The translations under genes were made by a program, and so were the position numbers. This document shows positions 1 to 64,000 of a stretch of DNA of 64,000 nucleotides, piece after piece (position 1 is the first letter of the stretch; each line of letters begins with the position of its first letter). The notes beneath the pieces are model-generated. The model searched no databases. It was not told the origin of the DNA and saw only the letters and a program-made list of their open reading frames with translations. Where the stretch lies: sequence record PZ445427.1; one strand, written 5' to 3'. This stretch comes from a phage.

Positions 1-1317
1 ATGAAAGTCTCTAGAGACTATATTAACACCACAGATGTTATTGACTTTGGTATTGACAAACGATTTTTCCGTCTGCCGGTCTCTAGCATTCTAGCTCAAG
101 AGGGGATTACACCTAATGCCCCTCAGATTGCAATTATTAATGCATTGGAAGACCCAAGACACCGTTTCGTGACTGCATGTGTATCACGTCGTGTAGGTAA
201 GTCATTCATCGCATATACACTTGGGTTCTTAAAACTTCTGGAACCCAATGTGAAGGTGCTGGTAGTTGCACCTAACTACTCACTGGCTAACATTGGTTGG
301 TCACAGATTCGTGGTCTTATTAAGAAGTATGGATTACAGACTGAACGTGAGAACGCCAAAGATAAAGAGATTGAACTAGCGAATGGTTCTCTCTTTAAGC
401 TGGCTTCTGCGGCGCAGGCTGACTCCGCGGTTGGTCGTTCGTATGACTTCATCATCTTTGACGAAGCAGCGATTTCCGATGTTGGTGGTGCAGCTTTCGA
501 TATTCAGTTACGTCCTACCCTAGATAAGCCAAACTCTAAAGCTCTATTTATCTCTACTCCTCGTGGGGGTAACTGGTTCAAAGAGTTCTATGAGAAAGGA
601 TTTAACGAAACACTACCTAATTGGGTATCTATTCATGGTACATATCGTGATAACCCACGTGCTGACCTGAACGATATCGAAGAAGCGCGTCGTACTGTTA
701 GTAAAAACTATTTCCGTCAAGAATATGAGGCTGACTTCTCCGTATTCGAAGGTCAGATCTTTGATACCTTCAATGCTATCGAGCACGTTAAAGACCTCAA
801 AGGTATGCGTCACTTCTTTAAAGATGATGAGGCTTTCGAAACATTACTTGGTATCGACGTTGGTTATCGTGACCCTACAGCAGTTCTTACTATCAAGTAT
901 CACTATGATACTGATGTTTATTACGTACTAGAAGAGTATCAGCAGGCTGAAAAGACTACAGCTCAACACGCTGCTTACATACAGCACTGTATAGATCGTT
1001 ATAACGTTGATCGTATATTTGTAGACTCCGCTGCTGCTCAGTTCCGTCAGGACTTGGCATATGAACATGAAATCGCTTCTGCTCCTGCTAAGAAATCTGT
1101 CCTAGATGGTCTGGCATGCCTACAAGCACTGTTCCAGCAAGGTAAGATCATCGTAGATGCTTCATGTACCTCATTGATCCACGCCCTAGCGAACTACAAG
1201 TGGGACTTCCAGGAGGGCGAAGAGAAATTATCACGTGAAAAACCACGTCATGATGCGAACTCTCACCTTTGTGACGCACTGCGTTATGGAATTTACTCAA
1301 TTTCCCGTGGGAAATAA
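1..1317 (+). CDS. terL: Terminase large subunit; ATG sits at window position 1, so the true start may lie upstream
   Basis: 438 aa, the same length as I recall for T5 TerL; N-terminal P-loop-like motif VSRRVGKS with acidic DE residues downstream; lies immediately upstream of the portal gene. Confidence 0.8.
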   Translation: MKVSRDYINTTDVIDFGIDKRFFRLPVSSILAQEGITPNAPQIAIINALEDPRHRFVTACVSRRVGKSFIAYTLGFLKLLEPNVKVLVVAPNYSLANIGWSQIRGLIKKYGLQTERENAKDKEIELANGSLFKLASAAQADSAVGRSYDFIIFDEAAISDVGGAAFDIQLRPTLDKPNSKALFISTPRGGNWFKEFYEKGFNETLPNWVSIHGTYRDNPRADLNDIEEARRTVSKNYFRQEYEADFSVFEGQIFDTFNAIEHVKDLKGMRHFFKDDEAFETLLGIDVGYRDPTAVLTIKYHYDTDVYYVLEEYQQAEKTTAQHAAYIQHCIDRYNVDRIFVDSAAAQFRQDLAYEHEIASAPAKKSVLDGLACLQALFQQGKIIVDASCTSLIHALANYKWDFQEGEEKLSREKPRHDANSHLCDALRYGIYSISRGK

Positions 1318-1431
1318 ATAAGTATAGGATGGGATACTACTCAGTTGGTATCCCATTCCTGCATTTTAAAATCCCCTTTACAAATTCGACATGATTATGT
1401 ATACTATATTCATACAGTTGAGGAGAATACT

Positions 1432-1869
1432 GTGGCAGGAAATGTAAAATATAAACGTGATGCTATATCACTCATGCGAGACGGTATAAAAAGTCAATAT
1501 AAAAAAGCCGATCGCTGCGAAATCTGTGGTTGTGGTGAAGAATTAGAGCTTCATCATTACCATACAGTGTCTCTACTAGTTAAAAAATTTGCTAAAGAAC
1601 TCCAATTGGATTTCACTGACGAAGAAACAGTCCTCTCAAATAGGACGGCATTCTATGAAAGATATAGGCATGAGCTAGTAGATGACACTGTTACCCTTTG
1701 TGTCCACCATCACCAACTATTACATAAGGTGTACACTAAAGAACCTCCCCTTTTCTCTGCTAATAAGCAGAAGGCATGGGTTCTTAAACAAAAGGAAAAG
1801 CTACAGAATCCTCAAGAAAAGACACAAGTCAAGACTGAAACTAAATCAGGATTCGCAAGGTTCTTATAA
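1432..1869 (+). CDS. HNH endonuclease (homing-endonuclease-like) between terminase and portal
   Basis: Cys/His motif CEICGCGEELELHHYH...CVHHHQLLH typical of HNH nucleases; ORF track starts at a TTG at 1345; an in-frame GTG at 1432 follows a GAGGAG RBS with 6-nt spacing; stop overlaps the portal ATG. Confidence 0.6.
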   Translation: MAGNVKYKRDAISLMRDGIKSQYKKADRCEICGCGEELELHHYHTVSLLVKKFAKELQLDFTDEETVLSNRTAFYERYRHELVDDTVTLCVHHHQLLHKVYTKEPPLFSANKQKAWVLKQKEKLQNPQEKTQVKTETKSGFARFL

Positions 1870-3086
1870 TGGGTTTAAAAAGCTGGATTACTGAAAAGCT
1901 AAATCCGGGTCAACGTATTATAAGAGACATGGAACCAGTTAGTCATCGCACTAACCGTAAGCCATTTACCACTGGACAAGCCTACAGTAAGATTGAGATT
2001 CTCAACCGAACTGCTAACATGGTTATCGATAGTGCGGCGGAGTGTTCTTATACTGTCGGAGATAAATATAATATTGTCACGTACGCTAATGGCGTCAAGG
2101 CAAAGACTCTAGACACTCTCTTAAATGTACGACCTAATCCATTCATGGATATAAGCACATTCCGTAGACTTGTAGTCACTGACCTACTTTTTGAGGGTTG
2201 TGCATACATCTATTGGGATGGCACAGCACTTTACCATGTCCCTGCTGCACTAATGCAAGTAGAGGCAGATGCCAATAAGTTTATCAAAAAATTCATATTT
2301 AATAACCAGATAGACTATCGCGTAGATGAGATTATCTTTATAAAGGATAACAGTTACGTGTGTGGCACAAACTCCCAAATTTCTGGACAATCTCGTGTTG
2401 CTACAGTTATTGACTCTCTTGAGAAGCGTTCTAAAATGCTTAACTTTAAAGAGAAGTTCCTCGATAACGGCACAGTGATTGGTCTTATTCTTGAGACGGA
2501 TGAAATCCTGAACAAGAAATTGCGTGAGCGTAAACAAGAAGAATTACAACTCGATTATAATCCTAGTACGGGTCAGTCTACTGTCCTTATTCTAGATGGT
2601 GGTATGAAAGCAAAACCGTACTCCCAAATATCCTCTTTTAAAGATCTAGACTTCAAGGAAGATATCGAAGGATTTAATAAATCCATCTGTCTTGCCTTTG
2701 GTGTTCCGCAAGTGTTACTTGATGGTGGTAATAATGCTAACATTCGACCAAACATCGAATTGTTCTATTACATGACTATCATTCCTATGCTGAACAAGCT
2801 GACTAGTTCTCTTACTTTCTTCTTTGGCTACAAGGTTACTCCTAATACTAAGGAAGTAGCTGCACTGACGCCAGATAAAGAAGCTGAGGCTAAACATTTA
2901 ACCTCTTTGGTTAATAACGGTATCATGACTGGTAACGAAGCTCGTGAAGAGCTTAACCTTGAACCTTTAGATGATGAGCAGATGAATAAGATTCGTATTC
3001 CTGCTAACGTTGCTGGTTCTGCAACAGGTATATCTGGTCAAGAAGGTGGTAGACCGCAAGGCACTGCCGAGGGGGATAAAGAATGA
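1869..3086 (+). CDS. Portal protein (T5 pb7-like)
   Basis: 405 aa, position directly after terminase/HNH and before the decoration and protease genes; size as I recall for T5 pb7 (about 403 aa). Confidence 0.75.
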   Translation: MGLKSWITEKLNPGQRIIRDMEPVSHRTNRKPFTTGQAYSKIEILNRTANMVIDSAAECSYTVGDKYNIVTYANGVKAKTLDTLLNVRPNPFMDISTFRRLVVTDLLFEGCAYIYWDGTALYHVPAALMQVEADANKFIKKFIFNNQIDYRVDEIIFIKDNSYVCGTNSQISGQSRVATVIDSLEKRSKMLNFKEKFLDNGTVIGLILETDEILNKKLRERKQEELQLDYNPSTGQSTVLILDGGMKAKPYSQISSFKDLDFKEDIEGFNKSICLAFGVPQVLLDGGNNANIRPNIELFYYMTIIPMLNKLTSSLTFFFGYKVTPNTKEVAALTPDKEAEAKHLTSLVNNGIMTGNEAREELNLEPLDDEQMNKIRIPANVAGSATGISGQEGGRPQGTAEGDKE

Positions 3087-3565
3087 TTGATTATGATGGT
3101 CTAAAGGCCATTTTTGGTGAAAAGCTGCCAGAATCTCATATCTTCTTTGCTACGGTTGCAGCACACAAGTTCGTTCCAAACTACGCTACTCTACGTAAAG
3201 AGTTTGGAATGACCACTGCACATACCAACCGCAAGGTTTGGAATAAGTTCAAAGAAGCATACGAAGTTACTGTTCCGGTTGTTCCGGCTCTAGCTTTCAC
3301 GAAGAATCTGGCTAAAACTCTAGCTGTTGATACTGGTGCAGCAATTAATCTGGGCGTAACAGTTACTGGTGGTACTGCACCATATACTTATGCTTGGACT
3401 AAGGACGGTTCTCCACTAAGTGGTGTTACTGGCCCTAATTTCAACAAAGCTACAGCTGCTGCAGAAGATGCTGGTACTTACAAAGTTGTTGTAACGGATA
3501 GTAAATCTACTTCTATTACTTCTAACGAGTGTGTAACAACTATCAACCCTGCGCCGGAGGCTTAA
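3083..3565 (+). CDS. Head decoration protein with C-terminal Ig-like domain (pb10-like)
   Basis: 160 aa; C-terminal part with Ig-like character (GTAPYTYAWTKDGSPL...GTYKVVVTD); located between portal and protease; ATGA overlap with portal. Confidence 0.6.
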   Translation: MIDYDGLKAIFGEKLPESHIFFATVAAHKFVPNYATLRKEFGMTTAHTNRKVWNKFKEAYEVTVPVVPALAFTKNLAKTLAVDTGAAINLGVTVTGGTAPYTYAWTKDGSPLSGVTGPNFNKATAAAEDAGTYKVVVTDSKSTSITSNECVTTINPAPEA

Positions 3566-3568
3566 TAA

Positions 3569-4201
3569 ATGACAAATGCTGCTATTGACTATAACAAGTT
3601 AAAATCAGCACCGGTTCATTTAGACGCTTACATTAAGTCTATTGATAGCGAATCCAAAGAGGGTGTTGTAAAAATCCGTGGATTCGCTAATACAATTAGT
3701 AAAGATCGCGCTGGTGACGTAATTCCTGCTTCGGCATGGAAAACGTCCAATGCACTTGCTAACTACATGAAAAACCCGATTATTCTTTTCGGCCACGACC
3801 ATCGTCGTCCAATCGGCAAGTGTATTGATCTTAATCCTACTGAAATGGGTCTCGAAATTGAATGCGAGATTTATGAAAGTTCTGATCCAGCTATCTTTTC
3901 ACTAATTAAAAACGGTGTACTGAAAACCTTCAGTATCGGATTCCGCTGCCTAGACGCAGAATGGGATGAAGCTACTGACATATTTATTATTAAAGATTTA
4001 GAACTATACGAAGTCTCGGTAGTTTCTGTACCTTGTAATCAGGACTCAACGTTCAACCTCGCTAAGAGTATGAATGGCCACGATTACACTGAATGGCGCA
4101 AATCTTTTACTGCAACAAGTTCTAAGGCTGTCCCAGCTCAAGAACGTAATCTTTCTGAACTAGAAAAACTTGCGATAGCTTTAGGCTACGTTAAAGAATA
4201 A
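3569..4201 (+). CDS. Prohead maturation protease (pb11-like)
   Basis: 210 aa ORF between decoration protein and major capsid protein; conserved His/Asp stretch FGHDHRRPIGK. Confidence 0.65.
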   Translation: MTNAAIDYNKLKSAPVHLDAYIKSIDSESKEGVVKIRGFANTISKDRAGDVIPASAWKTSNALANYMKNPIILFGHDHRRPIGKCIDLNPTEMGLEIECEIYESSDPAIFSLIKNGVLKTFSIGFRCLDAEWDEATDIFIIKDLELYEVSVVSVPCNQDSTFNLAKSMNGHDYTEWRKSFTATSSKAVPAQERNLSELEKLAIALGYVKE

Positions 4202-4218
4202 CGGAGAATTATTTAAAA

Positions 4219-5595
4219 ATGACTATTGATATTAATAAGCTGAAGGAAGAACTTGGTCTGGGTGATCTGGCTAAATCTCTGGAAGGTCTGACTGCTGCTC
4301 AGAAAGCTGCGGAAGCTAAGCGTCTGCGTGAAGAGCAGGAAGAAAAAGAACTGGCTCGTATGAACGACCTAGTATCTAAAGCTGTTGGTGAAGACCGTAA
4401 GCGTCTGGAAGAAGCTCTGGATCTAGTTAAGAACCTGGACGAGAAGTCTAAGAAGAGCGCAGAACTGTTTGCACAGACTGTAGAAAAGCAACAGGAAACT
4501 ATCGTTGGTCTTCAGGACGAAATTAAGTCTCTGTTGGCAGCTCGTGAAGGTCGTTCCTTCGTTGGTGATAGCGTAGCTAAAGCTCTTTATGGCACTCAGG
4601 ATGCTTTCGAAGATGAAGTTGAGAAACTGGTTCTTCTGTCTTATATGATGGAGAAGGACGTATTCGAAACTGAACACGGTAAGGCTCACGTTAAAGCTGT
4701 TAACGGTTCTTCTTCCGTTTCCATGTCTAGCGAAGCATACGAAACTATCTTCTCTACCCGTATTATCCGTGACCTGCAGAAGGAACTGGTAGTTGGTGCA
4801 CTGTTCGATGAACTGCCAATGTCCAGCAAAATCCTTACAATGCTCGTTGAACCAGAAGCTGGTCGTGCTACTTGGGTAGATGCTTCCAAATTCGGTACTG
4901 ACGAAACTGTTGGTGACGAAGTTAAAGGTCAACTGACTGAAATCAGCTTCAAAACTTACAAGCTGGCTGCTAAGTCCTTCATCACTGATGAAACTGAAGA
5001 AGATGCAATCTTCTCCCTGCTGCCTCTGCTGCGTAAGCGTCTGATCGAAGCACACGCTGTTTCTATCGAAGAAGCTTTCATGTCCGGTAATGGTACTGGT
5101 CAGCCTAAGGGTCTGCTGAAACTAGCTGCTGATGATGGTGCTAAGGTTGTTACCGAAGCTAAAGCTGACGGTTCTGTTCTGGTAACTGCTAAGACTATCT
5201 CCAAGCTACGTCGTAAACTGGGCCGTCATGGTCTGAAACTGAGCAAACTGGTACTGATCGTATCTATGGATGCTTACTACGATCTGCTGGAAGATGAAGA
5301 ATGGCAGGATGTTGCCCAGGTTGGTAATGATGCTGTTAAACTGCAGGGTCAGGTTGGTCGTATTTATGGTCTGCCAGTTGTAGTTTCTGAGTACTTCCCA
5401 GCTAAAGCTGCTTCCGCTGAATTCGCAGTTATTGTTTATAAAGATAACTTCGTAATGCCGCGTCAGCGTGCTGTTACTGTTGAACGTGAGCGCCAAGCTG
5501 GCAAACAGCGTGATGCATACTACGTTACTCAGCGTGTTAACCTGCAACGTTACTTCGAAAACGGCGTTGTATCTGGTGCGTACGCTGCATCTTAA
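4219..5595 (+). CDS. Major capsid protein precursor with N-terminal coiled-coil scaffolding domain (pb8-like)
   Basis: 458 aa; N-terminal about 150 aa is charged coiled coil (KRLREEQEEKELARMNDL...), the rest HK97-like; host-like codon usage (ctg, cgt, gct) consistent with high expression; followed by a strong intrinsic terminator. Confidence 0.8.
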   Translation: MTIDINKLKEELGLGDLAKSLEGLTAAQKAAEAKRLREEQEEKELARMNDLVSKAVGEDRKRLEEALDLVKNLDEKSKKSAELFAQTVEKQQETIVGLQDEIKSLLAAREGRSFVGDSVAKALYGTQDAFEDEVEKLVLLSYMMEKDVFETEHGKAHVKAVNGSSSVSMSSEAYETIFSTRIIRDLQKELVVGALFDELPMSSKILTMLVEPEAGRATWVDASKFGTDETVGDEVKGQLTEISFKTYKLAAKSFITDETEEDAIFSLLPLLRKRLIEAHAVSIEEAFMSGNGTGQPKGLLKLAADDGAKVVTEAKADGSVLVTAKTISKLRRKLGRHGLKLSKLVLIVSMDAYYDLLEDEEWQDVAQVGNDAVKLQGQVGRIYGLPVVVSEYFPAKAASAEFAVIVYKDNFVMPRQRAVTVERERQAGKQRDAYYVTQRVNLQRYFENGVVSGAYAAS

Positions 5596-5614
5596 TACAG
5601 GCTTTTCAGCCGAT

Positions 5615-5642
5615 AAGGAGAGCTTCGGCTCTCCTTTTTTAT
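5615..5642 (+). terminator. Rho-independent terminator after the major capsid gene
   Basis: Hairpin aaggagagc-ttcg-gctctcctt followed by a run of six T. Confidence 0.75.
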
Positions 5643-5657
5643 TGGGAAAAATAAATG
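5635..5657 (+). promoter_or_regulatory. Conserved 23-nt element TTTTTTATTGGGAAAAATAAATG (copy 1), ending in the start codon of the next late gene
   Basis: Identical 23-mer recurs at 10656-10678; degenerate variant near 14410-14430; no Shine-Dalgarno sequence in front of the ATG. Confidence 0.5.
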
Positions 5658-6167
5658 CAAATCATCACTGTTGAAGATTATAAACTATATGGGAATTTAA
5701 AACGTCCTGATATGGAAACTCAGGTTGAGATGATGATTAAAGCTGCCAATACGCTGATTACAAGCCTTCTAGGTATGGATGATGCAGATGCGGTAGATCA
5801 ATTAATCACCACAAAACCTAGCCGTAGGAAATATTTCCTGAGTTCTCCTTCAGCCACATCTATTACAAAGATGACTATTAACGAGAATGAAATAGATCCG
5901 GAACAGTTTAAACTGTATCCTGATGGTGTTATTCTCCTTAAGTTTAATCCTCCTGAAGGATATATGGATGTAGAGTATACTCAAGGTGGTTTCAATCCAA
6001 TGCCTGAAGATCTTAAACTGGCAGCATGTCTGTTAGTAGATCACTGGCATAAGCAAGATTATCGTCAAGCCAAGACTATTGGTGGTGAGACAGTTACGTT
6101 TAACAATACTAAGTCTGGTATTCCAGAACATATTCGTACAATCATCGAAGTCTATAGGAGAGTGTAA
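5655..6167 (+). CDS. Head completion / head-tail connector protein (putative)
   Basis: 170 aa ORF directly downstream of the major capsid protein in the late operon; function assigned by synteny only. Confidence 0.45.
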   Translation: MQIITVEDYKLYGNLKRPDMETQVEMMIKAANTLITSLLGMDDADAVDQLITTKPSRRKYFLSSPSATSITKMTINENEIDPEQFKLYPDGVILLKFNPPEGYMDVEYTQGGFNPMPEDLKLAACLLVDHWHKQDYRQAKTIGGETVTFNNTKSGIPEHIRTIIEVYRRV

Positions 6168-6934
6168 TGGCTCTTTCTGATCTAGCTAGACAAATTATTA
6201 AAGAGCAGCTAGATACTGCAGGACGATCTGAGAATAATAAGAATACTGTTGTATATACAGTTGAGACTGGTTTGAAGGATCCTACAAGAGATGGCACAGT
6301 TGCACAGGTATCTTTCAAATTCTCAAAACCAGTATCACAAGACTTATTAAATGTTAGGACAGCATCTATACTGAAGGCTGTTTCTTCTAACTTAGATCTT
6401 TCTGGTGATTTAGGCGCTCTAGAGAATTTAATTCAAGCAACCGCAGGTAAACGTTCTGCTGTAGGTAAAAAACGTTCTACCGGTAGAGTTCAGGTAAACT
6501 TTGGAGATCCTAGAGATACTGAAGATGGCTATTCAGGTGCAGTAACAGGTGCTTCCGGTCGTTTCGTATCAAATAGTAACATGCGTGCTATTCTTGAGAT
6601 AGTAGCTAAGGAATACTTAATCAAGGATATGAAAAAAGCAGGGGCACCATTGAAGTTCAGAACTGGTCGCTTTGCTAACTCCTTAAAGATTAAAGATGTT
6701 ATGTTACGTGATGCAGAAACTAGTAAAGGTGCTCCAGAGCTGAATGTGACGTATAACTATATGGTTCGTCCTTACTCTGTGTTCAACCCCGCAGTTTCTA
6801 CATATCGAAGACTTTCTCTACGACCTTACCCTGGCGCTCGAAACCCTCAAAAACTTATTGGGGAAGCAATCGCAAAAGCTGCAAGAGACCTGATTCACTC
6901 TAGATATAAAATCAAGGTTAATCAAGGAACCTAA
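6167..6934 (+). CDS. Neck / tail completion protein (putative)
   Basis: 255 aa, ATGA-coupled to the upstream gene; function by synteny only. Confidence 0.4.
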   Translation: MALSDLARQIIKEQLDTAGRSENNKNTVVYTVETGLKDPTRDGTVAQVSFKFSKPVSQDLLNVRTASILKAVSSNLDLSGDLGALENLIQATAGKRSAVGKKRSTGRVQVNFGDPRDTEDGYSGAVTGASGRFVSNSNMRAILEIVAKEYLIKDMKKAGAPLKFRTGRFANSLKIKDVMLRDAETSKGAPELNVTYNYMVRPYSVFNPAVSTYRRLSLRPYPGARNPQKLIGEAIAKAARDLIHSRYKIKVNQGT

Positions 6935-6937
6935 TAA

Positions 6938-7423
6938 ATGGATCACAGAACAAGTATTGCACAAGCAGTGGTTGACCGAATCGCCACACAAATGGATGGT
7001 TCACAACCTGACGAGTATTTCAATAACCTTTATGGAAACGTTTCTCGTCAAACTTATAAATTCGAGGAAATCCGAGAATTTCCTTATGTGGCAGTCCATA
7101 TCGGAACTGAAACTGGGCAGTATCTTCCCTCAGGCCAACAGTGGATGTTTTTAGAACTTCCAATCCTCGTGTATGACAAAGAGAAAACAGATATTCAAGA
7201 GCAACTTGAAAAACTCGTAGCTGACATAAAAACCGTCATTGACACAGGTGGAAATTTAGAATATACTGTTAGTAAACCTAATGGATCGACCTTCCCATGT
7301 GAGGCAACTGATATGAGCATCACCTCAGTAGCTACAGATGAGGGTCTACTGGCCCCATATGGTTTAGCGGAAATAAATGTAACAGTGAGGTATCAGCCAC
7401 CTCGTAGGGCACTTCGCAGATAA
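6938..7423 (+). CDS. Tail completion / tail terminator protein (putative)
   Basis: 161 aa ORF immediately upstream of the tail tube gene. Confidence 0.4.
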   Translation: MDHRTSIAQAVVDRIATQMDGSQPDEYFNNLYGNVSRQTYKFEEIREFPYVAVHIGTETGQYLPSGQQWMFLELPILVYDKEKTDIQEQLEKLVADIKTVIDTGGNLEYTVSKPNGSTFPCEATDMSITSVATDEGLLAPYGLAEINVTVRYQPPRRALRR

Positions 7424-7449
7424 GTTACAGATTAGGAGAATATAAATAA

Positions 7450-8859
7450 ATGTCTTTACAACTATTACGTAATACTCGAATCTTCGTGTCTACGGTTAAG
7501 ACTGGTCACGATAAGACCAACACGCAAGAGATTCTAGTTCAAGATGATATTTCTTGGGGTCAGGACAGTAACTCAACCGATATTACTGTTAACGAAGCTG
7601 GTCCGCGTCCAACTCGTGGTTCAAAACGTTTCAACGACTCCCTGAACGCAGCTGAGTGGAGTTTCTCTACTTACATCCTGCCTTACTTAGATAAGACTAC
7701 TAGTAAGCAGATCGTTCCGGACTACATGCTGTGGCATGCTCTTTCTAGTGGTAAGCCTATCAACCTAGATGGCGATACAGGTGCTCACACTAACGAAACT
7801 AACTTCATGGTTAACTTTAAGGATAACGCATACCACGAGCTGGCAATGCTACATATTTACATCCTTACTGATAAAGCATGGAGCTACATCGATTCCTGTC
7901 AGATCAACCAGGCTGAAGTAAACGTTGATATCGAAGATATAGGTCGTGTAACTTGGTCAGGTAATGGTAACCAGCTGATCCCTCTGGACGCTGCTCCATT
8001 TGATCCTGATACTGTGGGTATTGATGATGAAACTTACATGACTATCCAGGGTTCTTATATCAAGAACAAACTGACTATCCTCAAAATTAAGGATATGGAT
8101 ACTGGTAAGGCATATGACATTCCGATCACTGGTGGTAGCTTTACAATTAACAACAACATCACCTATCTGACTCCTAACGTCATGTCCCGTGTTAACATCC
8201 CAATCGGTTCATTTACTGGTGCATTCGAGTTAACTGGTTCTCTGACCGCTTATCTTAACGATAAAGCTCTAGGTTCTATGGATCTGTATAAAGATCTGAT
8301 TAAGACCCTGAAGGTAGTTAACCGTTTCGAAATCGCTCTAGTACTTGGCGGTGAATATGATGATGAGCGCCCAGCCGCTGTTCTAGTTGCTAAGCAAGCT
8401 CACGTTAACATCCCAACTATTGAGACTGACGATGTACTTGGTACTTCTGTAGAGTTCAAAGCAATTCCTACTGATCTGGATACTGGTGATGAAGGTTATC
8501 TTGGTTTCTCTAATAAGTACACCAAAGCTACTATTGCAAATCTGATTGCAACTGGTGACGGTGGTAAAGCAGCTCCGGTTAAGGTAACAGGTATTACTGT
8601 TAAATCTGCGGGTGATGCAACTTCCGTCGAGAATAGTGCAACTCTTCAGATGACTGTAGATGTTTTACCTGCCGAAGCTACTAATAAGGAAGTAACTTGG
8701 TCTATTTCCTCTGGTACTGCTGCCACTATTGATGCAACTTCTGGGTTACTAACCGCTGATGCTTCTAAGACTGGTGCAGTTACTGTGAAAGCTGTAGCTA
8801 AAGATGGTTCTGGTGTAGAAGGTACTAAGAGCATTACAGTTACTGCTTCTGGTGGCTAA
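7450..8859 (+). CDS. Tail tube protein with C-terminal Ig-like (BIG2-type) domain (pb6-like)
   Basis: 469 aa; RBS AGGAG upstream; C-terminal about 90 aa with Ig-like features (VTGITVKSAGDATSVENSATLQMTVDVLPAEATNKEVTWSISSG); sits before the chaperone and tape measure genes. Confidence 0.7.
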   Translation: MSLQLLRNTRIFVSTVKTGHDKTNTQEILVQDDISWGQDSNSTDITVNEAGPRPTRGSKRFNDSLNAAEWSFSTYILPYLDKTTSKQIVPDYMLWHALSSGKPINLDGDTGAHTNETNFMVNFKDNAYHELAMLHIYILTDKAWSYIDSCQINQAEVNVDIEDIGRVTWSGNGNQLIPLDAAPFDPDTVGIDDETYMTIQGSYIKNKLTILKIKDMDTGKAYDIPITGGSFTINNNITYLTPNVMSRVNIPIGSFTGAFELTGSLTAYLNDKALGSMDLYKDLIKTLKVVNRFEIALVLGGEYDDERPAAVLVAKQAHVNIPTIETDDVLGTSVEFKAIPTDLDTGDEGYLGFSNKYTKATIANLIATGDGGKAAPVKVTGITVKSAGDATSVENSATLQMTVDVLPAEATNKEVTWSISSGTAATIDATSGLLTADASKTGAVTVKAVAKDGSGVEGTKSITVTASGG

Positions 8860-8863
8860 TTAA

Positions 8864-9763
8864 ATGTACTACTCTCTAATGAGGGAGTCAAAAGTTATAG
8901 TTGAGTATGATGGCAGGGCTTATCATTTTGATGCCCTGTCAAATTACGATATCAATACGTCCTATGAGGAATTTAAAACTCTTCGTAGGACTATCCATCG
9001 TAGAACCAACTATGCTGACTCTATTATTAATGCACAAACTCCATCTTCAATATCGCTGGCTATAAATTTTAGTAATACCCTTACTGAAGCTAACTTCTTT
9101 GAATGGATGGGCTTTGACCGAGAGGGTAACACATTCCTACTACCACTTTATAGTACAAATATTGAGCCAACAATGTTTAATATATACATAGTTAATAAAG
9201 ATAATAACTGTGTGTATTTTGAGAATTGCTATGTATCTACTGTAGACTTTTCTCTAGATAAAAGCGTTCCTATTCTAAACGTAGGAATTGAATCTGGTAA
9301 GTTCTCTGAGGTGTCTACTTTTACTCCTGCTGGTTCTATTGTTCAGGGTGAAGTTATGTCATATAGTCCTCCTAGAGTATCTACTAACAGTAACGTTTTA
9401 CCGGCTCTTTTATCCGCTTCTATGTCATTCCAGCAACAATGTTCTTGGAGAGAAGATAAAAGCGTATTTGACATAAACAAAATATATAATAATAAGAGAG
9501 CTTATGTTAATGAGATGAATGCTTCGGCAACAATTGCATTTTACTACACCAAGCGATTTGCTGGTGATATGTTTTATAATATTGAACCCGAAACTGACAT
9601 ACCATTAACCATCCGAAATGAACATATTTCGATTGACTTTCCTTCAGCACGTATAACAAAACGCCTACAATTCTCGGATATATACAGAGTTGAATGGGAT
9701 GTAATCCCTACTGCAGACTCTGATCCGGTAAGAATCGACTTCTTTGGAGAAATAAAGAAATGA
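8864..9763 (+). CDS. Tail protein (T5 p140-like, putative)
   Basis: 299 aa ORF between tail tube and tail assembly chaperone genes; assigned by position only. Confidence 0.45.
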   Translation: MYYSLMRESKVIVEYDGRAYHFDALSNYDINTSYEEFKTLRRTIHRRTNYADSIINAQTPSSISLAINFSNTLTEANFFEWMGFDREGNTFLLPLYSTNIEPTMFNIYIVNKDNNCVYFENCYVSTVDFSLDKSVPILNVGIESGKFSEVSTFTPAGSIVQGEVMSYSPPRVSTNSNVLPALLSASMSFQQQCSWREDKSVFDINKIYNNKRAYVNEMNASATIAFYYTKRFAGDMFYNIEPETDIPLTIRNEHISIDFPSARITKRLQFSDIYRVEWDVIPTADSDPVRIDFFGEIKK

Positions 9764-10164
9764 TCAATTTAAAAGATATTACCCTTGAAACTCGTACTAT
9801 TGAGCTGGCTTACCCAGGTATGCCTAACTTCAAGCTGCAACTGAACTACATGTCTCGTGCTGCATCTAAGCGTGTTATCTCTTCCGCTAAGCGTGACGAG
9901 TGGGTTAACGGTACTATGATTCAAGTTCAGGACGATGATAAGTTTATTGAAGCTTTCGTTGATACTGCAATTGCTGGCTGGACTGGCTTGACGATTGGAG
10001 ATGTTGAGAAGCTGATGCTTATCGAAACTGAAGCTGATCCTACTACTGAAGTTCCATTTAGTCGCGATAATGCTATCATGCTTATGCAGAACTCTGCTGC
10101 GTTTGATTCTTGGATCAACCAGACAGTGTTCCACTTAGACACTTTTCGTAGCTCAAAAGCGTAA
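9760..10164 (+). CDS. Tail assembly chaperone (putative, first of pair)
   Basis: 134 aa acidic ORF directly upstream of the tape measure gene, ATGA-coupled to the upstream gene. Confidence 0.45.
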   Translation: MINLKDITLETRTIELAYPGMPNFKLQLNYMSRAASKRVISSAKRDEWVNGTMIQVQDDDKFIEAFVDTAIAGWTGLTIGDVEKLMLIETEADPTTEVPFSRDNAIMLMQNSAAFDSWINQTVFHLDTFRSSKA

Positions 10165-10225
10165 GCAGTTACTAGATGCTGTTGCCGATTTTGCTGATAA
10201 ATGCATTAAATCATCAGCATCTAAA

Positions 10226-10594
10226 ATGACAAAACAACAATATTTAATGCTTTGTGAGTCGCTAGGTATTGAACCTGATCCTAAGGCAATGCCTGTTGAA
10301 CTCGAAGATTTTCCACCTATTGTATCTACTAGTATGAATATTTATAACAGTCTTATTGACTGTTTCATACCAGGTGACTTTCCTATCTTTATAGGAAAAG
10401 ACAAAAGTGCATTAGGTGTTTTATTTGATATCTATGGGATTACTGATCCTATAGAGAAAGAGTTTGTTCTACACATCATCAATATATTTGATTCGAAAGC
10501 TGTAGATGCAGCTCGTAAGAGAGCCGAGAAGCATAGTAAACCTAATGGTCGTACCCCGAACATTAAGCCACATGCTAGATCTCGAGCTCAGTAA
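10226..10594 (+). CDS. Tail assembly chaperone (putative, second of pair; possibly a frameshift extension product)
   Basis: 122 aa ORF upstream of the tape measure gene; no Shine-Dalgarno before its ATG; its reading frame is open upstream back to about 10139, overlapping the end of the previous ORF. Confidence 0.4.
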   Translation: MTKQQYLMLCESLGIEPDPKAMPVELEDFPPIVSTSMNIYNSLIDCFIPGDFPIFIGKDKSALGVLFDIYGITDPIEKEFVLHIINIFDSKAVDAARKRAEKHSKPNGRTPNIKPHARSRAQ

Positions 10595-10630
10595 AAAGTT
10601 TCCTCCAATGGGCGTTCCACGATGAGGCTT

Positions 10631-10661
10631 GGCTCTGGGTGATTTGCCCAGAGCCTTTTTT
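10631..10661 (+). terminator. Rho-independent terminator upstream of the tape measure gene
   Basis: Hairpin ggctctggg-tgatttg-cccagagcc followed by TTTTTT. Confidence 0.7.
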
Positions 10662-10678
10662 ATTGGGAAAAATAAATG
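10656..10678 (+). promoter_or_regulatory. Conserved 23-nt element TTTTTTATTGGGAAAAATAAATG (copy 2), ending in the tape measure start codon
   Basis: Identical to 5635-5657. Confidence 0.5.
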
Positions 10679-13600
10679 ACTGATAAGCTAATACGAGAAC
10701 TACTTATAGATGTAAAGCAGAAAGGGGCAACCCGTACTGCAAAATCTATTGAGAACGTTTCCGATGCGTTAGAAAATGCTGCTGCCGCTTCCGAACTGAC
10801 TAACGAGCAGTTGGGAAAAATGCCCAAAACTCTTTACTCCATTGAGAGGGCGGCGGATAGAGCAGCTAAAAGTCTAACAAAAATGCAGGCTAGCAGAGGT
10901 ATGATGGGTATCACCAAATCTATGGATAGTATTGGTGCTAAGTTAGATGACCTTGCTATTGCTATGATTGAGGTATCCGATAAGCTAGAGTCTGGATTTA
11001 CACATGTTGGTAAATCTGTTAAGGCGATGGGTAACGATGTAGCTGCTGCAACTGAAAAAGTTCAAGATAGATTATATGATACTAACCGAGCACTAGGTAA
11101 TACTGCTAGGGGCTTTAATGATACGACTACTGCAGCAGGACGTGCTAGTCGTGCAATTGGTAATACTTCTGGTTCAGCACGTGGTGCTACTCGTGATTTC
11201 GCAGCTATGGCTAAAGTGGGCGGTAGTTTGCCTCTTATGTATGCTGCTATCGCATCTAACGTGTTCGTTCTACAATCTGCCTTCGAACAGCTTAAGATGG
11301 GGGATCAGTTAAACCGTCTTGAGAAGTTTGGTACTATTGTTGGTACTCAAACAGGTACTCCGGTACAAACTCTAGCTAGATCCCTACAAGAGGCTGCTGG
11401 TTATGCAATTTCCTTCGAAGAAGCAATGAGACAGGCATCCTCTGCTTCTGCATATGGATTTGATGCTGAACAACTTAATAAATTTGGTCTAGTAGCTCGT
11501 CGTGCTGCTGCTGTTCTTGGTGTTGATATGACTGATGCACTTAACCGTGTAATCAAGGGTGTATCTAAACAAGAAATCGAACTTCTGGACGAACTTGGTG
11601 TTACTATTCGTCTTAATGATGCTTATGCTGACTACGTTAAACAGTTAAATGCTGCTAACACAGGTATTACATATAACGTTAATAGTCTCTCTACTTTCCA
11701 GAAGCAACAAGCATATGCTAACGCAGTAATCGCTGAATCTACTAAACGTTTCGGCTATCTTGATGATGTACTTCGTGCAACCCCTTGGGAACAGTTTGCT
11801 GCTAATGCTGATGCTGCACTGAGAAAGGTTCAACAGGCTGCTGCTAAGTATTTAGGGCCAGTAATTGATTCTATCAACGCAGTGTTCTATACTTCTCAAG
11901 CATCTATCTCGGCCTCTGCTGCTAGAGCACAGGAAGAAACTAACCGTCAGATTGACCCAACTAACGTTGGTGCTGTAGCTTTAAGTCTTTCCGCTTCTGA
12001 GGAAGGATATAATAAAGCTCTTGATATGTACAAAGAATCTCTAGAAAAGCGTAATAAGTTAAAAGCTGATCTAGATAAGCGTATGCAGCAAGCAGATGCA
12101 TCTACAGCAGGGGCTATTCGTTTAGTTGCTCAAGGTGCACCGGTAGGATTAGCTGCAGGAGGTTTTGAAGTAGGAGGAGTTCGCATAGGATCTTCTGAAG
12201 AAAACCAGAAATTCATTGCAGATACTGCTGCATTAGCTCTCCAGGTAGAGCGTCTTGATAAGGAAGTAGAGGATTCAACTGGCAATCTTAATGCATGGAA
12301 ATCGGCATACCAAGCTGCTGGTGCTGCAGCAGCCAAATCTAATACAGAATTCCAGAAGCAAATTAACCTACAGAAAGATGCAAATGACCCGGATGCGGTT
12401 TATGACTTTAACTCTGCAACTCTGAAAGGATTGACAGAACAGCAGAAAGCGTATGACCAAGCTAAGAAAACTGCCAGTGACTTAGCTAACGATATCCAGA
12501 ACATCGCTCAGAATACTAATACTGCGGCTAAAACTAGTGCATCCCTATCAGATACGATTAAGACTATTGAGTCTCTTTCTGCGGGTACTGGTAAAAATGC
12601 TGATGAGTATGTTAAGAGCCTGAACTTAGGGTATAATACTCTTAGTGAGATGAAGACTGCTTCACAAGCTCTTGCTGGTTACGTAAAATTAACTGGTAAT
12701 GAGACTAAGAATCAGTTAGAAGTTCAGCAGAAGATTGCAGAAGTATACAACCAGACTAAGGACAAAGAGAAAGCACAGGAAGCTGGTAGACGTCTGGAAA
12801 TCCAACAGTTAGAAGAACAGGAAGCAGCTCTTAAGCGTGTCCTAGAAACTAACAAAGGTAACAAAGCAATCGAAGGTGAAATAGCTAAGATTCAGTTAGA
12901 ACGTATCAAAGTTACTAACCAGGGTATGGAAGCCCAGAAGAAGGTTAAGGACTATACGGATAAGATTCTTGGTGTTGATCGTGAAATTGCTCTCCTGAAT
13001 AACCGTACTATGACAGATACTCAGTATCGTTTAGCTCAGTTGAACCTTGAACTGACTGTCGAGAAAGAGAAATACGCATGGTATACTAAGCAAGCAGATA
13101 AGCAGAAAGAAGCAGAACAGTCAAGACGTGCTCAGGCACAGATTGAACGTGAAATCTGGAAATTCCGTCAGGATCAGCAAAGGGAAATGGCTGCTGGCAG
13201 GGAGGAGGAGCAACAAAGAAAATTTACTGCAAATCCTTTAATGGGAGCTGCGGAACGTATCAAGGAGCAAATCCAGTTATTCGAAGACCTTAAGCAAAAA
13301 ACTTTAGGGAATGCTGCTGCTCAGCTAGAATATAACAAAAAGCTAGCAGAAACTAGAGCCCAGCTTGCGGCTCTAAGAGTACAGCGTGATGCAGAAATGC
13401 AGTCTTCTGTAGGTGCAGCTGTAGGGGCTACGTATACTCCTACTACTGGATTAACTGGAGAAGATAAAAACTTCGCAGATATGCAGAATAGAATGGCATC
13501 TTACGACCAGGCTATTTCTAAGCTGTCTGAGCTGAACTCCGAAGCAACTGCTGTAGCACAAAGCATGGGTAACCTAACTAACGCTATGATCCAGTTCTCT

Positions 13601-14383
13601 CAAGGATCTCTGGATACCACTTCTCTAGTAGCGGCGGGTATGCAAACTGTATCTTCAATGATTCAGTATAGTGTTGGTCAACAGGTAAGTGCTATTGATG
13701 CAGCTATTGCAGCAGAACAGAAACGTGATGGTAAATCTGAGCAATCCAAAGCTAAGATCAAGAAGTTAGAGGCTGAAAAGCTCAAGATCCAGCAAGATGC
13801 GGCTAAGAAGCAAATCATTATCCAGACGGCAGTAGCGGTGATGCAGGCAGCAACAGCTGTTCCGTATCCATTCTCTATTCCTCTGATGGTTGCGGCTGGT
13901 TTAGCAGGTGCTATGGCTCTTGCTCAAGCATCCTCTGCATCTGGTATGTCTTCTATTGGGGACTCTGGTGCTGAGACAGCTGGTTACTTAACTCTTGGAG
14001 AGCGCCAGAAGAACGTAGACGTTTCTATGTCGGCTAACGCAGGAGAACTTTCTTATATTCGAGGTGATCAAGGGATTGGTAATGCTAACTCTTTCGTACC
14101 TCGTGCAGAAGGTGGTAATATGTATCCTGGAGTTAGTTACCAGATGGGTGAGCATGGTACCGAAGTAATCACTCCTATGGTTCCGATGAAGGCTACTCCT
14201 ACTGATGAACTCAAAGGATCTTCAAAGGGTACATCGGGTAGACCTATTGTGCTGAACATCAGTACGATGGATGCGGCTAGCTTCCGAGACTTTGCTTCGA
14301 GCAACAGTGCTGCTTTCAGGGATGCCGTGGAACAGGCTCTTAATGAGAATGGAACCACCCTGAAATCACTTGGTAATTCTTAA
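10676..14383 (+). CDS. Tail tape measure protein (pb2-like)
   Basis: 1235 aa, largely alpha-helical coiled coil with a hydrophobic/Gly-rich stretch (VAVMQAATAVPYPFSIPLMVAAGLAGAMALAQASSASG) typical of tape measure proteins; position between chaperones and distal tail protein. Confidence 0.85.
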   Translation: MTDKLIRELLIDVKQKGATRTAKSIENVSDALENAAAASELTNEQLGKMPKTLYSIERAADRAAKSLTKMQASRGMMGITKSMDSIGAKLDDLAIAMIEVSDKLESGFTHVGKSVKAMGNDVAAATEKVQDRLYDTNRALGNTARGFNDTTTAAGRASRAIGNTSGSARGATRDFAAMAKVGGSLPLMYAAIASNVFVLQSAFEQLKMGDQLNRLEKFGTIVGTQTGTPVQTLARSLQEAAGYAISFEEAMRQASSASAYGFDAEQLNKFGLVARRAAAVLGVDMTDALNRVIKGVSKQEIELLDELGVTIRLNDAYADYVKQLNAANTGITYNVNSLSTFQKQQAYANAVIAESTKRFGYLDDVLRATPWEQFAANADAALRKVQQAAAKYLGPVIDSINAVFYTSQASISASAARAQEETNRQIDPTNVGAVALSLSASEEGYNKALDMYKESLEKRNKLKADLDKRMQQADASTAGAIRLVAQGAPVGLAAGGFEVGGVRIGSSEENQKFIADTAALALQVERLDKEVEDSTGNLNAWKSAYQAAGAAAAKSNTEFQKQINLQKDANDPDAVYDFNSATLKGLTEQQKAYDQAKKTASDLANDIQNIAQNTNTAAKTSASLSDTIKTIESLSAGTGKNADEYVKSLNLGYNTLSEMKTASQALAGYVKLTGNETKNQLEVQQKIAEVYNQTKDKEKAQEAGRRLEIQQLEEQEAALKRVLETNKGNKAIEGEIAKIQLERIKVTNQGMEAQKKVKDYTDKILGVDREIALLNNRTMTDTQYRLAQLNLELTVEKEKYAWYTKQADKQKEAEQSRRAQAQIEREIWKFRQDQQREMAAGREEEQQRKFTANPLMGAAERIKEQIQLFEDLKQKTLGNAAAQLEYNKKLAETRAQLAALRVQRDAEMQSSVGAAVGATYTPTTGLTGEDKNFADMQNRMASYDQAISKLSELNSEATAVAQSMGNLTNAMIQFSQGSLDTTSLVAAGMQTVSSMIQYSVGQQVSAIDAAIAAEQKRDGKSEQSKAKIKKLEAEKLKIQQDAAKKQIIIQTAVAVMQAATAVPYPFSIPLMVAAGLAGAMALAQASSASGMSSIGDSGAETAGYLTLGERQKNVDVSMSANAGELSYIRGDQGIGNANSFVPRAEGGNMYPGVSYQMGEHGTEVITPMVPMKATPTDELKGSSKGTSGRPIVLNISTMDAASFRDFASSNSAAFRDAVEQALNENGTTLKSLGNS

Positions 14384-14387
14384 TACT

Positions 14388-14418
14388 GGAGGAGGACTTT
14401 ATGTCCTCCTTTTCTTTA
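14388..14418 (+). terminator. Rho-independent terminator after the tape measure gene
   Basis: Hairpin ggaggac-tttat-gtcctcc followed by a T-rich run. Confidence 0.7.
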
Positions 14419-14436
14419 TGGAAAAATAAAAATTTC

Positions 14437-14465
14437 TTGATAAAATTTTCCAATCCTATTATAAT
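14437..14465 (+). promoter_or_regulatory. Sigma70-like promoter upstream of the distal tail protein gene
   Basis: TTGATA, 17-nt spacer, TATAAT; AGGAG RBS before the ATG at 14492. Confidence 0.5.
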
Positions 14466-14491
14466 ATTGTTATTAAGAGGAGAAATTAACT

Positions 14492-15106
14492 ATGAGACTA
14501 CCAGACCCATACACGAACCCAGAGCTATCAGGGTTAGGTTTTGAAAGCGTTAACTTAGTAGACAATGACCCTATGATTCGTGATGAATTACCTAATGGTA
14601 AAGTTAGGGAGGTTAAGGTGTCTGCTCAATATTGGGGTATTAATATCTCTTATCCAGAATTATTCCCAGATGAATTTGCTAAATTAGACTCATTCATTCT
14701 AGATTATAAAAGAACAGGTAGCTATATTGATGTGTTATTACCACAATATGAAGCTTTCCGAGTTCGTGGTGATACTAGTGCTGTAAATATTCCTGCTGGA
14801 CAAAAAGGTTCAACAGTTATTATGGACACTAAAGGTACACTTCGTGGACTGCCTAAACCAGGCGATTTATTTAAATTGTCCAACCATCCAAAAGTGTATA
14901 AAATCACTTCTATCAACACAGCAGGAAATACTTGGAATATAAGTGTTTATCCTGATCTATTCATTACTACTACGGGTAGTGAGAAACCGGTATTTAATGG
15001 TATTCTGTTTAGAACTAAATTAATGAACGGAGACAGTTTTGGCTCTACGTTAAATAGTAATGGTACATATACTGGTATTTCACTTTCCTTGAGGGAAAGT
15101 CTATGA
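14492..15106 (+). CDS. Distal tail protein (pb9-like)
   Basis: 204 aa (size as I recall for T5 pb9), directly after the tape measure gene and before the baseplate hub. Confidence 0.65.
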   Translation: MRLPDPYTNPELSGLGFESVNLVDNDPMIRDELPNGKVREVKVSAQYWGINISYPELFPDEFAKLDSFILDYKRTGSYIDVLLPQYEAFRVRGDTSAVNIPAGQKGSTVIMDTKGTLRGLPKPGDLFKLSNHPKVYKITSINTAGNTWNISVYPDLFITTTGSEKPVFNGILFRTKLMNGDSFGSTLNSNGTYTGISLSLRESL

Positions 15107-17952
15107 AGAAAATTCTTGACAGTGCAAGAGAGTATTTAAGAACCAATAATAAAATAAAAACTGCATGCCTTATTACTCTTGAATTGCCAAGCTCTACCGG
15201 ATCAAGTTCTGCGTACATTTATCTTACAGACTATTTTAGGGATGTAATTTATAATGGTATTCTTTACACATCTGGTAAAGTTAAGTCTATAACAACACAT
15301 AAACAAAATAGAAAACTTTCCATTGGTAGCCTTTCTTTTACTATCACAGGTACTGCTGAAGATGAAGTATTAAAACTAGTCCAAAATGGTGTATCCTTCC
15401 TAGATAGATCCATCTCAATCCATCAAGCGGTTATTGATGAAGAAGGTAACATTCTTCCTGTAGATCCAGACACTAATGGTCCTTTACTTTACTTCCGTGG
15501 TAAAATCACTGGTGGTGGTATTAAGGATAACATTGGTACTTCTGGAGTTAGTACATCTGTTATTACATGGAACTGTTCAAACCAATTCTATGACTTTGAT
15601 AGAGTAAACGGACGTTTCACAGATGATGCTGACCATAGGGGACTTGAGATTGTTGCTGGCCAATTAGTTCCATCTAATGGTGCTAAACGACCTGAATATC
15701 AAGAGGACTACGGATTCTTCCACGCTAACAAGAGTATTTCTATTCTTGCTAAGTATCAGGTTCAGGAAGAACGTTATAAGTTACAATCTAAGAAAAAGTT
15801 ATTTGGTCTTTCTAGAAGCTATAGCCTAAAGAAATACTATGAGACTGTAACTAAGGAAGTCGATCTTGATTTTAACTTAGCAGCTAAATTCCTTCCAGTA
15901 GTATACGGAGTTCAGAAAATTCCTGGAATCCCAGTATTTGCAGATACTGAACTGCATAACCCTAATATCGTATATGTAGTATACGCTTTCTGTGAGGGTG
16001 AGATTGATGGATTTCTAGATTTCTACTTTGGTGATGTACCAATGATCTGTATTGATCCTAATGATAGTAAGTCTCGTACTTGTTTTGGTACTAAGAAAGT
16101 AGCTGGTGATACCATGCAACGTATTGCTTCTGGTCAACCAAGCTCTGAACCTTCTGTTCATGGACAGGAATATAAGTATAATGATGGTAATGGCGATATC
16201 CGTATCTGGACTTATCATGGTAAGGCTGATCAATCTGCTGCTGATGTTCTAGTTAACATTGCAAAAGAGAAAGGTTTCTATCTACAGAACATGAATGAGA
16301 ATGGACCGGAATACTGGGACTCTCGTTATAAACTGTTAGATACTGCTTATGCTATCGTTCGCTTTACTATTAATGAAAACAGAACAGAAATTCCAGAAGT
16401 TAGTGCTGAAGTTCAAGGTAAGAAGATTAAGATCTATCATTCAGATGGTAGAGTAACTGCTGATAAGACCAGCTTAAATGGTATATGGCAAACTCTGGAC
16501 TACCTAACCTCTGATCGCTACGGTGCTAATATCACTATCGATCAGTTCCCACTCCAGCAACTTATTCAAGAAGCAGCTATTTTGGATATCATTGATGAAT
16601 CCTACCAGGTTTCTTGGCAACCCTATTGGAGATACGTTGGATGGACTGATGCTGTAGGAGAGAATAGACAAATAGTTCAAATGAACACTATTCTCGATAC
16701 CTCTGAGTCAGTATTTAAAAACGTGCAGGGATTAATAGAGTCTTATGGTGGTGCTATCAACAACTTATCTGGTCAATATAGAATAACTGTTGAGAAGTTC
16801 TCAAACACCCCATTAGAGATTGACTTCTTAGATACCTACGGTGATTTGGAGCTATCAGATACCACAGGTAGAAATAAGTTCAACTCAGTACAAGCCTCCA
16901 TATTAGATCCTGCATTAAGCTGGAAGACTAACTCCATTACATTCTTTAACTCTATATTTAAGGAACAAGATAAAGGATTAGATAAAAAACTTCAGCTTTC
17001 TTTTGCAAATATCACTAACTACTATACTGCACGTAGCTTTGCAGATAGAGAACTGAAAAAGTCTCGTTACTCACGAACTCTCACATTCTCATTACCATAT
17101 CATTTCATAGGCATTGAGCCTAACGATCCGATTGCTTTTACATATGGTCGTTATGGTTGGAATAAGAAATACTTCCTAGTTGATGAGGTTGAAAACTCTA
17201 GAGAAGGTAAGATTAATATTACACTGCAAGAGTATGGTGAGGATGTATTCATTAACTCCGAGCAGGTTGATAATAGTGGTAACGATATCCCTGATGTTAG
17301 TAATAATGTACTGCCTCCTAGAGACTTTATGTATACACCAACACCGGGTGGACAAGTAGGATCTATTGGTAAGAATGGTGAGTTATCTTGGCTTCCTAGC
17401 TTAACTAATAACGTTGTTTACTACTCCATTGTTCATTCTGGACATGCTGATCCTTACATCGTACAGCAATTAGAAACTAATCCAAATCTACGAATGATCC
17501 AAGAAATTATTGGAGAACCTGCTGGTTTAGCAGTCTTTGAGATTAGAGCTGTAGATATTAATGGTAGACGAAGTTCTCCTGTAACACTATCGGTAGAACT
17601 TAACTCTGCTAAAAACTTAAGCGTCGTTAGTAATTTCAGGGTTACTAATACAGCTTCAGGAGATGCATCGGAGTTTGTAGGACCAGACGTTAAGTTGGCC
17701 TGGGATAGAATTCCAGAAGAAGATATCATTGATGGAATCTTCTACACTCTCGAAATCTACGATAACCTAGATCGTTTATTAAGAAGTGTACGAATTGAAG
17801 ATCAGTATGTCTACGATTATCTACTGATATACAATAAGGCAGACTATGCTCTTCATAACGAGGATGCTCTAGGTATTAATAGGAAGTTACGCTTCCGTAT
17901 AAGAGCAGAAGGTGATAATGGCGAGCAATCTGTGGATTGGGCATCTATTTAA
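15103..17952 (+). CDS. Baseplate hub / tail tip protein with C-terminal fibronectin-III-like domains (pb3-like)
   Basis: 949 aa (size as I recall for T5 pb3); ATGA overlap with the distal tail protein gene; position in tail tip module. Confidence 0.7.
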   Translation: MKKILDSAREYLRTNNKIKTACLITLELPSSTGSSSAYIYLTDYFRDVIYNGILYTSGKVKSITTHKQNRKLSIGSLSFTITGTAEDEVLKLVQNGVSFLDRSISIHQAVIDEEGNILPVDPDTNGPLLYFRGKITGGGIKDNIGTSGVSTSVITWNCSNQFYDFDRVNGRFTDDADHRGLEIVAGQLVPSNGAKRPEYQEDYGFFHANKSISILAKYQVQEERYKLQSKKKLFGLSRSYSLKKYYETVTKEVDLDFNLAAKFLPVVYGVQKIPGIPVFADTELHNPNIVYVVYAFCEGEIDGFLDFYFGDVPMICIDPNDSKSRTCFGTKKVAGDTMQRIASGQPSSEPSVHGQEYKYNDGNGDIRIWTYHGKADQSAADVLVNIAKEKGFYLQNMNENGPEYWDSRYKLLDTAYAIVRFTINENRTEIPEVSAEVQGKKIKIYHSDGRVTADKTSLNGIWQTLDYLTSDRYGANITIDQFPLQQLIQEAAILDIIDESYQVSWQPYWRYVGWTDAVGENRQIVQMNTILDTSESVFKNVQGLIESYGGAINNLSGQYRITVEKFSNTPLEIDFLDTYGDLELSDTTGRNKFNSVQASILDPALSWKTNSITFFNSIFKEQDKGLDKKLQLSFANITNYYTARSFADRELKKSRYSRTLTFSLPYHFIGIEPNDPIAFTYGRYGWNKKYFLVDEVENSREGKINITLQEYGEDVFINSEQVDNSGNDIPDVSNNVLPPRDFMYTPTPGGQVGSIGKNGELSWLPSLTNNVVYYSIVHSGHADPYIVQQLETNPNLRMIQEIIGEPAGLAVFEIRAVDINGRRSSPVTLSVELNSAKNLSVVSNFRVTNTASGDASEFVGPDVKLAWDRIPEEDIIDGIFYTLEIYDNLDRLLRSVRIEDQYVYDYLLIYNKADYALHNEDALGINRKLRFRIRAEGDNGEQSVDWASI

Positions 17953-20010
17953 ATGATTTCGAATAATGCACCAGCCAAGATGGTCTTAAATAGTATTATG
18001 ACTGGATATACTATGGCGTATATCCAGCATTCTATCTATACCGACTACGATGTTATCGGTAGATCATTCTGGCTTAAACTTGGCGAAGAAGTGGATAGAA
18101 GAGATTTCACTGGAATCGACACTTTCTTTGTTATGATCAATAACTTAACTCCCTCAACTACCTATCAGGTTCAGGGAGCTTTTTATGACTCAATTATTGA
18201 CTCAGAACTTTTAAATGCAAAAATTGGTATTAACCTCTCTAATGAAACTAACTTTAAAACAAAAGAGAAGCCAATAATTGTTACAGCAAGGTCTGAGTCA
18301 GAACCAGTGGATGTTGGGGTGGGCGCACCGATAGTTGTTGTGGAAACTACTGGTGAAGCAAGTTACTGTACTATTGAGTTAAAAAGTACAGCCACGGAAG
18401 ATAGTCCTTGGACTAAGTATTACATTGGGGCTTTAGGTTCTACTATTAAATTTGGTGGAGTTCCTATCGGAGATTATAAGATCAGAATATCTGGTCAAGT
18501 AACTATGCCTGATGGTGTTACAGTTGATTCTTCTGGTTACTATGAGTTCCCTAGTATTCTAACTGTAGCTTATAATTTTGTTCCTCCTACTGCACCTATC
18601 GATATTGTTTTTAAAGCTGCACGAATTGCTGATGGTAAAGAACGATATGATGTTAGAATTGAGTGGGATTGGGAACGCGGTGCTGGTGCTAATGTTCGTG
18701 AGTTCTTGGTTACTTATATAAACTCCGAAGAATACGCTAAGACTGGCTGGGCTAAAGCTCAAAAGATAAACGTGGGGGCTGCTAGAGCTGCAACGATTAT
18801 ATCATTCCCATGGAAAGTTGAACATACCTTTAAGGTTTCATCAATTGCCTGGGGACCAAATAAGCAAGATATAACAGAATCAGCTCCTGTAACATTTATT
18901 CTGAATGAGGATACTCCTCTAGATAACAGTTTTGTCAATGAGACGGGTATTGATGTTAACTATGCCTTTATTAAGGGTAGTATGAAAGATGGGGAAATCT
19001 GGAGACAGACATTCTTAATTGATGCAGCTACTGGTGCTATTAACATTGGTCTGCTCGATGAAGAAGGAAAAGCACCTATTTCTTTCGACCCTATAAATCG
19101 TGTTGTTAACGTTGATGGTAAAGTAATTACTAGAGATATTAATGCTGCGAACTTTATCATGACTAACTTGTCTGGTAAAGATAATCCAGCAATTTACACT
19201 CAAGGTAAATCTTGGGGAGATAATAACTCTGGTATTTGGATGGGTATGGATAATACCTCTGCCAAAGCGAAACTAGACATTGGTAATGCTACACAATGGA
19301 TACGTTATGATGGTACTACTCTGCGCATCTCTAGTGGTGTAGTAATTGGAACGCCAAATGGTGACGTAGATATTGGAACTGGTTTACAAGGTAAGCAAAC
19401 AGTATTTGTTTATAAGTTAGCAACATCTTTACCGGCCAAACCGCTAGAACAAGATTATCCGCCTCCTGGTTGGTCAAAAACTCCACCTAACCGTACAGAT
19501 ATGACACAAAATATCTATGCGACTACAGGTACACTTGATCCAGTTACTAACAAACTTCTTGAAGGTACTAGCTGGTCTGATGTAGTTCAGTGGAGTGGTA
19601 CTGAAGGTACTATAGGACATGATGGACAGCGTGGTCCTGGGATGTACTCCATGGGTATTCCTGGACTAGGTGGTTGGGATGATGGACAAGCTAACGCATT
19701 CTTCCAAAATAACTTTGGAAAACCTCCGGTTAAGTATGATGTTCTAACACAATTTAACAGTAATGCTCCGCAAACAGCATTTACCCGTCAATGGAACGGA
19801 GCTGGATGGATTAACCCTGCAATGGTTCTTCATGGCAATATGATTGTTAATGGGACTGTTACTGCGGATAAGATTGTGGCAGGAAATGCCTTCTTATCGC
19901 AAATCGGTGTTAATATAATCTACGATAGAAATGCTGCATTATCAGGGAACCCTGAAGCATACTACAAGATGAAGATAGACCTAAATAGTGGGTATATCCA
20001 TATAAGGTAA
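17953..20010 (+). CDS. Central tail fibre / tail tip protein (pb4-like)
   Basis: 685 aa ORF immediately after the hub gene; FN3-like N-terminal region. Confidence 0.6.
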
Positions 20011-20015
20011 TTATA

Positions 20016-20438
20016 ATGAGTACAGAAAACCGAGTTATTGATATTGTTGTTGATGAAAAAGTACCTTATGGTCTTATCATGCAATTTATGGATGTTGATG
20101 ATAGTGTATATCCACCAACAGAAGTTCCTGTTAACTTGACGGGGTATTCACTCCGAGGAACTATTAAATCTAGTTTAGATGAGAACGCCGAGGTTCTAGC
20201 TAACTTTAAAACTCGTGTTATTGATGCTGCTCAAGGTGCTGCTGCAATTAGTCTTTCCGTTGCAGACGTTACTAATATTGGTGAAAAAGCATCTAAAGAA
20301 CGTGATAAGTATAACCCAAGACAACGTTTTGCTGGTTATTATGATATCCTAATGACTCGTGATGTAATTGGCTCTGAAGTCAGTTCTTTCCGTATTATGG
20401 AAGGTAAAGTATACATCAGCGATGGAGTAACTCAATAA
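20016..20438 (+). CDS. Collar protein (T5 p132-like, putative)
   Basis: 140 aa ORF between pb4-like and the first lateral fibre gene; stop overlaps the LtfA start. Confidence 0.5.
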
Positions 20439-23400
20439 TGGCACTTAAAACTAAAATTATTGTACAGCAGATTCTGAACATAGATGACACTACAACTACT
20501 GCTAGTAAGTATCCTAAATATACAGTAGTTTTAGGTAATTCTATTAGTTCTATTACTGCTGGTGAATTAACTGCTGCTGTAGAAGCCTCTGCTGCTTCTG
20601 CTGCGGCAGCAAAAGATTCCGAGGTAGCTGCAAAGTTATCGGAAATAAACGCTAGAGATTCAGAAAACAAAGCTGCTATATATGCTGATTCTTCAGAAGC
20701 TTCTGCAACTCAGTCTGCTACTTCTGCTACCGAAGCAGAGAGACAAGCTGGTTTATCTAAAGATAGTGCTGATGCCTCTGCAGCATCTGCTACTGAAGCA
20801 GGCACCTATAAAGATGCTGCTGAACTTGCTGCTCAAAATGCTGAGAAGAGTAGGGAACTAGCTGAACAAGCTAAAACTGCTGCTCAACAAGCTCAAGTAG
20901 CTGCAGAAACTGCAAAAGCTGGAGCTGAAACAGCTGAAACTAATGCTGAGGCTTCTGCTACTACAGCAGGAGAACATGCTGCTGCTGCTAAGCAATCAGA
21001 ATTAAATGCTAAGACTTCTGAGACTAATGCTGCCGCTCATGAAGTAGAAGCAGGTAATCAGGCAGGTAATGCTACTACTGAAGCAGACCGTGCAAAAGCA
21101 GAAGCAGATCGTGCAGCACAAGTTGTTGATGGCAAGCTCGATAAAGTAGATATTTCTGGTTTCATCAAAGTTTATAAGACTAAAGCAGAAGCTGATGCTG
21201 ACGTGGGTAGTCGTGTACTAGGTGAAAAGATCCTAGTGTGGAACCAAACTGATTCAAAATATGGCTGGTACAAAGTAGCAGGTACTGTGGAAGCTCCAGT
21301 TCTAGAGTTAGTAGAAACAGAGCAAAAGCTAGTCTCTATTAACAACGTTCACGCGGATGATGCAGGTAACGTACAGATTACTCTTCCAGGCGGTAACCCT
21401 TCTTTATGGCTTGGTGAAGTTACTTGGTTCCCATATGATAAGGATTCAGGCGTTGGATACCCTGGTGTTCTTCCTGCTGATGGTCGTGAGGTTCTACGTG
21501 TGGACTACCCAGATACTTGGGAAGCTATTGAGGCAGGTCTAATTCCTTCTGTTACTGAGGAACAATGGCAGGCTGGTGCAACACTCTACTTCTCCACGGG
21601 TAATGGTACTACTACCTTCCGCCTACCTGATATGATGCAGGGCCAAGCATTTCGTGCTGCTGCAAAAGGCGAGGAAAACGCTGGTAATATTAAAGAGCAA
21701 ATTCCGTACATTACTATGATTAACGGTAAAGCTCCTGCTGATGATGGTACAATTACTTTAGGTAATGCTGCGGATAAAAACGTATGGAATGGTGTTGACG
21801 GCGAAGTATTACTAAGAGGTGCTTTTGGTCTTGGTGGTGCTGGTTTAATCCTTAATGAACCTGATGCTGTTTCCTTCTTCAAAGCAATACGTGCTTTTGG
21901 TTCTGGATACTATAGAAATGATAATGAGAGTAACTTAGTAATCCCTAAGTATTCTGCTGGATTCTATTCTAAAGTTGGGGATACTCATACCTTTATTTGT
22001 TCTGCTTATAGCAATGGTGTTGCTTTTGTAGCTTCTGCTTCTGATAGAGATTTAGATGAAGAATCTACAGTACATACTAATATCCTATATGGTACCGCGA
22101 ACAAACCTGATCTGAATAATGATACTCAAGGAGTTTTAGGTGTAGATAAAGGGGGTACTGGTGCCAGCGATGTTACTAATGCTAGAACTAACCTTCAGAT
22201 TGAACGTATTAAACAGCAAGATAATGGGACATTTATTGCAGGGAATTTGAGTACTCATGGTCTCTTTACTCGAGATAATAACAGCTGGGGGATGATGGAA
22301 TTTTCTTCCGGTGCAACTATACCTTTGGATATAAATGCTGGGGGTACTGGTGCAAAAACCATAGAAGGAGCAAGAAATAATCTACAGCTAGGTATTACGC
22401 AAAATGTGCAGTTTGCTAACCTCAACTTAACTAATTCGGATAATTTAGCTGAATCAAATGGTGGTGTATTAAATAGTGTATTAGCTAATCCTGCTGGAGT
22501 AACTAGAGCACTTGGGAGATTTTTTTCTGAACTTCGGTCAGATGGTATACCTAAAGTCGTTATTCATTCAGGTAATGGTGCGGATCAGAATGCCTATCTT
22601 AGTTTTTTCGCTAATGGATTGCTATCTGGTATTGATACATTAGGTGTTACTAATAAAACTAGAACTAATACTTTAGCAGTAGCTGATAGAATGACTTTAG
22701 CAACCCCTGGTGATTCTAACATATTGGGGGCTCGATCCATTGCACTGGGAGATAATGATAGTGGAATTAAGTGGGACCAAGATGGACACATAAGTACTTA
22801 CTCTGATGGTTTACAGATATTCCAGTGGACTCCTACAACTTTAAATACGTATAAAGTAATATCCTCTCGTGTACCTAACGATGGGCGTGGGATGTATGTA
22901 TATGGTACTAGAACAGTTGGACATAACGCCCTAATTGCTGGTCAAGTTGAGGGGGGTGGATTCGGTGGATGGAGAGATAGAGCAACTGGTTTACTAGTTG
23001 AGTTAACCCATCAGGATGCAGCATTTAGCATATGGAAAGCTACAAAGTGGGGTTTAGATCACCAAGGAAGCATGGATGTTGTCATGTATGCCGGTGGTGG
23101 GTACGAAACTCGTCTTAATGTTAAAGGTGCTTTTTATTCCTTTAATGAAGCTGGTTACGCAAGCTGTGTTCAATGGGTAAGCACATCTGATATTAGATTA
23201 AAGGCACAATTAAAAGAAATAGTATCTGCAAAGGATAAAGTCAAGTCACTGCAGGGATACACGTATTTCAAACGTAATAATCTAGAAGAAGATGATAATT
23301 CCTTTTACTCTGAAGAAGCAGGTTTAATTGCTCAGGATGTTCAGACGGTTTTACCAGAAGCCGTGTATAAAGTATCAAATACGGAGTATCTCGGCATTAG

Positions 23401-23542
23401 TTATTCAGGCGTTACTGCATTACTTACTAATGCACTAAAAGAGATGATAACAGATGCGGAAGCTCAAGAAACCCGTATTAGCAAGTTAGAACAAGAAGTG
23501 CAAGAACTCAAAGCTCTAGTAGCCACTCTGGTAAATAAGTAA
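20438..23542 (+). CDS. ltfA: L-shaped lateral tail fibre protein A (LtfA-like) with C-terminal intramolecular chaperone (S74-type) domain
   Basis: 1034 aa; N-terminal Ala-rich coiled coil; two GGTGA...AR.NL repeat motifs; C-terminus VSTSDIRLKAQLKEI...coiled coil matching the auto-cleaving chaperone domain of phage fibres. Confidence 0.75.
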   Translation: MALKTKIIVQQILNIDDTTTTASKYPKYTVVLGNSISSITAGELTAAVEASAASAAAAKDSEVAAKLSEINARDSENKAAIYADSSEASATQSATSATEAERQAGLSKDSADASAASATEAGTYKDAAELAAQNAEKSRELAEQAKTAAQQAQVAAETAKAGAETAETNAEASATTAGEHAAAAKQSELNAKTSETNAAAHEVEAGNQAGNATTEADRAKAEADRAAQVVDGKLDKVDISGFIKVYKTKAEADADVGSRVLGEKILVWNQTDSKYGWYKVAGTVEAPVLELVETEQKLVSINNVHADDAGNVQITLPGGNPSLWLGEVTWFPYDKDSGVGYPGVLPADGREVLRVDYPDTWEAIEAGLIPSVTEEQWQAGATLYFSTGNGTTTFRLPDMMQGQAFRAAAKGEENAGNIKEQIPYITMINGKAPADDGTITLGNAADKNVWNGVDGEVLLRGAFGLGGAGLILNEPDAVSFFKAIRAFGSGYYRNDNESNLVIPKYSAGFYSKVGDTHTFICSAYSNGVAFVASASDRDLDEESTVHTNILYGTANKPDLNNDTQGVLGVDKGGTGASDVTNARTNLQIERIKQQDNGTFIAGNLSTHGLFTRDNNSWGMMEFSSGATIPLDINAGGTGAKTIEGARNNLQLGITQNVQFANLNLTNSDNLAESNGGVLNSVLANPAGVTRALGRFFSELRSDGIPKVVIHSGNGADQNAYLSFFANGLLSGIDTLGVTNKTRTNTLAVADRMTLATPGDSNILGARSIALGDNDSGIKWDQDGHISTYSDGLQIFQWTPTTLNTYKVISSRVPNDGRGMYVYGTRTVGHNALIAGQVEGGGFGGWRDRATGLLVELTHQDAAFSIWKATKWGLDHQGSMDVVMYAGGGYETRLNVKGAFYSFNEAGYASCVQWVSTSDIRLKAQLKEIVSAKDKVKSLQGYTYFKRNNLEEDDNSFYSEEAGLIAQDVQTVLPEAVYKVSNTEYLGISYSGVTALLTNALKEMITDAEAQETRISKLEQEVQELKALVATLVNK

Positions 23543-23547
23543 GAGTA

Positions 23548-23572
23548 TAGGGGAGTAATTCTCCCCTATTTA
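23548..23572 (+). terminator. Weak intrinsic terminator / stem-loop between the two fibre genes
   Basis: Hairpin aggggag-taatt-ctcccct followed by a weak T-rich run. Confidence 0.4.
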
Positions 23573-23585
23573 CTAAGGAAATACT

Positions 23586-25331
23586 ATGTCACGTAATTTA
23601 ATGCCTAAATCTGGCGCAATGGCGCCGTACATTGTAGTTAACAGAGATGCTGCTGTTGCTGGTGTTTTCTCTGTTGATGGAGAAGCTGGTGCTGTTGTAC
23701 TAACTTCTAAATACCTTCAATTGTCTAAATATGCTGTTGATAAGGCTGCTACTGATGCATCTATCAATAGTATTAATGAATCTATTGGTAATATTAACAC
23801 TGCTCTTGGAGGAATTAATACTACTCTAGATACTAAAGCAGCTAAAGGTGCTAATAATGATATTACTGAACTAAATGCACTTACAAAAGCTATAACTATT
23901 GCTCAGGGAGGTACAGGAGCAACTACTTTAGTAGATGCAAGAGTATCTCTACAAGTAGAGCGTCTTCGCCAACAAAATAATGGTACTTTTATTACTTCTC
24001 CAGATGGTAAGTATTCTCTATTTGTTTATAATAGTGGTGAATTCGGATTACTTGAAAATTCTAGTGCCGCTGTTTCAGCACTTAAGGTTCCTTTTGGGGG
24101 TACGGGAGCTACTGAGGCGAAAGGTGCTAGAAAAAATCTAAACGCCCCAGTAGGAGCCTTAGCTGAAGTAATACCTACAGGAGAGAACGTCCTAAATTAT
24201 ATTGCAGTGGCTGGGCAGAGTGGATACTATTCTTCTGGTGATGGAGTTACACATATTCCTCCAGTTATAGAAGGTTGGTGGACTTATAATTTCCATTGTC
24301 ATGGTGTAGATATTAATGGTGCTGCTCAGTACGGCGTACTAAAAGCTGTAGGACTTTCAGGTAGCTCCTGGATTAACGTTCTAGATGGTACGGGTAACTG
24401 GAAGGGGTGGGTTAAGAATCTTAACGAAAAGTCTATTATCCCTATTACTCAGGGAGGTACTGGTGCAACAACTGTTGCAAAGGCCCGAGAAAACCTTCTT
24501 GTTGACCAAGTTGATAGATCTGGAGATCAAACTATGCTTTGGGCTCCAGATAAAGACACTTATCTTTTCGTTTATAGTGCTGGCGACTGGGGGGTTTACG
24601 ATCGTTCCGCCGGAGTCAGGAAGTCGCTACCAATCGCATCCGGTGGTACTGGTGCTGATAATGTAGCTCAAGCAAGACGAAATTTAGGGGTTGGAATTGA
24701 TCAGGATGTTACATTTAATGCGGTATGGGCTAAGGCTTATTATGGTCAAGGCGGCGCTTGGACTGCTGCTGTAATAAAGGAGAAATCACAGCAAGCAAGT
24801 GATGGTGCAAACCTTCTTACATACGTTGAAAACTCTTGGTTCGGAATCCAGAATTACTTAGTTGGTTCTCCCGGTTATCAGTACCAATATGTTTGGTCTT
24901 TCAATACCTTTGGTGGCAATGTGGTATGGTACTCAATGCGAAATGATAATGGGTTCTATACACCGGAAGGACGATGTGCAATTCAGGGATCTGATGTTCG
25001 TATAAAAGATAGATTTGAACCACCTAAACCAGGTGCATGGGATCGTGTTAAGCAGATTGGTATTATAGAGTTCAAATACAAAGGTAATGATGTCCAGCAA
25101 AGGGGATATCTAGCCCAGCAGATGAGTGAGATTGATAATACTTATACTTTCTTTGGTGGGCAAGCTACCGATGAAAATGGCGAAGTATTCGAAATCATGA
25201 ACGTTAATGACAGAGCTGTAATGTCTGATGTTATTACCGTAGTTCAGCAGCTGCAAGACGAATTGCTAAAGTGCAAAGAACAGATGGAATATATGCAAAG
25301 AGAACTTAATGCACTAAGAAGTTCTAAGTAA
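23586..25331 (+). CDS. ltfB: Lateral tail fibre protein B (LtfB-like) with C-terminal intramolecular chaperone domain
   Basis: 581 aa; four copies of the GGTGA...AR.NL motif; C-terminal GSDVRIKDRFEPP...coiled coil resembling the S74 chaperone; AAGGA RBS. Confidence 0.7.
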   Translation: MSRNLMPKSGAMAPYIVVNRDAAVAGVFSVDGEAGAVVLTSKYLQLSKYAVDKAATDASINSINESIGNINTALGGINTTLDTKAAKGANNDITELNALTKAITIAQGGTGATTLVDARVSLQVERLRQQNNGTFITSPDGKYSLFVYNSGEFGLLENSSAAVSALKVPFGGTGATEAKGARKNLNAPVGALAEVIPTGENVLNYIAVAGQSGYYSSGDGVTHIPPVIEGWWTYNFHCHGVDINGAAQYGVLKAVGLSGSSWINVLDGTGNWKGWVKNLNEKSIIPITQGGTGATTVAKARENLLVDQVDRSGDQTMLWAPDKDTYLFVYSAGDWGVYDRSAGVRKSLPIASGGTGADNVAQARRNLGVGIDQDVTFNAVWAKAYYGQGGAWTAAVIKEKSQQASDGANLLTYVENSWFGIQNYLVGSPGYQYQYVWSFNTFGGNVVWYSMRNDNGFYTPEGRCAIQGSDVRIKDRFEPPKPGAWDRVKQIGIIEFKYKGNDVQQRGYLAQQMSEIDNTYTFFGGQATDENGEVFEIMNVNDRAVMSDVITVVQQLQDELLKCKEQMEYMQRELNALRSSK

Positions 25332-25334
25332 AAG

Positions 25335-25364
25335 AAAACCCCAGTGGACAATCCACTGGGGTTT
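25335..25364. terminator. Bidirectional intrinsic terminator between the convergent late (+) and early (-) gene blocks
   Basis: Hairpin aaaaccccagtgga-caa-tccactggggttt with an A-tract on one side and a T-tract on the other. Confidence 0.75.
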
Positions 25365-25368
25365 AATA

Positions 25369-25635
25369 TTATCTACTACCTGCAATAATACCTAAGTTAT
25401 ATACTGCTAGCATAGCTTTAAGCATAGGATCTTGAGATTCAGTGCAAAGTGCTATAAATCCTTCTTCATCCCACTGCTCTACTACACCAGATACATCAAC
25501 CCTCAATACTATTTTCTCAGGTTCAACGTATTTAATATCAATCTTGTAAAAATTAGATTGGTCTACATCTACCCCTACCATATTAGGATCAGCAAAATTA
25601 TTTACTTCCTGAGCTTCCAAAGCCGCCTTCTCCAC
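25369..25635 (-). CDS. Hypothetical small protein
   Basis: 88 aa ORF; GTG start at 25635 preceded by a GAGGAG RBS at 7-nt spacing; overlaps the 3' end of the dUTPase gene in another frame. Confidence 0.4.
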   Translation of the reverse strand: MEKAALEAQEVNNFADPNMVGVDVDQSNFYKIDIKYVEPEKIVLRVDVSGVVEQWDEEGFIALCTESQDPMLKAMLAVYNLGIIAGSR

Positions 25636-26044
25636 GATCAGTCTCCTCTAGTTCGTCAACGATTTCAAGATGATGGGTTGAGTAGTGTGGTAGTACCACT
25701 AGCTGACAAAGTCTCTCGAAATTCTCCAGAGTTTGCATTTCAGAACCGTAGTTAAACAGGTTCATCTTAATAGTACCACGGTAGTCTGAGTCAATCACTC
25801 CTGCGGTGTTTGCGATCATCAGTTTACGTTTACCTAAAGAGCTGCGAGGAACTACCAAACCAAACCAACCTCGCGGAATTTCCACCGCGACACCGGTGTC
25901 AATCATAAGGGATTTGCCTGGTGCAATAGCACGTAAATCTGCTGCAAGGTTAGTACCAAAGAATGCACGCAGATCCATACCTGCGGCATCATTAGAACCA
26001 ATCTTTGGCATGCAATCTGGATGAGTTAGTTTAATTTTAATCAT
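25598..26044 (-). CDS. dut: dUTPase
   Basis: 148 aa with dUTPase motifs (AAGMDLRA, GLVVPRSSLG, RGEGGFGSSG). Confidence 0.85.
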   Translation of the reverse strand: MIKIKLTHPDCMPKIGSNDAAGMDLRAFFGTNLAADLRAIAPGKSLMIDTGVAVEIPRGWFGLVVPRSSLGKRKLMIANTAGVIDSDYRGTIKMNLFNYGSEMQTLENFERLCQLVVLPHYSTHHLEIVDELEETDRGEGGFGSSGSK

Positions 26045-26916
26045 TGTCCTGCGATCTCCAAAATATCTTTCGTAAACTTATCTAGTACGTCTTGACCCAC
26101 AGCAGCAATAGCATCTATACAATAGGTCGGTAAATCAACCAGAATCAAATTTCGGAAAAGCAACTCCTCCGATGCATTTAGATTCTGTATATATTTCTGT
26201 TTCCCAGGCAGAGGGAGTTGATCAATAATATCCAGAACATTACCAAATTCACGGATAATATTATAACCGCGTTTTGCACCAATGCCTTCAACACCACGGA
26301 TGTTATCACCTAGATCTCCCATAATTGCTTTCAGAGAGATAAATTGGTCAACATCATCAACGTTATGGTGCTCATACATATCACGAAGATGATACTCACG
26401 ACGTGTGGTAAAGGAGAAGCGAGAAACTCGATCAGTCAGTAAGGTATCCCAGTCTCCATCAGTAGAGATCAGCCAAACGTGATCATATAAATGACCAATG
26501 AGCTTAACAATATAAGCTGCCATGTCATCTGCTTCTACACCCCGAATAGTGAAGGTTGGGAATGTAGTTTCACACAACTCAAAAGCATCACGAAGATACT
26601 CAAAGAACTGTTCGTCTAGTGCTTTCTCTTCTTCTGTACGTTGTGCATACTTTTCGTCACGGTTCCCTTTGTAATCAGGAAGATGTTCTAAACGGAATAC
26701 AGACTTTCCTTTATCGCCTAGAACGATTGTAGTTCTAGCTGAATAGGATTTTGCTAAAGATTGAATTGTAGAAACATAACTTGAAGCGAATGGTTTCTTA
26801 CTATTATTATGTTTGAAGCGGAAGCCTAAGTTAGTTCCATCAACAATCATTAGGTTGCGACGAGAAGCCAGCTCAGCTTCTTCCTCTTCAATAAATTTTC
26901 CCCAGGATTTACTCAT
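26041..26916 (-). CDS. Flap endonuclease / 5'-3' exonuclease (T5 D15-like)
   Basis: 291 aa; N-terminus MSKSWGKFIEEEEAELASRRNLMIVDGTNLGFRF and overall sequence match my recollection of the T5 D15 exonuclease; FEN motifs (IVDGTN, GVEADD, ISTDGDWD). Confidence 0.9.
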   Translation of the reverse strand: MSKSWGKFIEEEEAELASRRNLMIVDGTNLGFRFKHNNSKKPFASSYVSTIQSLAKSYSARTTIVLGDKGKSVFRLEHLPDYKGNRDEKYAQRTEEEKALDEQFFEYLRDAFELCETTFPTFTIRGVEADDMAAYIVKLIGHLYDHVWLISTDGDWDTLLTDRVSRFSFTTRREYHLRDMYEHHNVDDVDQFISLKAIMGDLGDNIRGVEGIGAKRGYNIIREFGNVLDIIDQLPLPGKQKYIQNLNASEELLFRNLILVDLPTYCIDAIAAVGQDVLDKFTKDILEIAGQ

Positions 26917-27398
26917 TATTTAATTAAGTCCTCAACAGATGCGTGATGTAACCACGGTTCGAATAACCCGATTACGATTTCCATGTCTTTCTTATTTAAC
27001 ACCATATGGGTACGACTCATTAAGTTGTCAACCATCGGGTCTGAGCTATCCAAAGCAATTAACCACTGTCCTCTGTCTTTCTTGAATATTAAAGCTGGTT
27101 TGGAGTTCATCTGCTCACCTTCACGGGAACACTGCTGCCACCACTTCTCTAGAGTGGATTCACCAACATTAAATAAATTACTTGATATGTTATCATCTTT
27201 ATACCACTTAACTTCGAAGCAGTATTTACTAATGTGTCCGCTTTGTGGTGGGAGGTAGATGTCACCCTTCAGTCCATGGCTCTGGCCAAAAGCACCAGAG
27301 CCTGGAACACGTTCCCACTCAAGACCTGTACGTTCACGTAGTATATCTCTTACCTGATATTCACCACGTTTACCTTTCTCTCTACTATCTACGGCCAT
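26916..27398 (-). CDS. Hjc-like Holliday junction resolvase / PD-(D/E)XK nuclease (putative)
   Basis: 160 aa; N-terminal pattern KGKRGEYQVRDIL...GSGAFG...GDIYL...FEVKW resembles archaeal Hjc catalytic motifs (E, GSG, D, E-x-K). Confidence 0.5.
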   Translation of the reverse strand: MAVDSREKGKRGEYQVRDILRERTGLEWERVPGSGAFGQSHGLKGDIYLPPQSGHISKYCFEVKWYKDDNISSNLFNVGESTLEKWWQQCSREGEQMNSKPALIFKKDRGQWLIALDSSDPMVDNLMSRTHMVLNKKDMEIVIGLFEPWLHHASVEDLIK

Positions 27399-27401
27399 GT
27401 T

Positions 27402-29240
27402 TTATTCTAAGTAGGAAAATCCTTCTGCATCTTTTTTGACAGTAATCTTATGGGCTAATGGATGCGTATGCCCATGAGAAACAATGATAGAATTCAGACT
27501 ATCTTCCTCATTTAATAATTCAACGAGAGTATCAAGTCCTTTCGTATCAATAAAGCTAATAACTTCGTCAAGGAACAGAAGATTAATATTAACTTTACTA
27601 ATAGATGTTAACAGCATTCGAATAGCTAACAGAGTTGCTAGGTTAATTCTACTCTGCTGACCAGTAGAGCAGTTCTCCATACTGGTGCGGTTTCCATCAT
27701 TGAAGATTACTACTTGTAATTTAGTTTCATCAAGTTCAAATCCAAGTGCGAACTTACCACCAGTCATAATAGAAAGATATTTATTAATCAATTCCTCAAA
27801 TACTTTCACACTATGCTCTAGTTTATATCCTACCAGATTTTTCAATGCAGCGATCAGAATATCAAGATCAGCAACAGCTTCTGATACTCCATCCAGTTTG
27901 GACGTTATCTCAGACATTTCTGCCTCAGCTTTTTCAATCTGTTCTAGTTTCGCTTTATATTTTGCATTGGCTAATTCGACATTTGCATTATGCTCTTTGG
28001 CAATTGCAACTTTAGAACGGCCATCAGCGATTTCCTGTTCTAATTGTCGGATTTGCACCTGTAGGACCTGCACATTGAGTTCTTCAAAAGAAGCATCACT
28101 CATTGAATTTTTGAACTCGTCTCTAGCTGCTACTGCCTTATCCAAAGCATCCTTAGCTCTAGTATATGCAGTGTACTCGACTTGTTCTTTCTTCAACTGC
28201 TCTAGTGTAGCTTCAAGGGATTGTTTCTCTTTAAACAGAGGATCATACTCTGTTCTAGCCATATCCATTGCTTTTTGAGCAGCAGTTGTATCAAGGTGAG
28301 TACCACAAGTAGGACATTCAGTATTTGAAGCCTCTTGCTTGAACTTCTGATAACGTTTCTTGACTTCTCCCGCACGTGAGGTAACAATCGTTAGGTCACG
28401 CGTAACACTTGAGATCTCTTCAGATTGGTCAGTGGGCGCAGGGAAATTTTTGAAAGGCTCGAAAGATTGTTCGGCAACTTGTACAGCTTTGTCCAAATTA
28501 CGGAGTTTAGTAATATTAGCCTCTTGTGACTTGGCTAATGCCGCCTTAATTTTCGATTCAGTAAGTTCTTGTGATAACGGTTCTTCATCAAACTCTGGAA
28601 CTTCGACTGGCTCTTGTAAACTTCCGAGATTGCCTTTTCCATTGAGGATCTTCGTAATTACGGCCATCTGGCCTTGCAAGTTACTTAACTTGCTTGCCAC
28701 TTCTTTACGATCAGCCTTAATAGTTTCTGACATCTCTTTATACTGTTCCTGATTAAATAGATTAACAAGAAAAGCTTTACGTGTCGCGTCGGTTGCTTTG
28801 AGGAAGTCTAGATTGGAACCTACAGATTGATAGATCAGTTTAGTGAATGTTTGGAAGTCACCCCCCATAATCTCTTCAATCATCTTATATGTTTGGGTTG
28901 CTGTGTGTCCACTGATATCTTCTCCATTCTTAATCAGTGTAACCTTAGCAGTTGATTTAACTACTTTATGCAACTCATACTCATCTTCATCTTTCGAGAA
29001 GTAAGCGTGCATATCGTACTCTTTCTTCGGAGAACCCCAAGAGAATAAGGCGTCCTTCTTGATACCACGTGAGTTCTTGTTATAAAACAATTCCTCAATA
29101 ACAGTAGCAATAGTGGACTTCCCTAGACCGTTTCCTCCGATTAACTGAGTAACTGGATTTTTATCGAAATGAATTACGATATCCTTACCATAAGACATAA
29201 CGTTGCTGAATTTTAGTGTCTTAATTATAATCTTTGACAT
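27402..29240 (-). CDS. SbcC/Rad50-like recombination ATPase (T5 D13-like)
   Basis: Walker A GGNGLGKST at N-terminus, long central coiled coil with CxxC zinc hook (CPTCG), C-terminal signature and Walker B (LLFLDEV); start placed at MSKIIIKTLKF (29240) rather than the track start 29315. Confidence 0.8.
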   Translation of the reverse strand: MSKIIIKTLKFSNVMSYGKDIVIHFDKNPVTQLIGGNGLGKSTIATVIEELFYNKNSRGIKKDALFSWGSPKKEYDMHAYFSKDEDEYELHKVVKSTAKVTLIKNGEDISGHTATQTYKMIEEIMGGDFQTFTKLIYQSVGSNLDFLKATDATRKAFLVNLFNQEQYKEMSETIKADRKEVASKLSNLQGQMAVITKILNGKGNLGSLQEPVEVPEFDEEPLSQELTESKIKAALAKSQEANITKLRNLDKAVQVAEQSFEPFKNFPAPTDQSEEISSVTRDLTIVTSRAGEVKKRYQKFKQEASNTECPTCGTHLDTTAAQKAMDMARTEYDPLFKEKQSLEATLEQLKKEQVEYTAYTRAKDALDKAVAARDEFKNSMSDASFEELNVQVLQVQIRQLEQEIADGRSKVAIAKEHNANVELANAKYKAKLEQIEKAEAEMSEITSKLDGVSEAVADLDILIAALKNLVGYKLEHSVKVFEELINKYLSIMTGGKFALGFELDETKLQVVIFNDGNRTSMENCSTGQQSRINLATLLAIRMLLTSISKVNINLLFLDEVISFIDTKGLDTLVELLNEEDSLNSIIVSHGHTHPLAHKITVKKDAEGFSYLE

Positions 29241-30198
29241 ATTTAGCAGCTCTAGCCAAGATTCTATCGATGTCGTCTTGAGACAGCTTTTCAACTTCAC
29301 GGAAGTAAAGTTCAAGTTCGCCTAACATATCAAGATCAACAAGATTTAACTTAGCATCTTTAGTAACTCGATGGTTAATCTTTTTATCTAAGAGATCGGA
29401 ATCTTTAATAGACTTTAACTGAACAACGTCACCAGTGACTTCATAAATTACACGGTCATAGTCACTAGGCTCCATTTCCTCACCAACTCCGATTGTTTTA
29501 CGAATCAGTTGTGGTAAGTCACCAAGTTCAATCCATTCTACTTTTAATGTGTCGGTATCAATGATAAAACAACCATTTGTACCTTTTGTGCGTTCTCTAT
29601 GGAACGATGTAGTTAATGGAGATCCTGGATATAGAAGTCTAGTAGAGCCAACAGTTTGACTATTAGTATAAGAATGTAAATCGCCAGCAATTACAGTGTC
29701 ATAACAGTTATACCTCGTTAGATCAATCTCTGGTTTTACATGTGGAGGGATTTCACCACGAACATGCGTGAAACATAATTTTGATTCAGATGGTTTCCAC
29801 TTTGGTTTGTGGATTTCATCATAGGGGATAATATCAAATTCAGGAGAACGATATGGTTTAGTAATGACTTCCCAATTTCCGTTTGTTACTTTATTAATAA
29901 CTCCTGCATAATGATATAGGCATGAAATAGTTTTAGTTAACATTTCATGGTTCCCTGTGAAGATCTTGCCTGGATGGTCAAGTCTTGACATGAACTGTTC
30001 AAGAAGTTCTATTTCTTCCGACGATGGGTCGGCAACATCAAGAATATCACCACCAGCAATATGCAGATCACAGTTATGATTATGGAATATGTCATTTAAC
30101 CGTTCTCCTAGCATCAGGAAGCGACGCTTCTGCCACTCCTTTGGAACTTTATCTTGTCCTAGTTTGATATGATGATCAGCACTAAATAGTATTCTCAT
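29221..30198 (-). CDS. SbcD/Mre11-like nuclease (T5 D12-like)
   Basis: 325 aa calcineurin-like phosphoesterase motifs (MRILFSADHH, GGDILD, GNHE, HVRG). Confidence 0.85.
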   Translation of the reverse strand: MRILFSADHHIKLGQDKVPKEWQKRRFLMLGERLNDIFHNHNCDLHIAGGDILDVADPSSEEIELLEQFMSRLDHPGKIFTGNHEMLTKTISCLYHYAGVINKVTNGNWEVITKPYRSPEFDIIPYDEIHKPKWKPSESKLCFTHVRGEIPPHVKPEIDLTRYNCYDTVIAGDLHSYTNSQTVGSTRLLYPGSPLTTSFHRERTKGTNGCFIIDTDTLKVEWIELGDLPQLIRKTIGVGEEMEPSDYDRVIYEVTGDVVQLKSIKDSDLLDKKINHRVTKDAKLNLVDLDMLGELELYFREVEKLSQDDIDRILARAAKYVKDYN

Positions 30199-30237
30199 AA
30201 GTTAAAAAGAAAGGGAGCCGTAGCTCCCCTTGGTTTA

Positions 30238-31011
30238 TTAGTCGTCCAGATCGCTAGCAGCTTCAGCGTCGATGCCTTTCTGAGAACCAGCATCTCCACC
30301 AGACTTAGCGTCACCGCCGTCTTGCTTCTCACGACCTTCCATGAAGGCGAGAATAGCTTCTTTCTGCTCTTCATAGGACGGAACCGGGTAGGTTTCTTCC
30401 AGAGAAGGAACTTTTTCGAACTTGATGAACTCACCAGTATCATCACACATAGCTTCACCGAGGATATCAACATCAGCGGCGTGCAGTTTAGACTCAGCAC
30501 TGGTAGGATCTTTCAGTTTCATCTGGAACTGCATTGCTGCGATCTGCTGTACATCGTACTCAGTATCGAAGCCTTTACCTTTCTTCTCGATAGAAATATC
30601 GATATCGAATGGATCTGCCAGTTCAAGCTGCTTCATGATAGACTGGATGCCTTTCAGGATAGTAGCTTTAACTTCCATAACTTTCAGTTTGTTATCGGAA
30701 CGGTCGATAACGAAGGCGATGTAGTTTTTCTTCGGTTTCAGCGGAACACGATTACCCTCTTTGTCCAGCTCTTTTTCGAAGAAGCCCATTTCGTGAATCG
30801 GGTCAGCTTTACCGCGAATGAAGCTCTCTTTAGTACGGTTGAAACGCAGGCACTCAAACGGAGCTGCATTACCATCTTTGTTAGTCAGCCAGTAGACATA
30901 ACGTGGAAGAACACCAGAAACGATACGAACACGAGTTACACCGTTGTTGAATTTCAGGAAGTCGATTTTATCGTTAGAACCGCCAGTAGTTTCGCCCCAA
31001 GACTTAGCCAT
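30238..31011 (-). CDS. Putative ssDNA-binding / replication accessory protein with acidic C-terminal tail
   Basis: 257 aa; Gly/Asp-rich acidic C-terminus (...GGDAKSGGDAGSQKGIDAEAASDLDD) reminiscent of phage SSB tails; host-like codon usage; assignment tentative. Confidence 0.4.
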   Translation of the reverse strand: MAKSWGETTGGSNDKIDFLKFNNGVTRVRIVSGVLPRYVYWLTNKDGNAAPFECLRFNRTKESFIRGKADPIHEMGFFEKELDKEGNRVPLKPKKNYIAFVIDRSDNKLKVMEVKATILKGIQSIMKQLELADPFDIDISIEKKGKGFDTEYDVQQIAAMQFQMKLKDPTSAESKLHAADVDILGEAMCDDTGEFIKFEKVPSLEETYPVPSYEEQKEAILAFMEGREKQDGGDAKSGGDAGSQKGIDAEAASDLDD

Positions 31012-31366
31012 ATTTTATTTCCTCTTTAAAGATTATCTTCGATTTATTGATTGCAATTAGTGGGTTAGTATCGATTACAGAACGTGGTATCCATACGGGA
31101 ACATATTGCATGTCCAAACTCGGATCGTTTGTAAACTTATATTCGGCATAATTTCGTAGACTTAGAATTCCTAGATATTCTGCCAGTTGTCTATTAGACA
31201 ATTTGTAAGGGTTATCAACAATAGTTGATTCATTCAAGATGAATGAAGAACCGACCAGTAGTTGGTGAGCATCAGGCTCTGCAAGCATTCTATTAAATAG
31301 CTTGACAATCAGGTCGGAGTTTCCTCTAGCTAAGAGGTAAATTCTCTCGTAATCGAAGAATTTCAT
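31004..31366 (-). CDS. Hypothetical protein
   Basis: 120 aa ORF with ATG at 31366 preceded by a TGAGAGA-type RBS and a TATAAT promoter. Confidence 0.45.
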   Translation of the reverse strand: MKFFDYERIYLLARGNSDLIVKLFNRMLAEPDAHQLLVGSSFILNESTIVDNPYKLSNRQLAEYLGILSLRNYAEYKFTNDPSLDMQYVPVWIPRSVIDTNPLIAINKSKIIFKEEIKYG

Positions 31367-31393
31367 TTTTGTCTCTCATCAATTTATGTATAT

Positions 31394-31423
31394 ATTATAC
31401 ATTAAATCGGGAGGATTTGACAA
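31394..31423 (-). promoter_or_regulatory. Early sigma70 promoter (proximal) for gene 31004-31366
   Basis: On the - strand TTGTCA, 18-nt spacer, TATAAT, followed by the T5-type leader ...AAATTGATGAGAGAC... and the ATG. Confidence 0.6.
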
Positions 31424-31494
31424 GTACAATTTTTATTTTTCTGCTTCGGACTTTCTTATCAATCCGAAACTTTCTCTCTCAAATTTATGTGTAT

Positions 31495-31523
31495 ATTATA
31501 CAATAATTATGAGCAGTTGCCAA
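31495..31523 (-). promoter_or_regulatory. Early sigma70 promoter (distal duplicate) downstream of the HNH gene
   Basis: On the - strand TTGGCA, 17-nt spacer, TATAAT, followed by ATAAATTTGAGAGAG leader but no adjacent ORF. Confidence 0.55.
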
Positions 31524-31531
31524 ATGCAATT

Positions 31532-32062
31532 TTACTTATCTAAGTCCTCACGTCGGCAAATATATCCTTTGAATAGTTCTTGCCTGGAATCCATACCTAG
31601 ATGCTGTGCTCTAAGTTCGTTAGCTTTATTTATAGCTAACTCTAATTCTTCATAAGGGAATAACCCACCATATATTTTAACACCTATACAGTTAGTTATT
31701 TCTACTTTCCATTTAGAAGAGTTAGTATCCCAGTGTATACCTAAGTATCCCGAAGTACTTCTAGTGTTTCTGTTTCTGCAGTTTTGCTGATGTGTGGTCT
31801 CTCGCAAGTTATTCCACCTATTATCCCATCTTATACGATTAATATGGTCTATCTCTTCAGGAAACCTGCCTTCCATGTATAGGAAGGCTAGCCTATGCGC
31901 AGGATAAGATATTTTATCTATTTTTATATAAACATAACCATTAGAATTACGAGACCCAGCAATACTTCCTTTTGCAGCTCTACCTTTAGCTACTCTACGA
32001 GTAAAATCACCTGTATCTGGATTATACTCGAAAAGTTCTTTGAGCTTATCTTGTGTTATCAT
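31532..32062 (-). CDS. HNH homing endonuclease
   Basis: 176 aa; HNH_3-type motif ...EIDHINRIRWDNRWNNLRETTHQQN...; inserted between helicase and the downstream early genes. Confidence 0.7.
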   Translation of the reverse strand: MITQDKLKELFEYNPDTGDFTRRVAKGRAAKGSIAGSRNSNGYVYIKIDKISYPAHRLAFLYMEGRFPEEIDHINRIRWDNRWNNLRETTHQQNCRNRNTRSTSGYLGIHWDTNSSKWKVEITNCIGVKIYGGLFPYEELELAINKANELRAQHLGMDSRQELFKGYICRREDLDK

Positions 32063-32063
32063 T

Positions 32064-33410
32064 TTATGCCTTAAATACTTCCTGGGCTAATCTAACTGCT
32101 TTCTCCGGAGTCATAGTAATAGTTTTCCACGCATTATTGCGATACACGGCCATACGTCCAGAAGCCTGTCTTAAACCAGTACCTCCTTTCATAATTAGAT
32201 CTACAACAATCGGATCTAGCTTTCCGTCAACAATACGTTGAACGCGGCCTGCTAACTGTTCTATGAGAGATTCATTATTAATGAGACTTCCCATTATTAA
32301 ACAAGACAGCTCGTTAAGAGAAATACCTTCTGAGAAGATACTCTGAGCTGCTGCAAGCACACAGGGTCCGCCCTCCGCTACATCTTTCTGGATTCTCAAT
32401 CGGTCATCCAAAGGAGTTGCACCTATAATCTCATAGGTTGTAACACCACGTTGTGCGAGAGCTTCTAATATTGTTTGGATTAGTTCCGTCCTATCACTTA
32501 CAAAGAGAACCTTATGCCCCATAGACACATATAAATGTGCTAGGTTTATAATAGTTTCCCGATATTCAGGATGATTATATACATCATTAGCACGTAGTGC
32601 CCACGGTACGTTCTGGTTTCCTGATAATTCTACAGGCACGGAGTACCTATGGATTGTGGGTGGAACAGTATTATTAACCGGAGGACTAAAGATCTTATAT
32701 CCAAAGAAGTCTTTGAACATAACTTGTAGCCCATCTTTACGTTTTAATGTACCTGATAGACCGATCTTGTAGCGAGCACATGAGATCTCTAGGAAATTAG
32801 TGAAAGTTGTAGCTACACAGTGGTGAACTTCATCAACTATAACAGTACCGAATACCTTAGAAAGATTATTCGCATGTTTGTTCACTGTTTGTATATTACT
32901 GACCACGATTGGTGGATCAATGTTATACTTTCCAGAACCTATAATACCCGGCTCGAATCCAAACCATTTACGAACTTCTGCAGCCCACATTTCACGAATG
33001 GATGTGTTAGTGCAGATTACCAGAGTTTTCTGGCCAAACTTATATGCAAGAGCTAGAGCTAGGATAGTTTTACCAAATCCAGGCTTACCATTAATAATAC
33101 AGGTATCATCGCACTCTTCATATATAGGAAGCTGATCTTCTTCACGTAGCTTGAACTGAGGTTCTGGTATTTCTACCGGAGCTAATGTGCGTTTATCAAC
33201 TAATTCGTATTTTACTCCCTTAGCATCTAGCAAATCCAGACGCGTAATGGGAATCCACTTAATCTCTTTAGCAACAACACCACTATTCTTATACATAATA
33301 GGGTATTTACTAGTCATTGTCTCGATGTGGTAAGTGGTTTGTTTACTACAATAATCCCAGAGTTCATCATCGGGCTTGAAATAGGCTTTATTAGATATAA
33401 CAACCTTCAT
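32064..33410 (-). CDS. SF2 (DEAD/DEAH-box) DNA helicase (T5 D10-like)
   Basis: 448 aa; Walker A GKPGFGKT, Walker B VIVDEVHH, helicase C-terminal motifs. Confidence 0.8.
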   Translation of the reverse strand: MKVVISNKAYFKPDDELWDYCSKQTTYHIETMTSKYPIMYKNSGVVAKEIKWIPITRLDLLDAKGVKYELVDKRTLAPVEIPEPQFKLREEDQLPIYEECDDTCIINGKPGFGKTILALALAYKFGQKTLVICTNTSIREMWAAEVRKWFGFEPGIIGSGKYNIDPPIVVSNIQTVNKHANNLSKVFGTVIVDEVHHCVATTFTNFLEISCARYKIGLSGTLKRKDGLQVMFKDFFGYKIFSPPVNNTVPPTIHRYSVPVELSGNQNVPWALRANDVYNHPEYRETIINLAHLYVSMGHKVLFVSDRTELIQTILEALAQRGVTTYEIIGATPLDDRLRIQKDVAEGGPCVLAAAQSIFSEGISLNELSCLIMGSLINNESLIEQLAGRVQRIVDGKLDPIVVDLIMKGGTGLRQASGRMAVYRNNAWKTITMTPEKAVRLAQEVFKA

Positions 33411-33904
33411 AATTTTATTCTAAGTCTAGGAATTTCAGGCTCCTCTTGATGGACTTGATAAATAACAGGGCTATTATTTACCAGAATATAGCTTATATAA
33501 GCTGGAACATAGGATAGCACGAATGGATATGGGACTTTAGCCACATAGCATTGATACTTTCCATTATAAATTCTTGCAGAATGCAGAACTTTAGACGTGA
33601 TAACATCGTAGAACGTAGTTTTCTTCCAGTTAATGAGATTTCCATCAGAATCTATGAACTGGCTACGCTTTGACCCAACTAATTGGGACAACATTGATAT
33701 TCTACCACGAATAGGATAGAGCTTATAAGGTAATTCTTTCCGCTTCTCAAATAAGGCTAACCTACGTTGAGAGAATGTGCCAGGCAACTCCCTGTTATCT
33801 AGCACATATTTATTATATCTTGTTGTAATTACGGAATAATCACCTTCCTGCTCAATTGATACAAATGCCCGTAAAGCATATACGGGCAATTTGAAATCAA
33901 GCAC
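33407..33904 (-). CDS. Hypothetical protein
   Basis: 165 aa ORF translationally coupled between DNA polymerase and helicase genes. Confidence 0.45.
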   Translation of the reverse strand: MLDFKLPVYALRAFVSIEQEGDYSVITTRYNKYVLDNRELPGTFSQRRLALFEKRKELPYKLYPIRGRISMLSQLVGSKRSQFIDSDGNLINWKKTTFYDVITSKVLHSARIYNGKYQCYVAKVPYPFVLSYVPAYISYILVNNSPVIYQVHQEEPEIPRLRIKL

Positions 33905-36464
33905 CTAAAATCCTTTTCACATTATCCAGATCTTTACATACAGCAATAAACTTATCATCCTTGTACTTGCTGTGGTCTGGATGCTCTTTATCCATTGCAG
34001 CTAACTTCTTATACTCGAAATCTGCATCGAGTAATACACCCTTAACATAACGAGTATATTCATCATCATCAATACAAGCGATTGATGGGTGCTGTTTCTT
34101 CATCTTACCACAAGAGTAGTCACGAGAACCACCTTTCTCAGAATCAGAATCAATACCGATTGGGCAGCCAGGGATACTAATACCACGATCCTTCTGGATG
34201 TTACGAATCAGAATCTCGTTATACTGATCAATCAGATCTTCACGTACAATAGCAACCACGGAGTCGTGAACCAACATGACAATCTTCATCTCTTTTCCTA
34301 GACCCAGGGACAGGATTTCTTCATCAGCATCAATAGCACCTAACAACAGGCTATCAGAAGATGCAGACTGAATGATTGCGTTAAATCCAGAACGGATTTC
34401 TTCACCCTGAACACCACGATCTTCGGAGTGGATATTGTGCAGACGACGCTTACGACCAAAGTGACTATAGATGAATCCAAAGTTCTTGATCTGATCGTGG
34501 CACTTATCAATCCAACGCTTAAGCTGAGGGAACTGACCGAAGTAAGTTTCGATATAGTCCTTCGCATCTGCAACGGTACATTCAACAAACGGTTCGCCTG
34601 TCTTAGCGGCCTGTTCCAGAAGAGCTTCGTTAACAGAGTGAGCGACTTTAGCTGGGCCAGAACCATACAGAATACCGAAGGTAATTGCCTTAGCAGCCTG
34701 ACGCAGAGCTGGGAACAACTTCTTAACATCACGCGGTTCACAGGTCAGTTTAAATACCATGTGTGCGATGTTTGAGTGGAAGTCAGGGTATTTATCAGGC
34801 TCATTCTTCATGTTGATAAATACTTGTTGCATATTTCTGTCACCAGACAGAACAGCAGCATAATAAACTTCCGCAGTTGTTAAGTCCCATGCGATTACAC
34901 GATATCCAGGAGGAGCTACTACACAACCCTTGATAATAGATTCATCACGTGGTAGCTGTTGCAGGTTCAGCTTACCAGAAGAACTCAGACGACCAGAAGT
35001 AGTCATATGTTCATGGAAACCAGTACGAATGCAACCATCTGCATCAATGCTCAGAAGAATCTTCTCAACATAAGTAGAGATCAGCTTAGTCAGCTTACGA
35101 ATCTCTAGCAGAGTCTTAGCAATTGGATGCTGAGTAGCCAGTTCGTTCAGAGCTTCTGCGTTTGTAGAATCTGCACCTGTATCTGTCAGCTTACCAGTTG
35201 GAGTCAGACCAACATAATCAAATAAAAGAACACGGAGCTGCTTAACAGAGTTAGGGTTAAATGCTTCGTTCTGGTCTTTTTCTAGCTGAACGACTTCTGG
35301 ATAAGTATACAGTTTCTCACGAGCCTTGTTCAGATTGTGAGTTAGCTGATACTGAGCTTCTTTCAAGCGATCAACAGAAATCGGTACACCACGATCTTCC
35401 ACACGTTGCAAGAATACACAACCAGGCATCAGAACGTCATAGTATAGACTGCAAAGCTTTTCATTCTTCTCAATTTTCGGTAAGAAGAAGTTATGCAGAC
35501 GCAGAGTAGCATCGGTATCTTTTGCAGCATAAGGCCACATAATATCAAATGGAATCAGATCATAGCTGAAATCTTCTTTCTTGATCTTATGTGCTTTGCA
35601 ATAATCCTCCTTGAACTTATCCAGTTCAAAGTCATAATCACCCATGTCAGTATACTTCATAGCCAGAGATTTCAGGCCGTGAGTACCACGACGTTCATCA
35701 AGAACATAGTGTTGTAACATGGTATCGTGAAGTCTACGCTCTTTATGTGCTTTCTCAAAGGAAAGTCCTAGATGATAGGAGTAAAAGTGCATATCAAACT
35801 TCAAGTTATGAAAAACGATCTGATGATTCTTGCTATCCAGAATTTTCTGGAGATAATGTACAGCTACTTCGGTGATACTGTCAGAGTCAATATAGACACC
35901 CTGATACTCTTGGTGAGACATAGAAACACCAAGCAGATAACCATCACGAGCATACAGAGCCGAGGTTTCGGAGTCGAATGCGATAGGCCCGATAACCATG
36001 TTATACACCATCTTGATGTATTCTTCAGCTTCATCTGGATCAGTAATAGGACGATAGTCACCGGCTTTTGCAATCTTCTCACGACCATTAATAATGTCGT
36101 GAATACTTTCTACAGTTGCTTCAAAGACCGGTTTCATTTCAGGCTTAAAGTGTAGCTGAGCTGGACTGATACTTGCAATCCAGTTGGCGTAGCCACCATG
36201 CTCTACACGTTTACCAGTATAATCACCGATACCTTTCTTACCTGCGAAATACAGGAAAGGTTCAGCACCAACTAGTACCACAAAATCGTAATCGTTCGGA
36301 TCGAACGGGTTATCTGGAGTTCCGATTGTAATATGCTTTTTCAGCAGACGACCAGATAACTTCTCGTTACACATATGGAATACATCAACTTCCTCACCAT
36401 AGAGTTGGAAGTGTTTATCATAACGAGTGTTATTTAGAGCTTTATCAACTACTGCAATTTTCAA
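33897..36464 (-). CDS. DNA polymerase (family A, T5-type) with 3'-5' exonuclease domain
   Basis: 855 aa, the same length as I recall for T5 DNA polymerase; exonuclease motifs (AFDSETSA, YAAKDT) and Pol A motifs (DLTTAEVYYAA, KAITFGILYG, VHDS). Confidence 0.9.
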   Translation of the reverse strand: MKIAVVDKALNNTRYDKHFQLYGEEVDVFHMCNEKLSGRLLKKHITIGTPDNPFDPNDYDFVVLVGAEPFLYFAGKKGIGDYTGKRVEHGGYANWIASISPAQLHFKPEMKPVFEATVESIHDIINGREKIAKAGDYRPITDPDEAEEYIKMVYNMVIGPIAFDSETSALYARDGYLLGVSMSHQEYQGVYIDSDSITEVAVHYLQKILDSKNHQIVFHNLKFDMHFYSYHLGLSFEKAHKERRLHDTMLQHYVLDERRGTHGLKSLAMKYTDMGDYDFELDKFKEDYCKAHKIKKEDFSYDLIPFDIMWPYAAKDTDATLRLHNFFLPKIEKNEKLCSLYYDVLMPGCVFLQRVEDRGVPISVDRLKEAQYQLTHNLNKAREKLYTYPEVVQLEKDQNEAFNPNSVKQLRVLLFDYVGLTPTGKLTDTGADSTNAEALNELATQHPIAKTLLEIRKLTKLISTYVEKILLSIDADGCIRTGFHEHMTTSGRLSSSGKLNLQQLPRDESIIKGCVVAPPGYRVIAWDLTTAEVYYAAVLSGDRNMQQVFINMKNEPDKYPDFHSNIAHMVFKLTCEPRDVKKLFPALRQAAKAITFGILYGSGPAKVAHSVNEALLEQAAKTGEPFVECTVADAKDYIETYFGQFPQLKRWIDKCHDQIKNFGFIYSHFGRKRRLHNIHSEDRGVQGEEIRSGFNAIIQSASSDSLLLGAIDADEEILSLGLGKEMKIVMLVHDSVVAIVREDLIDQYNEILIRNIQKDRGISIPGCPIGIDSDSEKGGSRDYSCGKMKKQHPSIACIDDDEYTRYVKGVLLDADFEYKKLAAMDKEHPDHSKYKDDKFIAVCKDLDNVKRILGA

Positions 36465-36526
36465 ATTTAGTCTCCTTTTGGTAAGTAAGTATAACTTCAG
36501 TGTTTCTTCTCTAACTTACCAATATA

Positions 36527-37417
36527 TTATACCAAATCTTTGAGCGATTCGGCAACTAAAATTTCAATACGTTGAGCCAACATATCGATCTCTTCTTTAT
36601 TTAAATCACCCGGGTCTTTACCTTCTGGAAGAAGGAAGTTACCAATTACAGGTGATAAACGTGTTTTTGTACGAATTAGCTTCGCCAATGCTTGCGCAGC
36701 TTTATTACCAGAAGCATCGTTATCTAGCAAGATAACTACTACTCTTACTCCAGCAATAATGTAAGGGCTGAATTTATCAGCAACGTTATCAGGTGTGAAC
36801 TGATGTGTACCAAAACAGCAAGAAGCATAATCCACACCGTTATCTTCTAGGTTTAACATATCAAAGATACCTTCAACTAGAACAAGAACTGGTGTATTAT
36901 ATCGTACGGGGAAAATCGGTGGTGAAACTTGTTTTGGTTTTACTAAGTATTTAGGAGGGGCAGAACTGTTTATAGAACGTCCCAGGAATAGGATATTGCG
37001 TCCAACAGCATCTGTTATTGGGAATACAATTCTGCCTTCCCAGTCTGCTTGATGTTGGAAAGCAAAATATTTCTTCAAGGTCTTAGAACTGATACCTCGG
37101 AAATCACCTTCGAAAAGGTAAGCAGATTCAGGAATTGCAAGATTCGTAGATCCATTCCTAATCTCTGAAATCTTTTTACGTACTTGTGACAATCTTGGTG
37201 ACTGTCTGTACTGAGTCTCATTAAAATAATGGTAAATGCTCGGTATTCCTCTACCGAAGCCACAACTCAAGCAATGCATAATTCCTGATTCAGGATCAAT
37301 ACGCAAACTTGGGTGTTTATCATCATGATCTGGATTGAGACAACAGATGAGGATATCCCCACCTGTGTCTTTGTATTCAATGCCTTTCAGATCAAGTAGT
37401 TCTGTTATTCTACTCAT
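36527..37417 (-). CDS. DnaG-like DNA primase
   Basis: 296 aa; CHC2 zinc-finger (CCLNPDHDDKHPSLRI...HCLSCGFG) and TOPRIM-like acidic motifs (VLVEGIFDMLNLEDNG, LDNDASG). Confidence 0.8.
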   Translation of the reverse strand: MSRITELLDLKGIEYKDTGGDILICCLNPDHDDKHPSLRIDPESGIMHCLSCGFGRGIPSIYHYFNETQYRQSPRLSQVRKKISEIRNGSTNLAIPESAYLFEGDFRGISSKTLKKYFAFQHQADWEGRIVFPITDAVGRNILFLGRSINSSAPPKYLVKPKQVSPPIFPVRYNTPVLVLVEGIFDMLNLEDNGVDYASCCFGTHQFTPDNVADKFSPYIIAGVRVVVILLDNDASGNKAAQALAKLIRTKTRLSPVIGNFLLPEGKDPGDLNKEEIDMLAQRIEILVAESLKDLV

Positions 37418-38886
37418 ATATCGCTGGCCTGTTCACCTGTTGAATTTTCAGCTTTGTCTTTCTTAGCACGTTTAGGTTGAGCTGGTTTATCCTTTTCAAT
37501 AGGAATAACGAACTCAGCTTCCATTTGCGCAATATCTTCCATTGCTAGGTTGGTAGTGTTATCCATTCGCAGAGTTTCCCAGTTCATCTTAGGCATAAAC
37601 TTCACACTATCAGAGGAACGAGTCTTAACGAAGTCAAACATAATAGCACCTTGACCGTTATCAGCTTTTGCAGCATTAAGATTAGCAGCCATATCTGCGG
37701 AATCAAGAATCCCTTTAGACATACGCGTTCTACCATCTTGGTCAATCTGGTAAGGGGCAACACCAGCCACGTTATGTTTCTGGCAGATAGATTTGAAAGA
37801 TGAACTAACAACCATCTGTTCTTTCCAGTCATACATATCAATGGTCTTTGAATCTGGAAGTCTTGTTTGGTTAATATAGTCTAGAAGAGCTACAGTAACC
37901 TTATCACCATACTTAGCAACTAGTTTATTTAATTCTACATCAACCGTCGTAATAGACAGTTCAGGATCGTAAACGATGATCATAGGAGTGTGAAGCTCAT
38001 AGCCTTCAAGGAGTTTACTTTCCATATCATAGAAGTCACTCATTTTAGCCATAGTGTATTGCTTAACGAAGTTATCGAAAAGCTCTTCACCACCATTAAA
38101 CATCCTAGCCCTAGTTCTGGCTAATCTCAACAGAGCAGCACCTTCAAGAGTGTTATTACGCATTGCTAATGCAGATACTCCAGCTAACATAGCCAGATTA
38201 CGTCTAAACACTTCGTGCTCTTTCATCTCAATTGAGAAATATGGAGCAATGTCTCCATTCAAATATTGCTGAACCTGTATGTTTGAACAGATAATGGATT
38301 TACCAGTACCACGCCAACCACCAAGCAGTAACGTTTCTGTGCGAGCTAAACCAATTTGAGCGTCGAACTCATTACAAATACCAAGAGCGATCAAGTTCAG
38401 TTTGGTATCTTCTTCTCTCTGGAAAATACGCATTGTGTCTGCGTTGAATACCTTTCCAGTATTCGTTACTTTCTCTTCTAATTTTAAGTGAAGGGAGGCA
38501 ACTCGGTTGAGAATTTCTCCCTGATCCAGCATTGTTAAATCTTGAAGCACGTCTGTTTCTAGAAGTTTCAGGAATAGATCCTGCGTATATTCAGCTTCTA
38601 GGACTTCAAGTGCCTGTTCCATGCTCACTTCTGGAATTTGAGTGTTAGCTAAGACGACAAGAGCTTGAGAAAGGCGGGCGTTCCTATTGGCCTCAAGCAT
38701 CAGTGCGTCAATGGACGGCATTGCGTTATATTTCTTATAATAATTCTGGACGGCTTGGTAAATTGAGGAGAAAGCGTCATTAAAATGATCTTTATGCAGT
38801 TTTGAGAATGTTTCCAATGCTACTTGCTTCTGTTCAGAAGCGAGAAGCATCTTCAACACTACAGCTTGCACGTTAAACAAGGTCAT
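37414..38886 (-). CDS. DnaB-like replicative helicase
   Basis: Walker A GGWRGTGKS, RecA-like C-terminal domain; start placed at MTLFNV (38886) with upstream AAGGAG, rather than the alternative-codon track start at 38937. Confidence 0.75.
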   Translation of the reverse strand: MTLFNVQAVVLKMLLASEQKQVALETFSKLHKDHFNDAFSSIYQAVQNYYKKYNAMPSIDALMLEANRNARLSQALVVLANTQIPEVSMEQALEVLEAEYTQDLFLKLLETDVLQDLTMLDQGEILNRVASLHLKLEEKVTNTGKVFNADTMRIFQREEDTKLNLIALGICNEFDAQIGLARTETLLLGGWRGTGKSIICSNIQVQQYLNGDIAPYFSIEMKEHEVFRRNLAMLAGVSALAMRNNTLEGAALLRLARTRARMFNGGEELFDNFVKQYTMAKMSDFYDMESKLLEGYELHTPMIIVYDPELSITTVDVELNKLVAKYGDKVTVALLDYINQTRLPDSKTIDMYDWKEQMVVSSSFKSICQKHNVAGVAPYQIDQDGRTRMSKGILDSADMAANLNAAKADNGQGAIMFDFVKTRSSDSVKFMPKMNWETLRMDNTTNLAMEDIAQMEAEFVIPIEKDKPAQPKRAKKDKAENSTGEQASDI

Positions 38887-38939
38887 TCTCCTTTGCACGC
38901 TTTCGTGCCTTCTAAATGCAAAAAGGGGAAGGAGCATAG

Positions 38940-38968
38940 CCCCCTCCCCTTAGGTTTAATTTACCAGA
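38940..38968 (-). terminator. Intrinsic terminator after gene 38969-39736
   Basis: On the - strand a GC-rich hairpin (GGGGAGG...CCTTCCCC) followed by TTTTT. Confidence 0.6.
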
Positions 38969-39736
38969 TTATTCAGCAGCCGCAGCTTTTGCATCCAGTT
39001 TAGCACGCTTAGCGGCACCATCATAGTCCTTAGCAACCAGACCACGACGAGACAGCATAGATTTAACACCGCGCTCAGACTTACCAGTTTTCTCAGCGAT
39101 CTCAGCAACAGTCATGTTAGCCAGATCCAGACCTTCTAACAGATCTTCACGAGTTTTAGCACTTGAAGTTTCCTGTACCGGCATAGCAGCGATACGACCT
39201 TCACGAAGCAGGCTCAGAGCTTTACCACGAATCTGCTTAATATTGCGACCGAAGTGAGCAGCGATAGCTTCAATAGTAGCACCAGCAACAACCTGATTAA
39301 CGAAATCAGTTTCTTCGTCAGGAGTGAAGGAACGAACAGCAGCAGCTTTTTCAGTTGGCTTAACAGAAGCGGTCATTTCCAGACTCAGGATCTTACCCTG
39401 TACCTGCTTAGCACCGAACTGACCACCAGCTACAGCAGCAGCGATTTCAGCGTAAGTATACTGACCAGCATGAGCGTTCAGGAAATCAACTAGTTCAGCT
39501 TCCTGCTCAGGAGTCCACGGGGATTTCTGTACTTCGTTAGCTTTCTGTACTTCGAAACCTTCTTTACGCAGCTTAGAGCCAACAGAGCGAGCGGTAACGT
39601 CTTTGCCAGTCTCGGTAGCCAGTTCAGCAGCGATAGCAGCTACTTGTTCTTGAGAGATTACAGCAACACCCAGAGCAGTGGCTTTTGCTTTCAGAGACTC
39701 GGTTACACCTTCTACGTTCCAGTTCAGTTTAGACAT
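38969..39736 (-). CDS. Protein composed of four tandem HTH-like repeats (putative DNA- or RNA-polymerase-binding regulator)
   Basis: 255 aa; four repeats of the pattern (T/S)xxEIAxxxGxxxxxVxxKxLSxxGL (for example MTVAEIAEKTGKSERGVKSMLSRRGL) resembling LuxR / sigma70 region 4 HTH; host-like codon usage. Confidence 0.5.
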   Translation of the reverse strand: MSKLNWNVEGVTESLKAKATALGVAVISQEQVAAIAAELATETGKDVTARSVGSKLRKEGFEVQKANEVQKSPWTPEQEAELVDFLNAHAGQYTYAEIAAAVAGGQFGAKQVQGKILSLEMTASVKPTEKAAAVRSFTPDEETDFVNQVVAGATIEAIAAHFGRNIKQIRGKALSLLREGRIAAMPVQETSSAKTREDLLEGLDLANMTVAEIAEKTGKSERGVKSMLSRRGLVAKDYDGAAKRAKLDAKAAAAE

Positions 39737-40508
39737 TATTATTTTTCTCCAATAGTTCTTTAATCGACAGGATTTCTATCCCATTCGTTTCGGCTTTCTT
39801 ATAAGATGAGGAAGAACGTTTTGATTCATCCTCACAGATTAGGTATTTGACGTCTTTGGTAACGGACTTCTTGACCGTATATCCTAGACTTTCTAAATAG
39901 TTTGTTGCATCCGTTCGATTTGCAAAGTCTTGCAAAGATCCGGTAATACAGACCGTGATTCCATTTGGCTGGGCAACTAAATCATCTGTAATGATGATAT
40001 CAGCTTTAGCACCTCGAATACCAGTTGAGAATTTCCACGGTAGTTCAATAACATCCTTGCCTTGTGGGGAATTTAGCCAGGTTTTGTAATTTTCTCCAGC
40101 CTTGCCGTCAGCCTTCACATCGTGGAAGCTAGTGCAATTTTGGGACAGTTTCTTTGCTGCAACCTCTCCAATAAGAGGAATTCCTAAAGAACCGAGAACT
40201 GAACCAAAGTCAATGTCTCCGCGAACCTTAGTATTTAACTCGCTAATCAACTTAGCGGCAACCTTGCTACCCACAGCTCCTACCAAATCTTCTTCGGTCA
40301 GGTAAAACAGTTCTGAGATCTTAGTCAGCTCCAGCTTCTCAATAGTTTTCGGGCCAAAGCCCTTTAACTTCATTTTTGTGCAGAAGTTCTCGATTAACTT
40401 ACTTGATTGCGCTGGACAGTTGGACTTATTCCTACAGAATAATTGCCCGTTGACAAGATCTAGCTTAGAACCACAAGAGGGACATTGTGTTGGAATTTCG
40501 ATTTTCAT
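39729..40508 (-). CDS. NAD-dependent DNA ligase, C-terminal fragment (Zn-finger, HhH, BRCT); ligB-like
   Basis: N-terminal CPSCGSKL...CRNKSNC zinc ribbon, HhH region, C-terminal BRCT-like domain (VCITGSL...); own promoter upstream; ATG at 40508. Confidence 0.75.
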   Translation of the reverse strand: MKIEIPTQCPSCGSKLDLVNGQLFCRNKSNCPAQSSKLIENFCTKMKLKGFGPKTIEKLELTKISELFYLTEEDLVGAVGSKVAAKLISELNTKVRGDIDFGSVLGSLGIPLIGEVAAKKLSQNCTSFHDVKADGKAGENYKTWLNSPQGKDVIELPWKFSTGIRGAKADIIITDDLVAQPNGITVCITGSLQDFANRTDATNYLESLGYTVKKSVTKDVKYLICEDESKRSSSSYKKAETNGIEILSIKELLEKNNNV

Positions 40509-40538
40509 CAAATTTCTTCCTTATCAATTTATATAAAT

Positions 40539-40567
40539 ATTATAGCAAGTATTTAAGCATTTAGCAA
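40539..40567 (-). promoter_or_regulatory. Early sigma70 promoter inside the ligase spacer, driving the C-terminal ligase fragment
   Basis: On the - strand TTGCTA, 17-nt spacer, TATAAT, then ...AAATTGATAAGGAAG... RBS. Confidence 0.6.
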
Positions 40568-40710
40568 CTACAATTTTAACTAACTTTGCTTACCCTCGCC
40601 ATAACTTTCTATCCCTCAACTGAATGATAATAGTATATACCTAAGCGGCGAAAATGTCAATAACCACTTTATAATTCCGACATGGTAAACGGGTAGCAAA
40701 GGGTTACGAA

Positions 40711-41682
40711 TTAGTCGTATACTCGCTCTACTATACAAGGGATTACACCACCAGCACGAATCACTCGAATCTGGCAACCGATCTCTAAATCGAGAGCGTT
40801 AATATAATCAACGTTATTAAGAGTTGCTTTAACGATTGTGGCATCATCAATAATCACCGGTTCGAAATAACCAACTGGAGTTACTTTACCAGAAGCCCCT
40901 ACTTGCCATTCAACTTTAACAAGTGTGGTAATTTCGCCTTCTTCATCCTCTTTAATAGCAAATGCACCACGAGGAAATTTATTAGTCCAACCTTCACGGA
41001 AGAATTTGTTGTTATCATTAATACGAACAACTTTACCATCCGTCGGAATCCACTTAAAGAAGGAACGAACATTAACAACTGTCAAGAAGTTCTCATTCTC
41101 TAGCCAAAGCATATCTTTTAAATAGGCTTCTGTAATACCGACTGTTTCCGCTGAACACTGGATACCATATGCAACGAAGATTAAACCACCTTCACCAATA
41201 CGTTGCATGAAATCATCGCTGTCTTTCAGGTTAATAGCACCCGAAGCGTAGTTACGTTTGTTCTCTACTTCTTTAGTAATGAGAACTTCACCAGTGATTT
41301 GAGTTGGTACTTTTTGGGAAATAGTTTTGGGGATGTTTAGCATTTTAACATTATGCGTTACATCATTCCCTAGAATACCGTTACCACGAGTTAACGCTTG
41401 AACAAATTCACCATTAATATATAACAGAGAAATTGCACAGCCATCTAACTTATCAGTTTCAACCTGACCTAATGGATTGAATGGAGCTTTATCACCACGA
41501 CCGTAATAGACTTTCTGCAAAGAATACATACGATACAAGTGAGGAATATCACCTTTCGGTCCGATTTCTTCCTCTAGTGGGAATCTTTTAATCAGACGAT
41601 CATATTCTTCATCGGAAATAAGACTCATTCCCTGGTAGTACGCTTCTTGACAACGTTTGATAAAGTCTTTTACATTATTCAT
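40711..41682 (-). CDS. NAD-dependent DNA ligase, N-terminal fragment (adenylation and OB-fold domains); ligA-like
   Basis: 323 aa; adenylation motif KLDGCAIS (catalytic lysine), OB-fold region; ends before the zinc finger that opens the next ORF. Confidence 0.8.
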   Translation of the reverse strand: MNNVKDFIKRCQEAYYQGMSLISDEEYDRLIKRFPLEEEIGPKGDIPHLYRMYSLQKVYYGRGDKAPFNPLGQVETDKLDGCAISLLYINGEFVQALTRGNGILGNDVTHNVKMLNIPKTISQKVPTQITGEVLITKEVENKRNYASGAINLKDSDDFMQRIGEGGLIFVAYGIQCSAETVGITEAYLKDMLWLENENFLTVVNVRSFFKWIPTDGKVVRINDNNKFFREGWTNKFPRGAFAIKEDEEGEITTLVKVEWQVGASGKVTPVGYFEPVIIDDATIVKATLNNVDYINALDLEIGCQIRVIRAGGVIPCIVERVYD

Positions 41683-41875
41683 CGTCTGCGATTTCCATTT
41701 TGAGTTCTTTATTATACTGAGCAGCCATACCAGCTAAATCAGCAGCTTCTTTTAACCACGCATCTTTGTACGCTTTCTGGTTTGGAGTGCCAATATTGTC
41801 CTGATAATTGATCTTTGCTATGGAAAGCAAATTAAGTTTTGCTTGAATCTTTGGAAGTGTTATTGTCATTGCCAT
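41675..41875 (-). CDS. Hypothetical small protein
   Basis: ATG (MAMTITLPK...) preceded by GAGAGGA RBS and a TATAAT promoter; overlaps the ligase fragment start. Confidence 0.4.
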   Translation of the reverse strand: MAMTITLPKIQAKLNLLSIAKINYQDNIGTPNQKAYKDAWLKEAADLAGMAAQYNKELKMEIADDE

Positions 41876-41960
41876 AATTGATCCTCTCATCAATTTATAT
41901 AAATATTATATATGAAAACTGAGTCGAAAGCAAGTACATTTATAAAGAAAAAGCCAAGAA

Positions 41961-42269
41961 CTAGGCATTCTTGGCTTTGAGTTCTTCAGCTCGTTTCTGT
42001 ACTTCATGCAAGACCTCGGATTCACTGAGGATTTGCGTAAAAGCGTAGAATAGCTGTGACGTAGTTTCTAGGGTATAAGGAAAAGAGAAGCCGGATTTCG
42101 TTGGAAACCACTCTCCAGTAATATCTTGGAGCCAGTAACGAATTCCCATGTATAGATTCCCACGAAATTCAGATACGGTTAGTCTTACTTGTTCTCCCTC
42201 CTTCTCCCAAAGCATGATGGACTGGTCGTCAACGTGTCCTTCATAGTTTTGATTTACCTGATCGCTCAT
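41961..42269 (-). CDS. PC4-like ssDNA-binding protein (putative)
   Basis: 102 aa; segment VRLTVSEFRGNLYMGIRYWLQDITGEWFPTKSGFSF matches the PC4/Sub1 core pattern (v.vs.F.G...idIReYw...g...PgkKGisl); terminator hairpin embedded in the 3' end. Confidence 0.55.
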   Translation of the reverse strand: MSDQVNQNYEGHVDDQSIMLWEKEGEQVRLTVSEFRGNLYMGIRYWLQDITGEWFPTKSGFSFPYTLETTSQLFYAFTQILSESEVLHEVQKRAEELKAKNA

Positions 42270-42284
42270 TTACATATCCCAAAT

Positions 42285-42310
42285 ACACAAAAAGCCCCAT
42301 ATAGGGGCTA
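42285..42310 (-). terminator. Intrinsic terminator after gene 42320-42616
   Basis: Hairpin agcccc-atat-aggggct with T-tract on the - strand. Confidence 0.6.
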
Positions 42311-42319
42311 ATTGGTTTC

Positions 42320-42616
42320 TTATCGGCCTACTGGAGAAGCACGATCTAACTCTGACTGGAGGCTCGTCACACGGCGAACTTTCGCAACAGGAATGAAACG
42401 GAAGCTATCGTTAGTACGAGAGAAAACGAGGATTTCATCTTCTTTCGGCTTACGGATGCGCTCACGTTTAATACGCTCAGCCAGGTATTTATCCTGAGCT
42501 GGATCAAATTCCATCGTACCCTGAAGGTACGTGGTTCCTTTCTGACGAAGTTTTTCGTAATGAAGATAAAACTCACCAAATTTTTCGCATTGAGCAATAA
42601 TTTCAGCTTTATTCAT
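42320..42616 (-). CDS. Hypothetical protein
   Basis: 98 aa ORF followed by an intrinsic terminator. Confidence 0.4.
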   Translation of the reverse strand: MNKAEIIAQCEKFGEFYLHYEKLRQKGTTYLQGTMEFDPAQDKYLAERIKRERIRKPKEDEILVFSRTNDSFRFIPVAKVRRVTSLQSELDRASPVGR

Positions 42617-42652
42617 AACTGTATTCCTTGTGTTGGTGGATTTATCTAAGAA

Positions 42653-43063
42653 TTACTTAGTGATAGCTCGGATAGCTTCTGCCAGATGAGCAGCTGCTTT
42701 ACCGGTCAGCTTGTCGATGATTGCGTCGTCCAGGAAGTCCGGTGCTAAGCCAGCATCAGAGAATGCAGAGCGAAGATCGGAGTGAGCCTGAGCTTTGGAA
42801 GTACGAGAACCACCAGAAGCTTTTTCTCCAGTAGATGCGTTTGATTTAGAAGTAGAGCCAGCAGCTTTCTTGATATACAGACCTGCTTTGGTCAGCTTCA
42901 TACGGAAACCGTTCGGAGTTACACCATTTTCCTGAGCAATTTCGCTAACAATTTCCATGCTAACGCCCGGACGCTCATCTTCTGGGAATTGCTCCATACG
43001 AGCAACGTAGTCGGAAGACATTTTTTCGAACAGTTCATCAGTCCACTGAGTTGGAGTAGTCAT
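42653..43063 (-). CDS. Hypothetical protein with one HTH-like repeat related to those of 38969-39736
   Basis: 136 aa; segment SMEIVSEIAQENGVTPNGFRMKLTKAGL resembles the repeat unit of the 255-aa protein; host-like codon usage. Confidence 0.45.
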   Translation of the reverse strand: MTTPTQWTDELFEKMSSDYVARMEQFPEDERPGVSMEIVSEIAQENGVTPNGFRMKLTKAGLYIKKAAGSTSKSNASTGEKASGGSRTSKAQAHSDLRSAFSDAGLAPDFLDDAIIDKLTGKAAAHLAEAIRAITK

Positions 43064-43170
43064 ATTTTTCGATTTCCTTAATTAAGAATTAAACAGAATA
43101 GTTCTTTCAAACTATGAGAATATTATATCAAGAATTACAGGATTAAGCAACTGAAATTTTTCAGTAACTG

Positions 43171-43425
43171 CTACACATCTAGTTCAACGATCTCCCAATC
43201 GTCGGCCAGAGCTTCGTCTAGAGTTAGCTCAGTGGTTTTCCACGATGCATCGTCTAGCGTGAGTTTAGTACGCCCATCTTTAGACCACCACCAAGTAAAT
43301 TCTATAATGTCGTTATTATCAACATCTACTTTGATGATAGTGGTAGAATAAGTATTATTTTCCCAGCTATCTCGCTGGAGATATTTTACGTCTCCAGCTT
43401 TTAACAGATCAGTTAGTTTACTCAC
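43171..43425 (-). CDS. Hypothetical small acidic protein
   Basis: 84 aa, acidic C-terminal half (DEALADDWEIVELDV); overlaps the upstream gene by 8 nt. Confidence 0.4.
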   Translation of the reverse strand: MSKLTDLLKAGDVKYLQRDSWENNTYSTTIIKVDVDNNDIIEFTWWWSKDGRTKLTLDDASWKTTELTLDEALADDWEIVELDV

Positions 43426-44122
43426 GGCGTTTTCCTTTCTCTTTATCGAGTTTCAGTGCAGCTTTAACAGCTTCATTAACCAACGTGATAACTTCTTCAC
43501 GGCTCCATTTAAAGCCAAGAGCCTTAACATCAACTCCCAGCTTTTCCAGATGTTTAACAGAAGCTAATTCGTAGTGCATATAGTGAACGTTCTGTTGTTT
43601 ACCTTCTGATAACAACCAAACACGGTAGCAGCCAACTGGGTTAGTCATTGCTTTCTTGATTTCACCAATACACTGATAGCCAGGAACCCAAACAAGTTCA
43701 CCAACTTCAAATTCTTCTGCCATTGCATCATCAGGAATCAACGGAGGATTCAATGGATCAACAATATCGTTTAAACGAAGTAGAGCACCATAACGTTCCA
43801 GAACAGATTTAATCATCGCTACAGAACGATAGTTACGATCAGCAATTTCTTCAAAAGAATCACCAGAAAGATACTGTTCAATTACGTTTGCAAGCTCAAC
43901 CCCCTCAATCAGTGTTCCGCGCTTCTTCTTTTTCATTTCCGCAACTTGAACCTGACGATCTCTCCATTCCTCGATCATTCGTTCCATAGTTGGGTTAGAA
44001 GAAACGCCGAGCATTTCACATGCTGCTTTCTTAGTACCACCATTCTCCAGATGTTCAATAACCTTTTTAAAGGTTTCATCAGGGATTTCATGGATAAGTT
44101 TCTTTCTACGAGAACCAGCCAT
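43418..44122 (-). CDS. Putative DNA-binding protein with N-terminal HTH, first gene behind the PN25-type promoter
   Basis: 234 aa; HTH-like segment GTKKAACEMLGVSSNPTMERMIEEW; GAGAGAGGAG RBS. Confidence 0.5.
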   Translation of the reverse strand: MAGSRRKKLIHEIPDETFKKVIEHLENGGTKKAACEMLGVSSNPTMERMIEEWRDRQVQVAEMKKKKRGTLIEGVELANVIEQYLSGDSFEEIADRNYRSVAMIKSVLERYGALLRLNDIVDPLNPPLIPDDAMAEEFEVGELVWVPGYQCIGEIKKAMTNPVGCYRVWLLSEGKQQNVHYMHYELASVKHLEKLGVDVKALGFKWSREEVITLVNEAVKAALKLDKEKGKRRE

Positions 44123-44153
44123 ATTTAAACTCCTCTCTCAAATTTATGAATCT

Positions 44154-44182
44154 ATTATACAGAAAAATTTTCCTAAAAGCAA
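44154..44182 (-). promoter_or_regulatory. T5 PN25-type strong early promoter
   Basis: The - strand reads TTGCTTTTAGGAAAATTTTTCTGTATAATAGATTCATAAATTTGAGAGAGGAGTTTAAATATG, nearly identical to the PN25 sequence as I recall it. Confidence 0.8.
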
Positions 44183-44190
44183 ATAAATTT

Positions 44191-44424
44191 TTACGATTCT
44201 TTGAGCAAAGAAGCAAGTTCAGCATAGACTTTATCTAACTCAAAGCCAATGCGAAGAGACACACGAGTCTTCCGTTGTTTAAGTAACCATATGGAGACGT
44301 TAGGGATGCCAGCGAGACGAGGTGGTACAACCCTACATAGTTTCTCCGCAGTATCGTAAACAGAAGTTTTACGTTCTTTTACGGGAAACTTCCTTGTTTC
44401 CCACTTTTTATTCTTCGCTGTCAT
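44191..44424 (-). CDS. Hypothetical small basic protein
   Basis: ORF starting MTAKNKKWETRK..., overlapping the stop of the upstream large gene by about 17 nt. Confidence 0.35.
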   Translation of the reverse strand: MTAKNKKWETRKFPVKERKTSVYDTAEKLCRVVPPRLAGIPNVSIWLLKQRKTRVSLRIGFELDKVYAELASLLKES

Positions 44425-47197
44425 TTCTAGCCCCCAATTCAGCAAGAGCTTCCTCATGCATCTGACGTTCTTCATCTGTCATAAACTTAACTGGAATCGG
44501 CATACATTCGATCTTACAGTAAGTTCTGTACCAGTCCACAATCTTTTCCGTATCCAGATCTTTACCGATACCCATCATGCCAAGATACATACGAGCATAT
44601 TTTGGGTTAGCGCTCTGACCTGTCTTAAGGAAGAAATCCTTCTTCTTATTCTTAAGAGCTTCGATAAACGGTTTGATTGTTACGTTTGAACACTTTTTAA
44701 TATCTTCCCAGAACATGTCGTGCATCTTATGGAAGAATGCAGCTCTATCGTTTGGTTTATCCTTGATATACTGTTCAACGTGTTCCACTGTTACATCTTT
44801 AATAGAATCCAGATGATAATAGCGAACCAGAAGTAACTTGGCTTCATAGGCATCTGCATGACGTGGTGCACAATATTCAGGAGTTGAGTGCAAAATAGCT
44901 TTGATTCGCTCTTCTGTATACTCTTTTCCTGCACCTTCGATAGTTCCCCAGCTTTCGCTGAAAATATCGATAGTTGCACCCTGATCAAGCAGATAATAAC
45001 GCAAAGTACTAGTATAGTTTCTAGATTCCAGCTCACGACGACGTGCGTACAGTTGTTGGGCTAACTCAATCCAACCTTCGTCAATATTATATTGCTCGGA
45101 ACCCGCAGAAAATCCACTCGTAGATTTATCAATAAAATAATAAATGTTCTGAGCACCACGGTCGCGCCTGATTGCTTGAAAACGCATGTTTGGCGCTTGG
45201 TTTGAGGTTCGAGTGATAACAAATACGTTATCAAAATAGTTAAAGTCAACACCACTTGTTACAGATGGACTACATAATAAACAATCAATCTGTTGATCAA
45301 TTAGCTCATTAGTTGTATAATCCAGAATACGACGGATATCTACATCAGACGTAGAGTTTGAGTGAATTTCTTTAACTAACGCACCTGTATTACGACGTAA
45401 TGCCATTCCCTTTTCATTCAGTTCATCCGGTCCACAGTCAGATACTAGGATTGATTTCTCACCCATCTCTAGAGATGTTTGAAGTGCAACCCAAATACTG
45501 GATTCGTCAGGGAATTCATAAGCGTGAGCTTTCGCCAGCATTTTACGGTGGTGATTATAAAATGCGACTGGTTTATCAAAATCAATCAAAGAACCATAGG
45601 CTTCAATCGTTTCTGCACTGATATCACCATCAGATAAGATCACCGTTTTAGCAGTAATAAGAATATCGCGAAGAACCTGTATACATTCACGACGGTTTTT
45701 AACAACCGGAGCGAATAACAGATCATTCATTACTGCGTCACATTCATCAATAAAGATCGTATCAATCTGACCCACAAAGCTCTTGAACTTATGGATAGAG
45801 TGAATAGTTGAAGACATACGATCAATGGCACCACGTTTGAAGTTCAGCATATCAACTGACTTATCATACTGACCAGCACTGAATTTCTTCGCGTTTGAAG
45901 ATACAAGTGCCCTAGTATTCGTGATTGCAATAAAGTTTCCTGGAAGAACACCTGCATCTAGCCACTTAGTTACTGCTGTGGTTTTACCTGTACCAAGACT
46001 TGCCTTAACAAATGTTAAATGTCCTTTTGGTGGTACAATGTTAATTTTCAGGTATGGAACTTCTGGTGGAGAATCTGTATCCAGACGTTTTAATGGTACG
46101 CCTTTTAAGTTGGGCGGAATCTCACGTTTGGAGTTATTTACAAAGGCTTTGAGAGCCTGCTTACGACCGTTATTAAAGTAATCTTGAATATTACGACTAT
46201 TATCTTTAGTTGCAATATATTCAGATAAAGCTGGTTTAATCTCACGTTCTAACCACGTAAAGTCAACACCATCTTCTAACGCTCTGTGATAAAGTTTTGG
46301 GATAATACGCAGGTACACCCCATCCTCAGCTTCTTCTAGTTCGCTGATGGTTTCTTCCACTTTATCAGATGCAGCCTTCTTGCCTTTAATTTGGTCAAGT
46401 AAGGAGTAGAATTCTTCTTTAAACTCACCTCTAGTTGTTTCAAAGTCAACTAGGTTATTGGGTAGATTCACTTTCGAACCCTTAACATACACAAGACGTG
46501 GTTTATTCTCCGCTTTAAACGGATCGACTATACCATCATCAAATAAGGGATCTGCGAAATAGTGAAGCTGAACAGAAGAATAATAAGCTAAGTCAGCAAT
46601 ATCAAAGCCATACTTTTGCTTACTACTGTCATTGATGGATGTAAATAAGAATTTTAATTGCCCCTGCGTTACCTTGACATTAGATTCTAGCATTAAGTGC
46701 ATTCGGATACCTGGTTTTAATCCAGCCGAAGACGATGCATGAGCAATAAACCCTGCATCAAGAGGAAACATATCCTCACTAATACTATTCAACATCTTAA
46801 TAATATGACGTGCCATGCCAACAAGATTAAACTTGTCATAGCCACCAGTATCTACAATACCATCCACGTCCATAGCGATAATATGACTAGGATTGGATAC
46901 GTTAAAGTTTCCTCTGGTACGACGCACATTATCTTTTGGGGCTAGACATTTACCACGAATAGCTACAATATGCGGGTCTTTGGTAAGACGACGCATGATA
47001 GGTAACATTTCAGCAAGGTTTTGCGGGTCAAGTTCTTCAAGTACATCAAATTTGAAGGGCATGGAAGCTGGTTTACCTTCTGGATGCTCTTTAGAGAATC
47101 GCTTTGCAAAGGTGTAATCTTCCACTTTGATCTCTTTCCAGATGCCAGTGGCTTTATCTCTGGAAAATCCTGCGTGACCTTGTAGGATTGAGAACAC
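44408..47197 (-). CDS. Large replication-associated P-loop ATPase / SF2 helicase-like protein (putative origin-binding or replication initiation helicase)
   Basis: Walker A KASLGTGKTT and DExD-like Walker B IFIDECD in the middle of a 930-970 aa protein; track start is 47320, but the first 41 codons are Cys/Asn-rich low complexity; an in-frame GTG at 47197 has an AGGAG RBS at 7-nt spacing. Confidence 0.55.
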   Translation of the reverse strand: MFSILQGHAGFSRDKATGIWKEIKVEDYTFAKRFSKEHPEGKPASMPFKFDVLEELDPQNLAEMLPIMRRLTKDPHIVAIRGKCLAPKDNVRRTRGNFNVSNPSHIIAMDVDGIVDTGGYDKFNLVGMARHIIKMLNSISEDMFPLDAGFIAHASSSAGLKPGIRMHLMLESNVKVTQGQLKFLFTSINDSSKQKYGFDIADLAYYSSVQLHYFADPLFDDGIVDPFKAENKPRLVYVKGSKVNLPNNLVDFETTRGEFKEEFYSLLDQIKGKKAASDKVEETISELEEAEDGVYLRIIPKLYHRALEDGVDFTWLEREIKPALSEYIATKDNSRNIQDYFNNGRKQALKAFVNNSKREIPPNLKGVPLKRLDTDSPPEVPYLKINIVPPKGHLTFVKASLGTGKTTAVTKWLDAGVLPGNFIAITNTRALVSSNAKKFSAGQYDKSVDMLNFKRGAIDRMSSTIHSIHKFKSFVGQIDTIFIDECDAVMNDLLFAPVVKNRRECIQVLRDILITAKTVILSDGDISAETIEAYGSLIDFDKPVAFYNHHRKMLAKAHAYEFPDESSIWVALQTSLEMGEKSILVSDCGPDELNEKGMALRRNTGALVKEIHSNSTSDVDIRRILDYTTNELIDQQIDCLLCSPSVTSGVDFNYFDNVFVITRTSNQAPNMRFQAIRRDRGAQNIYYFIDKSTSGFSAGSEQYNIDEGWIELAQQLYARRRELESRNYTSTLRYYLLDQGATIDIFSESWGTIEGAGKEYTEERIKAILHSTPEYCAPRHADAYEAKLLLVRYYHLDSIKDVTVEHVEQYIKDKPNDRAAFFHKMHDMFWEDIKKCSNVTIKPFIEALKNKKKDFFLKTGQSANPKYARMYLGMMGIGKDLDTEKIVDWYRTYCKIECMPIPVKFMTDEERQMHEEALAELGARNDSEE

Positions 47198-47693
47198 AAC
47201 AATACTCCTATGTTGGTTATTCGGATATCTTTCTTTAGGACTATTCAAAAGAATAGAACAACTATTACTACCATTTACACAAACATTAATCATCATCAAG
47301 CAGTATGAATAAGTTATCATACCTCAGTGCTGCGCTCTCTTAACTCTTATCCAGATCAGAACCTAGGTCATTGGCCGCTAAGCCGATTCTGATTGCCCTC
47401 ACTATCCTATTGGTAGGTGGCTACTGGACGTGTCACCATTCGCTGCTCTTTTCGTTCGCACCCCCATATAAAGCTCTGCCTATATAACGAGCTAAATATG
47501 CACGGTTTGGATTTACCTTTCCGAATTCAGGGTACGCAGATCACTTAATTGATAATTAACTAATGCAGTATAAACACTAGTAATAGTTAAAACAACCCTT
47601 AATGGGGCAGCCTAACTGTTCCGTATTGCGGATTGTAAACAAGAAAAATTAGCAAAATCAATTTTTACTAATGTCTCTCAATTCAATATAAAT

Positions 47694-47722
47694 ATTATAT
47701 CAAGATTTTGAGCATCCTGCAA
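47694..47722 (-). promoter_or_regulatory. Sigma70 promoter with no adjacent ORF, heading into the long untranslated region
   Basis: On the - strand TTGCAG, 17-nt spacer, TATAAT, followed by ATTTATATTGAATTGAGAGAC leader; next credible start codon is 370-500 nt downstream. Confidence 0.5.
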
Positions 47723-47760
47723 GTAAAATTTTTCCGAAGGTGCTATCAGTGTCTTTGAGC

Positions 47761-47790
47761 ACAGAGAAAACCGAGCCAAAATGACTCGGT
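47761..47790 (-). terminator. Intrinsic terminator at the end of the Sir2-like operon
   Basis: On the - strand hairpin ACCGAG-TCATTTTGG-CTCGGT followed by TTTTCTCTG. Confidence 0.55.
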
Positions 47791-47813
47791 AATCAGGATT
47801 GGACTAATGAAAA

Positions 47814-48209
47814 TCAATCATCATTTAGGCCTGGAACATAGATCCCAATGCGATTTAATTGACCTTTAGCTTCTTCGAGAATATCTTCGGTGTACTCCCA
47901 AATATCATCTTCTACTTGCAAAAGATAAGGGGATTCACCAGTTTCGGGGTCACGTGTAATGGCTAAGCCACGTGGATGGAATATAGAGAAGTTGAGGGCA
48001 ACAATCAAGCCCATACTGGACAATTCATTCCAGTCAGCTTCCCAACCATCATCTTCATCTTCGTCCACAAAGACACCTACACTAGGGTCTGTTACAGAAG
48101 TAAACGGAAATGTTACACTAACCTTGTCAACCCCCAACCAACGTGCAAGGAGCCCTTCAGCACGCTCTACCAAACTAGGATCTATCTGACGCCAAAATAC
48201 TTGTTCCAT
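47814..48209 (-). CDS. Hypothetical protein, tandem paralog 2
   Basis: 131 aa; shares motif pattern W.EL..MGL..ALN..F.P.......TGE.P...V......Y..E......L.R.G...PGL with the 142-aa upstream ORF. Confidence 0.5.
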   Translation of the reverse strand: MEQVFWRQIDPSLVERAEGLLARWLGVDKVSVTFPFTSVTDPSVGVFVDEDEDDGWEADWNELSSMGLIVALNFSIFHPRGLAITRDPETGESPYLLQVEDDIWEYTEDILEEAKGQLNRIGIYVPGLNDD

Positions 48210-48218
48210 TCTGCCTCC

Positions 48219-48647
48219 TTAAGCAGTTAAACCTGGGATCATATACCCGAAACGACGAAGTTTCTGAATCCCCTCATTTACTTCTTCGGGCGAATATGAC
48301 CAGCCCTCACGTTCATTTACCTGGAAAGCAGGAGCTTCACCAGTGCGATAGTTTACAATAAGACGGTGATTTGCAGGCATAAACAGCTTATGGTTCAAGG
48401 CAAAAACCAGACCCATTTCATCGAGTTCTTTCCAGTCTACAATTTCTTCTACTCCCTCACCTAAATCCACGCTAACTCCAATACATGGAGCTTCCTCTAG
48501 TGGGCCTTTAAAGGATAGGAAGATATCGTTATTCTCACACCAAATCTTAAGCAGATTGATGGTTTCATTATACATACCATTAGGGAGAGAACGCCAGAAG
48601 TTGAGGAGCATAGGGTTTACCTCTTTCATGAAAAGATTATCGAACAT
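48219..48647 (-). CDS. Hypothetical protein, tandem paralog 1
   Basis: 142 aa; paralogous to 47814-48209. Confidence 0.5.
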   Translation of the reverse strand: MFDNLFMKEVNPMLLNFWRSLPNGMYNETINLLKIWCENNDIFLSFKGPLEEAPCIGVSVDLGEGVEEIVDWKELDEMGLVFALNHKLFMPANHRLIVNYRTGEAPAFQVNEREGWSYSPEEVNEGIQKLRRFGYMIPGLTA

Positions 48648-48649
48648 AT

Positions 48650-49165
48650 TTACACCTTAAGTTTCTGAAGAGCCTTACACATTTCAAGATCTGGACTAAA
48701 CTCCAGCATATAGCTGATAGCATTTAAATCTTGAAGGTTTATTCCAGTCCTGCCATTTACAATAACAGTAGGGAATTGGTACATCATAGCACCAGCATCA
48801 TCTAGGACACACCAATGCTTGAGCTTATATTTTTCGACGAAACGTAAAACAGAATTACCCCGAGATAAACCACCTCCAGTAAAATCTGTTGTACCAAGGA
48901 AACGATCGATCAAACCGAGTCCGGTCATAATCTGAACGTTCTCCATTTCATTTCGTACAGAAAACCATGAAGAGACCCCAACAATCATTATTGGGGAGGG
49001 TTTAAGAAAGTTCTGAAAAGCCTGGAGTAATGGCTTATAAACCCAATCACTGCCAAAGAACAGCTTTTCACTGTCTGGAGCATGATGGTGAGAGATGCTC
49101 GAATTGAGCACCCCATCAATATCCAGGAAAATCACAGGAGTATTACTTATTTCCACCAGTAGCAT
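48650..49165 (-). CDS. HAD-superfamily phosphatase / nucleotidase-like hydrolase
   Basis: 171 aa; N-terminal HAD motif I VIFLDIDGVLN (DxDG[V/T]); later VLDDAG acidic motif. Confidence 0.6.
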   Translation of the reverse strand: MLLVEISNTPVIFLDIDGVLNSSISHHHAPDSEKLFFGSDWVYKPLLQAFQNFLKPSPIMIVGVSSWFSVRNEMENVQIMTGLGLIDRFLGTTDFTGGGLSRGNSVLRFVEKYKLKHWCVLDDAGAMMYQFPTVIVNGRTGINLQDLNAISYMLEFSPDLEMCKALQKLKV

Positions 49166-49328
49166 CCCACGTCCAGACTTTAACTTCCTCAGTAAAAGGA
49201 ACCGGAACCTTCAATTCACCTTTACCCCACATAACAGATAGGAACAGAGAATAAATGGTAATCATACCGATTAGGTTGACAAACCATACTAGACCTTTCC
49301 AGATACCCTTAAAAATCTTCTTTATCAT
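49143..49328 (-). CDS. Small predicted membrane protein
   Basis: 61 aa with one hydrophobic helix (GLVWFVNLIGMITIYSLFLSVMW); ATGA coupling with the upstream gene. Confidence 0.4.
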   Translation of the reverse strand: MIKKIFKGIWKGLVWFVNLIGMITIYSLFLSVMWGKGELKVPVPFTEEVKVWTWDATGGNK

Positions 49329-49540
49329 TCGTTCTCCTCTAGGAACGCTTTATGTTCCGGTGTGTCGATATAGATTACACAGAAATCATCTGACATATAA
49401 TCCATTTCCCACAACTCTTCACGATAGCACCATGTTTTATCTGGCCATACAATTATATCATCAGGGTGTCTTTTAGGCGATTTGTAAAATCGGGGGTCTG
49501 ATCCCATATCTCCCATTTTACCCTTATTAGGATGCGACAT
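49325..49540 (-). CDS. Hypothetical small protein
   Basis: 71 aa ORF overlapping the Sir2-like gene end by 14 nt. Confidence 0.4.
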   Translation of the reverse strand: MSHPNKGKMGDMGSDPRFYKSPKRHPDDIIVWPDKTWCYREELWEMDYMSDDFCVIYIDTPEHKAFLEENE

Positions 49541-50369
49541 AAATAGTTCCTTCCATAAAGGCTTCTACTTGACCAATGAAATGCTTGTTACCAAAAACTT
49601 CGGCAGCTCCAGCCCGCCATACAGTAACACCACGTTTCTCATATTCAAGCTGTTCATCATAGCGAACTTGAGGGTTAACAACCATCATCTTAGTTCCACG
49701 ACATACAGCAGGGAATAGTTCCCAGTTGAAGTCAATCACTTGGTTGCTACAACCTACCACAATAACCATATCATTACTAGTAAGCGTATCAAACAGGTTA
49801 ATCTGACCCATATACCACGGAGCCGTCTCACCAAAGAATGTTACGTTTGGTTTTACCCATTCGTAATCTTCAGGGGCAATCGCAGTATACCCAACATCTT
49901 CGATGATTTGATTGCGACCCTGACGATAGATCACCTCTTTCAAGTACCCGTGAGCGTGAATGATTTCATCACGAGGGATACCAGCACGTTCCAGAAGGTC
50001 ATCAACGTTAGTAGTGAAGTTCTTCACGCTATCCGCATCATAACGCTGGAACCATTCTGCAATTCGCAGATGGGCAATGTTAGGCTCAACAGTCTGTAAT
50101 TCCTGACGACGCATGTTGTAGAACTCATGAGTCTTGAGATACAGATCGTTACCATCTTCATCAATGCCAGGGAAACGAGCACTGAAGTAGTTAGGATCAT
50201 CTTCACCACAGAAGCGACGGAAGCCAGCTTCAAAGTTAGGCAAGCTACATACTTCCTCTAGATCGTACTCATCCCACAAGGATTTCCCACTAGCAGTATC
50301 AGTACGGAAAGCACGAACACCACTATCTACACTCAAACCTGCACCACTAACAACGATTAGTCTACGCAT
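49527..50369 (-). CDS. Sir2/CobB-like NAD-dependent deacylase or NADase lacking the zinc-ribbon insert
   Basis: Sirtuin motifs in order: GAGLSVDSGVRAFR (GAGIS..SGIP.FR), TTNVDDL...IHAHG (QNID...HG), VTFFGE (FGE), VVGCS (VVGTSL); no Cys tetrad for a Zn ribbon. Confidence 0.8.
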   Translation of the reverse strand: MRRLIVVSGAGLSVDSGVRAFRTDTASGKSLWDEYDLEEVCSLPNFEAGFRRFCGEDDPNYFSARFPGIDEDGNDLYLKTHEFYNMRRQELQTVEPNIAHLRIAEWFQRYDADSVKNFTTNVDDLLERAGIPRDEIIHAHGYLKEVIYRQGRNQIIEDVGYTAIAPEDYEWVKPNVTFFGETAPWYMGQINLFDTLTSNDMVIVVGCSNQVIDFNWELFPAVCRGTKMMVVNPQVRYDEQLEYEKRGVTVWRAGAAEVFGNKHFIGQVEAFMEGTIYVAS

Positions 50370-50563
50370 TATACGATTCCTTGCTTGAATCCTTCGATGA
50401 TATTTTGGAGCAGAATTGCTTCTTCTGGGCGAACCTTCTCTTGCTTAATAAGTATATCCAAACCAGCAATACAGGTAGCTACTCCAGCATTATACCCAGC
50501 ATTCCACTGCTCCATGAGCATATTTTCTAAATTACTTTTTAGATTCTGATTCAAGAAGTCCAT
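50369..50563 (-). CDS. Hypothetical small protein (first gene of the Sir2-like operon)
   Basis: ATG at 50563 (MDFLNQNLK...) preceded by GGAGG RBS; stop overlaps the Sir2-like start (TAATG). Confidence 0.4.
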   Translation of the reverse strand: MDFLNQNLKSNLENMLMEQWNAGYNAGVATCIAGLDILIKQEKVRPEEAILLQNIIEGFKQGIV

Positions 50564-50735
50564 AAAGTTTTTCCTCCAATTCCATAATACGATTTTCGTA
50601 AGAAGCACGCAGCTTCTCGATGGACAAAGCACGAACTGTAACTTCATCTGAATTGATCGCTAGCTGAGCTAGATCTTCTGTTTCCATACGTCCGTTGTAA
50701 ATTAAGCGATATTTAAGATGTTTTACGTTTTTCAT
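50532..50735 (-). CDS. Hypothetical small protein
   Basis: 67 aa, ATG at 50735 preceded by AAGGA RBS; coiled-coil-like C-terminus. Confidence 0.4.
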   Translation of the reverse strand: MKNVKHLKYRLIYNGRMETEDLAQLAINSDEVTVRALSIEKLRASYENRIMELEEKLYGLLESESKK

Positions 50736-50744
50736 TCTTGTTCC

Positions 50745-51026
50745 TTAGTTCTGTACTGTAAATTCATTCTTATCACAGTGAGCATAATAATACCCATACA
50801 TACGATAAATTTTAACAGCCTTAGTAGATCCTTTGGATTCTTCATAATCAATCCAGAGCCACTTGTCTTTACCTACATAATGTACCCGAAACTTCTTAAC
50901 TTTCTTATCATTCCATGTTGCAACAACACGACGATAATCAAATCCGCCTAACCAATCGAGAGCCTTACGTTCATCACTAGGCTCTCCAAGATGTGAAACA
51001 TCTACTTTAGGAAGCAATTCGCTCAT
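50745..51026 (-). CDS. Hypothetical protein
   Basis: 93 aa; own promoter and TTTGAGAGGAG RBS. Confidence 0.45.
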   Translation of the reverse strand: MSELLPKVDVSHLGEPSDERKALDWLGGFDYRRVVATWNDKKVKKFRVHYVGKDKWLWIDYEESKGSTKAVKIYRMYGYYYAHCDKNEFTVQN

Positions 51027-51054
51027 AGCTTTCTCCTCTCAAATTTATAAATCA

Positions 51055-51083
51055 ATTATACATAAGTTTTAGCTCGAAAGCAA
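51055..51083 (-). promoter_or_regulatory. Early sigma70 promoter for gene 50745-51026
   Basis: On the - strand TTGCTT, 17-nt spacer, TATAAT, then ...ATAAATTTGAGAGGAG... and ATG. Confidence 0.6.
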
Positions 51084-51087
51084 ATAA

Positions 51088-51118
51088 AATAAAAGCCAGG
51101 TCGACTAGCAACCTGGCT
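51088..51118 (-). terminator. Intrinsic terminator after nrdD
   Basis: On the - strand hairpin AGCCAGG...CCTGGCT followed by TTTTATTTTATTT. Confidence 0.65.
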
Positions 51119-51124
51119 GATTCA

Positions 51125-52999
51125 TTATTTAGCGCGAATGTCCTGATGTTTCACTCGACCCATAACCTCATGTTGTTTGCCTGGGTTAAATGGACGAGCA
51201 CCTGGATTTCCAAGATATCCGCAAACTCGACGAGTTACCTCAAGAGTCTCAGGATCATGATTGCCACAAATTGGGCATTTGAAACCATCCTCAGAAGCTA
51301 TAGTTTCACCCAAGAACCCACATTCCCCACAAGAGTCTACTGGAGTATTAATACCGAAGTAATGAACTTTACTTGCAGCATAGTTAATAACCCATTCCAG
51401 TGCATCAGGGAATCGTTTCATATCCGGTAATTCCACATAGGAAATGCACCCACCAGAAGCAATAGGAGTAAAGTTAGACTCATAATCAAACTTCACATTT
51501 GGAGCAACCTTACGTTCTACATCAAGGTGATGGGAATTAGTGTAATATCCTTTAGCCAGAATATCTTCATGCTCTGGGAAATACTCACGGTCTAGGCGAC
51601 AGAAGCGATCACATAGAGATTCAGATGGTGTAGCATACAGACTATACCCTAATTGAGTCTCTTCCTTCTTCTGATCAGCACGATCACGCATGTATTGTAG
51701 CACACGTTGAACGAACTTGATACAAGACTCAGACATTGTATCTACATCTTTACCAAACATGAGTTGCAACATTTCGTGGCAGCCAATATATCCTAGGGAT
51801 ACAGAAGCACGCTTGTAGAAATGATCAAATACATATTCATCTGGCCCCAGACGTAATCCAAAGGCTCCTGACATATAGAGGATGGGCGCAGCTTTAGCTT
51901 GAATGTATTTTAAGCGATCAACCCTCCACTCCAATCCTTTTAACGCGGTATCCACACGCAGCTCAAGCAGATCGAAGAATAGATCAATATTTCCTTCCGC
52001 TTCGATAGCAATTCGAGGAAGGTTCACAGAAACAACACCTAAGTTATTACGGCCAGAAGTTTCACCATCTTCCGCAGCAGCTAGGAATGAACGACAGCCC
52101 ATAGAGACTTTGTAGTCACCAGTAACTTCTACAACCTTATCATAACTGATATAGTCAGGATACATACGTTCAGCAGTACATTTCATAGCTAACTTCTTGA
52201 TATCATAGTTAACATCACCAGGTTTCATGTTAACACCATCACGAAGTACAAATACCAGTTTAGGGAAGATAGCTGTACGTTTATTAATACCCAAACCATC
52301 CATACGCACTTCTAAGATTGCTTTCTGTACAAGACGTGCTTCCCAAGAAGTTCCTAGACCAAAACCAAAGGTAATAAATGGACTCTGACCATTAGAGTTG
52401 AACATCGTATTGATCTCATACTCTAGACCCTGACAGGCATCGTAAACTTCCTTCTCAGTCATTTCCGTAGCCATTACAGATGCTTTAGCTTCATCCTTAG
52501 TCCAACGTTTTGCAAACGCATGATTCTTATCATAAGACTTACGAACATAAGGAGCCAATACTTCATCTAATCGGTCTACAGAAGTACCACCATATTGATG
52601 TGAACTAACCTGAGTGATAATCTGAGCTGTGATAGCAGCCGCAGTAGTAATAGAGTTTGGCGTACTGATTTCAGCATTACCAACCTTCATACCGTTTTTC
52701 AACATATCTTCCAAAGCAACCAGGCAACAGTTAGTCATACCTAACGCAGCGTAATCAGCATCATGGAAGTGAATATCACCAATCATGTGAGCATTTCGAA
52801 TCTGGATTGGCATTTCTTCCAGAATCAGATATTTACTCAATTCCCCTGCAAGCATGTCCCTTTGTGTAGGGAAACGTTCTGAGGGCTTATTGGCATTATT
52901 AAACAGCAGCTCTTCATCTGCTGAACCTTCGATAATTTCTTTGCAGTTTCGAATCAAGGACTGCATTCCTTTATACTTTAGTTCTTCATTGCGATTCAT
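51125..52999 (-). CDS. nrdD: Anaerobic ribonucleoside-triphosphate reductase (class III), NrdD
   Basis: 624 aa; C-terminal glycyl-radical motif RVCGYLG preceded by the Cys cluster CGECG...CPICG; AAGGAGGG RBS. Confidence 0.9.
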   Translation of the reverse strand: MNRNEELKYKGMQSLIRNCKEIIEGSADEELLFNNANKPSERFPTQRDMLAGELSKYLILEEMPIQIRNAHMIGDIHFHDADYAALGMTNCCLVALEDMLKNGMKVGNAEISTPNSITTAAAITAQIITQVSSHQYGGTSVDRLDEVLAPYVRKSYDKNHAFAKRWTKDEAKASVMATEMTEKEVYDACQGLEYEINTMFNSNGQSPFITFGFGLGTSWEARLVQKAILEVRMDGLGINKRTAIFPKLVFVLRDGVNMKPGDVNYDIKKLAMKCTAERMYPDYISYDKVVEVTGDYKVSMGCRSFLAAAEDGETSGRNNLGVVSVNLPRIAIEAEGNIDLFFDLLELRVDTALKGLEWRVDRLKYIQAKAAPILYMSGAFGLRLGPDEYVFDHFYKRASVSLGYIGCHEMLQLMFGKDVDTMSESCIKFVQRVLQYMRDRADQKKEETQLGYSLYATPSESLCDRFCRLDREYFPEHEDILAKGYYTNSHHLDVERKVAPNVKFDYESNFTPIASGGCISYVELPDMKRFPDALEWVINYAASKVHYFGINTPVDSCGECGFLGETIASEDGFKCPICGNHDPETLEVTRRVCGYLGNPGARPFNPGKQHEVMGRVKHQDIRAK

Positions 53000-53028
53000 T
53001 ATACCCTCCTTCTCTAACTAAGACTACT

Positions 53029-53057
53029 ATTATAACTCATTCGAAGGCGGATGTCAA
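53029..53057 (-). promoter_or_regulatory. Sigma70 promoter for nrdD
   Basis: On the - strand TTGACA, 17-nt spacer, TATAAT, about 25 nt upstream of the RBS. Confidence 0.7.
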
Positions 53058-53108
53058 CAATATTTTACTATAACATTCTGTAAATTGATCTGAGTCAAAA
53101 AATTTTAT

Positions 53109-53137
53109 TTGCCAACCTCTATTAAAAATAGTATAAT
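53109..53137 (+). promoter_or_regulatory. Sigma70 early promoter P1 upstream of phoH
   Basis: TTGCCA, 17-nt spacer, TATAAT. Confidence 0.6.
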
Positions 53138-53249
53138 CACGCGCCCGTGTACGCGATATAAAATGATTATCTAGTACCACACATCTCCCAATAAAAGCAA
53201 GCAAATTTTTTATTTAAAAGCAATATCATAGGCTTATTTAAAATTGTAG

Positions 53250-53278
53250 TTGCTTTCTCCCGTATATATTGGTATAAT
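53250..53278 (+). promoter_or_regulatory. Sigma70 early promoter P2 upstream of phoH
   Basis: TTGCTT, 17-nt spacer, TATAAT with extended TG. Confidence 0.65.
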
Positions 53279-53351
53279 ATATTTGTAAGTTGATAAACAA
53301 GATCTTTTTGTTGATCCTCTGTTAGCGAAGTACACTATAGGAGTGTTATTT

Positions 53352-54104
53352 ATGGGAAAAGCACGTCAAAAAAGAGAGAACCGCAATGGTTCAAGAAAGC
53401 GTGGCAACAAGTACGAGAGTAACGTAATTCAAGCAGATTTCTCTGGTGATTACGCCAATCCAGTTGCTAAATCCCTAGTTGGTAAAAACCGTGAGCAAAA
53501 ATCATATATCAATATGATCAAGAACAACACAGTGACTGTGGGTATTGGTGAACCAGGTACTGGTAAAACCTTTATTCCATCCGTTCTTGCAGCTCAGGAA
53601 CTCGTAGACATTCACTCAGATATTGAGCAAGTGATCCTCGTGCGTCCGAACGAACCTCTAGGTAAATCTCTTGGTATGCTCCCAGGTGATCTGGCAGAAA
53701 AGCTAGAGCCTTGGTTGGAACCAATAGCCGATGGCATGAAATGGGCAATCGGTGATCACGCCTACAAAGGATATGTCGAACGTCAGAAAATTAAATTCCT
53801 GGCTATCGAACATGCCCGTGGCCGAACTTTCAACAACTCCTATGTAATTGTCGATGAAGCTCAGAATATCTCCGTTGAAGCAATGATCTGTCTCTTGACT
53901 CGTGTAGGACAAGATTGTCGTTTAATTATCTGTGGGGATATAGCGCAGAAAGACATCAAGGGTGATTCAGGTCTAGCACTTCTTATGGAAGTCTATGAGA
54001 AGTATGAAAACTCTCCTTTCTCTATGATCGAACTGATCGACAACGTTCGCTCACCAGAGTCTAAAGCATTCTACGATATCTTTAAGGATATGGGGAAGGT
54101 GTAA
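53352..54104 (+). CDS. phoH: PhoH-like ATPase
   Basis: Walker A GEPGTGKTF and Walker B-like VIVDEAQN; ATG at 53352 after AGGAG RBS (track start 53343 is a GTG). Confidence 0.85.
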   Translation: MGKARQKRENRNGSRKRGNKYESNVIQADFSGDYANPVAKSLVGKNREQKSYINMIKNNTVTVGIGEPGTGKTFIPSVLAAQELVDIHSDIEQVILVRPNEPLGKSLGMLPGDLAEKLEPWLEPIADGMKWAIGDHAYKGYVERQKIKFLAIEHARGRTFNNSYVIVDEAQNISVEAMICLLTRVGQDCRLIICGDIAQKDIKGDSGLALLMEVYEKYENSPFSMIELIDNVRSPESKAFYDIFKDMGKV

Positions 54105-54105
54105 T

Positions 54106-54348
54106 ATGGGAAACGTCGTACATCTGCACCGCAAAACTAAGATCCACCGTACTTCACTGAGTGCTGCTAATATGATTACACGTAAGGAAGGGGAAGAAAG
54201 TCCTAAGACTACCCTAGCGTGGAAAATTGTAGCCTCTAATCCAAATCGGCCTTTTAATTATAATGAACTTTCAACATCAGTAGATATTCTTCTGAGGGCG
54301 AATGCGAAAGCAAAAGTAATTAATCAAGCCGAAAAACTAGACTGGTAA
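54106..54348 (+). CDS. Hypothetical small protein
   Basis: 80 aa ORF coupled to phoH (ATG 2 nt after the stop). Confidence 0.4.
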   Translation: MGNVVHLHRKTKIHRTSLSAANMITRKEGEESPKTTLAWKIVASNPNRPFNYNELSTSVDILLRANAKAKVINQAEKLDW

Positions 54349-54469
54349 TATAGAAGGCCTGGGTATGAAAATACTCGGGCCTTTTCTATCAGAAAATTTT
54401 ATTTGCCAAATGACTGAGAATAAAGTAAACTATTTCCTAAATCCTGATAACTACAAAAAGGAAAGCCAA

Positions 54470-56800
54470 ATGAGCCATCGCATAGAAAAAGTAATCAAAC
54501 GTGACGGTACTGTAGAAGACTTTGCTCCTGAAAAACTCAATGGTTGGGCAGTGTATGGCTGCAAAACAGTTGATGTAAGCTGGTCATCCATCACTATGGC
54601 TGCTCAAAAAACTCTACCTAAAGGTGTTGTAGACTCCGACACCCTAATGGATGCGTTAATTAAAGCCGCTGAAGGTCTTATCAAAGATAACCCAGCATAT
54701 GATGTGCCAGCTAAGGAATTACGTCTTGCGCAGATGCGTAAACGTCTATATGACTCCTTCGAGCCTCCTTCTCTGCGTTTCTTCCACGATCATATGGTTA
54801 GTGTTGGAGCTTGGGAAGACATGAGTGCATGGATTAGCGATGATCAGTTTGATGCTCTGAATCAAGTTATCGATCATGATCGCGATCGTTTATTCACCAG
54901 TGGTGGACTGAAACAGTTCTTCGACAAGTATTCCCGTCGTAATATTGCAACTGGTGAAATTTATGAAACCCCGCAGTTTGCCTACATGGGCATGGCAATG
55001 GCGATGTTATCTCAACCTAACTGGACAATCCTAGATGCAATCGACCTCTACAATGCAATGTCGCTCCACAAAATCAACGTTCCTACTCCACCTCTCGTGG
55101 GTCTTAGGAGCAGCGACCGCGGTTTTGCTTCTTGTTGTCTTGTTGATAGTACTGATACCCTCGATTCAATCGACACAGCCGAGCATATCGTCTTCAAAAT
55201 GGTCGCAGCCAGAGCGGGAATCGGGTATCATCTTGAAAGCCGATCAATTGCTGATCCGGTGCGAAATGGGGCATTCCCGCATTCCGGAAAACTGCCATAT
55301 TATCGACACATTGACCGTTCAGTAAAAGCTAACACTCAGCAAACCCGTGGCGGTTCTGCTACTGTGTCTTATCCATACTTCGATCCTGAAATCATTCAGT
55401 TGATGCAGGTTAAGCAGCAACGTGCTACAGACGAGAATAAAATCGATAAGATGGATTATTCTCTGAGCTTTAACAACCTTCTGTTAAAACGTTACCTGAA
55501 AAACGAAGATATTACGCTAATGTCCTACTTCTACGCACCAGAAGTTCATGAAGCGTTTTATGGTGAAGATGAGGCTAAGTTTGAAGAAATCTACGTGGCA
55601 GCGGAGAAACGTGTGGCATCTCTTACAAAGACCGACCACGAAGGAAAAACAATTCCAGCAGCTCCTAGAATCTCTGCAAAAGAAATCCTAGATACTTGGT
55701 TACGTATCCGTATGGAAACAGGGCGTATGTATGCTCATCACATTGGTGAATCTAACCGTCATGGTAACTTCCTTGACCCGATTCGTATGACCAACCTTTG
55801 TGTTGAAATTACTCAGCCAACCCGTCCATTCCATCACATTACGGAACTGTATAAAACCCAAGATCAGTTAGACGATATGCGTCCAGAAGATATTGGTGAA
55901 GTATCTCTGTGTAACTTAGGTGGTGTTGTACTAGGCCGCATGGAATCTCTGGCTGAATGGGAGAAAACTTGCTACATCCTTCTGAAATTCGTTGATACAA
56001 TCATCGAGATTCAGGATTACCCATTCCCAACTATGGAATACACGGCTAAGAAACGTCGAAACGTTGGTATTGGCCTGATGAACGCAGCAGGTGCAATGGC
56101 AGCAGAAGGTTTGGCTTACGAAGGTGTTGAAGCTCGTAACTGGATTCACCGTGAAGCTGAAAAACTGTCTTACTTCCTGCACAAAGCATCTGTACGTCTG
56201 GCTAAAGAACAAGGTGCATGTGACTGGTTTAATCGTACTAAGCCATCCAAAGGAACTCTGGTAATCGACACGTACAAGAAAACTGTTGATGAACTGGTAA
56301 CCGTAGGTCTAGAAATGGATTGGGAATCTCTGCGTGCAGATATCCTGAAATACGGTATGCGTAACTCTGTTCTGACTGCTCAGATGCCGGGTGAAAGTTC
56401 CTCTGTACTGCTAGGTGTTACTAACTCTATTGAACCACCTCGTAAGATTGTATCTATCAAGGGTAGTGCAGTGAATAAAGTAATTGCAATTGCTCCAGGT
56501 GCAACCGATTGGGATACATTAATGAGCTATAAACTGGCTTATGATGTAGATCGTATCGAGTGGATCAAATGGGTAGCAACCATGCAGAAATTTTTCAGTC
56601 AGTCTATCAGTACGAATATGTACTATGACTACACCAAGTTTGAGAATGAAATCATTCCTGGTCCAGTAGTAGTTCGTGATTTCATGACTGCTGTTAAGTA
56701 CGGTTGGAAAACTTGGTACTACGCTAACTTCAACACTGAAAATGGTGGTGGAGCTGGTGAAGAAGCAGCAGGTTGTGCATCCGGTGGTTGTAACCTATAA
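54470..56800 (+). CDS. nrdA: Ribonucleoside-diphosphate reductase alpha subunit (class Ia), NrdA
   Basis: N-terminal ATP-cone (VIKRDGTVEDF), active-site region (NLCVEI, SLCNLGG) and C-terminal Cys pair (CASGGC); ATG at 54470 after AAGGAAAG RBS, track ORF begins 54365. Confidence 0.9.
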   Translation: MSHRIEKVIKRDGTVEDFAPEKLNGWAVYGCKTVDVSWSSITMAAQKTLPKGVVDSDTLMDALIKAAEGLIKDNPAYDVPAKELRLAQMRKRLYDSFEPPSLRFFHDHMVSVGAWEDMSAWISDDQFDALNQVIDHDRDRLFTSGGLKQFFDKYSRRNIATGEIYETPQFAYMGMAMAMLSQPNWTILDAIDLYNAMSLHKINVPTPPLVGLRSSDRGFASCCLVDSTDTLDSIDTAEHIVFKMVAARAGIGYHLESRSIADPVRNGAFPHSGKLPYYRHIDRSVKANTQQTRGGSATVSYPYFDPEIIQLMQVKQQRATDENKIDKMDYSLSFNNLLLKRYLKNEDITLMSYFYAPEVHEAFYGEDEAKFEEIYVAAEKRVASLTKTDHEGKTIPAAPRISAKEILDTWLRIRMETGRMYAHHIGESNRHGNFLDPIRMTNLCVEITQPTRPFHHITELYKTQDQLDDMRPEDIGEVSLCNLGGVVLGRMESLAEWEKTCYILLKFVDTIIEIQDYPFPTMEYTAKKRRNVGIGLMNAAGAMAAEGLAYEGVEARNWIHREAEKLSYFLHKASVRLAKEQGACDWFNRTKPSKGTLVIDTYKKTVDELVTVGLEMDWESLRADILKYGMRNSVLTAQMPGESSSVLLGVTNSIEPPRKIVSIKGSAVNKVIAIAPGATDWDTLMSYKLAYDVDRIEWIKWVATMQKFFSQSISTNMYYDYTKFENEIIPGPVVVRDFMTAVKYGWKTWYYANFNTENGGGAGEEAAGCASGGCNL

Positions 56801-56807
56801 TAAAAAC

Positions 56808-56836
56808 AAGGAGATCTTCGGGTCTCCTTTTTCTTT
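56808..56836 (+). terminator. Intrinsic terminator after nrdA
   Basis: Hairpin ggagatc-ttcg-ggtctcc followed by TTTTTCTTT. Confidence 0.75.
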
Positions 56837-56846
56837 GAAATTTTAC

Positions 56847-56875
56847 TTGCTAATCGCTACCAGATTTGCTATAAT
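56847..56875 (+). promoter_or_regulatory. Sigma70 early promoter upstream of nrdB
   Basis: TTGCTA, 17-nt spacer, TGcTATAAT (extended -10), AGAGGA RBS. Confidence 0.7.
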
Positions 56876-56906
56876 ATTCCTGAAATAGTGAGAAAGAGGA
56901 AAATCA

Positions 56907-58052
56907 ATGACTACTTTACTAAACCTGAATTGGGATCATACTAACGCTGACCTTTTCCTGGGCGATTCTCTTGGTATCGCAGATTACGTTCGTGTAGCAC
57001 ATCCTGAACTTGAGCGTCTAGCACTTCTGCAACGTTCTCAATTTTGGACTGAAACTGAAATCAGTCTGGAAGCTGATAAGAAACAATGGCCAAACCTCCC
57101 GCGTGATATCCAGGAAATTACTCTCCTGAACTTAGCATGGCAAACTCAAACAGATTCTTTCATTAGTCGTGCTCCTGAGGCAGCTATTATGCCACTTGTA
57201 AGCCGTCCTGAATTGGAAGGTATGCTCAAGCAGTGGAGCTACTTCGAAGATCTACATAGCCGTGCGTATAGTAACATTATTCGTAACGTTCTGACTGACC
57301 CAGCAGAATTTATTGATTCTGTAACTAAAAACCAAGAAGCATTTGCACGTATCGCAGATTCTGTTGAACTGTTTGATGAATTGTATCTGTTAGGTCAGTA
57401 TTTCCTTGCAGTACGTGATCATCAGGGTGATAATACTTATCCAGAAACTGAGTTCCCTGAAGTTAAACGTGAAACTCAGGCTAAGCTGTTAGATGCTTAC
57501 TTTGCAATCTACGGTCTGGAAGCAATGCAGTTCTACGCATCTTTTGCATGTACCTTTGCTCTAGCAGAGAACGATATTCTGCAAGGTATTGCCAAGAACC
57601 TGCAACTAATTGCTAAAGATGAAGCTCTGCACACTCAAATGTCTAAAGCTATCATCCAGATTATGTTTCAGCAGTTTGATAAAGATCTGGTAGATGAAGC
57701 ATTAGCTAAAGCACCAGCACAACTCCTAAAAACTCTGAAAACTGAGATTGAATGGGGTCACTTTATCTTTAAAGGCCGTAGTCTGATTGGTTTGAACGCA
57801 GAACTGCTTGAAGAATATCTTTACTTTGTAGGACGTAACGCATTTATGCATATTGGTGTAGAATGGCCAAGCCACTTACCTGTAATTACTAAGAACCCTA
57901 TTCCGTGGATTATGAACTGGTTGGATACTACGTCTTTACAACCTGCTCCGCAAGAGATTCAGATTGGTGCGGCATACCGCGTAGGTCAGGTCACAGAAAC
58001 CTCTGCTGATACTCTGAAAGATCTTGGCAACGAATTTGAGGGTATGTTCTAA
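56907..58052 (+). CDS. nrdB: Ribonucleoside-diphosphate reductase beta subunit, NrdB
   Basis: 381 aa with di-iron ligand motifs (FEDLHSRAYS, EALHTQ) and tyrosyl-radical region. Confidence 0.9.
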   Translation: MTTLLNLNWDHTNADLFLGDSLGIADYVRVAHPELERLALLQRSQFWTETEISLEADKKQWPNLPRDIQEITLLNLAWQTQTDSFISRAPEAAIMPLVSRPELEGMLKQWSYFEDLHSRAYSNIIRNVLTDPAEFIDSVTKNQEAFARIADSVELFDELYLLGQYFLAVRDHQGDNTYPETEFPEVKRETQAKLLDAYFAIYGLEAMQFYASFACTFALAENDILQGIAKNLQLIAKDEALHTQMSKAIIQIMFQQFDKDLVDEALAKAPAQLLKTLKTEIEWGHFIFKGRSLIGLNAELLEEYLYFVGRNAFMHIGVEWPSHLPVITKNPIPWIMNWLDTTSLQPAPQEIQIGAAYRVGQVTETSADTLKDLGNEFEGMF

Positions 58053-58582
58053 TGATAGCAGCAATCTATGCAACTGGGCCGAATGGGGAGTTCGGCCTCA
58101 ACGGTAAACTCCCTTGGGGTTCTTTCAAAGAAGAACTAGATATCTTCTACGCTACTTTGGATTCTCTAGCACCTGATAATATTATTGTAGGAGCAGGAAC
58201 TTGGTTAGCCTTCCCTGAGACTCTGCAAAAAAGAATACTAGGAGATTCTGACCTATTTATTTATGCAAATAGACCACTACCTAACTCTGTAGGATCAGCC
58301 ACACGCATAAGTAACATTGGATACAGTCTACCTGATTTCCTCAAGGAAGAAGTAACTGTAGTATTAGGGGGAGCAACTCTGCTTCTTGAAATGTATGTCA
58401 AAAATCATCTAGATATGGCGTATATCTCTACTATTACTTCAGCTACACCATTATCTGCTGATGTACATCTGCATCATCACATTACTTTAACTAATTCAAT
58501 GGCAACTAGAATGGACTATGTAGCAGGACAGAATGCAGATAAAACACTTTCTTTCTTACAAGAATTGGTGATATTTAAATGA
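58052..58582 (+). CDS. frd: Dihydrofolate reductase
   Basis: 176 aa; N-terminus [20 protein letters not shown] resembles the T4 Frd motif [20 protein letters not shown]; located between nrdB and thymidylate synthase. Confidence 0.7.
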
Positions 58583-59433
58583 GGCAATATATTGAAACTG
58601 GAAAACGTATTCTAGAAGAGGGTGTATGGGTAACGAATCCTAGAACAGGGGTTCGTTGCCTAACTATTATTGATGCAGACTTTACCTTTAACGTAGGAGC
58701 AGGAGAACTGCCGCTAGTAACTACTCGTAAAGCATTTGCTAAACAAGCAATAATGGAAATGATCGGATATCTCCGTGGGTACGACTCAGCAGCACAATTC
58801 CGCGCTATTGGTGTTAATACATGGAATGCTAATGCAAATGAAAATATTGCCTGGCTAGGTAATCCATTCCGTAAAGGCGAGGATGATATGGGACGAGTCT
58901 ATGGTGTTCAAGGACGTCATTGGACTAATTCTGATGGTATGGTATTTGATCAGTTAGCCAAAGTCTATCATAATTTGAAAAGAGGGATTGACGATCGTGG
59001 AGAAATTTTAACTTTTTGGAACCCTGGGGAATTTCGTAAAGGATGCCTACGTCCGTGTATGCATACCCATCAATTCTCTATTTTAGGTGATACACTATAC
59101 CTAAACTCTTTCCAGAGGTCTAATGATTTCTTGCTGGGCCAAGTATTTAATATGGTGCAATGTTATGCACTTCTAGCTATTATGGCACAGATTACAGGTC
59201 TTAAGCCAGGTATTGCTCGTCAAAAGATTATCAATCTTCATATCTATGAAGATCAGTATAATGTTCTGATGGAGCACAAGCAATTCGATCGTAAACCTTT
59301 TGCATCTCCTACTTTAGAAATCAATCCAAATATCCAAACTTTGGATGATGTATTAACGTGGGTAAATAAGGATGATTTTACTGTTCGTGGCTATGAACAC
59401 CATCCTGCTATTGCATACCCATTCACAGTCTAA
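58579..59433 (+). CDS. thyA: Thymidylate synthase
   Basis: 284 aa; ThyA-like N-terminus and active-site region ([10 protein letters not shown]); ATGA overlap with the DHFR gene. Confidence 0.85.
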
Positions 59434-59437
59434 TTCA

Positions 59438-59466
59438 AATAGCCCTTCGGGGCTATTATATTTAAA
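59438..59466 (+). terminator. Intrinsic terminator after thyA
   Basis: Hairpin aatagccc-ttcg-gggctatt followed by a T/A-rich run. Confidence 0.6.
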
Positions 59467-59472
59467 TTTCAT

Positions 59473-59502
59473 TTGCTTACTGAGTGAAATTCAAATATAA
59501 TA
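59473..59502 (+). promoter_or_regulatory. Sigma70 early promoter
   Basis: TTGCTT, 18-nt spacer, TATAAT. Confidence 0.6.
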
Positions 59503-59525
59503 TATTTTATAAATTGGAGACACTT

Positions 59526-59780
59526 ATGGGACTCTTTAAAAAGAAAGTTTATTTAACACAAAGTCAAGAACGCAGGTTCTTAGCTCTGTCTCAGTATTAC
59601 CATTTACCTTTCGATCATTTCATAGAACGGGCGTTAGAACAATTCCTAGAAAAGGAATTAAGGGCAATTAGACCTGAACCGCCAAGAGCACCAAATGATG
59701 CACAGAGAGGTCATCCACGTATCCCACCTATGCCGCCAGTTCCACCAGCGACTAGGGTCATTATAGAAGGTGAAAAATAA
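59526..59780 (+). CDS. Hypothetical protein with Pro-rich C-terminus
   Basis: ATG at 59526 after GGAGA RBS (track start 59484 lies upstream of the promoter -10); C-terminus PPRAPNDAQRGHPRIPPMPPVPP. Confidence 0.4.
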   Translation: MGLFKKKVYLTQSQERRFLALSQYYHLPFDHFIERALEQFLEKELRAIRPEPPRAPNDAQRGHPRIPPMPPVPPATRVIIEGEK

Positions 59781-60049
59781 TGTCTATTCTTTTATCTGCT
59801 TTAGAAGCAAAACAAAATACTATTGCTAGTATTAAAAAGGAAGTAATTGACTTAGAGTCACTTATTGCCGTAGAGATTGACAAAGCCATCAAAGATAAAG
59901 AATTTAACTGTCACATCCAGGGATTGACTGAATATTCAGAAAATGCTAGAAATAGCGTCATGCAAAAACTTAGCAAACTAGGTTATGTTGTGGAAGCTAA
60001 GTATGAGCAACGTGAAGGTTTTTGGCTTGAAATTGATTGGAGCAAATAA
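59780..60049 (+). CDS. Hypothetical protein
   Basis: 89 aa ORF, ATGA-coupled to neighbours. Confidence 0.4.
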   Translation: MSILLSALEAKQNTIASIKKEVIDLESLIAVEIDKAIKDKEFNCHIQGLTEYSENARNSVMQKLSKLGYVVEAKYEQREGFWLEIDWSK

Positions 60050-60525
60050 TGTCGGTTTTCCACATATATACAGATGGTGCATGTAAGGGCAATCCTGGTT
60101 TAGGTGCGTGGGGATTCGTTGTCTATAATGATAATGATGATCGTATTGGCTCTAAATCTGGCTTCAGCCATAAAACTACTAATAACGAAATGGAACTTAC
60201 TGCAATTGTTGAAGTTCTTCGTTGGTCTACTAAGAAAGATAATCGTCCAGTAATTATCTACACTGATTCTGCTTACTGCAAAAATGGTATGGAAAGCTGG
60301 ATGTGGTCTTGGCAGAAGAAAGGATGGAAGAAAGGAGATGGTGAAACTCCTCTTAATCTAGAACTCTGGCAAGAAGCGTTTAAACTAACTCAACAGTATA
60401 TTAATTTCCATGATACTAACCCAACCTTTGTTAAGGTTAAAGGTCACTCAGGTATTCGTGGTAATGAAGAAGTTGATGCTCTATGCAATACTGTAATTAC
60501 TGAGCAAGAACTTGCTGAGATGTAA
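60037..60525 (+). CDS. rnhA: Ribonuclease H
   Basis: 162 aa; RNase H1 motifs IYTDGACKGNPG...GWG (Asp), NNEMEL (Glu), IYTDSAY (Asp), HSGIRGNEEVDAL (His/Asp). Confidence 0.8.
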   Translation: MEQIMSVFHIYTDGACKGNPGLGAWGFVVYNDNDDRIGSKSGFSHKTTNNEMELTAIVEVLRWSTKKDNRPVIIYTDSAYCKNGMESWMWSWQKKGWKKGDGETPLNLELWQEAFKLTQQYINFHDTNPTFVKVKGHSGIRGNEEVDALCNTVITEQELAEM

Positions 60526-60545
60526 TAAATAATTTAAAAATTCAC

Positions 60546-60574
60546 TTGCTTAAAGCCCTCGAATTTAGTATAAT
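60546..60574 (+). promoter_or_regulatory. Sigma70 early promoter
   Basis: TTGCTT, 17-nt spacer, TATAAT, GAGGAGGG RBS. Confidence 0.65.
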
Positions 60575-60601
60575 ATTCGTATTGAAAGTGAGGAGGGCTT
60601 T

Positions 60602-60880
60602 ATGCGAATTTACAACTCAAATTCATTAGGATTTAAACCTTTGAGAAAACGCGCACAATCTCCGCGTCAGATCAGAAAGGCAAATATTGGTGAGCCAGAA
60701 ACTAGGCTTCCACCACCTCCGGAGCAGCGTCTAGTTTATCTAGATGAAGAATTAGCCGAAAGGGAACGCAAAGCTCAAGAAGAAATTGAGCGCAAGAAAC
60801 TGTGTACTGCTCCTGCATATAACAAGGGTGGTTATCAGTACGTTTCCAGTGAGGAACAAGCTAAGATGATCGGCAGATAA
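60602..60880 (+). CDS. Hypothetical protein
   Basis: 92 aa ORF with strong RBS and its own promoter. Confidence 0.45.
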   Translation: MRIYNSNSLGFKPLRKRAQSPRQIRKANIGEPETRLPPPPEQRLVYLDEELAERERKAQEEIERKKLCTAPAYNKGGYQYVSSEEQAKMIGR

Positions 60881-60895
60881 TTTTTAAAAAATTCA

Positions 60896-60926
60896 TTTGC
60901 TAAACGCTTCAAAATTTCGTATAATA
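60896..60926 (+). promoter_or_regulatory. Sigma70 early promoter
   Basis: TTGCTA, 19-nt spacer, TATAAT. Confidence 0.55.
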
Positions 60927-60963
60927 TATCTCATAAATTGATCAACAAAAAGGAAAACAAATA

Positions 60964-61479
60964 ATGGCTAAGCAGAAAAACGCAAAAACTCAGGCAGCTC
61001 CGGCAGTTAAAACTTTCGCTCAGACCGAAGCCAATCGTAAGGCTCGTCTGGAACGTCATCTGCGTAAGCATCCTACTGATGCTCAGGCTCAGACTGCCCT
61101 GAAGTCTGCGGCTCCGGTTCGCCAGAAGCCGAAGGCCAAGAACTCTACTCGCGCAACTGCTAAGCAGATTGTGTTCATCAAGGATGAAGGTCATAAGTCT
61201 GTACCGGTAACTCTGAGCTTTAACGGCGGTGCTGAGATGTTCGCCCGCAACGGTATGGCTCTGAAAGACTACGAAAAAGCAGTCAATCAGAAGCGTAAGC
61301 CAATGGCTGACGTAATGCGTGAATCCCGTGGACAGTTTGGCTCCGTTAAACCGAATATTTTCGGTGTAGAGTATAGCCGTGACAACGTTCGCGCTCTGTG
61401 CTACGGTATCGGTATTAAGTTTACTGGTGCTTCTGATCGTAAATCCGCTAAACCTACTCGTAAGCGTAAAGCGAAGTAA
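60964..61479 (+). CDS. Highly basic Lys/Ala-rich protein (putative DNA-binding, histone-like)
   Basis: 171 aa, basic N- and C-termini (AKQKNAKTQAAPAVK..., ...SAKPTRKRKAK); host-optimal codon usage. Confidence 0.5.
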   Translation: MAKQKNAKTQAAPAVKTFAQTEANRKARLERHLRKHPTDAQAQTALKSAAPVRQKPKAKNSTRATAKQIVFIKDEGHKSVPVTLSFNGGAEMFARNGMALKDYEKAVNQKRKPMADVMRESRGQFGSVKPNIFGVEYSRDNVRALCYGIGIKFTGASDRKSAKPTRKRKAK

Positions 61480-61487
61480 TGATTGAT

Positions 61488-61501
61488 GGGGCGAAAGCCC
61501 C
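61488..61501 (+). ncRNA. Intercistronic GNRA-tetraloop stem-loop GGGGCGAAAGCCCC (RNA structural element)
   Basis: Perfect 5-bp GC stem with GAAA loop directly after the stop codon; no U-tract. Confidence 0.4.
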
Positions 61502-61540
61502 ATATACTAACTCTTTCTCTGACTAATTAAGGATATTTTT

Positions 61541-61756
61541 ATGTTCTCTAAGAAACCACGTTCCGTTACTGAAATCGTTGCTTCCTTTACCACTATTACT
61601 GATGAACTTCAAGCTCGTATTGAAGCTGACCAGAAAACTGCTGCTGATATTCAGAAACAGCAGGAAGAACTCGCTCTGAAACTGGCTGAAACCAATAAGA
61701 GTGAAAAATCTGCTCAAACTATTAAGGAAAATATCCTTAAACTGCTGGGCAAGTAA
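61541..61756 (+). CDS. Hypothetical small coiled-coil protein
   Basis: 71 aa, AAGGA RBS. Confidence 0.4.
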   Translation: MFSKKPRSVTEIVASFTTITDELQARIEADQKTAADIQKQQEELALKLAETNKSEKSAQTIKENILKLLGK

Positions 61757-61765
61757 TTTAAATCA

Positions 61766-61780
61766 GGGGGCGAAAGCCCC
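61766..61780 (+). ncRNA. Intercistronic GNRA-tetraloop stem-loop GGGGGCGAAAGCCCC (second copy)
   Basis: Same stem-loop sequence as 61488-61501, followed by a short T-rich run and the next RBS. Confidence 0.4.
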
Positions 61781-61797
61781 TCTTATTTGGAGAAACT

Positions 61798-62010
61798 ATG
61801 CGTAACTTCGTTGCAAAGAATGATTTTAACCGTGCTAGCACTCACAAGTCTGCTAGAGACTACACTCGTCTTTCTAAACATGAGCTTCTAGAAGAAATCA
61901 TGGAAGAAAACTGGGATGTTAGTGAAAATGGAACAGACCTGTTTGAAGAAGAGGAACTTCCTCTGAAAGACCCCAAACAGTGGGAGTCTATTAAAGAGAC
62001 AGCTCTTTAA
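61798..62010 (+). CDS. Hypothetical small acidic protein
   Basis: 70 aa, GGAG RBS. Confidence 0.4.
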   Translation: MRNFVAKNDFNRASTHKSARDYTRLSKHELLEEIMEENWDVSENGTDLFEEEELPLKDPKQWESIKETAL

Positions 62011-62040
62011 TAGTTTTCTACAACAATAAAGGACATAATT

Positions 62041-62742
62041 ATGAAATTCAAGCCCTTTGGTATGCTGGACATTGAATCTCTAGGTACTCCAGGAAATTGC
62101 GGTACTACTCATATTGCAATGCCTTCTTTCGCTTTTGTAGCGATGCACGGAATTGATAAAGATCCTGATCTGGTATTCGTTACTCTAGACGTTCAAGATC
62201 AGCTTAATGCGGGTGCTAAGGTAACTGCCTCTACTATTGCATTCTGGATGGATCAAGCTAAAAACAGTCCATCTGCGCTCCATATTATGGAGGCTCTAAA
62301 TGGTCGTAATCCTAAACTGATTGCCTTCCGTGATGGTAAGCATCACTGCACTAATGACGTAGGCTCTAATTATGCTGCCTTCTCTATGGCTCAGAACATT
62401 ATGGAATTGTCTCTAGGAGATAATGCTCTGTATTACGGCAATGGCCCAGAGTTTGATATGACAATCTACTCTGCAAATACGTTCCATGCCGGAACCCATG
62501 AAGAAATAGTTCCGTGGAAATTCTGGAACTTAGGTAACGTTCGATCTTTCCGTAATCAGTGGATGCAAGCTGGTTATAGCTATAAAGATCTAGAAGCCGA
62601 AGGTGCTAGCTGGGCAAAAGCTAAAATGGAAAAGATGGACACCATTCGTTATGGAATCTATCCTGTGAAGCATGATCCAGCATTCGATGCTTTAGTTGAA
62701 AGTTATTGTGTAGCCGTCATGATCGAAAAAATCAAAATTTGA
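62041..62742 (+). CDS. DnaQ-like (DEDDh) 3'-5' exonuclease (putative)
   Basis: 233 aa; Exo I-like MLDIESLG (D-x-E) near the N-terminus and Exo III-like HDPAFDAL (H-x4-D) near the C-terminus. Confidence 0.5.
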   Translation: MKFKPFGMLDIESLGTPGNCGTTHIAMPSFAFVAMHGIDKDPDLVFVTLDVQDQLNAGAKVTASTIAFWMDQAKNSPSALHIMEALNGRNPKLIAFRDGKHHCTNDVGSNYAAFSMAQNIMELSLGDNALYYGNGPEFDMTIYSANTFHAGTHEEIVPWKFWNLGNVRSFRNQWMQAGYSYKDLEAEGASWAKAKMEKMDTIRYGIYPVKHDPAFDALVESYCVAVMIEKIKI

Positions 62743-62743
62743 T

Positions 62744-62772
62744 TTGCTTTCAGCTCCAAAATTCTGTATAAT
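62744..62772 (+). promoter_or_regulatory. PN25-type strong early promoter
   Basis: TTGCTTTCAGCTCCAAAATTCTGTATAATATATTCATAAATTTGAGAGA; -35 TTGCTT, 17-nt spacer, -10 TATAAT. Confidence 0.7.
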
Positions 62773-62812
62773 ATATTCATAAATTTGAGAGAACAACAAA
62801 AGGAAAACAATT

Positions 62813-62995
62813 ATGCCAGTATCTAAAAACGTCCGTAAAAATGGTAAAGTAGCAAAACGTAACCTGGGTCTGCGTCGTATGGCTGAACGTCAGTCCGGCA
62901 TCCAGAAAATCTTTAACGTACTGAATCGCGCCAATCCGAATATTGATAACAGTTCTGATACTGTTCTGCGCACTCTGCTCGCAATCGGTCTGTAA
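62813..62995 (+). CDS. Hypothetical small basic protein
   Basis: 60 aa, AAGGAAAA RBS, host-like codon usage. Confidence 0.4.
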   Translation: MPVSKNVRKNGKVAKRNLGLRRMAERQSGIQKIFNVLNRANPNIDNSSDTVLRTLLAIGL

Positions 62996-63049
62996 TAGAC
63001 CGTTTTTAAAACAAATTCAAATCTCAAACTTCATATAAGGAAGCAAATA

Positions 63050-63688
63050 ATGACTACTCGTATCTCTAAAACTCGTGCTCTGGCAACTATCAAGTCTCTG
63101 GAAGCTAAAATCCGTAAAGCTACTGAACAACAGCTTTTGATTGCTGTTGGTGAAGGTAAAGACAAGAATCAAGTTGTCGTTGGTGCTGCAATCGAAGTAG
63201 ATGCTCTGTCTACTCGTATTAAAACTGATTTCCAGTCTCTGCTGGATATGATGACCCAGCGTGATCATCTGAAAGCAGCGCTGATCAAGAGCAATGCTGA
63301 AACTGTTGTAGAGATCGGTTCCCGCTCTATGACTGTTGCGGAAGCAATCGAAGCTAAGCGTTCTATGGAACTCAAAGCTCAGTTGCTGGCTAACATGCGT
63401 AAGCAGTTCCATGCTGCTACTGTTAAGTTTAACACTCAAAAGGCTCAGTTTGATGCCAAGTATGAGCGTTTGCAGGATACCATGGCTACCCGTGACAAGA
63501 AGACTTCCGAGGATGAAGTTAAGATGCAGCTTAACCTGCTGGAACTCAAGAACACTCCGTTCCTGATCGATCCGCTGGAGCTGGAAAAGCTGATCAAGCA
63601 ACACGACGAAGAGTACCAGGACTTTGCAACCAACGTTGACTTTGTTCTGTCTGAGTCCAACGCCTCTACTTTTATCGAAGTAGAGTAA
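63050..63688 (+). CDS. Hypothetical coiled-coil protein
   Basis: 212 aa, AAGGAAG RBS, host-optimal codon usage suggesting high expression. Confidence 0.5.
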   Translation: MTTRISKTRALATIKSLEAKIRKATEQQLLIAVGEGKDKNQVVVGAAIEVDALSTRIKTDFQSLLDMMTQRDHLKAALIKSNAETVVEIGSRSMTVAEAIEAKRSMELKAQLLANMRKQFHAATVKFNTQKAQFDAKYERLQDTMATRDKKTSEDEVKMQLNLLELKNTPFLIDPLELEKLIKQHDEEYQDFATNVDFVLSESNASTFIEVE

Positions 63689-64000
63689 TAATTTAAAAGA
63701 CTAGTAAATCGGTAGACGAAAGCCCAAGCATCTTACCTCGCAGCAGCGGTTGAAATACGAGGTTAAATAAGACCGCTGACCATACTATAAAGTATAATCT
63801 ATTGGAGATTATGTTTATTACATCAGACATTTAATCTGACACGTAAAAACAAAAGGTCGTTGGTAGTACCAACACAACTTCAAAGATCAACGCTCAAGTA
63901 TGAAAGCTGAAAAGTTAAAAGCACTCAAACTTCTAACCTTCTAAAGCTAAAAGATGCAAAGTATTCGTTGATGATTCAAACCCTAGATCAAAGGTACATG

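What the first reader, a model, noticed from the sequence alone, without database searches (positions are those of the whole stretch)
5635..5657. Identical 23-nt element TTTTTTATTGGGAAAAATAAATG after two late-operon terminators
The same 23-mer follows the terminator hairpin after the major capsid gene (5635-5657) and the one upstream of the tape measure gene (10656-10678). In both cases it supplies the ATG of the next gene, and neither gene has a Shine-Dalgarno sequence. A related version (TTTTCTTTATGGAAAAATAAAAATTT) follows the terminator after the tape measure gene at about 14410-14430. Exact 23-nt identity in non-coding DNA is unlikely by chance and suggests a shared late promoter, transcription re-initiation site, or SD-independent translation initiation signal immediately after attenuating terminators.
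Basis: seen in the sequence. Interest (0 to 1): 0.5.

Follow-up and report, generated by a model that had tools for sequence, protein, structure and literature searches.

The report
Terminator tail fused to weak ribosome site
The repeated 23-base element in this T5-like phage is real and anciently conserved, but it is the U-rich tail of a transcription terminator joined directly to a weak ribosome-binding site and start codon, an ordinary way to turn expression down for low-copy virion proteins, not a promoter.

Summary
The 23-mer, which is actually a 25-nt exact repeat, lies at 5633-5657 and 10654-10678, and none is expected by chance. The window is a T5-like phage (Epseptimavirus, 99.7% identical to vB_EcoS_Ace). 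Each copy follows a strong terminator hairpin and ends in the ATG of the head-completion gene or the tape-measure gene.

The element has three parts: TTTTTTATT is the terminator U-tract, GGGA is a weak Shine-Dalgarno motif (-4.2 kcal/mol, 7-nt spacer), and AAAATAA-ATG is the A-rich start context common in this phage. Across Demerecviridae both junctions keep the layout hairpin, T-tract, G-rich motif, 4-11 nt, ATG. Distant relatives carry canonical GGAG, GAGG or AGGAGG where this phage has GGG. GenBank curators of Klebsiella phage Shiner annotated these same bases as terminator plus RBS.

No sigma-70 promoter fits the element, and a promoter inside it could not transcribe the ATG it contains. 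The real promoters of the phage are near-consensus repeat families. The third "related" copy at 14410-14435 is the A/T-rich upstream region of a strong promoter at 14437-14465.

The repeat is not a recent duplication. It is conserved in at least five genera and is better conserved than the flanking genes. The degree of conservation remains unexplained, and a shared trans-acting factor is not excluded.

The parts
4219..5595 (+). Major capsid protein gene, the high-copy gene upstream of junction 1
   Evidence: ORF. Annotated as major capsid protein in vB_EcoS_Ace.
5615..5634 (+). Junction 1 terminator hairpin: stem GGAGAGC, loop UUCG, stem GCUCUCC, with flanking A-U extension
   Evidence: Terminator scan. 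MFE fold. Invariant in most Demerecviridae examined. Annotated as 'terminator' in relatives.
5635..5643 (+). TTTTTTATT, the U-tract of terminator 1 (first 9 nt of the 23-mer)
   Evidence: In Klebsiella phage Shiner the annotated terminator feature runs through the equivalent ATT.
5644..5647 (+). GGGA, a weak Shine-Dalgarno motif for the head-completion gene
   Evidence: Duplex with the anti-SD is -4.2 kcal/mol at a 7-nt spacer. Canonical SD motifs occupy the homologous position in distant relatives. GGGT is annotated as the RBS in Shiner.
5648..5657 (+). A-rich spacer AAAATAA plus the ATG of the head-completion gene (5655-6167)
   Evidence: The N-terminus aligns from residue 1 in all relatives. 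TAAATG precedes or forms the start of 7 of 16 late genes.
10226..10594 (+). Small ORF upstream of junction 2, probably the frameshift-expressed part of the tail assembly chaperone (no SD of its own)
   Evidence: The genes at the same position are annotated as tape measure chaperones in Pantoea phage AAS21.
10631..10655 (+). Junction 2 terminator hairpin: GGCUCUGGG, loop, CCCAGAGCC
   Evidence: Compensatory stem changes among genera. Annotated as a terminator in Providencia phage PR1 and Klebsiella phage Shiner.
10656..10678 (+). Second copy of the 23-mer: U-tract 10656-10664, GGGA 10665-10668, spacer 10669-10675, ATG 10676-10678 of the tape measure gene (10676-14383)
14388..14419 (+). Terminator after the tape measure gene (hairpin plus TTTTCTTTAT tail)
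14420..14465 (+). A/T-rich upstream stretch GGAAAAATAAAAATTTC, then a sigma-70 promoter with -35 TTGATA (14437-14442), 17-nt spacer and -10 TATAAT (14460-14465).
   Evidence: Promoter scan gives 11 of 12 matches. The promoter is conserved in relatives, but the A-rich stretch is not conserved beyond close relatives.
14475..14494 (+). Strong SD AAGAGGAG and the ATG (14492) of the next tail gene, in contrast with the two weak junction TIRs
   Evidence: -9.1 kcal/mol.
7239..7267 (+). Near-consensus late promoter TTGACA-17-TATACT inside gene 6938-7423, ahead of the tail tube gene. It shows what a late promoter looks like in this phage.
   Evidence: From my memory of the published sequence (not checked with a tool), the surrounding sequence matches T5 promoter PJ5. 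PJ5 is reported as late in PMC7472727.
42267..42309 (-). Analogous junction on the minus strand: hairpin AGCCCC-UAUAU-GGGGCU, tail TTTTTGTGTATT, TGGGA, TATGTAA, then the ATG of a 102-aa ORF (42269 to 41961)

Best explanation
Each copy is a compact junction of two ordinary signals, inherited from the common ancestor of the enterobacterial T5-like phages. The first 9 nt (UUUUUUAUU) are the U-tract of an intrinsic terminator. Inferred: that terminator stops most transcripts coming from a high-copy gene block (the capsid gene at junction 1; the tail tube to chaperone genes at junction 2). Inferred: polymerases that read through make an mRNA in which the next 14 nt form the translation initiation region of the following low-copy gene (head-completion/adaptor protein; tape measure protein). 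That region consists of a weak Shine-Dalgarno GGGA, a 7-nt unstructured A-rich spacer and the AUG. Inferred: partial termination combined with a weak ribosome site steps expression down twice. The flanking U- and A-rich single-stranded sequence probably helps 30S/S1 binding despite the weak SD. What is shown: the anatomy, the conservation, the positional equivalence of GGG with canonical SDs in relatives, and the absence of promoter features. What is inferred: partial termination, the dependence of the downstream genes on read-through, and the expression step-down.
For: The repeat is exact and both hairpins are canonical. GGGA pairs with the anti-SD at -4.2 kcal/mol with a 7-nt spacer. That is weaker than most late genes (-6 to -11) but similar to the genes at 1869, 8864 and 17953. 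Family-wide survey: in about 35 distinct Demerecviridae-like contigs most show both junctions as hairpin, T-tract, G-rich motif, 4-11 nt, ATG, with 17-29 nt (mostly 18-23) from hairpin to ATG. One Vibrio-phage lineage (L130, L131, L134, L154) shows no terminator before the tape-measure gene. The G-rich motif ranges from GG(G)A to GGAG, GAGG, GGGAG, AGGAG and AGGAGG, with energies of -3.3 to -11.5 kcal/mol. The Shiner GenBank record annotates the terminator up to ATT, and GGGT and GGA as the RBSs at the two junctions. A third junction of the same design exists on the minus strand at 42309-42267. TAAATG is the start context of 7 of 16 late genes. The element is largely unstructured apart from the terminator, and no fold is conserved. 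In T5 itself a mobile ORF replaced the 3' part of the element at junction 2, and the tape measure gene there uses caGGAaaacattagATG, another weak GGA plus A-rich TIR. No promoter-like site lies between the capsid gene stop and 7239, or between 10594 and the tape-measure start. The few exact copies in unrelated genomes also sit between a hairpin and an ATG.
Against: Conservation is stronger than a terminator tail plus a weak RBS would normally require. The intergenic regions are 71-89% identical where flanking coding DNA is 50-79% identical. In Pantoea phage AAS21 (L035) the junction-1 intergenic region (71%) is less conserved than the capsid-gene end (79%). The 49 nt of hairpin plus element are 48/49 identical in Providencia phage PSTCR5, whose capsid protein is only 53% identical. 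TTTTTTAT and GG are invariant at both junctions in all enterobacterial genera. In Tequintavirus-type genomes the spacer at junction 2 is 10-11 nt, which is long for an SD. No transcript ends, read-through rates or translation rates were measured. No T5 transcriptome with mapped ends was found.
Confidence: 0.75

Rival explanations
1. The shared sequence is an operator for a common trans-acting RNA-binding factor, either a phage translational repressor or activator or a host factor. Hfq is one candidate, since it binds a U-rich stretch next to a hairpin and an (ARN)n tract such as AAA-AAU-AAA. CsrA (GGA) and S1 are others. The factor would co-regulate head-completion and tape-measure synthesis. 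This adds to the terminator/RBS reading and does not replace it.
For: The non-coding sequence is unusually well conserved at both junctions relative to the flanking genes. The same sequence is kept at two unlinked junctions in several genera. The motif composition fits the known Hfq and CsrA preferences; that point rests on my own knowledge and is not a test.
Against: The 3' half varies freely in sequence and length among genera (AAAATAA, AAATTC, AAAATC, AATATA, TAAAAT, plus 3 nt in T5-type phages). This pattern fits a compositional constraint better than a specific operator. Distant relatives replace the motif with plain strong SDs. T5 lost the 3' part at junction 2 without losing the gene. 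No candidate factor was identified.
Confidence: 0.12
2. The element is a late promoter or transcription re-initiation site that restarts transcription after each terminator.
For: It sits right after terminators. The loosely similar third copy is next to a real promoter.
Against: No -35/-10 pair lies at or near either copy. The element includes the ATG, so a promoter within it could not produce an mRNA carrying that start codon and its RBS. [quoted passage not shown] The promoter families of the phage are long, near-consensus and unrelated to the element (D1-D3 and D6). At the third site the similarity is not conserved in other genera although the promoter is.
Confidence: 0.03
3. Conservation and identity are driven by DNA-level processes. 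The sequence would be a target or recombination junction for homing-type mobile genes, and co-conversion would homogenise it among phages and between the two sites.
For: ORFs of one family (CapR homology domain plus treble-clef zinc finger) are inserted at both junctions in some relatives. In L005 and L007 the insertion lies between the capsid gene and terminator 1. In T5 it lies exactly after TTTTTTATT at junction 2. L005 and L024 carry ATTATTAGG in place of ATTGGG at junction 1.
Against: Homing enzymes exploit conserved sites and do not create them. The two copies show independent lineage-specific changes within one genome (for example Kamaji, Shiner, AAS21 and T5-type phages), so there is no sign of concerted evolution. 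Twenty-five nt is too short for efficient ectopic conversion. Most genomes have no insertion.
Confidence: 0.05
4. The hairpin plus the AU-rich single strand is mainly an mRNA processing and stability module. RNase E would cut in the AU-rich stretch, leaving the capsid mRNA protected by a 3' hairpin.
For: A stable stem-loop next to an unstructured A/U-rich segment is the usual RNase E context (general knowledge). Capsid mRNA needs to be abundant.
Against: Nothing specific supports it. The hairpin plus U-tract is a textbook intrinsic terminator, which already yields a hairpin-protected 3' end. A cut inside the element would destroy the downstream TIR.
Confidence: 0.05

Closest known systems
Intrinsic (Rho-independent) terminators used as intercistronic attenuators in phage late operons
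   Same: GC-rich hairpin followed by a 9-nt U-tract directly after a high-copy structural gene. The downstream low-copy genes have no promoter of their own. Relatives' records annotate the feature as a terminator.
   Different: Termination efficiency and read-through are not measured here. The hairpin at junction 1 is unusually invariant across genera.
Weak Shine-Dalgarno translation initiation regions helped by A/U-rich, S1-binding flanks
   Same: A 3-4 nt SD core (GGGA or GGA) at the proper distance, an A-rich unstructured spacer and U-rich sequence upstream. Canonical SDs occupy the same position in distant relatives.
   Different: The U-rich 'enhancer' here is the terminator tail itself, so two signals share 23 nt. 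S1 dependence is inferred and was not tested.
T5 sigma-70 promoters with A/T-rich upstream regions (PN25/PG25/PJ5 type; UP-element-like)
   Same: Only the third copy (14420-14436) resembles this. It is an A/T-rich block immediately upstream of a near-consensus -35/-10 pair.
   Different: The two exact copies have no -35/-10 hexamers and end in a start codon.
Translational operators of phage RNA-binding repressors (for example T4 RegA sites overlapping AU-rich TIRs)
   Same: A short AU-rich sequence overlapping the start codon, shared by more than one gene.
   Different: No repressor is known or was found for T5-like phages. The 3' half of the element is conserved only in composition.

Membership tests
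Intrinsic terminator | Stable GC-rich stem-loop | tested here: met
   Hairpins at 5615-5636 (9 pairs, UUCG loop) and 10631-10655 (11 pairs, 7 GC). They dominate the MFE and centroid folds.
Intrinsic terminator | U-tract immediately 3' of the stem | tested here: met
   TTTTTTATT starts at the base of both stems.
Intrinsic terminator | Stem maintained in evolution by compensatory changes | tested here: met
   At junction 2 the stems are GGCTCTGGG/CCCAGAGCC, GGCCTAGGG/CCCTAGGCC, AGCCTTGG/CCAAGGCT and GCTCTAGGCG/CGTCTAGAGC. The junction 1 stem is mostly invariant, so it is uninformative, apart from AGAGAGC/GCTCTCT in L007.
Intrinsic terminator | Transcripts actually end in the U-tract | not testable with these tools
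   No T5-family 3'-end mapping was found in the paper library.
Shine-Dalgarno translation initiation region | Purine-rich motif complementary to the 16S 3' end, 5-10 nt before the start codon | tested here: met
   GGGA with a 7-nt spacer gives -4.2 kcal/mol, which is weak. In T5-type genomes the spacer at junction 2 is 10-11 nt, which is borderline.
Shine-Dalgarno translation initiation region | The ATG is the true, conserved start | tested here: met
   It is the first in-frame start of each ORF. Protein similarity begins at residue 1 or 2 in all relatives. It is annotated as the start in 8 GenBank records.
Shine-Dalgarno translation initiation region | Homologous position holds recognisable SDs in relatives | tested here: met
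   AGAGG, GGAG, GAGG, GGGAG, AGGAG and AGGAGG occur at the same place after the T-tract. The RBS features in Shiner also fall there.
Shine-Dalgarno translation initiation region | Site accessible in the mRNA | tested here: inconclusive
   Mean unpaired probability over -13..+3 is 0.46-0.74. Only weak A-U pairings are predicted, and they are not conserved.
Sigma-70 promoter (T5 late promoter) | -35 and -10 hexamers 16-18 nt apart | tested here: not met
   No promoter-like site overlaps 5600-5700 or 10630-10740 at 9 or more of 12 matches. The nearest is a 9/12 site at 10749, inside the tape measure gene.
Sigma-70 promoter (T5 late promoter) | Transcription start upstream of the RBS and ATG it serves | tested here: not met
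   The element itself contains the RBS and the ATG, and the hairpin abuts it on the 5' side.
Sigma-70 promoter (T5 late promoter) | Resemblance to the promoter families of the phage | tested here: not met
   Repeat families D1-D3 and D6 (early promoters) and the promoters at 7239 and 14437 share nothing with the element.
UP-element-like upstream promoter region | A/T-rich block at about -40 to -60 of a functional -35/-10 pair | tested here: met
   Met only for the third copy, 14420-14436, upstream of TTGATA-17-TATAAT. Not met for the two exact copies.
Recent local duplication / mobile repeat | Copies restricted to close relatives, with flanks sharing homology or target-site duplications | tested here: not met
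   The element is present at both junctions in Epseptimavirus, Tequintavirus, Priunavirus, Sugarlandvirus and Serratia phage Kamaji, and at junction 2 only in Pantoea phage AAS21. The flanks of the two copies are unrelated.
Described structured RNA family (Rfam) | Significant covariance-model match | tested here: not met
   Only chance-level matches (E of 0.48 or higher, far below gathering scores) in 5400-14600.

The most novel reading that the evidence does not exclude
The two junctions share a genuine cis-regulatory RNA operator. Under this reading, the invariant UUUUUUAU..GG core next to a terminator hairpin, together with the A-rich tract, is recognised by one trans-acting factor, either a phage protein or host Hfq, CsrA or S1. 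That factor would coordinate read-through and/or translation of the head-completion and tape-measure genes. This would explain why the non-coding DNA is better conserved than the neighbouring genes across genera.
Probability: 0.12. Interest if true: 0.55.

Novelty: new member of a known kind. Interest (0 to 1): 0.25.

Why it matters
It gives a concrete picture of late-operon organisation in T5-like phages: promoter, high-copy gene, terminator, then a weak RBS and a low-copy gene, used twice. It corrects the tempting reading that the repeat is a promoter. For annotation, the GGG(A) should be called the RBS and the T-run should be called part of the terminator. For phage engineering, these two 45-nt modules are natural, evolutionarily stable expression step-down parts. 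The one point of real curiosity is the extreme conservation of the junctions, which could hide an additional layer of post-transcriptional control in a model phage whose late regulation is still poorly understood.

Tried and rejected
1. Promoter reading: the consensus scan found nothing at the element, and comparison with the phage's own promoter repeat families showed no similarity.

2. Conserved RNA structure: single-sequence folds, RNAalifold and per-relative folds gave only the terminator hairpins. No conserved pairing involved the element, and the weak U-tract/A-tract pairing showed no covariation.

3. Long-range masking of the SD by the conserved upstream UUUCCUCC box: considered, but it is not predicted consistently and a nearer GAGG partner competes.

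4. Rfam: no match.

5. Literature: a search for the literal sequence gave one irrelevant C. elegans paper. Searches for T5 transcript maps gave no TSS or 3'-end data for these sites.

6. Wider distribution: an exact 20-mer scan of IMG/VR found 51 copies in T5-like contigs, never more than 2 per contig, plus 4 other loci. A 22-mer scan of 596 Gb of bacterial genomes gave 8 hits in AT-rich MAGs and none in enterobacteria. That rate makes the non-T5 hits compatible with chance. This includes the striking case of a marine siphovirus with terminator, identical 23-mer and tape-measure ATG.

7. More copies in the genome: none in the window or in the rest of the vB_EcoS_Ace genome.

8. Automated junction extraction by ORF size and MFE was too noisy. 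I replaced it with a hand-checked table.

9. Covariation counting on alignment A3 was not run, because the 3' arms of the terminator are out of register in the MAFFT alignment.

Full report
**Observation.** The sequence TTTTTTATTGGGAAAAATAAATG occurs exactly twice in the window, at 5635-5657 and 10656-10678 on the + strand. No other match appears at up to 3 mismatches, and no match appeared in 100 dinucleotide-preserving shuffles. The repeat finder extends the identity to 25 nt (5633-5657 and 10654-10678) and lists the sequence at 14408-14432 as a 76% copy. Both exact copies start at the foot of a terminator-like hairpin, at 5615-5636 and 10631-10655. Both end in the first in-frame ATG of an ORF, 5655-6167 and 10676-14383.

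**Identity of the sequence.** The region is 99.7% identical to Escherichia phage vB_EcoS_Ace (Demerecviridae, Epseptimavirus), and 541 phage records match it. In that record the genes are major capsid protein (window 4219-5595), head completion protein (5655-6167), two small ORFs, tape measure protein (10676-14383) and tail proteins. In Pantoea phage AAS21 the two small ORFs at that position are annotated as putative tape measure chaperones.

**Anatomy of the 23-mer.**
- Bases 1-9 (TTTTTTATT) are the U-tract of the terminator.
- Bases 10-13 (GGGA) pair with the 16S anti-SD at -4.2 kcal/mol and lie 7 nt before the ATG.
- Most late genes score -6 to -11 kcal/mol, but the genes at 1869, 8864 and 17953 are equally weak.
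- Bases 14-23 are AAAATAA-ATG. The hexamer TAAATG is the start context of 7 of the 16 late genes listed.

The statement that neither gene has a Shine-Dalgarno sequence is therefore too strong. They have a weak one.

**Relatives.** I extracted both junctions from 30 IMG/VR contigs found with the head-completion protein. I added seven GenBank phages of other genera and about 20 more distant contigs found with a capsid-protein profile.
- The element is present at both junctions in Epseptimavirus and Tequintavirus. In Tequintavirus-type genomes junction 2 has three extra bases before the ATG.
- It is also present at both junctions in Priunavirus (PSTCR5, PR1), Sugarlandvirus (Shiner), Serratia phage Kamaji and contig L132. 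Pantoea phage AAS21 has it at junction 2 only.
- Lineage-specific changes differ between the two copies within one genome, so there is no sign of concerted evolution.
- More distant members (Vibrio phages and environmental contigs) mostly keep the layout hairpin, T-tract, G-rich motif, 4-11 nt, ATG at both junctions, but the G-rich motif is GGAG, GAGG, GGGAG, GGGGG, AGGAG or AGGAGG. One Vibrio-phage lineage (L130, L131, L134, L154) has no terminator before the tape-measure gene. Anti-SD energies run from -3.3 to -11.5 kcal/mol, and the hairpin-to-ATG distance is 17-29 nt, mostly 18-23.
- GGG(A) therefore sits at the SD position. The curated record of Klebsiella phage Shiner annotates the terminator up to the ATT, and GGGT and GGA as the ribosome-binding sites of the two genes.
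- A third junction of the same design lies on the minus strand of the window: hairpin 42309-42293, then TTTTTGTGTATTTGGGATATGTAAATG, which starts a 102-aa ORF.

**Not a promoter.**
- The scan finds no -35/-10 pair at either copy.
- A promoter within the element would start transcription after the ATG it contains.
- T5 uses host sigma-70 polymerase for all gene classes, and strong sigma-70 promoters are found in front of its early and late genes (PMC7472727).
- The window shows what such promoters look like. TTGACA-17-TATACT at 7239-7267 has surroundings that match the published PJ5 late promoter; that match is from my memory and was not checked with a tool. TTGATA-17-TATAAT lies at 14437-14465, and the early-promoter repeat families are D1-D3 and D6.
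The next gene has a strong SD, AAGAGGAG. In other genera the promoter is kept but the similarity to the element is not.

**Not a recent duplication.**
- Besides its wide distribution, the non-coding DNA is mostly better conserved than its flanks. Against five other genera, junction 1 is 71-83% identical versus 54-79% for 150 nt of flanking coding DNA. Junction 2 is 76-89% identical versus 50-70%. In Pantoea phage AAS21 (L035) junction 1 (71%) is less conserved than the capsid-gene end (79%).
- Megablast found only the 49 nt of hairpin plus element in Providencia phage PSTCR5 (98% identity, one 1-nt indel). Its capsid protein is 53% identical and its relative PR1's head-completion protein 28% identical.
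- In a ten-genus alignment of junction 2, TTTTTTAT and a G of the GG are invariant.

**Distribution outside the family.**
- An exact 20-mer scan of IMG/VR gave 26 junction-1 and 25 junction-2 copies, never more than two per contig. It also gave four other loci.
- One of these, present as two near-identical contigs, is a marine siphovirus. There a different terminator is followed by the identical 23-mer and the ATG of its tape measure gene.
- A 22-mer scan of 596 Gb of bacterial genomes gave 8 hits in AT-rich MAGs, several again between an inverted repeat and an ATG.
- That background rate makes the non-T5 hits compatible with chance. They also show that this is simply what a terminator tail fused to an A-rich start region tends to look like.

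**Structure.** Apart from the terminators, no conserved fold involves the element. Predicted pairings are weak A-U helices that differ among relatives, and the TIR is about half unpaired on average. Rfam has nothing here.

**Mechanism.**
- Shown: two canonical terminators each abut a weak-SD initiation region of a low-copy virion gene. The arrangement is ancestral to the family.
- Inferred: most transcripts end in the U-tract after the capsid gene and after the chaperone gene. Read-through transcripts are translated inefficiently from GGGA plus the A-rich spacer, probably helped by S1 binding to the U/A-rich single strand. Head-completion and tape-measure proteins are therefore made in small amounts relative to capsid and tail-tube proteins.
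- No promoter-like site lies between 5595 and 7239 or just before 10676, so these genes appear to depend on read-through.
- T5 itself supports the generic nature of the 3' half. A mobile ORF inserted after TTTTTTATT at junction 2, and the tape-measure gene there uses caGGAaaacattagATG.

**What remains unexplained.**
- The degree of conservation is unexplained, especially the invariant junction-1 hairpin and the invariant TTTTTTAT..GG.
- Possible reasons are a dual role of the U|G boundary in termination, a shared RNA-binding factor (probability about 0.12), or DNA-level processes linked to mobile genes.
- ORFs of one family (CapR homology domain plus treble-clef finger) are inserted at junction 1 in L005 and L007 and inside the element at junction 2 in T5.

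**Verdict.** The feature is real and anciently conserved, but it is mechanistically ordinary: the U-tract of an intrinsic terminator fused to a weak ribosome-binding site. The promoter and re-initiation readings are rejected. The translation-signal reading is right in substance, but the signal is SD-weak rather than SD-independent. Interest is low to moderate at 0.25.

Noticed in passing
window 10595-10630: A box between the chaperone stop codon and the junction-2 terminator, (A)AGTTTCCTCCAATGGGCGTTCCACGATGAGGCTT, is almost invariant across at least six genera (TT.CTCCA, GGGCGTTCCA and GAGG conserved) although the flanking genes diverge to 50-60% identity. It contains an anti-SD-like CCUCC and an SD-like GAGG that can pair. 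There is no Rfam match and no function is known.
   Followed up: partly
L008 (phage T5) 14990-15770; L005 9344-9943; L007 9376-9948: ORFs of one family (Pfam CapR homology domain plus a treble-clef zinc finger; probably mobile or homing-type genes) are inserted at both junctions in some relatives. In T5 the insertion lies exactly inside the element, after CCTTTTTTATT. In L005 and L007 it lies between the capsid gene and terminator 1. L005 and L024 have ATTATTAGG instead of ATTGGG at junction 1.
   Followed up: partly
L043 9511-9560 (minus strand of locus) and L074; IMG/VR contigs 3300032255_000005 and 3300032254_000181: An unrelated marine-type siphovirus (its tape measure protein is 32% identical to that of Pseudoalteromonas phage AL) has a different terminator hairpin (GCCGC-TTTTAA-GCGGC). 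The hairpin is followed by the identical 23-mer, and its ATG starts the tape measure gene. The background rate of the 22-mer in 596 Gb of bacterial genomes makes chance plausible, but the context is striking.
   Followed up: partly
window 42267-42309 (- strand): Another terminator-to-start junction of the same design in the early region: AGCCCC-TATAT-GGGGCT, then TTTTTGTGTATTTGGGATATGTAAATG, which starts a 102-aa ORF (42269 to 41961).
   Followed up: partly
window 10226-10594 and 9760-10164: The ORF at 10226 has no SD at all (+1.2 kcal/mol). It follows a 134-aa ORF, and in Pantoea phage AAS21 the two equivalents overlap and are both annotated as tape measure chaperones. This looks like the usual frameshift-expressed G/GT chaperone pair.
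   Followed up: no
window 5615-5636, 14388-14412, 56808-56829, 38923-38951 (-), 30210-30231 (-): Many terminators of this phage have SD-like 5' arms (AAGGAG, GGAGGAGG, AAGGGGAG) paired to anti-SD-like 3' arms (CUCCUU). Two of them (5615 and 56808) share the stem-loop type AAGGAGA.C-UUCG-G.UCUCCUU.
   Followed up: no
window 31373-31528, 40520-40590, 41884-41938, 43119-43173, 44133-44187, 47691-47745, 51036-51088: Repeat families D1-D3 and D6 are the reverse complements of T5-type early promoters (TTGCTT-N17-TATAAT followed by ATAAATTTGAGAG). From my memory of the published sequences, they resemble PN25/PG25.
   Followed up: no
window 5600-5612: A small hairpin GGC-N5-6-GCC just upstream of terminator 1 keeps its stem while the loop varies among genera (ttttca, aatat, tatact, taaact).
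   Followed up: no

What the first reader, a model, noticed from the sequence alone, without database searches (positions are those of the whole stretch)
31367..32062. HNH homing endonuclease gene in the replication module flanked by a duplicated early promoter
A 176-aa HNH_3-type endonuclease (31532-32062) sits between the SF2 helicase gene and downstream early genes. Immediately downstream of it are two near-identical promoter-leader units (TTGGCA-17-TATAAT-ATACACATAAATTTGAGAGAG at about 31495-31523 and TTGTCA-18-TATAAT-ATATACATAAATTGATGAGAGAC at about 31394-31423), and only the proximal one is followed by an ORF. The duplication of the promoter-leader is the kind of scar expected from insertion of a mobile homing endonuclease cassette.
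Basis: partly seen in the sequence, partly recalled or inferred. Interest (0 to 1): 0.35.

Follow-up and report, generated by a model that had tools for sequence, protein, structure and literature searches.

The report
Mobile HNH endonuclease gene, ancestral promoters
A selfish HNH homing-endonuclease gene sits at the very end of the helicase gene of this T5-like phage, as in roughly one in seven related phage records. The two promoters after it are ordinary ancestral T5 early promoters, not an insertion scar, so the finding is real but ordinary.

Summary
A 176-aa HNH_3 ORF (31532-32062, minus strand) follows the D10 helicase gene. Two strong sigma-70 promoter units lie downstream (31495-31523 and 31394-31423).

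The HNH gene is a discrete 551-bp cassette (31535-32085). About 57 related phage records carry this variant and 9 carry a second variant, out of about 440. The rest lack it at exactly the same junction. Intact copies are under purifying selection (dN/dS 0.04-0.12), and two copies are frameshifted. Flank SNPs 44-48 bp away are unlinked to its presence. This is the classic picture of a free-standing homing endonuclease gene. It is a paralogue of T5 F-TflV (54% identity).

The cassette sits inside the last codons of D10. It supplies a substitute C-terminus (QEVFKA*), a stop codon and a coupled start codon.

The promoter "duplication" is not a scar. Both promoters are present, base for base, in close HNH-less relatives, and they are annotated in T5 as P31A and P31B. 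They resemble each other (74%) little more than they resemble other early promoters in the window. A Klebsiella relative without the HNH has three such units.

Cleavage and homing were not tested. Interest is low.

The parts
31535..32085 (-). 551-bp homing-endonuclease cassette. It is present in a minority of related phages and absent at exactly this junction in the rest.
   Evidence: Anchor-to-anchor distance is 626 bp in HNH-plus and 75 bp in HNH-less relatives. The junctions are ...ATTAGC|CCAGG...GATAAG|TAAAATTGC.
31532..32062 (-). HNH_3-family endonuclease ORF (176 aa). Its stop codon TAA (31532-31534) is the first triplet of the shared right flank.
   Evidence: Pfam HNH_3 E=9e-15. PHROG 99 'HNH endonuclease' E=3e-59. 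54% identical to T5 hegE F-TflV. A family profile hits I-HmuI (1U3E) at E=8e-5. dN/dS is 0.04-0.12.
32064..32094 (-). Cassette-linked 3' end of the D10 helicase gene. It has three linked substitutions (32092-32094, TAG instead of ACA) and a substitute tail ...R-L-A-Q-E-V-F-K-A-stop, which replaces ...Q-L-A-K-I-A-F-G-N-C-S-stop of the empty allele.
   Evidence: The only fixed flank differences between 8 HNH-plus and 7 HNH-less genomes are at -9 to -7. D10 is 1347 nt in HNH-plus and 1353 nt in HNH-less records. The tail co-diverges with the endonuclease in variant B.
32064..33410 (-). D10-type SF2 helicase gene. Its stop is 1 nt before the HNH start (TAA-A-ATG).
   Evidence: ResIII, Helicase_C and DEAD domains. 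Annotated as D10 in T5. Sequence read.
31495..31523 (-). Early promoter, orthologue of T5 P31A. In the empty allele its -35 element lies inside the last codons of D10.
   Evidence: Matches 11 of 12 consensus positions. Aligns to the annotated T5 P31A. Identical in the HNH-less phage misterkot.
31394..31423 (-). Early promoter, orthologue of T5 P31B. It drives the 120-aa ORF and the D11/SSB gene.
   Evidence: Matches 11 of 12 consensus positions. Aligns to the annotated T5 P31B.
31443..31470 (-). Conserved 10-bp hairpin in the leader transcribed from the first promoter, followed by an A-rich tract upstream of the second promoter.
   Evidence: RNA fold z-score -5.4 for 31367-31493. 100% identical in T5. 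A hairpin is retained in a Klebsiella relative with a relocated 5' arm. No Rfam match. No U-tract follows it, so it is not a canonical terminator.
31004..31366 (-). 120-aa ORF of unknown function (T5.125 homologue), the first gene downstream of the tandem promoters.
   Evidence: PHROG 4258 E=8e-63, unknown function. Annotated in relatives.
32090..32095 (-). TTAGAT, the left copy of a short imperfect direct repeat at the two cassette ends (TTAGATTAGC ... TTAGATAAGT). The right copy is at 31538-31543.
   Evidence: Read from the sequence. It may be microhomology or chance.
31538..31543 (-). TTAGAT, the right copy of the short direct repeat at the cassette ends.
   Evidence: Read from the sequence.

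Best explanation
The window comes from an Epseptimavirus (a T5-like phage). A free-standing HNH homing-endonuclease gene, a paralogue of T5 F-TflV in the I-HmuI/HNH_3 group, occupies a 551-bp cassette. The cassette is inserted within the last codons of the D10 helicase gene, immediately upstream of the ancestral tandem early promoters P31A and P31B.

The cassette brings its own substitute helicase C-terminus, a stop codon, a weak Shine-Dalgarno sequence (AAGG) and an ATG 1 nt after the helicase stop. The endonuclease is therefore most likely made by read-through transcription and coupled translation from the early replication operon.

Inferred mechanism: in a mixed infection the enzyme nicks or cuts the HNH-less allele at or across the junction sequence (...CAATTAGC|TAAAATTGCATTTGGCA). 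That sequence is invariant in the sampled HNH-less relatives, probably because it encodes both the helicase tail and the promoter -35 region. Recombinational repair from the HNH-plus genome then copies the cassette in. The insertion itself, together with three linked substitutions, destroys the site and protects the carrier.

The two promoters are unrelated to this event. They are a conserved tandem pair of the T5 early-promoter class that drives the downstream 120-aa ORF and the SSB (D11) gene.

Shown: the polymorphism, the exact boundaries, the domain family, purifying selection, decayed copies, a second allelic variant, and promoter conservation in empty alleles. Inferred: enzymatic activity, target site, homing, and mode of expression.
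For: **Family.** HNH_3 domain. PHROG HNH endonuclease. 54% identity to T5 hegE F-TflV. A family profile hits I-HmuI at E=8e-5. The catalytic D-H and Asn residues are invariant in an alignment of five paralogues.

**Polymorphism.** 58 of 440 matching phage records cover the HNH region, and the rest show a 551-bp gap. By protein search, 57 records carry a copy at 90% identity or more.

**Boundaries.** The junction is identical in all eight HNH-plus and nine HNH-less genomes examined. The outgroups T5, S131 and a Klebsiella phage are empty, with an uninterrupted helicase tail overlapping the promoter, so insertion is the derived state.

**Mobility signals.**
- Flank SNPs at -48 and +44 occur in both states, which fails the four-gamete test.
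- Synonymous divergence of the HNH gene exceeds that of neighbouring D10 for window versus saus132 (0.22 versus 0.08).
- Variant B (64% identical, 9 records) sits at the same site. In RUS_R2 a divergent patch starts about 38 bp inside D10, which looks like a co-conversion tract.
- dN/dS is 0.04-0.12 in intact copies. The beppo and RUS_R2 copies are frameshifted.

**Literature.** Published comparisons of T5-like genomes attribute most local differences to F-Tfl-type HNH homing endonuclease genes (PMC10644984).

**Promoters.** Both are present and identical in HNH-less misterkot and annotated as P31A and P31B in T5. 467 records hold the tandem region.
Against: - No cleavage or nicking activity, target site or unidirectional transfer was tested for this protein or, to my knowledge, for F-TflV.
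- The single-sequence structure model was unusable (pLDDT 35).
- The AP2-like DNA-binding domain is supported only weakly (E=0.05).
- T5-like phages recombine heavily, so the unlinked flank SNPs could reflect general recombination rather than homing.
- Every listed record in the 80-90% identity band (the band that holds T5 and S131, genus Tequintavirus) is empty, although the T5 and S131 junction sequence differs only at position -9 and at one base in the promoter spacer. This is unexplained; it could reflect ecology, sampling or specificity.
- Strong purifying selection is also compatible with a function that benefits the phage.
Confidence: 0.83

Rival explanations
1. One reading: insertion of the HNH cassette duplicated a promoter-leader unit, and the second copy is an insertion scar.
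For: The two units share an identical 19-nt core and a similar -35 and upstream region. They are each other's best match among the seven promoters compared, by a small margin (0.74 versus 0.71 or less).
Against: Both units, their spacing and the intervening hairpin are identical in HNH-less misterkot. They are present in T5 and in all seven other sampled HNH-less genomes, and are annotated in T5 as P31A and P31B. 467 records hold the tandem region against about 60 with the HNH gene. A Klebsiella T5-like phage without the HNH has three units. Both units lie on the same side of the cassette. Homing does not generate duplications (established knowledge).
Confidence: 0.02
2. The HNH gene is ancestral at this site and was lost repeatedly by deletion. 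The polymorphism reflects decay, not active mobility.
For: Frameshifted copies exist in beppo and RUS_R2. Divergence between variants A and B (64% amino-acid identity) shows the gene has been at this site for a long time.
Against: All HNH-less genomes share exactly the same junction, with an intact alternative helicase tail (...LAKIAFGNCS*) that overlaps the promoter -35. The outgroups T5, S131 and the Klebsiella phage have that arrangement. Repeated deletions would not regenerate it precisely. The HNH state is unlinked to SNPs less than 50 bp away.
Confidence: 0.05
3. The endonuclease is domesticated. It is kept because it helps the phage, for example by excluding co-infecting relatives or by binding DNA at P31A as a regulator, rather than as a purely selfish homing element.
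For: dN/dS of 0.04-0.12 is close to that of the neighbouring helicase (0.02-0.03). The cassette abuts the upstream region of promoter P31A. A possible AP2-like DNA-binding region is present.
Against: The gene is absent from about 85% of close relatives, which are viable isolates. Pseudogenised copies exist. Exclusion of competitors is mechanistically the same act as homing. There is no evidence for regulation.
Confidence: 0.1

Closest known systems
Bacteriophage T5 F-Tfl HNH endonucleases, especially hegE / F-TflV (T5.051)
   Same: 54% amino-acid identity over 167 residues, similar length (170 versus 176 aa), the same HNH_3 core and the same C-terminal region. It is a free-standing gene in a T5-like genome. 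GenBank annotators already transfer the name 'hegE F-TflV' to the orthologue in phage MET_P1_137_112.
   Different: T5 hegE lies at 25.6 kb among early genes of unknown function, not in the replication module. T5 is empty at the D10/P31A site. This gene is therefore a paralogue at a different site and presumably has a different target. [quoted passage not shown] 2004, cited in PMC10644984 and PMC2330249).
I-HmuI (phage SPO1, PDB 1U3E) and the HNH_3 / zf-His_Me_endon group of the His-Me finger superfamily
   Same: A profile of this family matches I-HmuI residues 36-113 at E=8e-5, including the catalytic His and Asn motif. That group is described as homing endonucleases with NUMOD, HTH or AP2 DNA-binding modules (PMC5714182).
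   Different: I-HmuI is encoded in a group I intron and nicks one strand (my own knowledge). This gene is free-standing. Its C-terminal module looks AP2-like (weak, E=0.05) rather than like the I-HmuI helix-turn-helix. Strand specificity is unknown.
Free-standing homing endonuclease genes of T4-like phages (Seg and Mob proteins; 'intronless homing', e.g. SegB and SegF)
   Same: A small ORF inserted between or at the ends of conserved genes. It has a patchy distribution among close relatives and is expressed from host-operon transcripts. It is presumed to spread by cleavage of the empty allele, with co-conversion of flanks (PMC2330249).
   Different: Seg proteins are GIY-YIG enzymes. Here the cassette interrupts the last codons of a helicase gene and supplies a substitute tail, rather than lying strictly between genes.
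T5 early promoters P31A and P31B, and the T5 early-promoter class (e.g. PN25)
   Same: Positional orthologues of the annotated T5 P31A and P31B. They share a near-consensus -35 and -10, an AT-rich discriminator and a conserved ATAAATT...GAGAG initial transcribed region with other early promoters in the window. PMC7472727 reports a shared AT-rich discriminator (ATATT) for T5 early promoters.
   Different: None of note. A few substitutions in the spacers relative to T5.

Membership tests
Free-standing HNH (HNH_3 / I-HmuI group) homing endonuclease gene | His-Me finger (HNH_3) catalytic core with a conserved His general base and Asn residues | tested here: met
   Pfam HNH_3 E=9e-15, 54.5 bits against a cut-off of 24.8. 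D72-H73, N85 and N94 are invariant among five paralogues. A family profile matches I-HmuI at E=8e-5.
Free-standing HNH (HNH_3 / I-HmuI group) homing endonuclease gene | Separate sequence-specific DNA-binding module (NUMOD, HTH or AP2) | tested here: inconclusive
   Residues about 101-164 match the AP2 domain of WRI1 (7WQ5) only at E=0.05. Pfam finds no second domain even at E up to 10. The AlphaFold single-sequence model is unusable (pLDDT 35).
Free-standing HNH (HNH_3 / I-HmuI group) homing endonuclease gene | Presence/absence polymorphism at one fixed site among otherwise collinear genomes | tested here: met
   An exact 551-bp indel with an identical junction in 8 HNH-plus and 9 HNH-less genomes. 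58 of 440 records are occupied.
Free-standing HNH (HNH_3 / I-HmuI group) homing endonuclease gene | Not embedded in an intron or intein | tested here: met
   It is an independent ORF starting 1 nt after the helicase stop. There is no Rfam intron or other RNA family at 30900-32200.
Free-standing HNH (HNH_3 / I-HmuI group) homing endonuclease gene | Evolutionary signature of invasion, maintenance and decay | tested here: met
   dN/dS is 0.04-0.12 in intact copies. Copies in beppo and RUS_R2 are frameshifted. The outgroups are empty. The HNH state is unlinked to SNPs at -48 and +44.
Free-standing HNH (HNH_3 / I-HmuI group) homing endonuclease gene | Site-specific nicking or cleavage of the endonuclease-less allele and biased inheritance in mixed infection | not testable with these tools
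   This requires purified protein and phage crosses. The only indirect hint is the divergent patch in RUS_R2 and bobsandoy that extends about 38 bp into D10.
T5 F-TflV (hegE) orthologue | Same genomic position as T5 hegE | tested here: not met
   T5 hegE is at 25638-26150 of AY543070. The T5 D10/P31A site is empty. The relationship is paralogous (54% identity).
T5 early promoters P31A and P31B | Positional and sequence orthology with the annotated T5 promoters | tested here: met
   T5 annotation of P31A (75467-75541) and P31B (75568-75642). The alignment is nearly identical from the P31A -35 through the P31B leader.
T5 early promoters P31A and P31B | Promoter activity in vivo | not testable with these tools
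   Only consensus matches (11 of 12 for each) and the T5 annotation are available.
   Both units are present in all 9 HNH-less genomes examined and in 467 records overall.

The most novel reading that the evidence does not exclude
The cassette may be more than a gene dropped between genes. It invades the coding 3' end of the D10 helicase gene at a sequence under double constraint (helicase tail plus the -35 and upstream region of promoter P31A). It avoids harm without an intron or intein by carrying a substitute helicase C-terminus, and that tail co-diverges with the endonuclease in two allelic variants (A and B, 64% identical). If the two variants have diverged in specificity, or if the AP2-like domain also binds next to P31A and modulates it, this would be a compact natural example of a homing endonuclease co-evolving with a portable patch of its host gene and possibly with a promoter.
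Probability: 0.2. Interest if true: 0.3.

Novelty: already known. Interest (0 to 1): 0.13.

Why it matters
It matters little beyond good annotation. Homing endonuclease genes are already recognised as the main source of local differences among T5-like genomes (PMC10644984). This gene is already labelled 'homing endonuclease' or 'HNH endonuclease' in many GenBank records.

Three practical points follow:
- The exact cassette boundaries and the empty-site sequence give a ready-made substrate for testing the enzyme's target.
- The helicase C-terminus differs between carriers and non-carriers, which annotators and structural studies of D10 should know.
- Tandem copies of the T5 early-promoter consensus should not be read as mobile-element scars.

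Tried and rejected
- **Structure prediction.** The single-sequence AlphaFold2 model of the HNH protein had mean pLDDT 35 and was unusable, so no fold search was run. I ran no further search on a second model, because family assignment was already secure.
- **PDB search with the single protein.** It gave only a chance hit (calcium uniporter, E=0.13). A small family profile was needed to reach I-HmuI.
- **Pfam at E up to 10.** No second domain was found.
- **Rfam on 30900-32200.** No match, so the conserved hairpin has no known family.
- **Hairpin as a terminator for the helicase/HNH transcript.** Rejected. An A-rich rather than U-rich tract follows it on the transcribed strand, and the terminator scan does not call it.
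- **A different insert in records matching only 37% of the query (e.g. S131).** Rejected. They are empty, and their helicase gene is simply too divergent for megablast.
- **IrmaTschudi as a third variant.** Rejected. It carries the ordinary variant A.
- **My first promoter regex scan.** It missed known sites because of an over-strict -35 rule, so I used the sites instead.
- **Gentz and Bujard 1985 (PMC214212).** Not held in the library. Statements about PN25 rest on my own knowledge.
- **A second copy of this HNH family in the window.** None was found (tblastn).

Full report
**1. What is in the sequence**

All genes in this part of the window run on the minus strand. In order they are:
- a family-A DNA polymerase (33897-36464);
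- a 165-aa ORF (33407-33904);
- an SF2 helicase (32064-33410; ResIII, Helicase_C and DEAD domains);
- the 176-aa ORF of the finding (31532-32062);
- a 165-bp non-coding stretch;
- a 120-aa ORF (31004-31366);
- a 257-aa ORF (30238-31011; PHROG 'single strand DNA binding protein').

The 176-aa ORF matches Pfam HNH_3 (E=9e-15, above the curated cut-off) and PHROG 99 'HNH endonuclease' (E=3e-59).

The non-coding stretch holds the two best sigma-70-like sites of a 4-kb scan. They are TTGGCA-17-TATAAT (31523-31495) and TTGTCA-18-TATAAT (31423-31394), each matching 11 of 12 positions.

Two details need correcting. Both promoter units lie downstream of the HNH gene, so the gene is not flanked by them. 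The unit followed by an ORF is the one farther from the HNH gene.

**2. Where the window comes from**

The 1.7-kb region matches 440 phage records. The best are Salmonella and Escherichia phages of the genus Epseptimavirus (family Demerecviridae, T5-like) at 97-99% identity. T5 itself matches at about 89%. The helicase is T5 D10, the 257-aa protein is D11/SSB and the 120-aa ORF is T5.125.

**3. The HNH gene is a discrete, polymorphic cassette**

- In one search, 58 records cover the whole query. The others match in two pieces with a 551-bp gap.
- I fetched 8 HNH-plus and 9 HNH-less loci and measured the distance between a helicase anchor and the promoter anchor. It is 626 bp in HNH-plus genomes (628 in beppo, 630 in RUS_R2) and 75 bp in every HNH-less genome.
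- The empty allele reads ...GAGAAAGCAGT(A/T)CAATTAGC|TAAAATTGCATTTGGCAAC.... The occupied allele reads ...GAGAAAGCAGTTAGATTAGC|CCAGG...551 bp...GATAAG|TAAAATTGCATTTGGCAAC....
- In window coordinates the cassette is 31535-32085.
- Among the eight HNH-plus genomes and the seven HNH-less Epseptimavirus genomes compared, the only fixed flank differences are three bases at -9 to -7 (32092-32094).

**4. The insertion is inside the helicase gene, not between genes**

In HNH-less genomes D10 is 1353 nt and ends ...V-Q-L-A-K-I-A-F-G-N-C-S-stop. Its last codons contain the -35 hexamer of the first promoter (TTGGCA), and its stop codon lies in the promoter spacer.

In HNH-plus genomes D10 is 1347 nt and ends ...V-R-L-A-Q-E-V-F-K-A-stop. 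The new tail, the stop, an AAGG motif and the HNH start codon (TAA-A-ATG) are all supplied by the cassette. The HNH stop codon TAA is the first triplet of the shared right flank.

No credible promoter precedes the HNH ORF. Expression by read-through and translational coupling with D10 is therefore the likeliest mode; this is an inference.

**5. Evidence that it behaves like a homing endonuclease gene**

- **Insertion is derived.** The outgroups are empty, with the uninterrupted tail: T5 and S131 (Tequintavirus) and a Klebsiella T5-like phage. In the Klebsiella phage the D10 tail (...N-L-D-K-I-L-F-A-K-N-P-K-V-stop) also overlaps a promoter -35.
- **The HNH state is unlinked to nearby SNPs.** Both alleles of the SNPs at -48 and +44 occur in both states. 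The two major flank haplotypes each occur with and without the cassette.
- **The ORF is selected, but some copies have decayed.** Intact copies show dN/dS of 0.04-0.12, against 0.02-0.03 for D10. The beppo copy has a 2-bp insertion and is annotated as two ORFs. The RUS_R2 copy is frameshifted relative to its intact twin in bobsandoy.
- **A second allelic variant occupies the same site.** Variant B (177 aa, 64% identical) is found in 9 records. It has its own version of the cassette-borne helicase tail (R-L-A-Q-E-I-F-K-T-stop). In RUS_R2 the divergent patch begins about 38 bp inside D10 and ends about 125 bp before the HNH stop, after which the sequence is identical to variant A. This looks like a co-conversion or recombination tract from a divergent donor. 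It also shows that the substitute tail travels with the endonuclease.
- **Divergence is uneven.** For window versus saus132, the HNH gene is more divergent at synonymous sites (0.22) than the adjacent helicase (0.08).

All this fits the invasion, maintenance and decay cycle known for homing endonuclease genes (established knowledge). It also fits the published statement that F-Tfl-type HNH genes cause most local differences among T5-like genomes (PMC10644984). None of it demonstrates cleavage or biased inheritance.

**6. Family**

- The closest characterised-by-name relative is T5 hegE (F-TflV, T5.051), at 54% identity over 167 residues. T5 hegF, hegH and hegG are more distant.
- T5 hegE lies at 25.6 kb, in a different module, and the T5 D10/P31A site is empty. 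This gene is therefore a paralogue at a different site.
- A profile of five paralogues reaches the intron-encoded nicking enzyme I-HmuI (1U3E, E=8e-5) across the HNH core. It reaches the AP2 domain of WRI1 (7WQ5) weakly (E=0.05) across residues about 101-164.
- This is consistent with the HNH_3 group being described as homing endonucleases with NUMOD, HTH or AP2 modules (PMC5714182). The AP2 assignment remains inconclusive: Pfam finds nothing and the single-sequence model failed.

**7. Likely target (inference)**

Apart from the insertion and the three adjacent substitutions, HNH-plus and HNH-less flanks are interchangeable. Any immunity of the carrier allele must therefore come from disruption at the junction. 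This places the recognition site across ...CAATTAGC|TAAAATTGCATTTGGCA....

The stretch from ATTAGC through TTTGGCAAC is invariant in all nine HNH-less genomes, including T5. That is plausibly because it encodes both the helicase tail and the -35 and upstream region of a strong promoter. Homing endonucleases typically exploit conserved targets of this kind.

**8. The promoters are not a scar**

- T5 has no HNH gene here, yet both promoters are annotated as P31A (overlapping the end of D10) and P31B.
- In misterkot, which is HNH-less and 99.3% identical to the window in the flanks, the whole stretch from the P31A -35 to the start of the 120-aa ORF is identical to the window.
- The tandem region is found at 80% coverage or more in 467 records. 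About 57 records carry variant A and 9 carry variant B.
- The 19-nt core motif occurs six times in the window against 0.22 expected. The other sites are at 40526, 41892, 44141 and 62767.
- Over -45 to +30 the two units are 74% identical to each other. Each is 60-71% identical to the other five promoters compared, and two unrelated promoters reach 76%.
- Their likeness therefore reflects the T5 early-promoter class, with its AT-rich discriminator and conserved initial transcribed region (PMC7472727). The resemblance to PN25 is from my own knowledge.
- A Klebsiella T5-like phage without the HNH has three such units at this site. The number of units can change over evolutionary time, but independently of the endonuclease.
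- An ancient tandem duplication that predates the T5/Epseptimavirus split cannot be excluded, and it is irrelevant to the cassette.

**9. Verdict**

The feature is real and correctly located. The gene is an ordinary, already annotated, free-standing HNH homing-endonuclease gene of the T5 F-Tfl family. The 'duplicated promoter scar' reading is refuted.

The points added here are:
- the exact boundaries of the cassette;
- the fact that it replaces the helicase C-terminus;
- the second allelic variant;
- the inferred target.

Interest is low.

Noticed in passing
window 31443-31470 (minus strand): There is a 10-bp hairpin in the leader between the two promoters. It is 100% conserved in T5. A Klebsiella T5-like phage keeps a hairpin with the same 3' arm but a relocated 5' arm. 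The conserved A-rich tract CAGAAAAATAAAAA follows it. It is not a canonical terminator and has no Rfam match. It may be a 5' stabiliser or processing site, or part of an UP element for the second promoter.
   Followed up: partly
window 31364-31366; L001 (T5) about 2184-2186: The ATG start of the 120-aa ORF in the window is ATT in T5. T5.125 is accordingly annotated 26 codons shorter (285 nt). SuperGirl and IrmaTschudi are also annotated with the short form.
   Followed up: no
L010 (Salmonella phage vB_Sen_SG_WM_RUS_R2) 3907-4437: This phage has a second 176-aa HNH endonuclease gene between the SSB (D11) and D12 genes. It is only 28% identical to the one studied. The window has no gene at that position, so this looks like another insertion hot spot in the same module.
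   Followed up: partly
window 44126-44207 (minus strand), -10 hexamer at 44154-44159: This promoter is nearly identical to what I recall as the classical T5 PN25 promoter used in pQE-type expression vectors (...AAAAATTTATTTGCTTTTAGGAAAATTTTTCTGTATAATAGATTCATAAATTTGAGAGAGGAGTTT). It shares the leader motif with the two promoters of the finding.
   Followed up: no
L018 (Klebsiella phage vB_Kpn_K7_rec18) 1100-1340: This phage has three tandem promoter-like units, rather than two, between the helicase gene and the T5.125 homologue. The first overlaps the helicase tail as in T5.
   Followed up: partly
window 32090-32095 and 31538-31543: TTAGAT occurs at both ends of the cassette (TTAGATTAGC ... TTAGATAAGT), while the empty allele has a single related copy (ACAATTAGC). 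It may be microhomology from the original insertion, or it may be chance in AT-rich DNA.
   Followed up: partly
L008 (Salmonella phage beppo) 2039-2571: The HNH gene carries a 2-bp insertion near codon 63 and is annotated as two overlapping ORFs. It is a decaying copy.
   Followed up: yes
rows H14, H53 and others: Several T5-like records in the phage collection are labelled Campylobacter, Listeria or Corynebacterium phages (e.g. MG065642 'Campylobacter phage A148', PQ773600 'Corynebacterium phage'). They are about 90-99% identical to Salmonella and E. coli T5-like phages, so they are probably contaminants or mislabelled hosts.
   Followed up: no

What the first reader, a model, noticed from the sequence alone, without database searches (positions are those of the whole stretch)
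39729..41682. NAD-dependent DNA ligase encoded as two separate ORFs with an intervening promoter-containing spacer
ORF 40711-41682 carries the adenylation (KLDGCAIS) and OB-fold domains and stops just before the zinc finger. ORF 39729-40508 begins with the zinc ribbon (CPSCG...CRNKSNC) and continues through HhH and BRCT. They are separated by about 200 bp that contain a complete early promoter (TTGCTA-17-TATAAT) and RBS for the downstream fragment. I recall T5 being annotated with ligase subunits A and B, so the split is probably ancestral in this phage group, but whether the two polypeptides assemble into an active ligase and what the spacer derives from (intron or homing-element remnant) is not evident from sequence.
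Basis: partly seen in the sequence, partly recalled or inferred. Interest (0 to 1): 0.45.

Follow-up and report, generated by a model that had tools for sequence, protein, structure and literature searches.

The report
Two-subunit NAD-dependent DNA ligase of T5-like phage
This T5-like phage encodes its NAD-dependent DNA ligase as two adjacent genes separated by a short promoter-bearing gap, an arrangement that is real but long annotated in phage T5, and a related phage's two-chain enzyme has been solved on nicked DNA.

Summary
On the minus strand, ligA (40711-41682, 323 aa) carries the NMN-binding, adenylation and OB domains. ligB (39729-40508, 259 aa) carries the zinc finger, HhH and BRCT domains. 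A 202-bp spacer separates them. The break lies in the OB-to-zinc-finger linker of E. coli LigA, with about six residues lost.

The spacer holds two sigma-70-type promoters, not one. Their positions are conserved across the nine Demerecviridae loci compared. No intron, homing-endonuclease or intein signature was found.

The window is 100% identical to Salmonella phages EH4, EH2 and EH5 over this region. T5 records already annotate ligA/ligB (dnlj1/dnlj2) and both spacer promoters. PDB 9HU3, released 2026-01-14, is titled [quoted passage not shown]. Its chains are about 53-54% identical to the proteins here.

New details from this work:
- The spacer is far more conserved than synonymous sites in the flanking genes.
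- Some relatives carry small genes between ligA and the promoter block.
- Divergent T5-like metagenomic contigs carry an unsplit compact ligase of about 560 aa at the same locus.

Verdict: already known, low interest.

The parts
40711..41682 (-). ligA: catalytic subunit (domain Ia NMN-binding motif, nucleotidyltransferase with KLDG at K78, OB fold). It ends ...VIPCIVERVYD*.
   Evidence: ORF. Pfam aden + OB. phrog_3359 matched full length, E 2e-176. TIGR00575 positions 63-378 of 652. PDB 9hu3_A E 2e-106; residue 320 = E. coli 390. dN/dS 0.05 against T5.
40509..40710 (-). 202-bp intergenic spacer, 32% GC, stops in all frames. The proximal ~50 nt is variable and the distal ~150 nt is a conserved tandem-promoter block.
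   Evidence: It is 196/202 identical to T5, while the flanking genes have dS 0.23-0.62.
40632..40660 (-). Promoter P1, TTGACA-17-TATACT (T5 'putative early promoter T5P36'). Its -10 ends 123 nt before the ligB ATG.
   Evidence: 11/12. T5 annotation. The same element lies 116-127 nt before ligB in 9 Demerecviridae loci, including Vibrio phages.
40576..40602 (-). 8-codon mini-ORF (MARVSKVS*) preceded by GAGGGA, downstream of P1. It is not conserved outside the closest relatives and is probably not a gene.
   Evidence: Sequence. Alignment shows it absent in Kpn13-P2, Eos and others.
40539..40567 (-). Promoter P2, TTGCTA-17-TATAAT with a TG extended -10 (T5 'T5P37'). It is followed by the T5 early-promoter transcribed sequence ATTTATATAAATTGATAAG ('repeat b').
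   Evidence: The -10 ends 28-30 nt before the ligB start in all loci, including two remote metagenomic ligB genes.
40516..40522 (-). Shine-Dalgarno AAGGAAG, 7 nt before the ligB ATG.
   Evidence: Sequence.
39729..40508 (-). ligB: DNA-binding subunit (Cys4 zinc finger C9/C12/C25/C31, HhH domain, flexible linker 164-179, BRCT). Its stop overlaps the start of the D5 gene by 8 nt.
   Evidence: ORF. Pfam BRCT/HhH. phrog_3498 matched full length, E 4e-137. TIGR00575 positions 388-651. PDB 9hu3_B E 1e-79; residue 3 = E. coli 402. AF2 model pLDDT 83. dN/dS 0.09.
41905..41933 (-). Early promoter of the ligA transcription unit (TTGCTT-17-TATAAT plus the same 'repeat b' transcribed sequence as P2). It follows a terminator-like hairpin at 41950-41978.
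   Evidence: Corresponds to T5P35 and the terminator in the T5 record.
41675..41875 (-). 66-aa ORF (phrog_8267, unknown function) between that promoter and ligA. It overlaps the ligA start by 8 nt and is absent at this position in T5.

Best explanation
This is the standard two-subunit NAD+-dependent DNA ligase of T5-like phages (Demerecviridae).

ligA encodes the catalytic half: the NMN-binding Ia motif, the nucleotidyltransferase domain with the adenylated lysine K78, and the OB fold. ligB encodes the DNA-binding half: a Cys4 zinc finger, the HhH domain and BRCT. The two are made as separate polypeptides and associate non-covalently into a heterodimer. That heterodimer reconstitutes the LigA clamp around a nick.

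The 202-bp gap is neither an intron nor recoded. It is a conserved regulatory region with two tandem sigma-70 early promoters. ligB therefore heads its own transcription unit, ligB-D5-helicase-primase, and probably also receives read-through from the ligA unit.

Shown here: gene structure, break point, purifying selection, promoter-motif conservation, and the existence of a solved homologous heterodimer on nicked DNA.

Inferred: promoter activity in vivo, heterodimer formation and activity for this particular phage's proteins, and read-through from ligA.
For: - The two ORFs tile full-length LigA profiles with only a 6-9-position gap: TIGR00575 63-378 and 388-651; phrog_3869 9-381 and 388-654. 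Against E. coli LigA the aligned ranges end at 390 and resume at 402.
- Each half matches its own full-length phage family, phrog_3359 and phrog_3498.
- PDB 9HU3/9I5I contain both chains. Chain A gives E 2e-106 and ends at the same ...VE.V.D C-terminus. Chain B gives E 1e-79 and starts at the same MKI.IPT.CP N-terminus. 9HU3 is titled 'PR1 phage heterodimeric DNA ligase in complex with 21-mer nicked DNA containing phage nick sequence'.
- The break point is identical in nine Demerecviridae loci from enterobacterial, Providencia, Pectobacterium, Klebsiella and Vibrio phages.
- dN/dS against T5 is 0.05 for ligA and 0.09 for ligB. The Zn-finger Cys are invariant.
- The tandem promoter block is conserved in position family-wide. 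A promoter sits at the same distance before ligB in two remote metagenomic relatives.
- The spacer is 97% identical to T5, although synonymous divergence in the flanking genes is 0.23-0.62.
- The T5 record annotates T5P36 and T5P37 here.
Against: - No direct biochemical or transcript data exist for this phage or for T5 in the searched literature.
- The solved homologue is only about 53-54% identical.
- Promoter-like motifs are not statistically enriched in the region as a whole, so promoter function rests on conservation and annotation.
- I could not inspect the 9HU3 coordinates, so the nature of the subunit interface is not established here.
Confidence: 0.9

Rival explanations
1. The spacer is the decayed remnant of a mobile element (a group I intron or a free-standing homing endonuclease gene) whose insertion split an ancestral single ligase gene. 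This would resemble the mobE insertion that split nrdA in Aeromonas phage Aeh1.
For: - The gap is a demonstrable insertion slot. Salmonella phages bastian and S132 have a 64-aa ORF there. Vibrio phages Thalassa, vspsw1 and D375 have 1-3 ORFs there.
- Unsplit compact ligases exist at the same locus in divergent T5-like contigs, so a fission event did occur at some point.
- T5 itself carries several HNH homing endonucleases (PMC4319617).
Against: - No Rfam intron family matches anywhere in 39400-42100 at E<=1.
- None of the spacer ORFs matches HNH, GIY-YIG or LAGLIDADG families. One is DprA-like (phrog_768), one is crAss001_48-like, and the others have no known function or no match.
- The conserved part of the spacer consists of promoter hexamers and spacing, not coding or structured-RNA sequence.
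- The 202-bp, 32% GC spacer is too short for a self-splicing group I intron.
Confidence: 0.06
2. The two ORFs are joined into one polypeptide by recoding (ribosomal bypass as in T4 gene 60, or frameshifting), by RNA splicing, or by protein trans-splicing through a split intein.
For: Only the adjacency and same orientation of the two ORFs support this. T-even phages provide precedents for bypassing and introns (background knowledge).
Against: - The 202-nt gap has stops in all frames, and ligB is in a different frame.
- In Vibrio phages the gap is 443-1360 bp and contains genes.
- ligB has its own conserved Shine-Dalgarno, ATG and promoters.
- The GAT near the ligB start, the only Asp codon that could serve as a landing site for the final GAC of ligA, is out of frame and runs into a stop (read).
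- LigA ends and LigB begins exactly at the LigA domain boundaries, with no extra intein-sized residues.
- The solved PR1 enzyme is deposited as two chains with these same termini.
Confidence: 0.01
3. The split marks a decaying or functionally diverged ligase. One or both fragments are inactive, or act independently rather than as one enzyme. For example, LigB could act as a BRCT/HhH scaffold for the replisome and LigA as a stand-alone adenylyltransferase.
For: - ligB is transcriptionally grouped with D5, helicase and primase rather than only with ligA.
- Isolated N-terminal fragments of bacterial LigA can self-adenylate but join nicks poorly (background knowledge), so independent roles are conceivable.
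Against: - Both halves are under strong purifying selection.
- All catalytic and Zn-binding residues examined are retained.
- The pair is co-retained and adjacent in all nine annotated Demerecviridae loci fetched; tblastn with the PR1 LigB-type chain matched 930 phage records, adjacency not checked in the rest.
- The homologous pair was solved as a heterodimer on nicked DNA.
Confidence: 0.03

Closest known systems
Providencia phage PR1 heterodimeric NAD+ DNA ligase (PDB 9HU3 and 9I5I, released 2026-01-14)
   Same: It has the same two-gene architecture, the same C-terminus of subunit A and the same N-terminus of subunit B. Chain A gives E 2e-106 and chain B E 1e-79. It is a Demerecviridae phage with the same ~190-bp spacer carrying the same tandem promoter motifs, as seen in the identical PSTCR5 locus.
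   Different: It is only about 53-54% identical in each subunit. It has a different host genus. It has a terminator-like hairpin directly after ligA that the window lacks.
Bacteriophage T5 ligA/ligB (dnlj1/dnlj2; AAU05253/AAU05254; AAX12044/AAX12045)
   Same: LigA is 95% and LigB 96% identical. The spacer is 202 bp in both, with 196/202 bases identical. The same promoters are annotated as T5P36 and T5P37, and the 'repeat b' module is the same.
   Different: In T5 ligA directly follows its promoter (T5P35). In the window a 66-aa ORF (phrog_8267) is interposed and overlaps the ligA start.
Bacterial LigA (E. coli LigA, PDB 2OWO)
   Same: The domain order is the same: Ia-NTase-OB-Zn-HhH-BRCT. The KxDG lysine, motif IV/V residues and four Zn Cys are conserved. 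The AF2 model of LigB superposes on 2OWO (Foldseek E 1e-7).
   Different: E. coli LigA is a single 671-aa chain. The phage enzyme is 323 + 259 aa, is more compact, and is broken in the OB-Zn linker (E. coli residues about 394-399).
Unsplit compact (~555-578 aa) ligases of divergent T5-like metagenomic phages (P0152, P0175, P0206, P0225; contigs L010-L013)
   Same: They sit in the same syntenic position: A2-like/orf136, orf98, orf102, then ligase, D5, DnaB-type helicase, primase. They have the same compact domain set and are 33-43% identical to both halves.
   Different: They have one continuous ORF, with a 7-8-residue linker in three of the four, longer in P0152 (e.g. ...IIPKIINV-LSSGTGR-IIAPTECPSC) where the window has stop + 202 bp + start. 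No promoter lies at the linker.
'Genes in pieces' in phages: Aeh1 nrdA split by the mobE homing endonuclease; T4 topoisomerase gp39/gp60 (background knowledge, not tested here)
   Same: An essential replication enzyme is split at a domain boundary into two polypeptides that reassemble non-covalently.
   Different: Those splits are associated with a homing endonuclease gene or a bypass element. Here the intervening DNA is a promoter block, and no mobile-element signature was found.
E. coli LigB paralogue (NF005987)
   Same: Only the name is shared.
   Different: E. coli LigB is a full-length LigA paralogue lacking BRCT. The phage 'LigB' is the C-terminal half of a LigA-type enzyme. The NCBIfam LigB model hits the window's LigA half, not its LigB half.

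Membership tests
NAD+-dependent DNA ligase (LigA type) | Nucleotidyltransferase domain with KxDG adenylation motif and motifs IV/V | tested here: met
   Pfam DNA_ligase_aden E 2e-23. K78-L-D-G aligns to E. coli K115. D215 aligns to D285 and K244 to K314.
NAD+-dependent DNA ligase (LigA type) | N-terminal domain Ia with NMN-binding residues (YY...D..YD), which confers NAD+ specificity | tested here: inconclusive
   The motif AYYQGMSLISDEEYDRL is present and aligns to E. coli ...IPDAEYDRL. However, the HMMER stretch scores are weak or insignificant. Cofactor use was not tested.
NAD+-dependent DNA ligase (LigA type) | OB fold followed by Cys4 zinc finger, HhH domain and BRCT | tested here: met
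   OB E 9e-22. BRCT E 1e-8. HhH weak (21.6 bits, below the 27-bit cut-off). Four invariant Cys. TIGR00575 positions 388-651 are covered by LigB.
NAD+-dependent DNA ligase (LigA type) | All domains on a single polypeptide | tested here: not met
   Two ORFs are separated by 202 bp with stops in all frames. Each half scores below the TIGR00575 whole-protein cut-off: 173 and 107 bits against 444.
T5-type heterodimeric ligase (PR1 9HU3; T5 ligA/ligB) | Subunit A homologous over full length, ending at the OB fold | tested here: met
   9hu3_A E 2e-106, query 4-323 against chain 11-339 (its C-terminus). phrog_3359 positions 1-325 of 325.
T5-type heterodimeric ligase (PR1 9HU3; T5 ligA/ligB) | Subunit B homologous over full length, starting at the zinc finger | tested here: met
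   9hu3_B E 1e-79, query 1-255 against chain 1-244. phrog_3498 positions 1-255 of 256.
T5-type heterodimeric ligase (PR1 9HU3; T5 ligA/ligB) | Adjacent, co-oriented genes in the ligA-ligB-D5-helicase-primase block of a Demerecviridae genome | tested here: met
T5-type heterodimeric ligase (PR1 9HU3; T5 ligA/ligB) | Physical heterodimer with nick-sealing activity | not testable with these tools
   This is inferred from the PDB title of the homologue only.
Gene split by group I/II intron or homing endonuclease | Intron RNA core or an HNH/GIY-YIG/LAGLIDADG ORF in the intervening DNA | tested here: not met
   The Rfam E<=1 scan is empty in the spacer. Spacer ORFs of relatives give no endonuclease family.
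Split-intein trans-spliced protein | Intein N-fragment after the N-extein, and intein C-fragment plus a nucleophile before the C-extein | tested here: not met
   LigA ends 3 residues after E. coli position 390, and LigB starts 2 residues before position 402. There are no extra residues.
Programmed translational bypass (T4 gene 60 type) | Short (~50 nt) coding gap with matched take-off and landing codons in a continuous message | tested here: not met
   The gap is 202 nt here and 443-1360 nt with genes in Vibrio relatives. No in-frame landing codon exists. ligB has its own SD, ATG and promoters.

The most novel reading that the evidence does not exclude
The OB/zinc-finger linker of this compact phage ligase may be a recurrently used fission point. 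On this reading, splitting is coupled to the acquisition of a strong promoter, so the DNA-binding LigB subunit is expressed with the D5-helicase-primase unit independently of the catalytic subunit. Fused and split forms would then have interconverted more than once in T5-like phages. The reasons to consider this are that fused ~560-aa forms are interspersed among split forms in a poorly resolved tree, that every split ligB examined carries a promoter 28-30 nt upstream, and that the slot between ligA and the promoter block accepts small genes.
Probability: 0.2. Interest if true: 0.4.

Novelty: already known. Interest (0 to 1): 0.15.

Why it matters
It matters little for discovery. The split ligase has been in T5 genome annotations since 2004-2005. 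It is named 'subunit A/B' in hundreds of phage records. A homologous heterodimer bound to nicked DNA is now in the PDB.

The arrangement is a clean natural example of an essential replication enzyme working as two chains cut at a domain boundary, with a promoter block in the cut. The unsplit relatives found here give a before/after pair. That pair could be used to ask why fission was fixed. Possible reasons include subunit stoichiometry, co-regulation with the replisome, or the handling of the T5-type genome nicks.

Tried and rejected
- **Literature for the PR1/T5 split-ligase biochemistry.** I searched for '9HU3', 'split/heterodimeric/two-subunit DNA ligase', 'PSTCR5', 'vB_PreS_PR1' and 'PR1 ligase'. 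Nothing relevant turned up in the held library. The only evidence for assembly is the PDB entry title.
- **Exact-sequence search of the two promoters in papers.** No hits. I therefore could not show that P1 or P2 are among the experimentally characterised T5 promoters. No T5 transcription-start map was found either.
- **Intron, ribozyme or sRNA in the spacer.** The Rfam scan at E<=1 gave only a chance-level antisense hit inside ligA. I rejected this reading.
- **Homing-endonuclease origin.** Pfam and PHROGs scans of all ORFs found in the enlarged spacers of relatives showed no endonuclease domains.
- **Polarising the split with an NJ tree of the LigB module.** A first attempt timed out. The second gave a star-like tree. 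Fused forms were scattered and bootstrap support for split monophyly was 0/40. I draw no conclusion on the number or direction of events.
- **A promoter hidden at the linker of the fused genes.** None was found.
- **A conserved leader structure between P1 and ligB.** Only an MFE fold of the window sequence was computed, without covariation support. The sequence between the promoters is not conserved. I did not pursue this.
Full report
**What is there.** On the minus strand the window carries two adjacent ORFs. The first, 40711-41682 (323 aa), hits Pfam DNA_ligase_aden and DNA_ligase_OB. The second, 39729-40508 (259 aa), has its ATG at 40508, preceded by AAGGAAG. It hits BRCT and, weakly, HhH. 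They are separated by 202 bp (40509-40710). That gap has stop codons in all three frames, and the two ORFs are in different frames.

**Identity of the window.** The 2.2-kb region is 100% identical to Salmonella phages EH4, EH2 and EH5. It is at least 95% identical to about 200 T5-like Salmonella and Escherichia phages. [quoted passage not shown] The flanking genes are D5, a DnaB-type helicase and a primase, which is the T5 early replication block.

**Break point.**
- HMMER alignments to E. coli LigA (2OWO) put LigA residue 320 at E. coli 390 and LigB residue 3 at E. coli 402.
- The cut is therefore in the short linker between the OB fold and the zinc finger, with roughly six residues missing.
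- TIGR00575 is covered at positions 63-378 by LigA and 388-651 by LigB. The full-length phage family phrog_3869 is covered at 9-381 and 388-654.
- K78 (KLDG) aligns with the adenylated K115, D215 with D285 and K244 with K314.
- The four zinc-finger Cys are invariant in 23 homologues.
- The domain Ia motif (AYYQG...SDEEYDRL) is visible but scores weakly.
- An AlphaFold2 model of LigB (pLDDT 83) shows a small beta-hairpin, a helical HhH region, a disordered linker (164-179) and a BRCT fold.

**The assembly question.**
- Both proteins have a strong match to a single PDB entry pair, 9HU3/9I5I. Chain A, 'DNA ligase (NAD(+))', gives E 2e-106. Chain B, 'DNA ligase subunit B', gives E 1e-79.
- Foldseek returned the entry title: 'PR1 phage heterodimeric DNA ligase in complex with 21-mer nicked DNA containing phage nick sequence', released 2026-01-14.
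- Chain B is 100% identical to the LigB of Providencia phage PSTCR5, a Demerecviridae phage.
- Chain A ends, and chain B begins, at exactly the residues where the window's proteins end and begin.
- A homologue about 53-54% identical has therefore been solved as a two-chain enzyme on its substrate.
- I found no accompanying paper in the held library.

**Distribution of the split.**
- I fetched the locus from T5, Providencia PSTCR5, Pectobacterium DU_PP_V, Klebsiella vB_Kpn13-P2, phage Eos, and Vibrio phages Thalassa, D375 and vspsw1.
- In all of them LigA ends ...IPxI(V/I)... followed 3-5 residues later by a stop, and LigB begins M(K/Q)I.IPT.CP.C.
- All 120 best LigB homologue clusters in the 5.8-billion-protein collection, down to 49% identity, are 190-263 aa.
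- An exhaustive HMMER search of 50%-identity representatives listed its 150 best hits. Of these, 99 were stand-alone LigB-type proteins (225-275 aa), 11 were compact fused ligases of 511-578 aa, and 12 were ordinary LigA of more than 600 aa.
- Four of the fused ones lie on metagenomic contigs with T5 synteny: homologues of the window's orf136, orf98 and orf102 upstream, and D5 and DnaB-type helicase homologues downstream where the contig extends that far, with a DnaG primase in L011.
- In three of the four a 7-8-residue linker, longer in P0152 (e.g. IIPKIINV-LSSGTGR-IIAPTECPSC), stands where the window has stop, 202 bp and start.
- The unsplit state thus exists in divergent T5-like phages at the same locus.
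- A neighbour-joining tree of the LigB module was star-like. Fused forms were scattered and there was no bootstrap support for split monophyly. I cannot say whether fission happened once or several times.

**What the spacer is.**
- The consensus scan finds exactly two minus-strand promoter-like sites in 39400-42100, and both are in the spacer. P1 is TTGACA-17-TATACT (40660-40632, 11/12). P2 is TTGCTA-17-TATAAT (40567-40539, with a TG extended -10).
- The T5 record AY587007 annotates both as putative early promoters T5P36 and T5P37. It marks a 25-nt 'repeat b' (TATAATATTTATATAAATTGATAAG) at P2 and again at the promoter upstream of ligA.
- Alignment of the 175 nt upstream of ligB from nine loci shows two things. 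The hexamers, their spacing and their distance to the ATG are conserved. The P1 -10 ends 116-127 nt upstream, and the P2 -10 ends about 29-30 nt upstream. The sequence between them is not conserved.
- Two remote metagenomic ligB genes (33-35% identical) also have a near-consensus promoter whose -10 ends 28-29 nt before the ATG.
- Between the window and T5 the spacer is 196/202 identical. Synonymous divergence is 0.62 in ligA and 0.23 in ligB. The spacer is therefore under constraint, or was exchanged recently.
- P2 belongs to the same promoter class as a series of other minus-strand promoters in the window. It matches the published remark that T5 early promoters share an ATATT motif just after the -10 (PMC7472727).

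**No sign of an intron, homing element or recoding.**
- Rfam at E<=1 finds nothing in the spacer.
- The proximal part of the spacer, between the ligA stop and P1, is where relatives differ. Salmonella phages bastian and S132 have a 64-aa ORF there. Vibrio phage Thalassa has three ORFs, one of them DprA-like (phrog_768). vspsw1 has two, one crAss001_48-like. D375 has one or two.
- None of these is a homing endonuclease.
- The termini leave no room for intein fragments.
- A 202-1360-nt gap containing promoters and genes is incompatible with gene-60-type bypassing.

**Selection.** dN/dS against T5 is 0.05 for ligA and 0.09 for ligB. This argues against decay of either half.

**Transcription-unit picture (inferred).**
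- A terminator-like hairpin (41978-41950) is followed by an early promoter (41933-41905). These precede a 66-aa ORF (phrog_8267) that overlaps the ligA start by 8 nt.
- No terminator-like site follows ligA in the window or in T5, although Eos and PSTCR5 have one.
- P1 and P2 then precede ligB, whose stop overlaps the D5 start by 8 nt.
- ligB therefore probably receives transcription from three promoters, and it heads the ligB-D5-helicase-primase unit.

**Verdict.** It has been overtaken on the assembly question by a solved homologous heterodimer. It is unsupported on the intron or homing-element origin. The feature is already known and annotated. The modest additions here are the family-wide tandem promoter block, the gene-insertion slot, and the unsplit relatives at the same locus.

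Noticed in passing
window 40539-40660 (-); loci L001-L008, and L014/L015 upstream of ligB: The tandem promoter block in front of ligB is conserved in hexamer sequence, spacing and distance to the ATG from enterobacterial to Vibrio T5-like phages. A promoter sits at the same 28-29-nt distance in two very remote metagenomic ligB genes. The sequence between the promoters is not conserved, apart from a TTGRGG motif about 13 nt after the P1 -10.
   Followed up: partly
window 40509-40710 compared with T5 (L002 2799-3000): The spacer is 97% identical to T5 (196/202). Synonymous divergence is 0.62 in ligA and 0.23 in ligB. The large difference in dS between the two flanking genes also hints at a recombination boundary near the spacer.
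   Followed up: partly
L009 (Salmonella phage bastian) 1531-1725; L003 (Thalassa) 1640-2843; L004 (D375) 2551-3011; L008 (vspsw1) 2817-3500: The stretch between the ligA stop and promoter P1 is an insertion slot for small genes. It holds a 64-aa ORF with no family in bastian and S132. It holds a DprA-like protein plus two unknowns in Thalassa, and a crAss001_48-like protein plus an unknown in vspsw1. In Pectobacterium phage DU_PP_V the DprA-like gene sits upstream of ligA instead.
   Followed up: partly
L010-L013 (metagenomic contigs); proteins P0152, P0175, P0206, P0225: Compact unsplit NAD ligases of 555-578 aa occur in divergent T5-like contigs with the same neighbours (D5, DnaB-type helicase, primase). 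These are natural fused counterparts of the split enzyme. L011 also carries NAMPT and PRPP-synthetase genes (NAD salvage) nearby.
   Followed up: partly
window 41675-41875 (-): A 66-aa ORF (phrog_8267, unknown function) lies between the early promoter at 41933-41905 and ligA, overlapping the ligA ATG by 8 nt. T5 has no gene at this position, and there ligA follows the promoter directly.
   Followed up: partly
window 44154-44182 (-) and 43122-43150 (-): Two promoters lie 1.5-2.5 kb upstream of ligA. Their sequences (TTGCTTTTAGGAAAATTTTTCTGTATAATAGATTCATAAATTTGAGAGAGGAG and TTGCTTAATCCTGTAATTCTTGATATAATATTCTCATAGTTTGAA) look, from my memory only, like the classical strong T5 promoters PN25 and P25 used in expression vectors. 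I did not verify this against a source.
   Followed up: no
window 40576-40602 (-): An 8-codon mini-ORF (MARVSKVS) with a GAGGGA Shine-Dalgarno-like sequence lies just downstream of P1. It is present in the window and T5 but not in Klebsiella, Eos or other relatives. It may be the remnant of a lost small gene or part of the promoter's transcribed region.
   Followed up: partly
L007 (Eos) and L001 (PSTCR5), first ~45 nt after the ligA stop: Hairpins of 9-10 bp followed by T-runs (terminator-like) lie directly after ligA in Eos and PSTCR5 but not in the window or T5. The degree of transcriptional coupling between ligA and ligB may therefore differ between genera.
   Followed up: no
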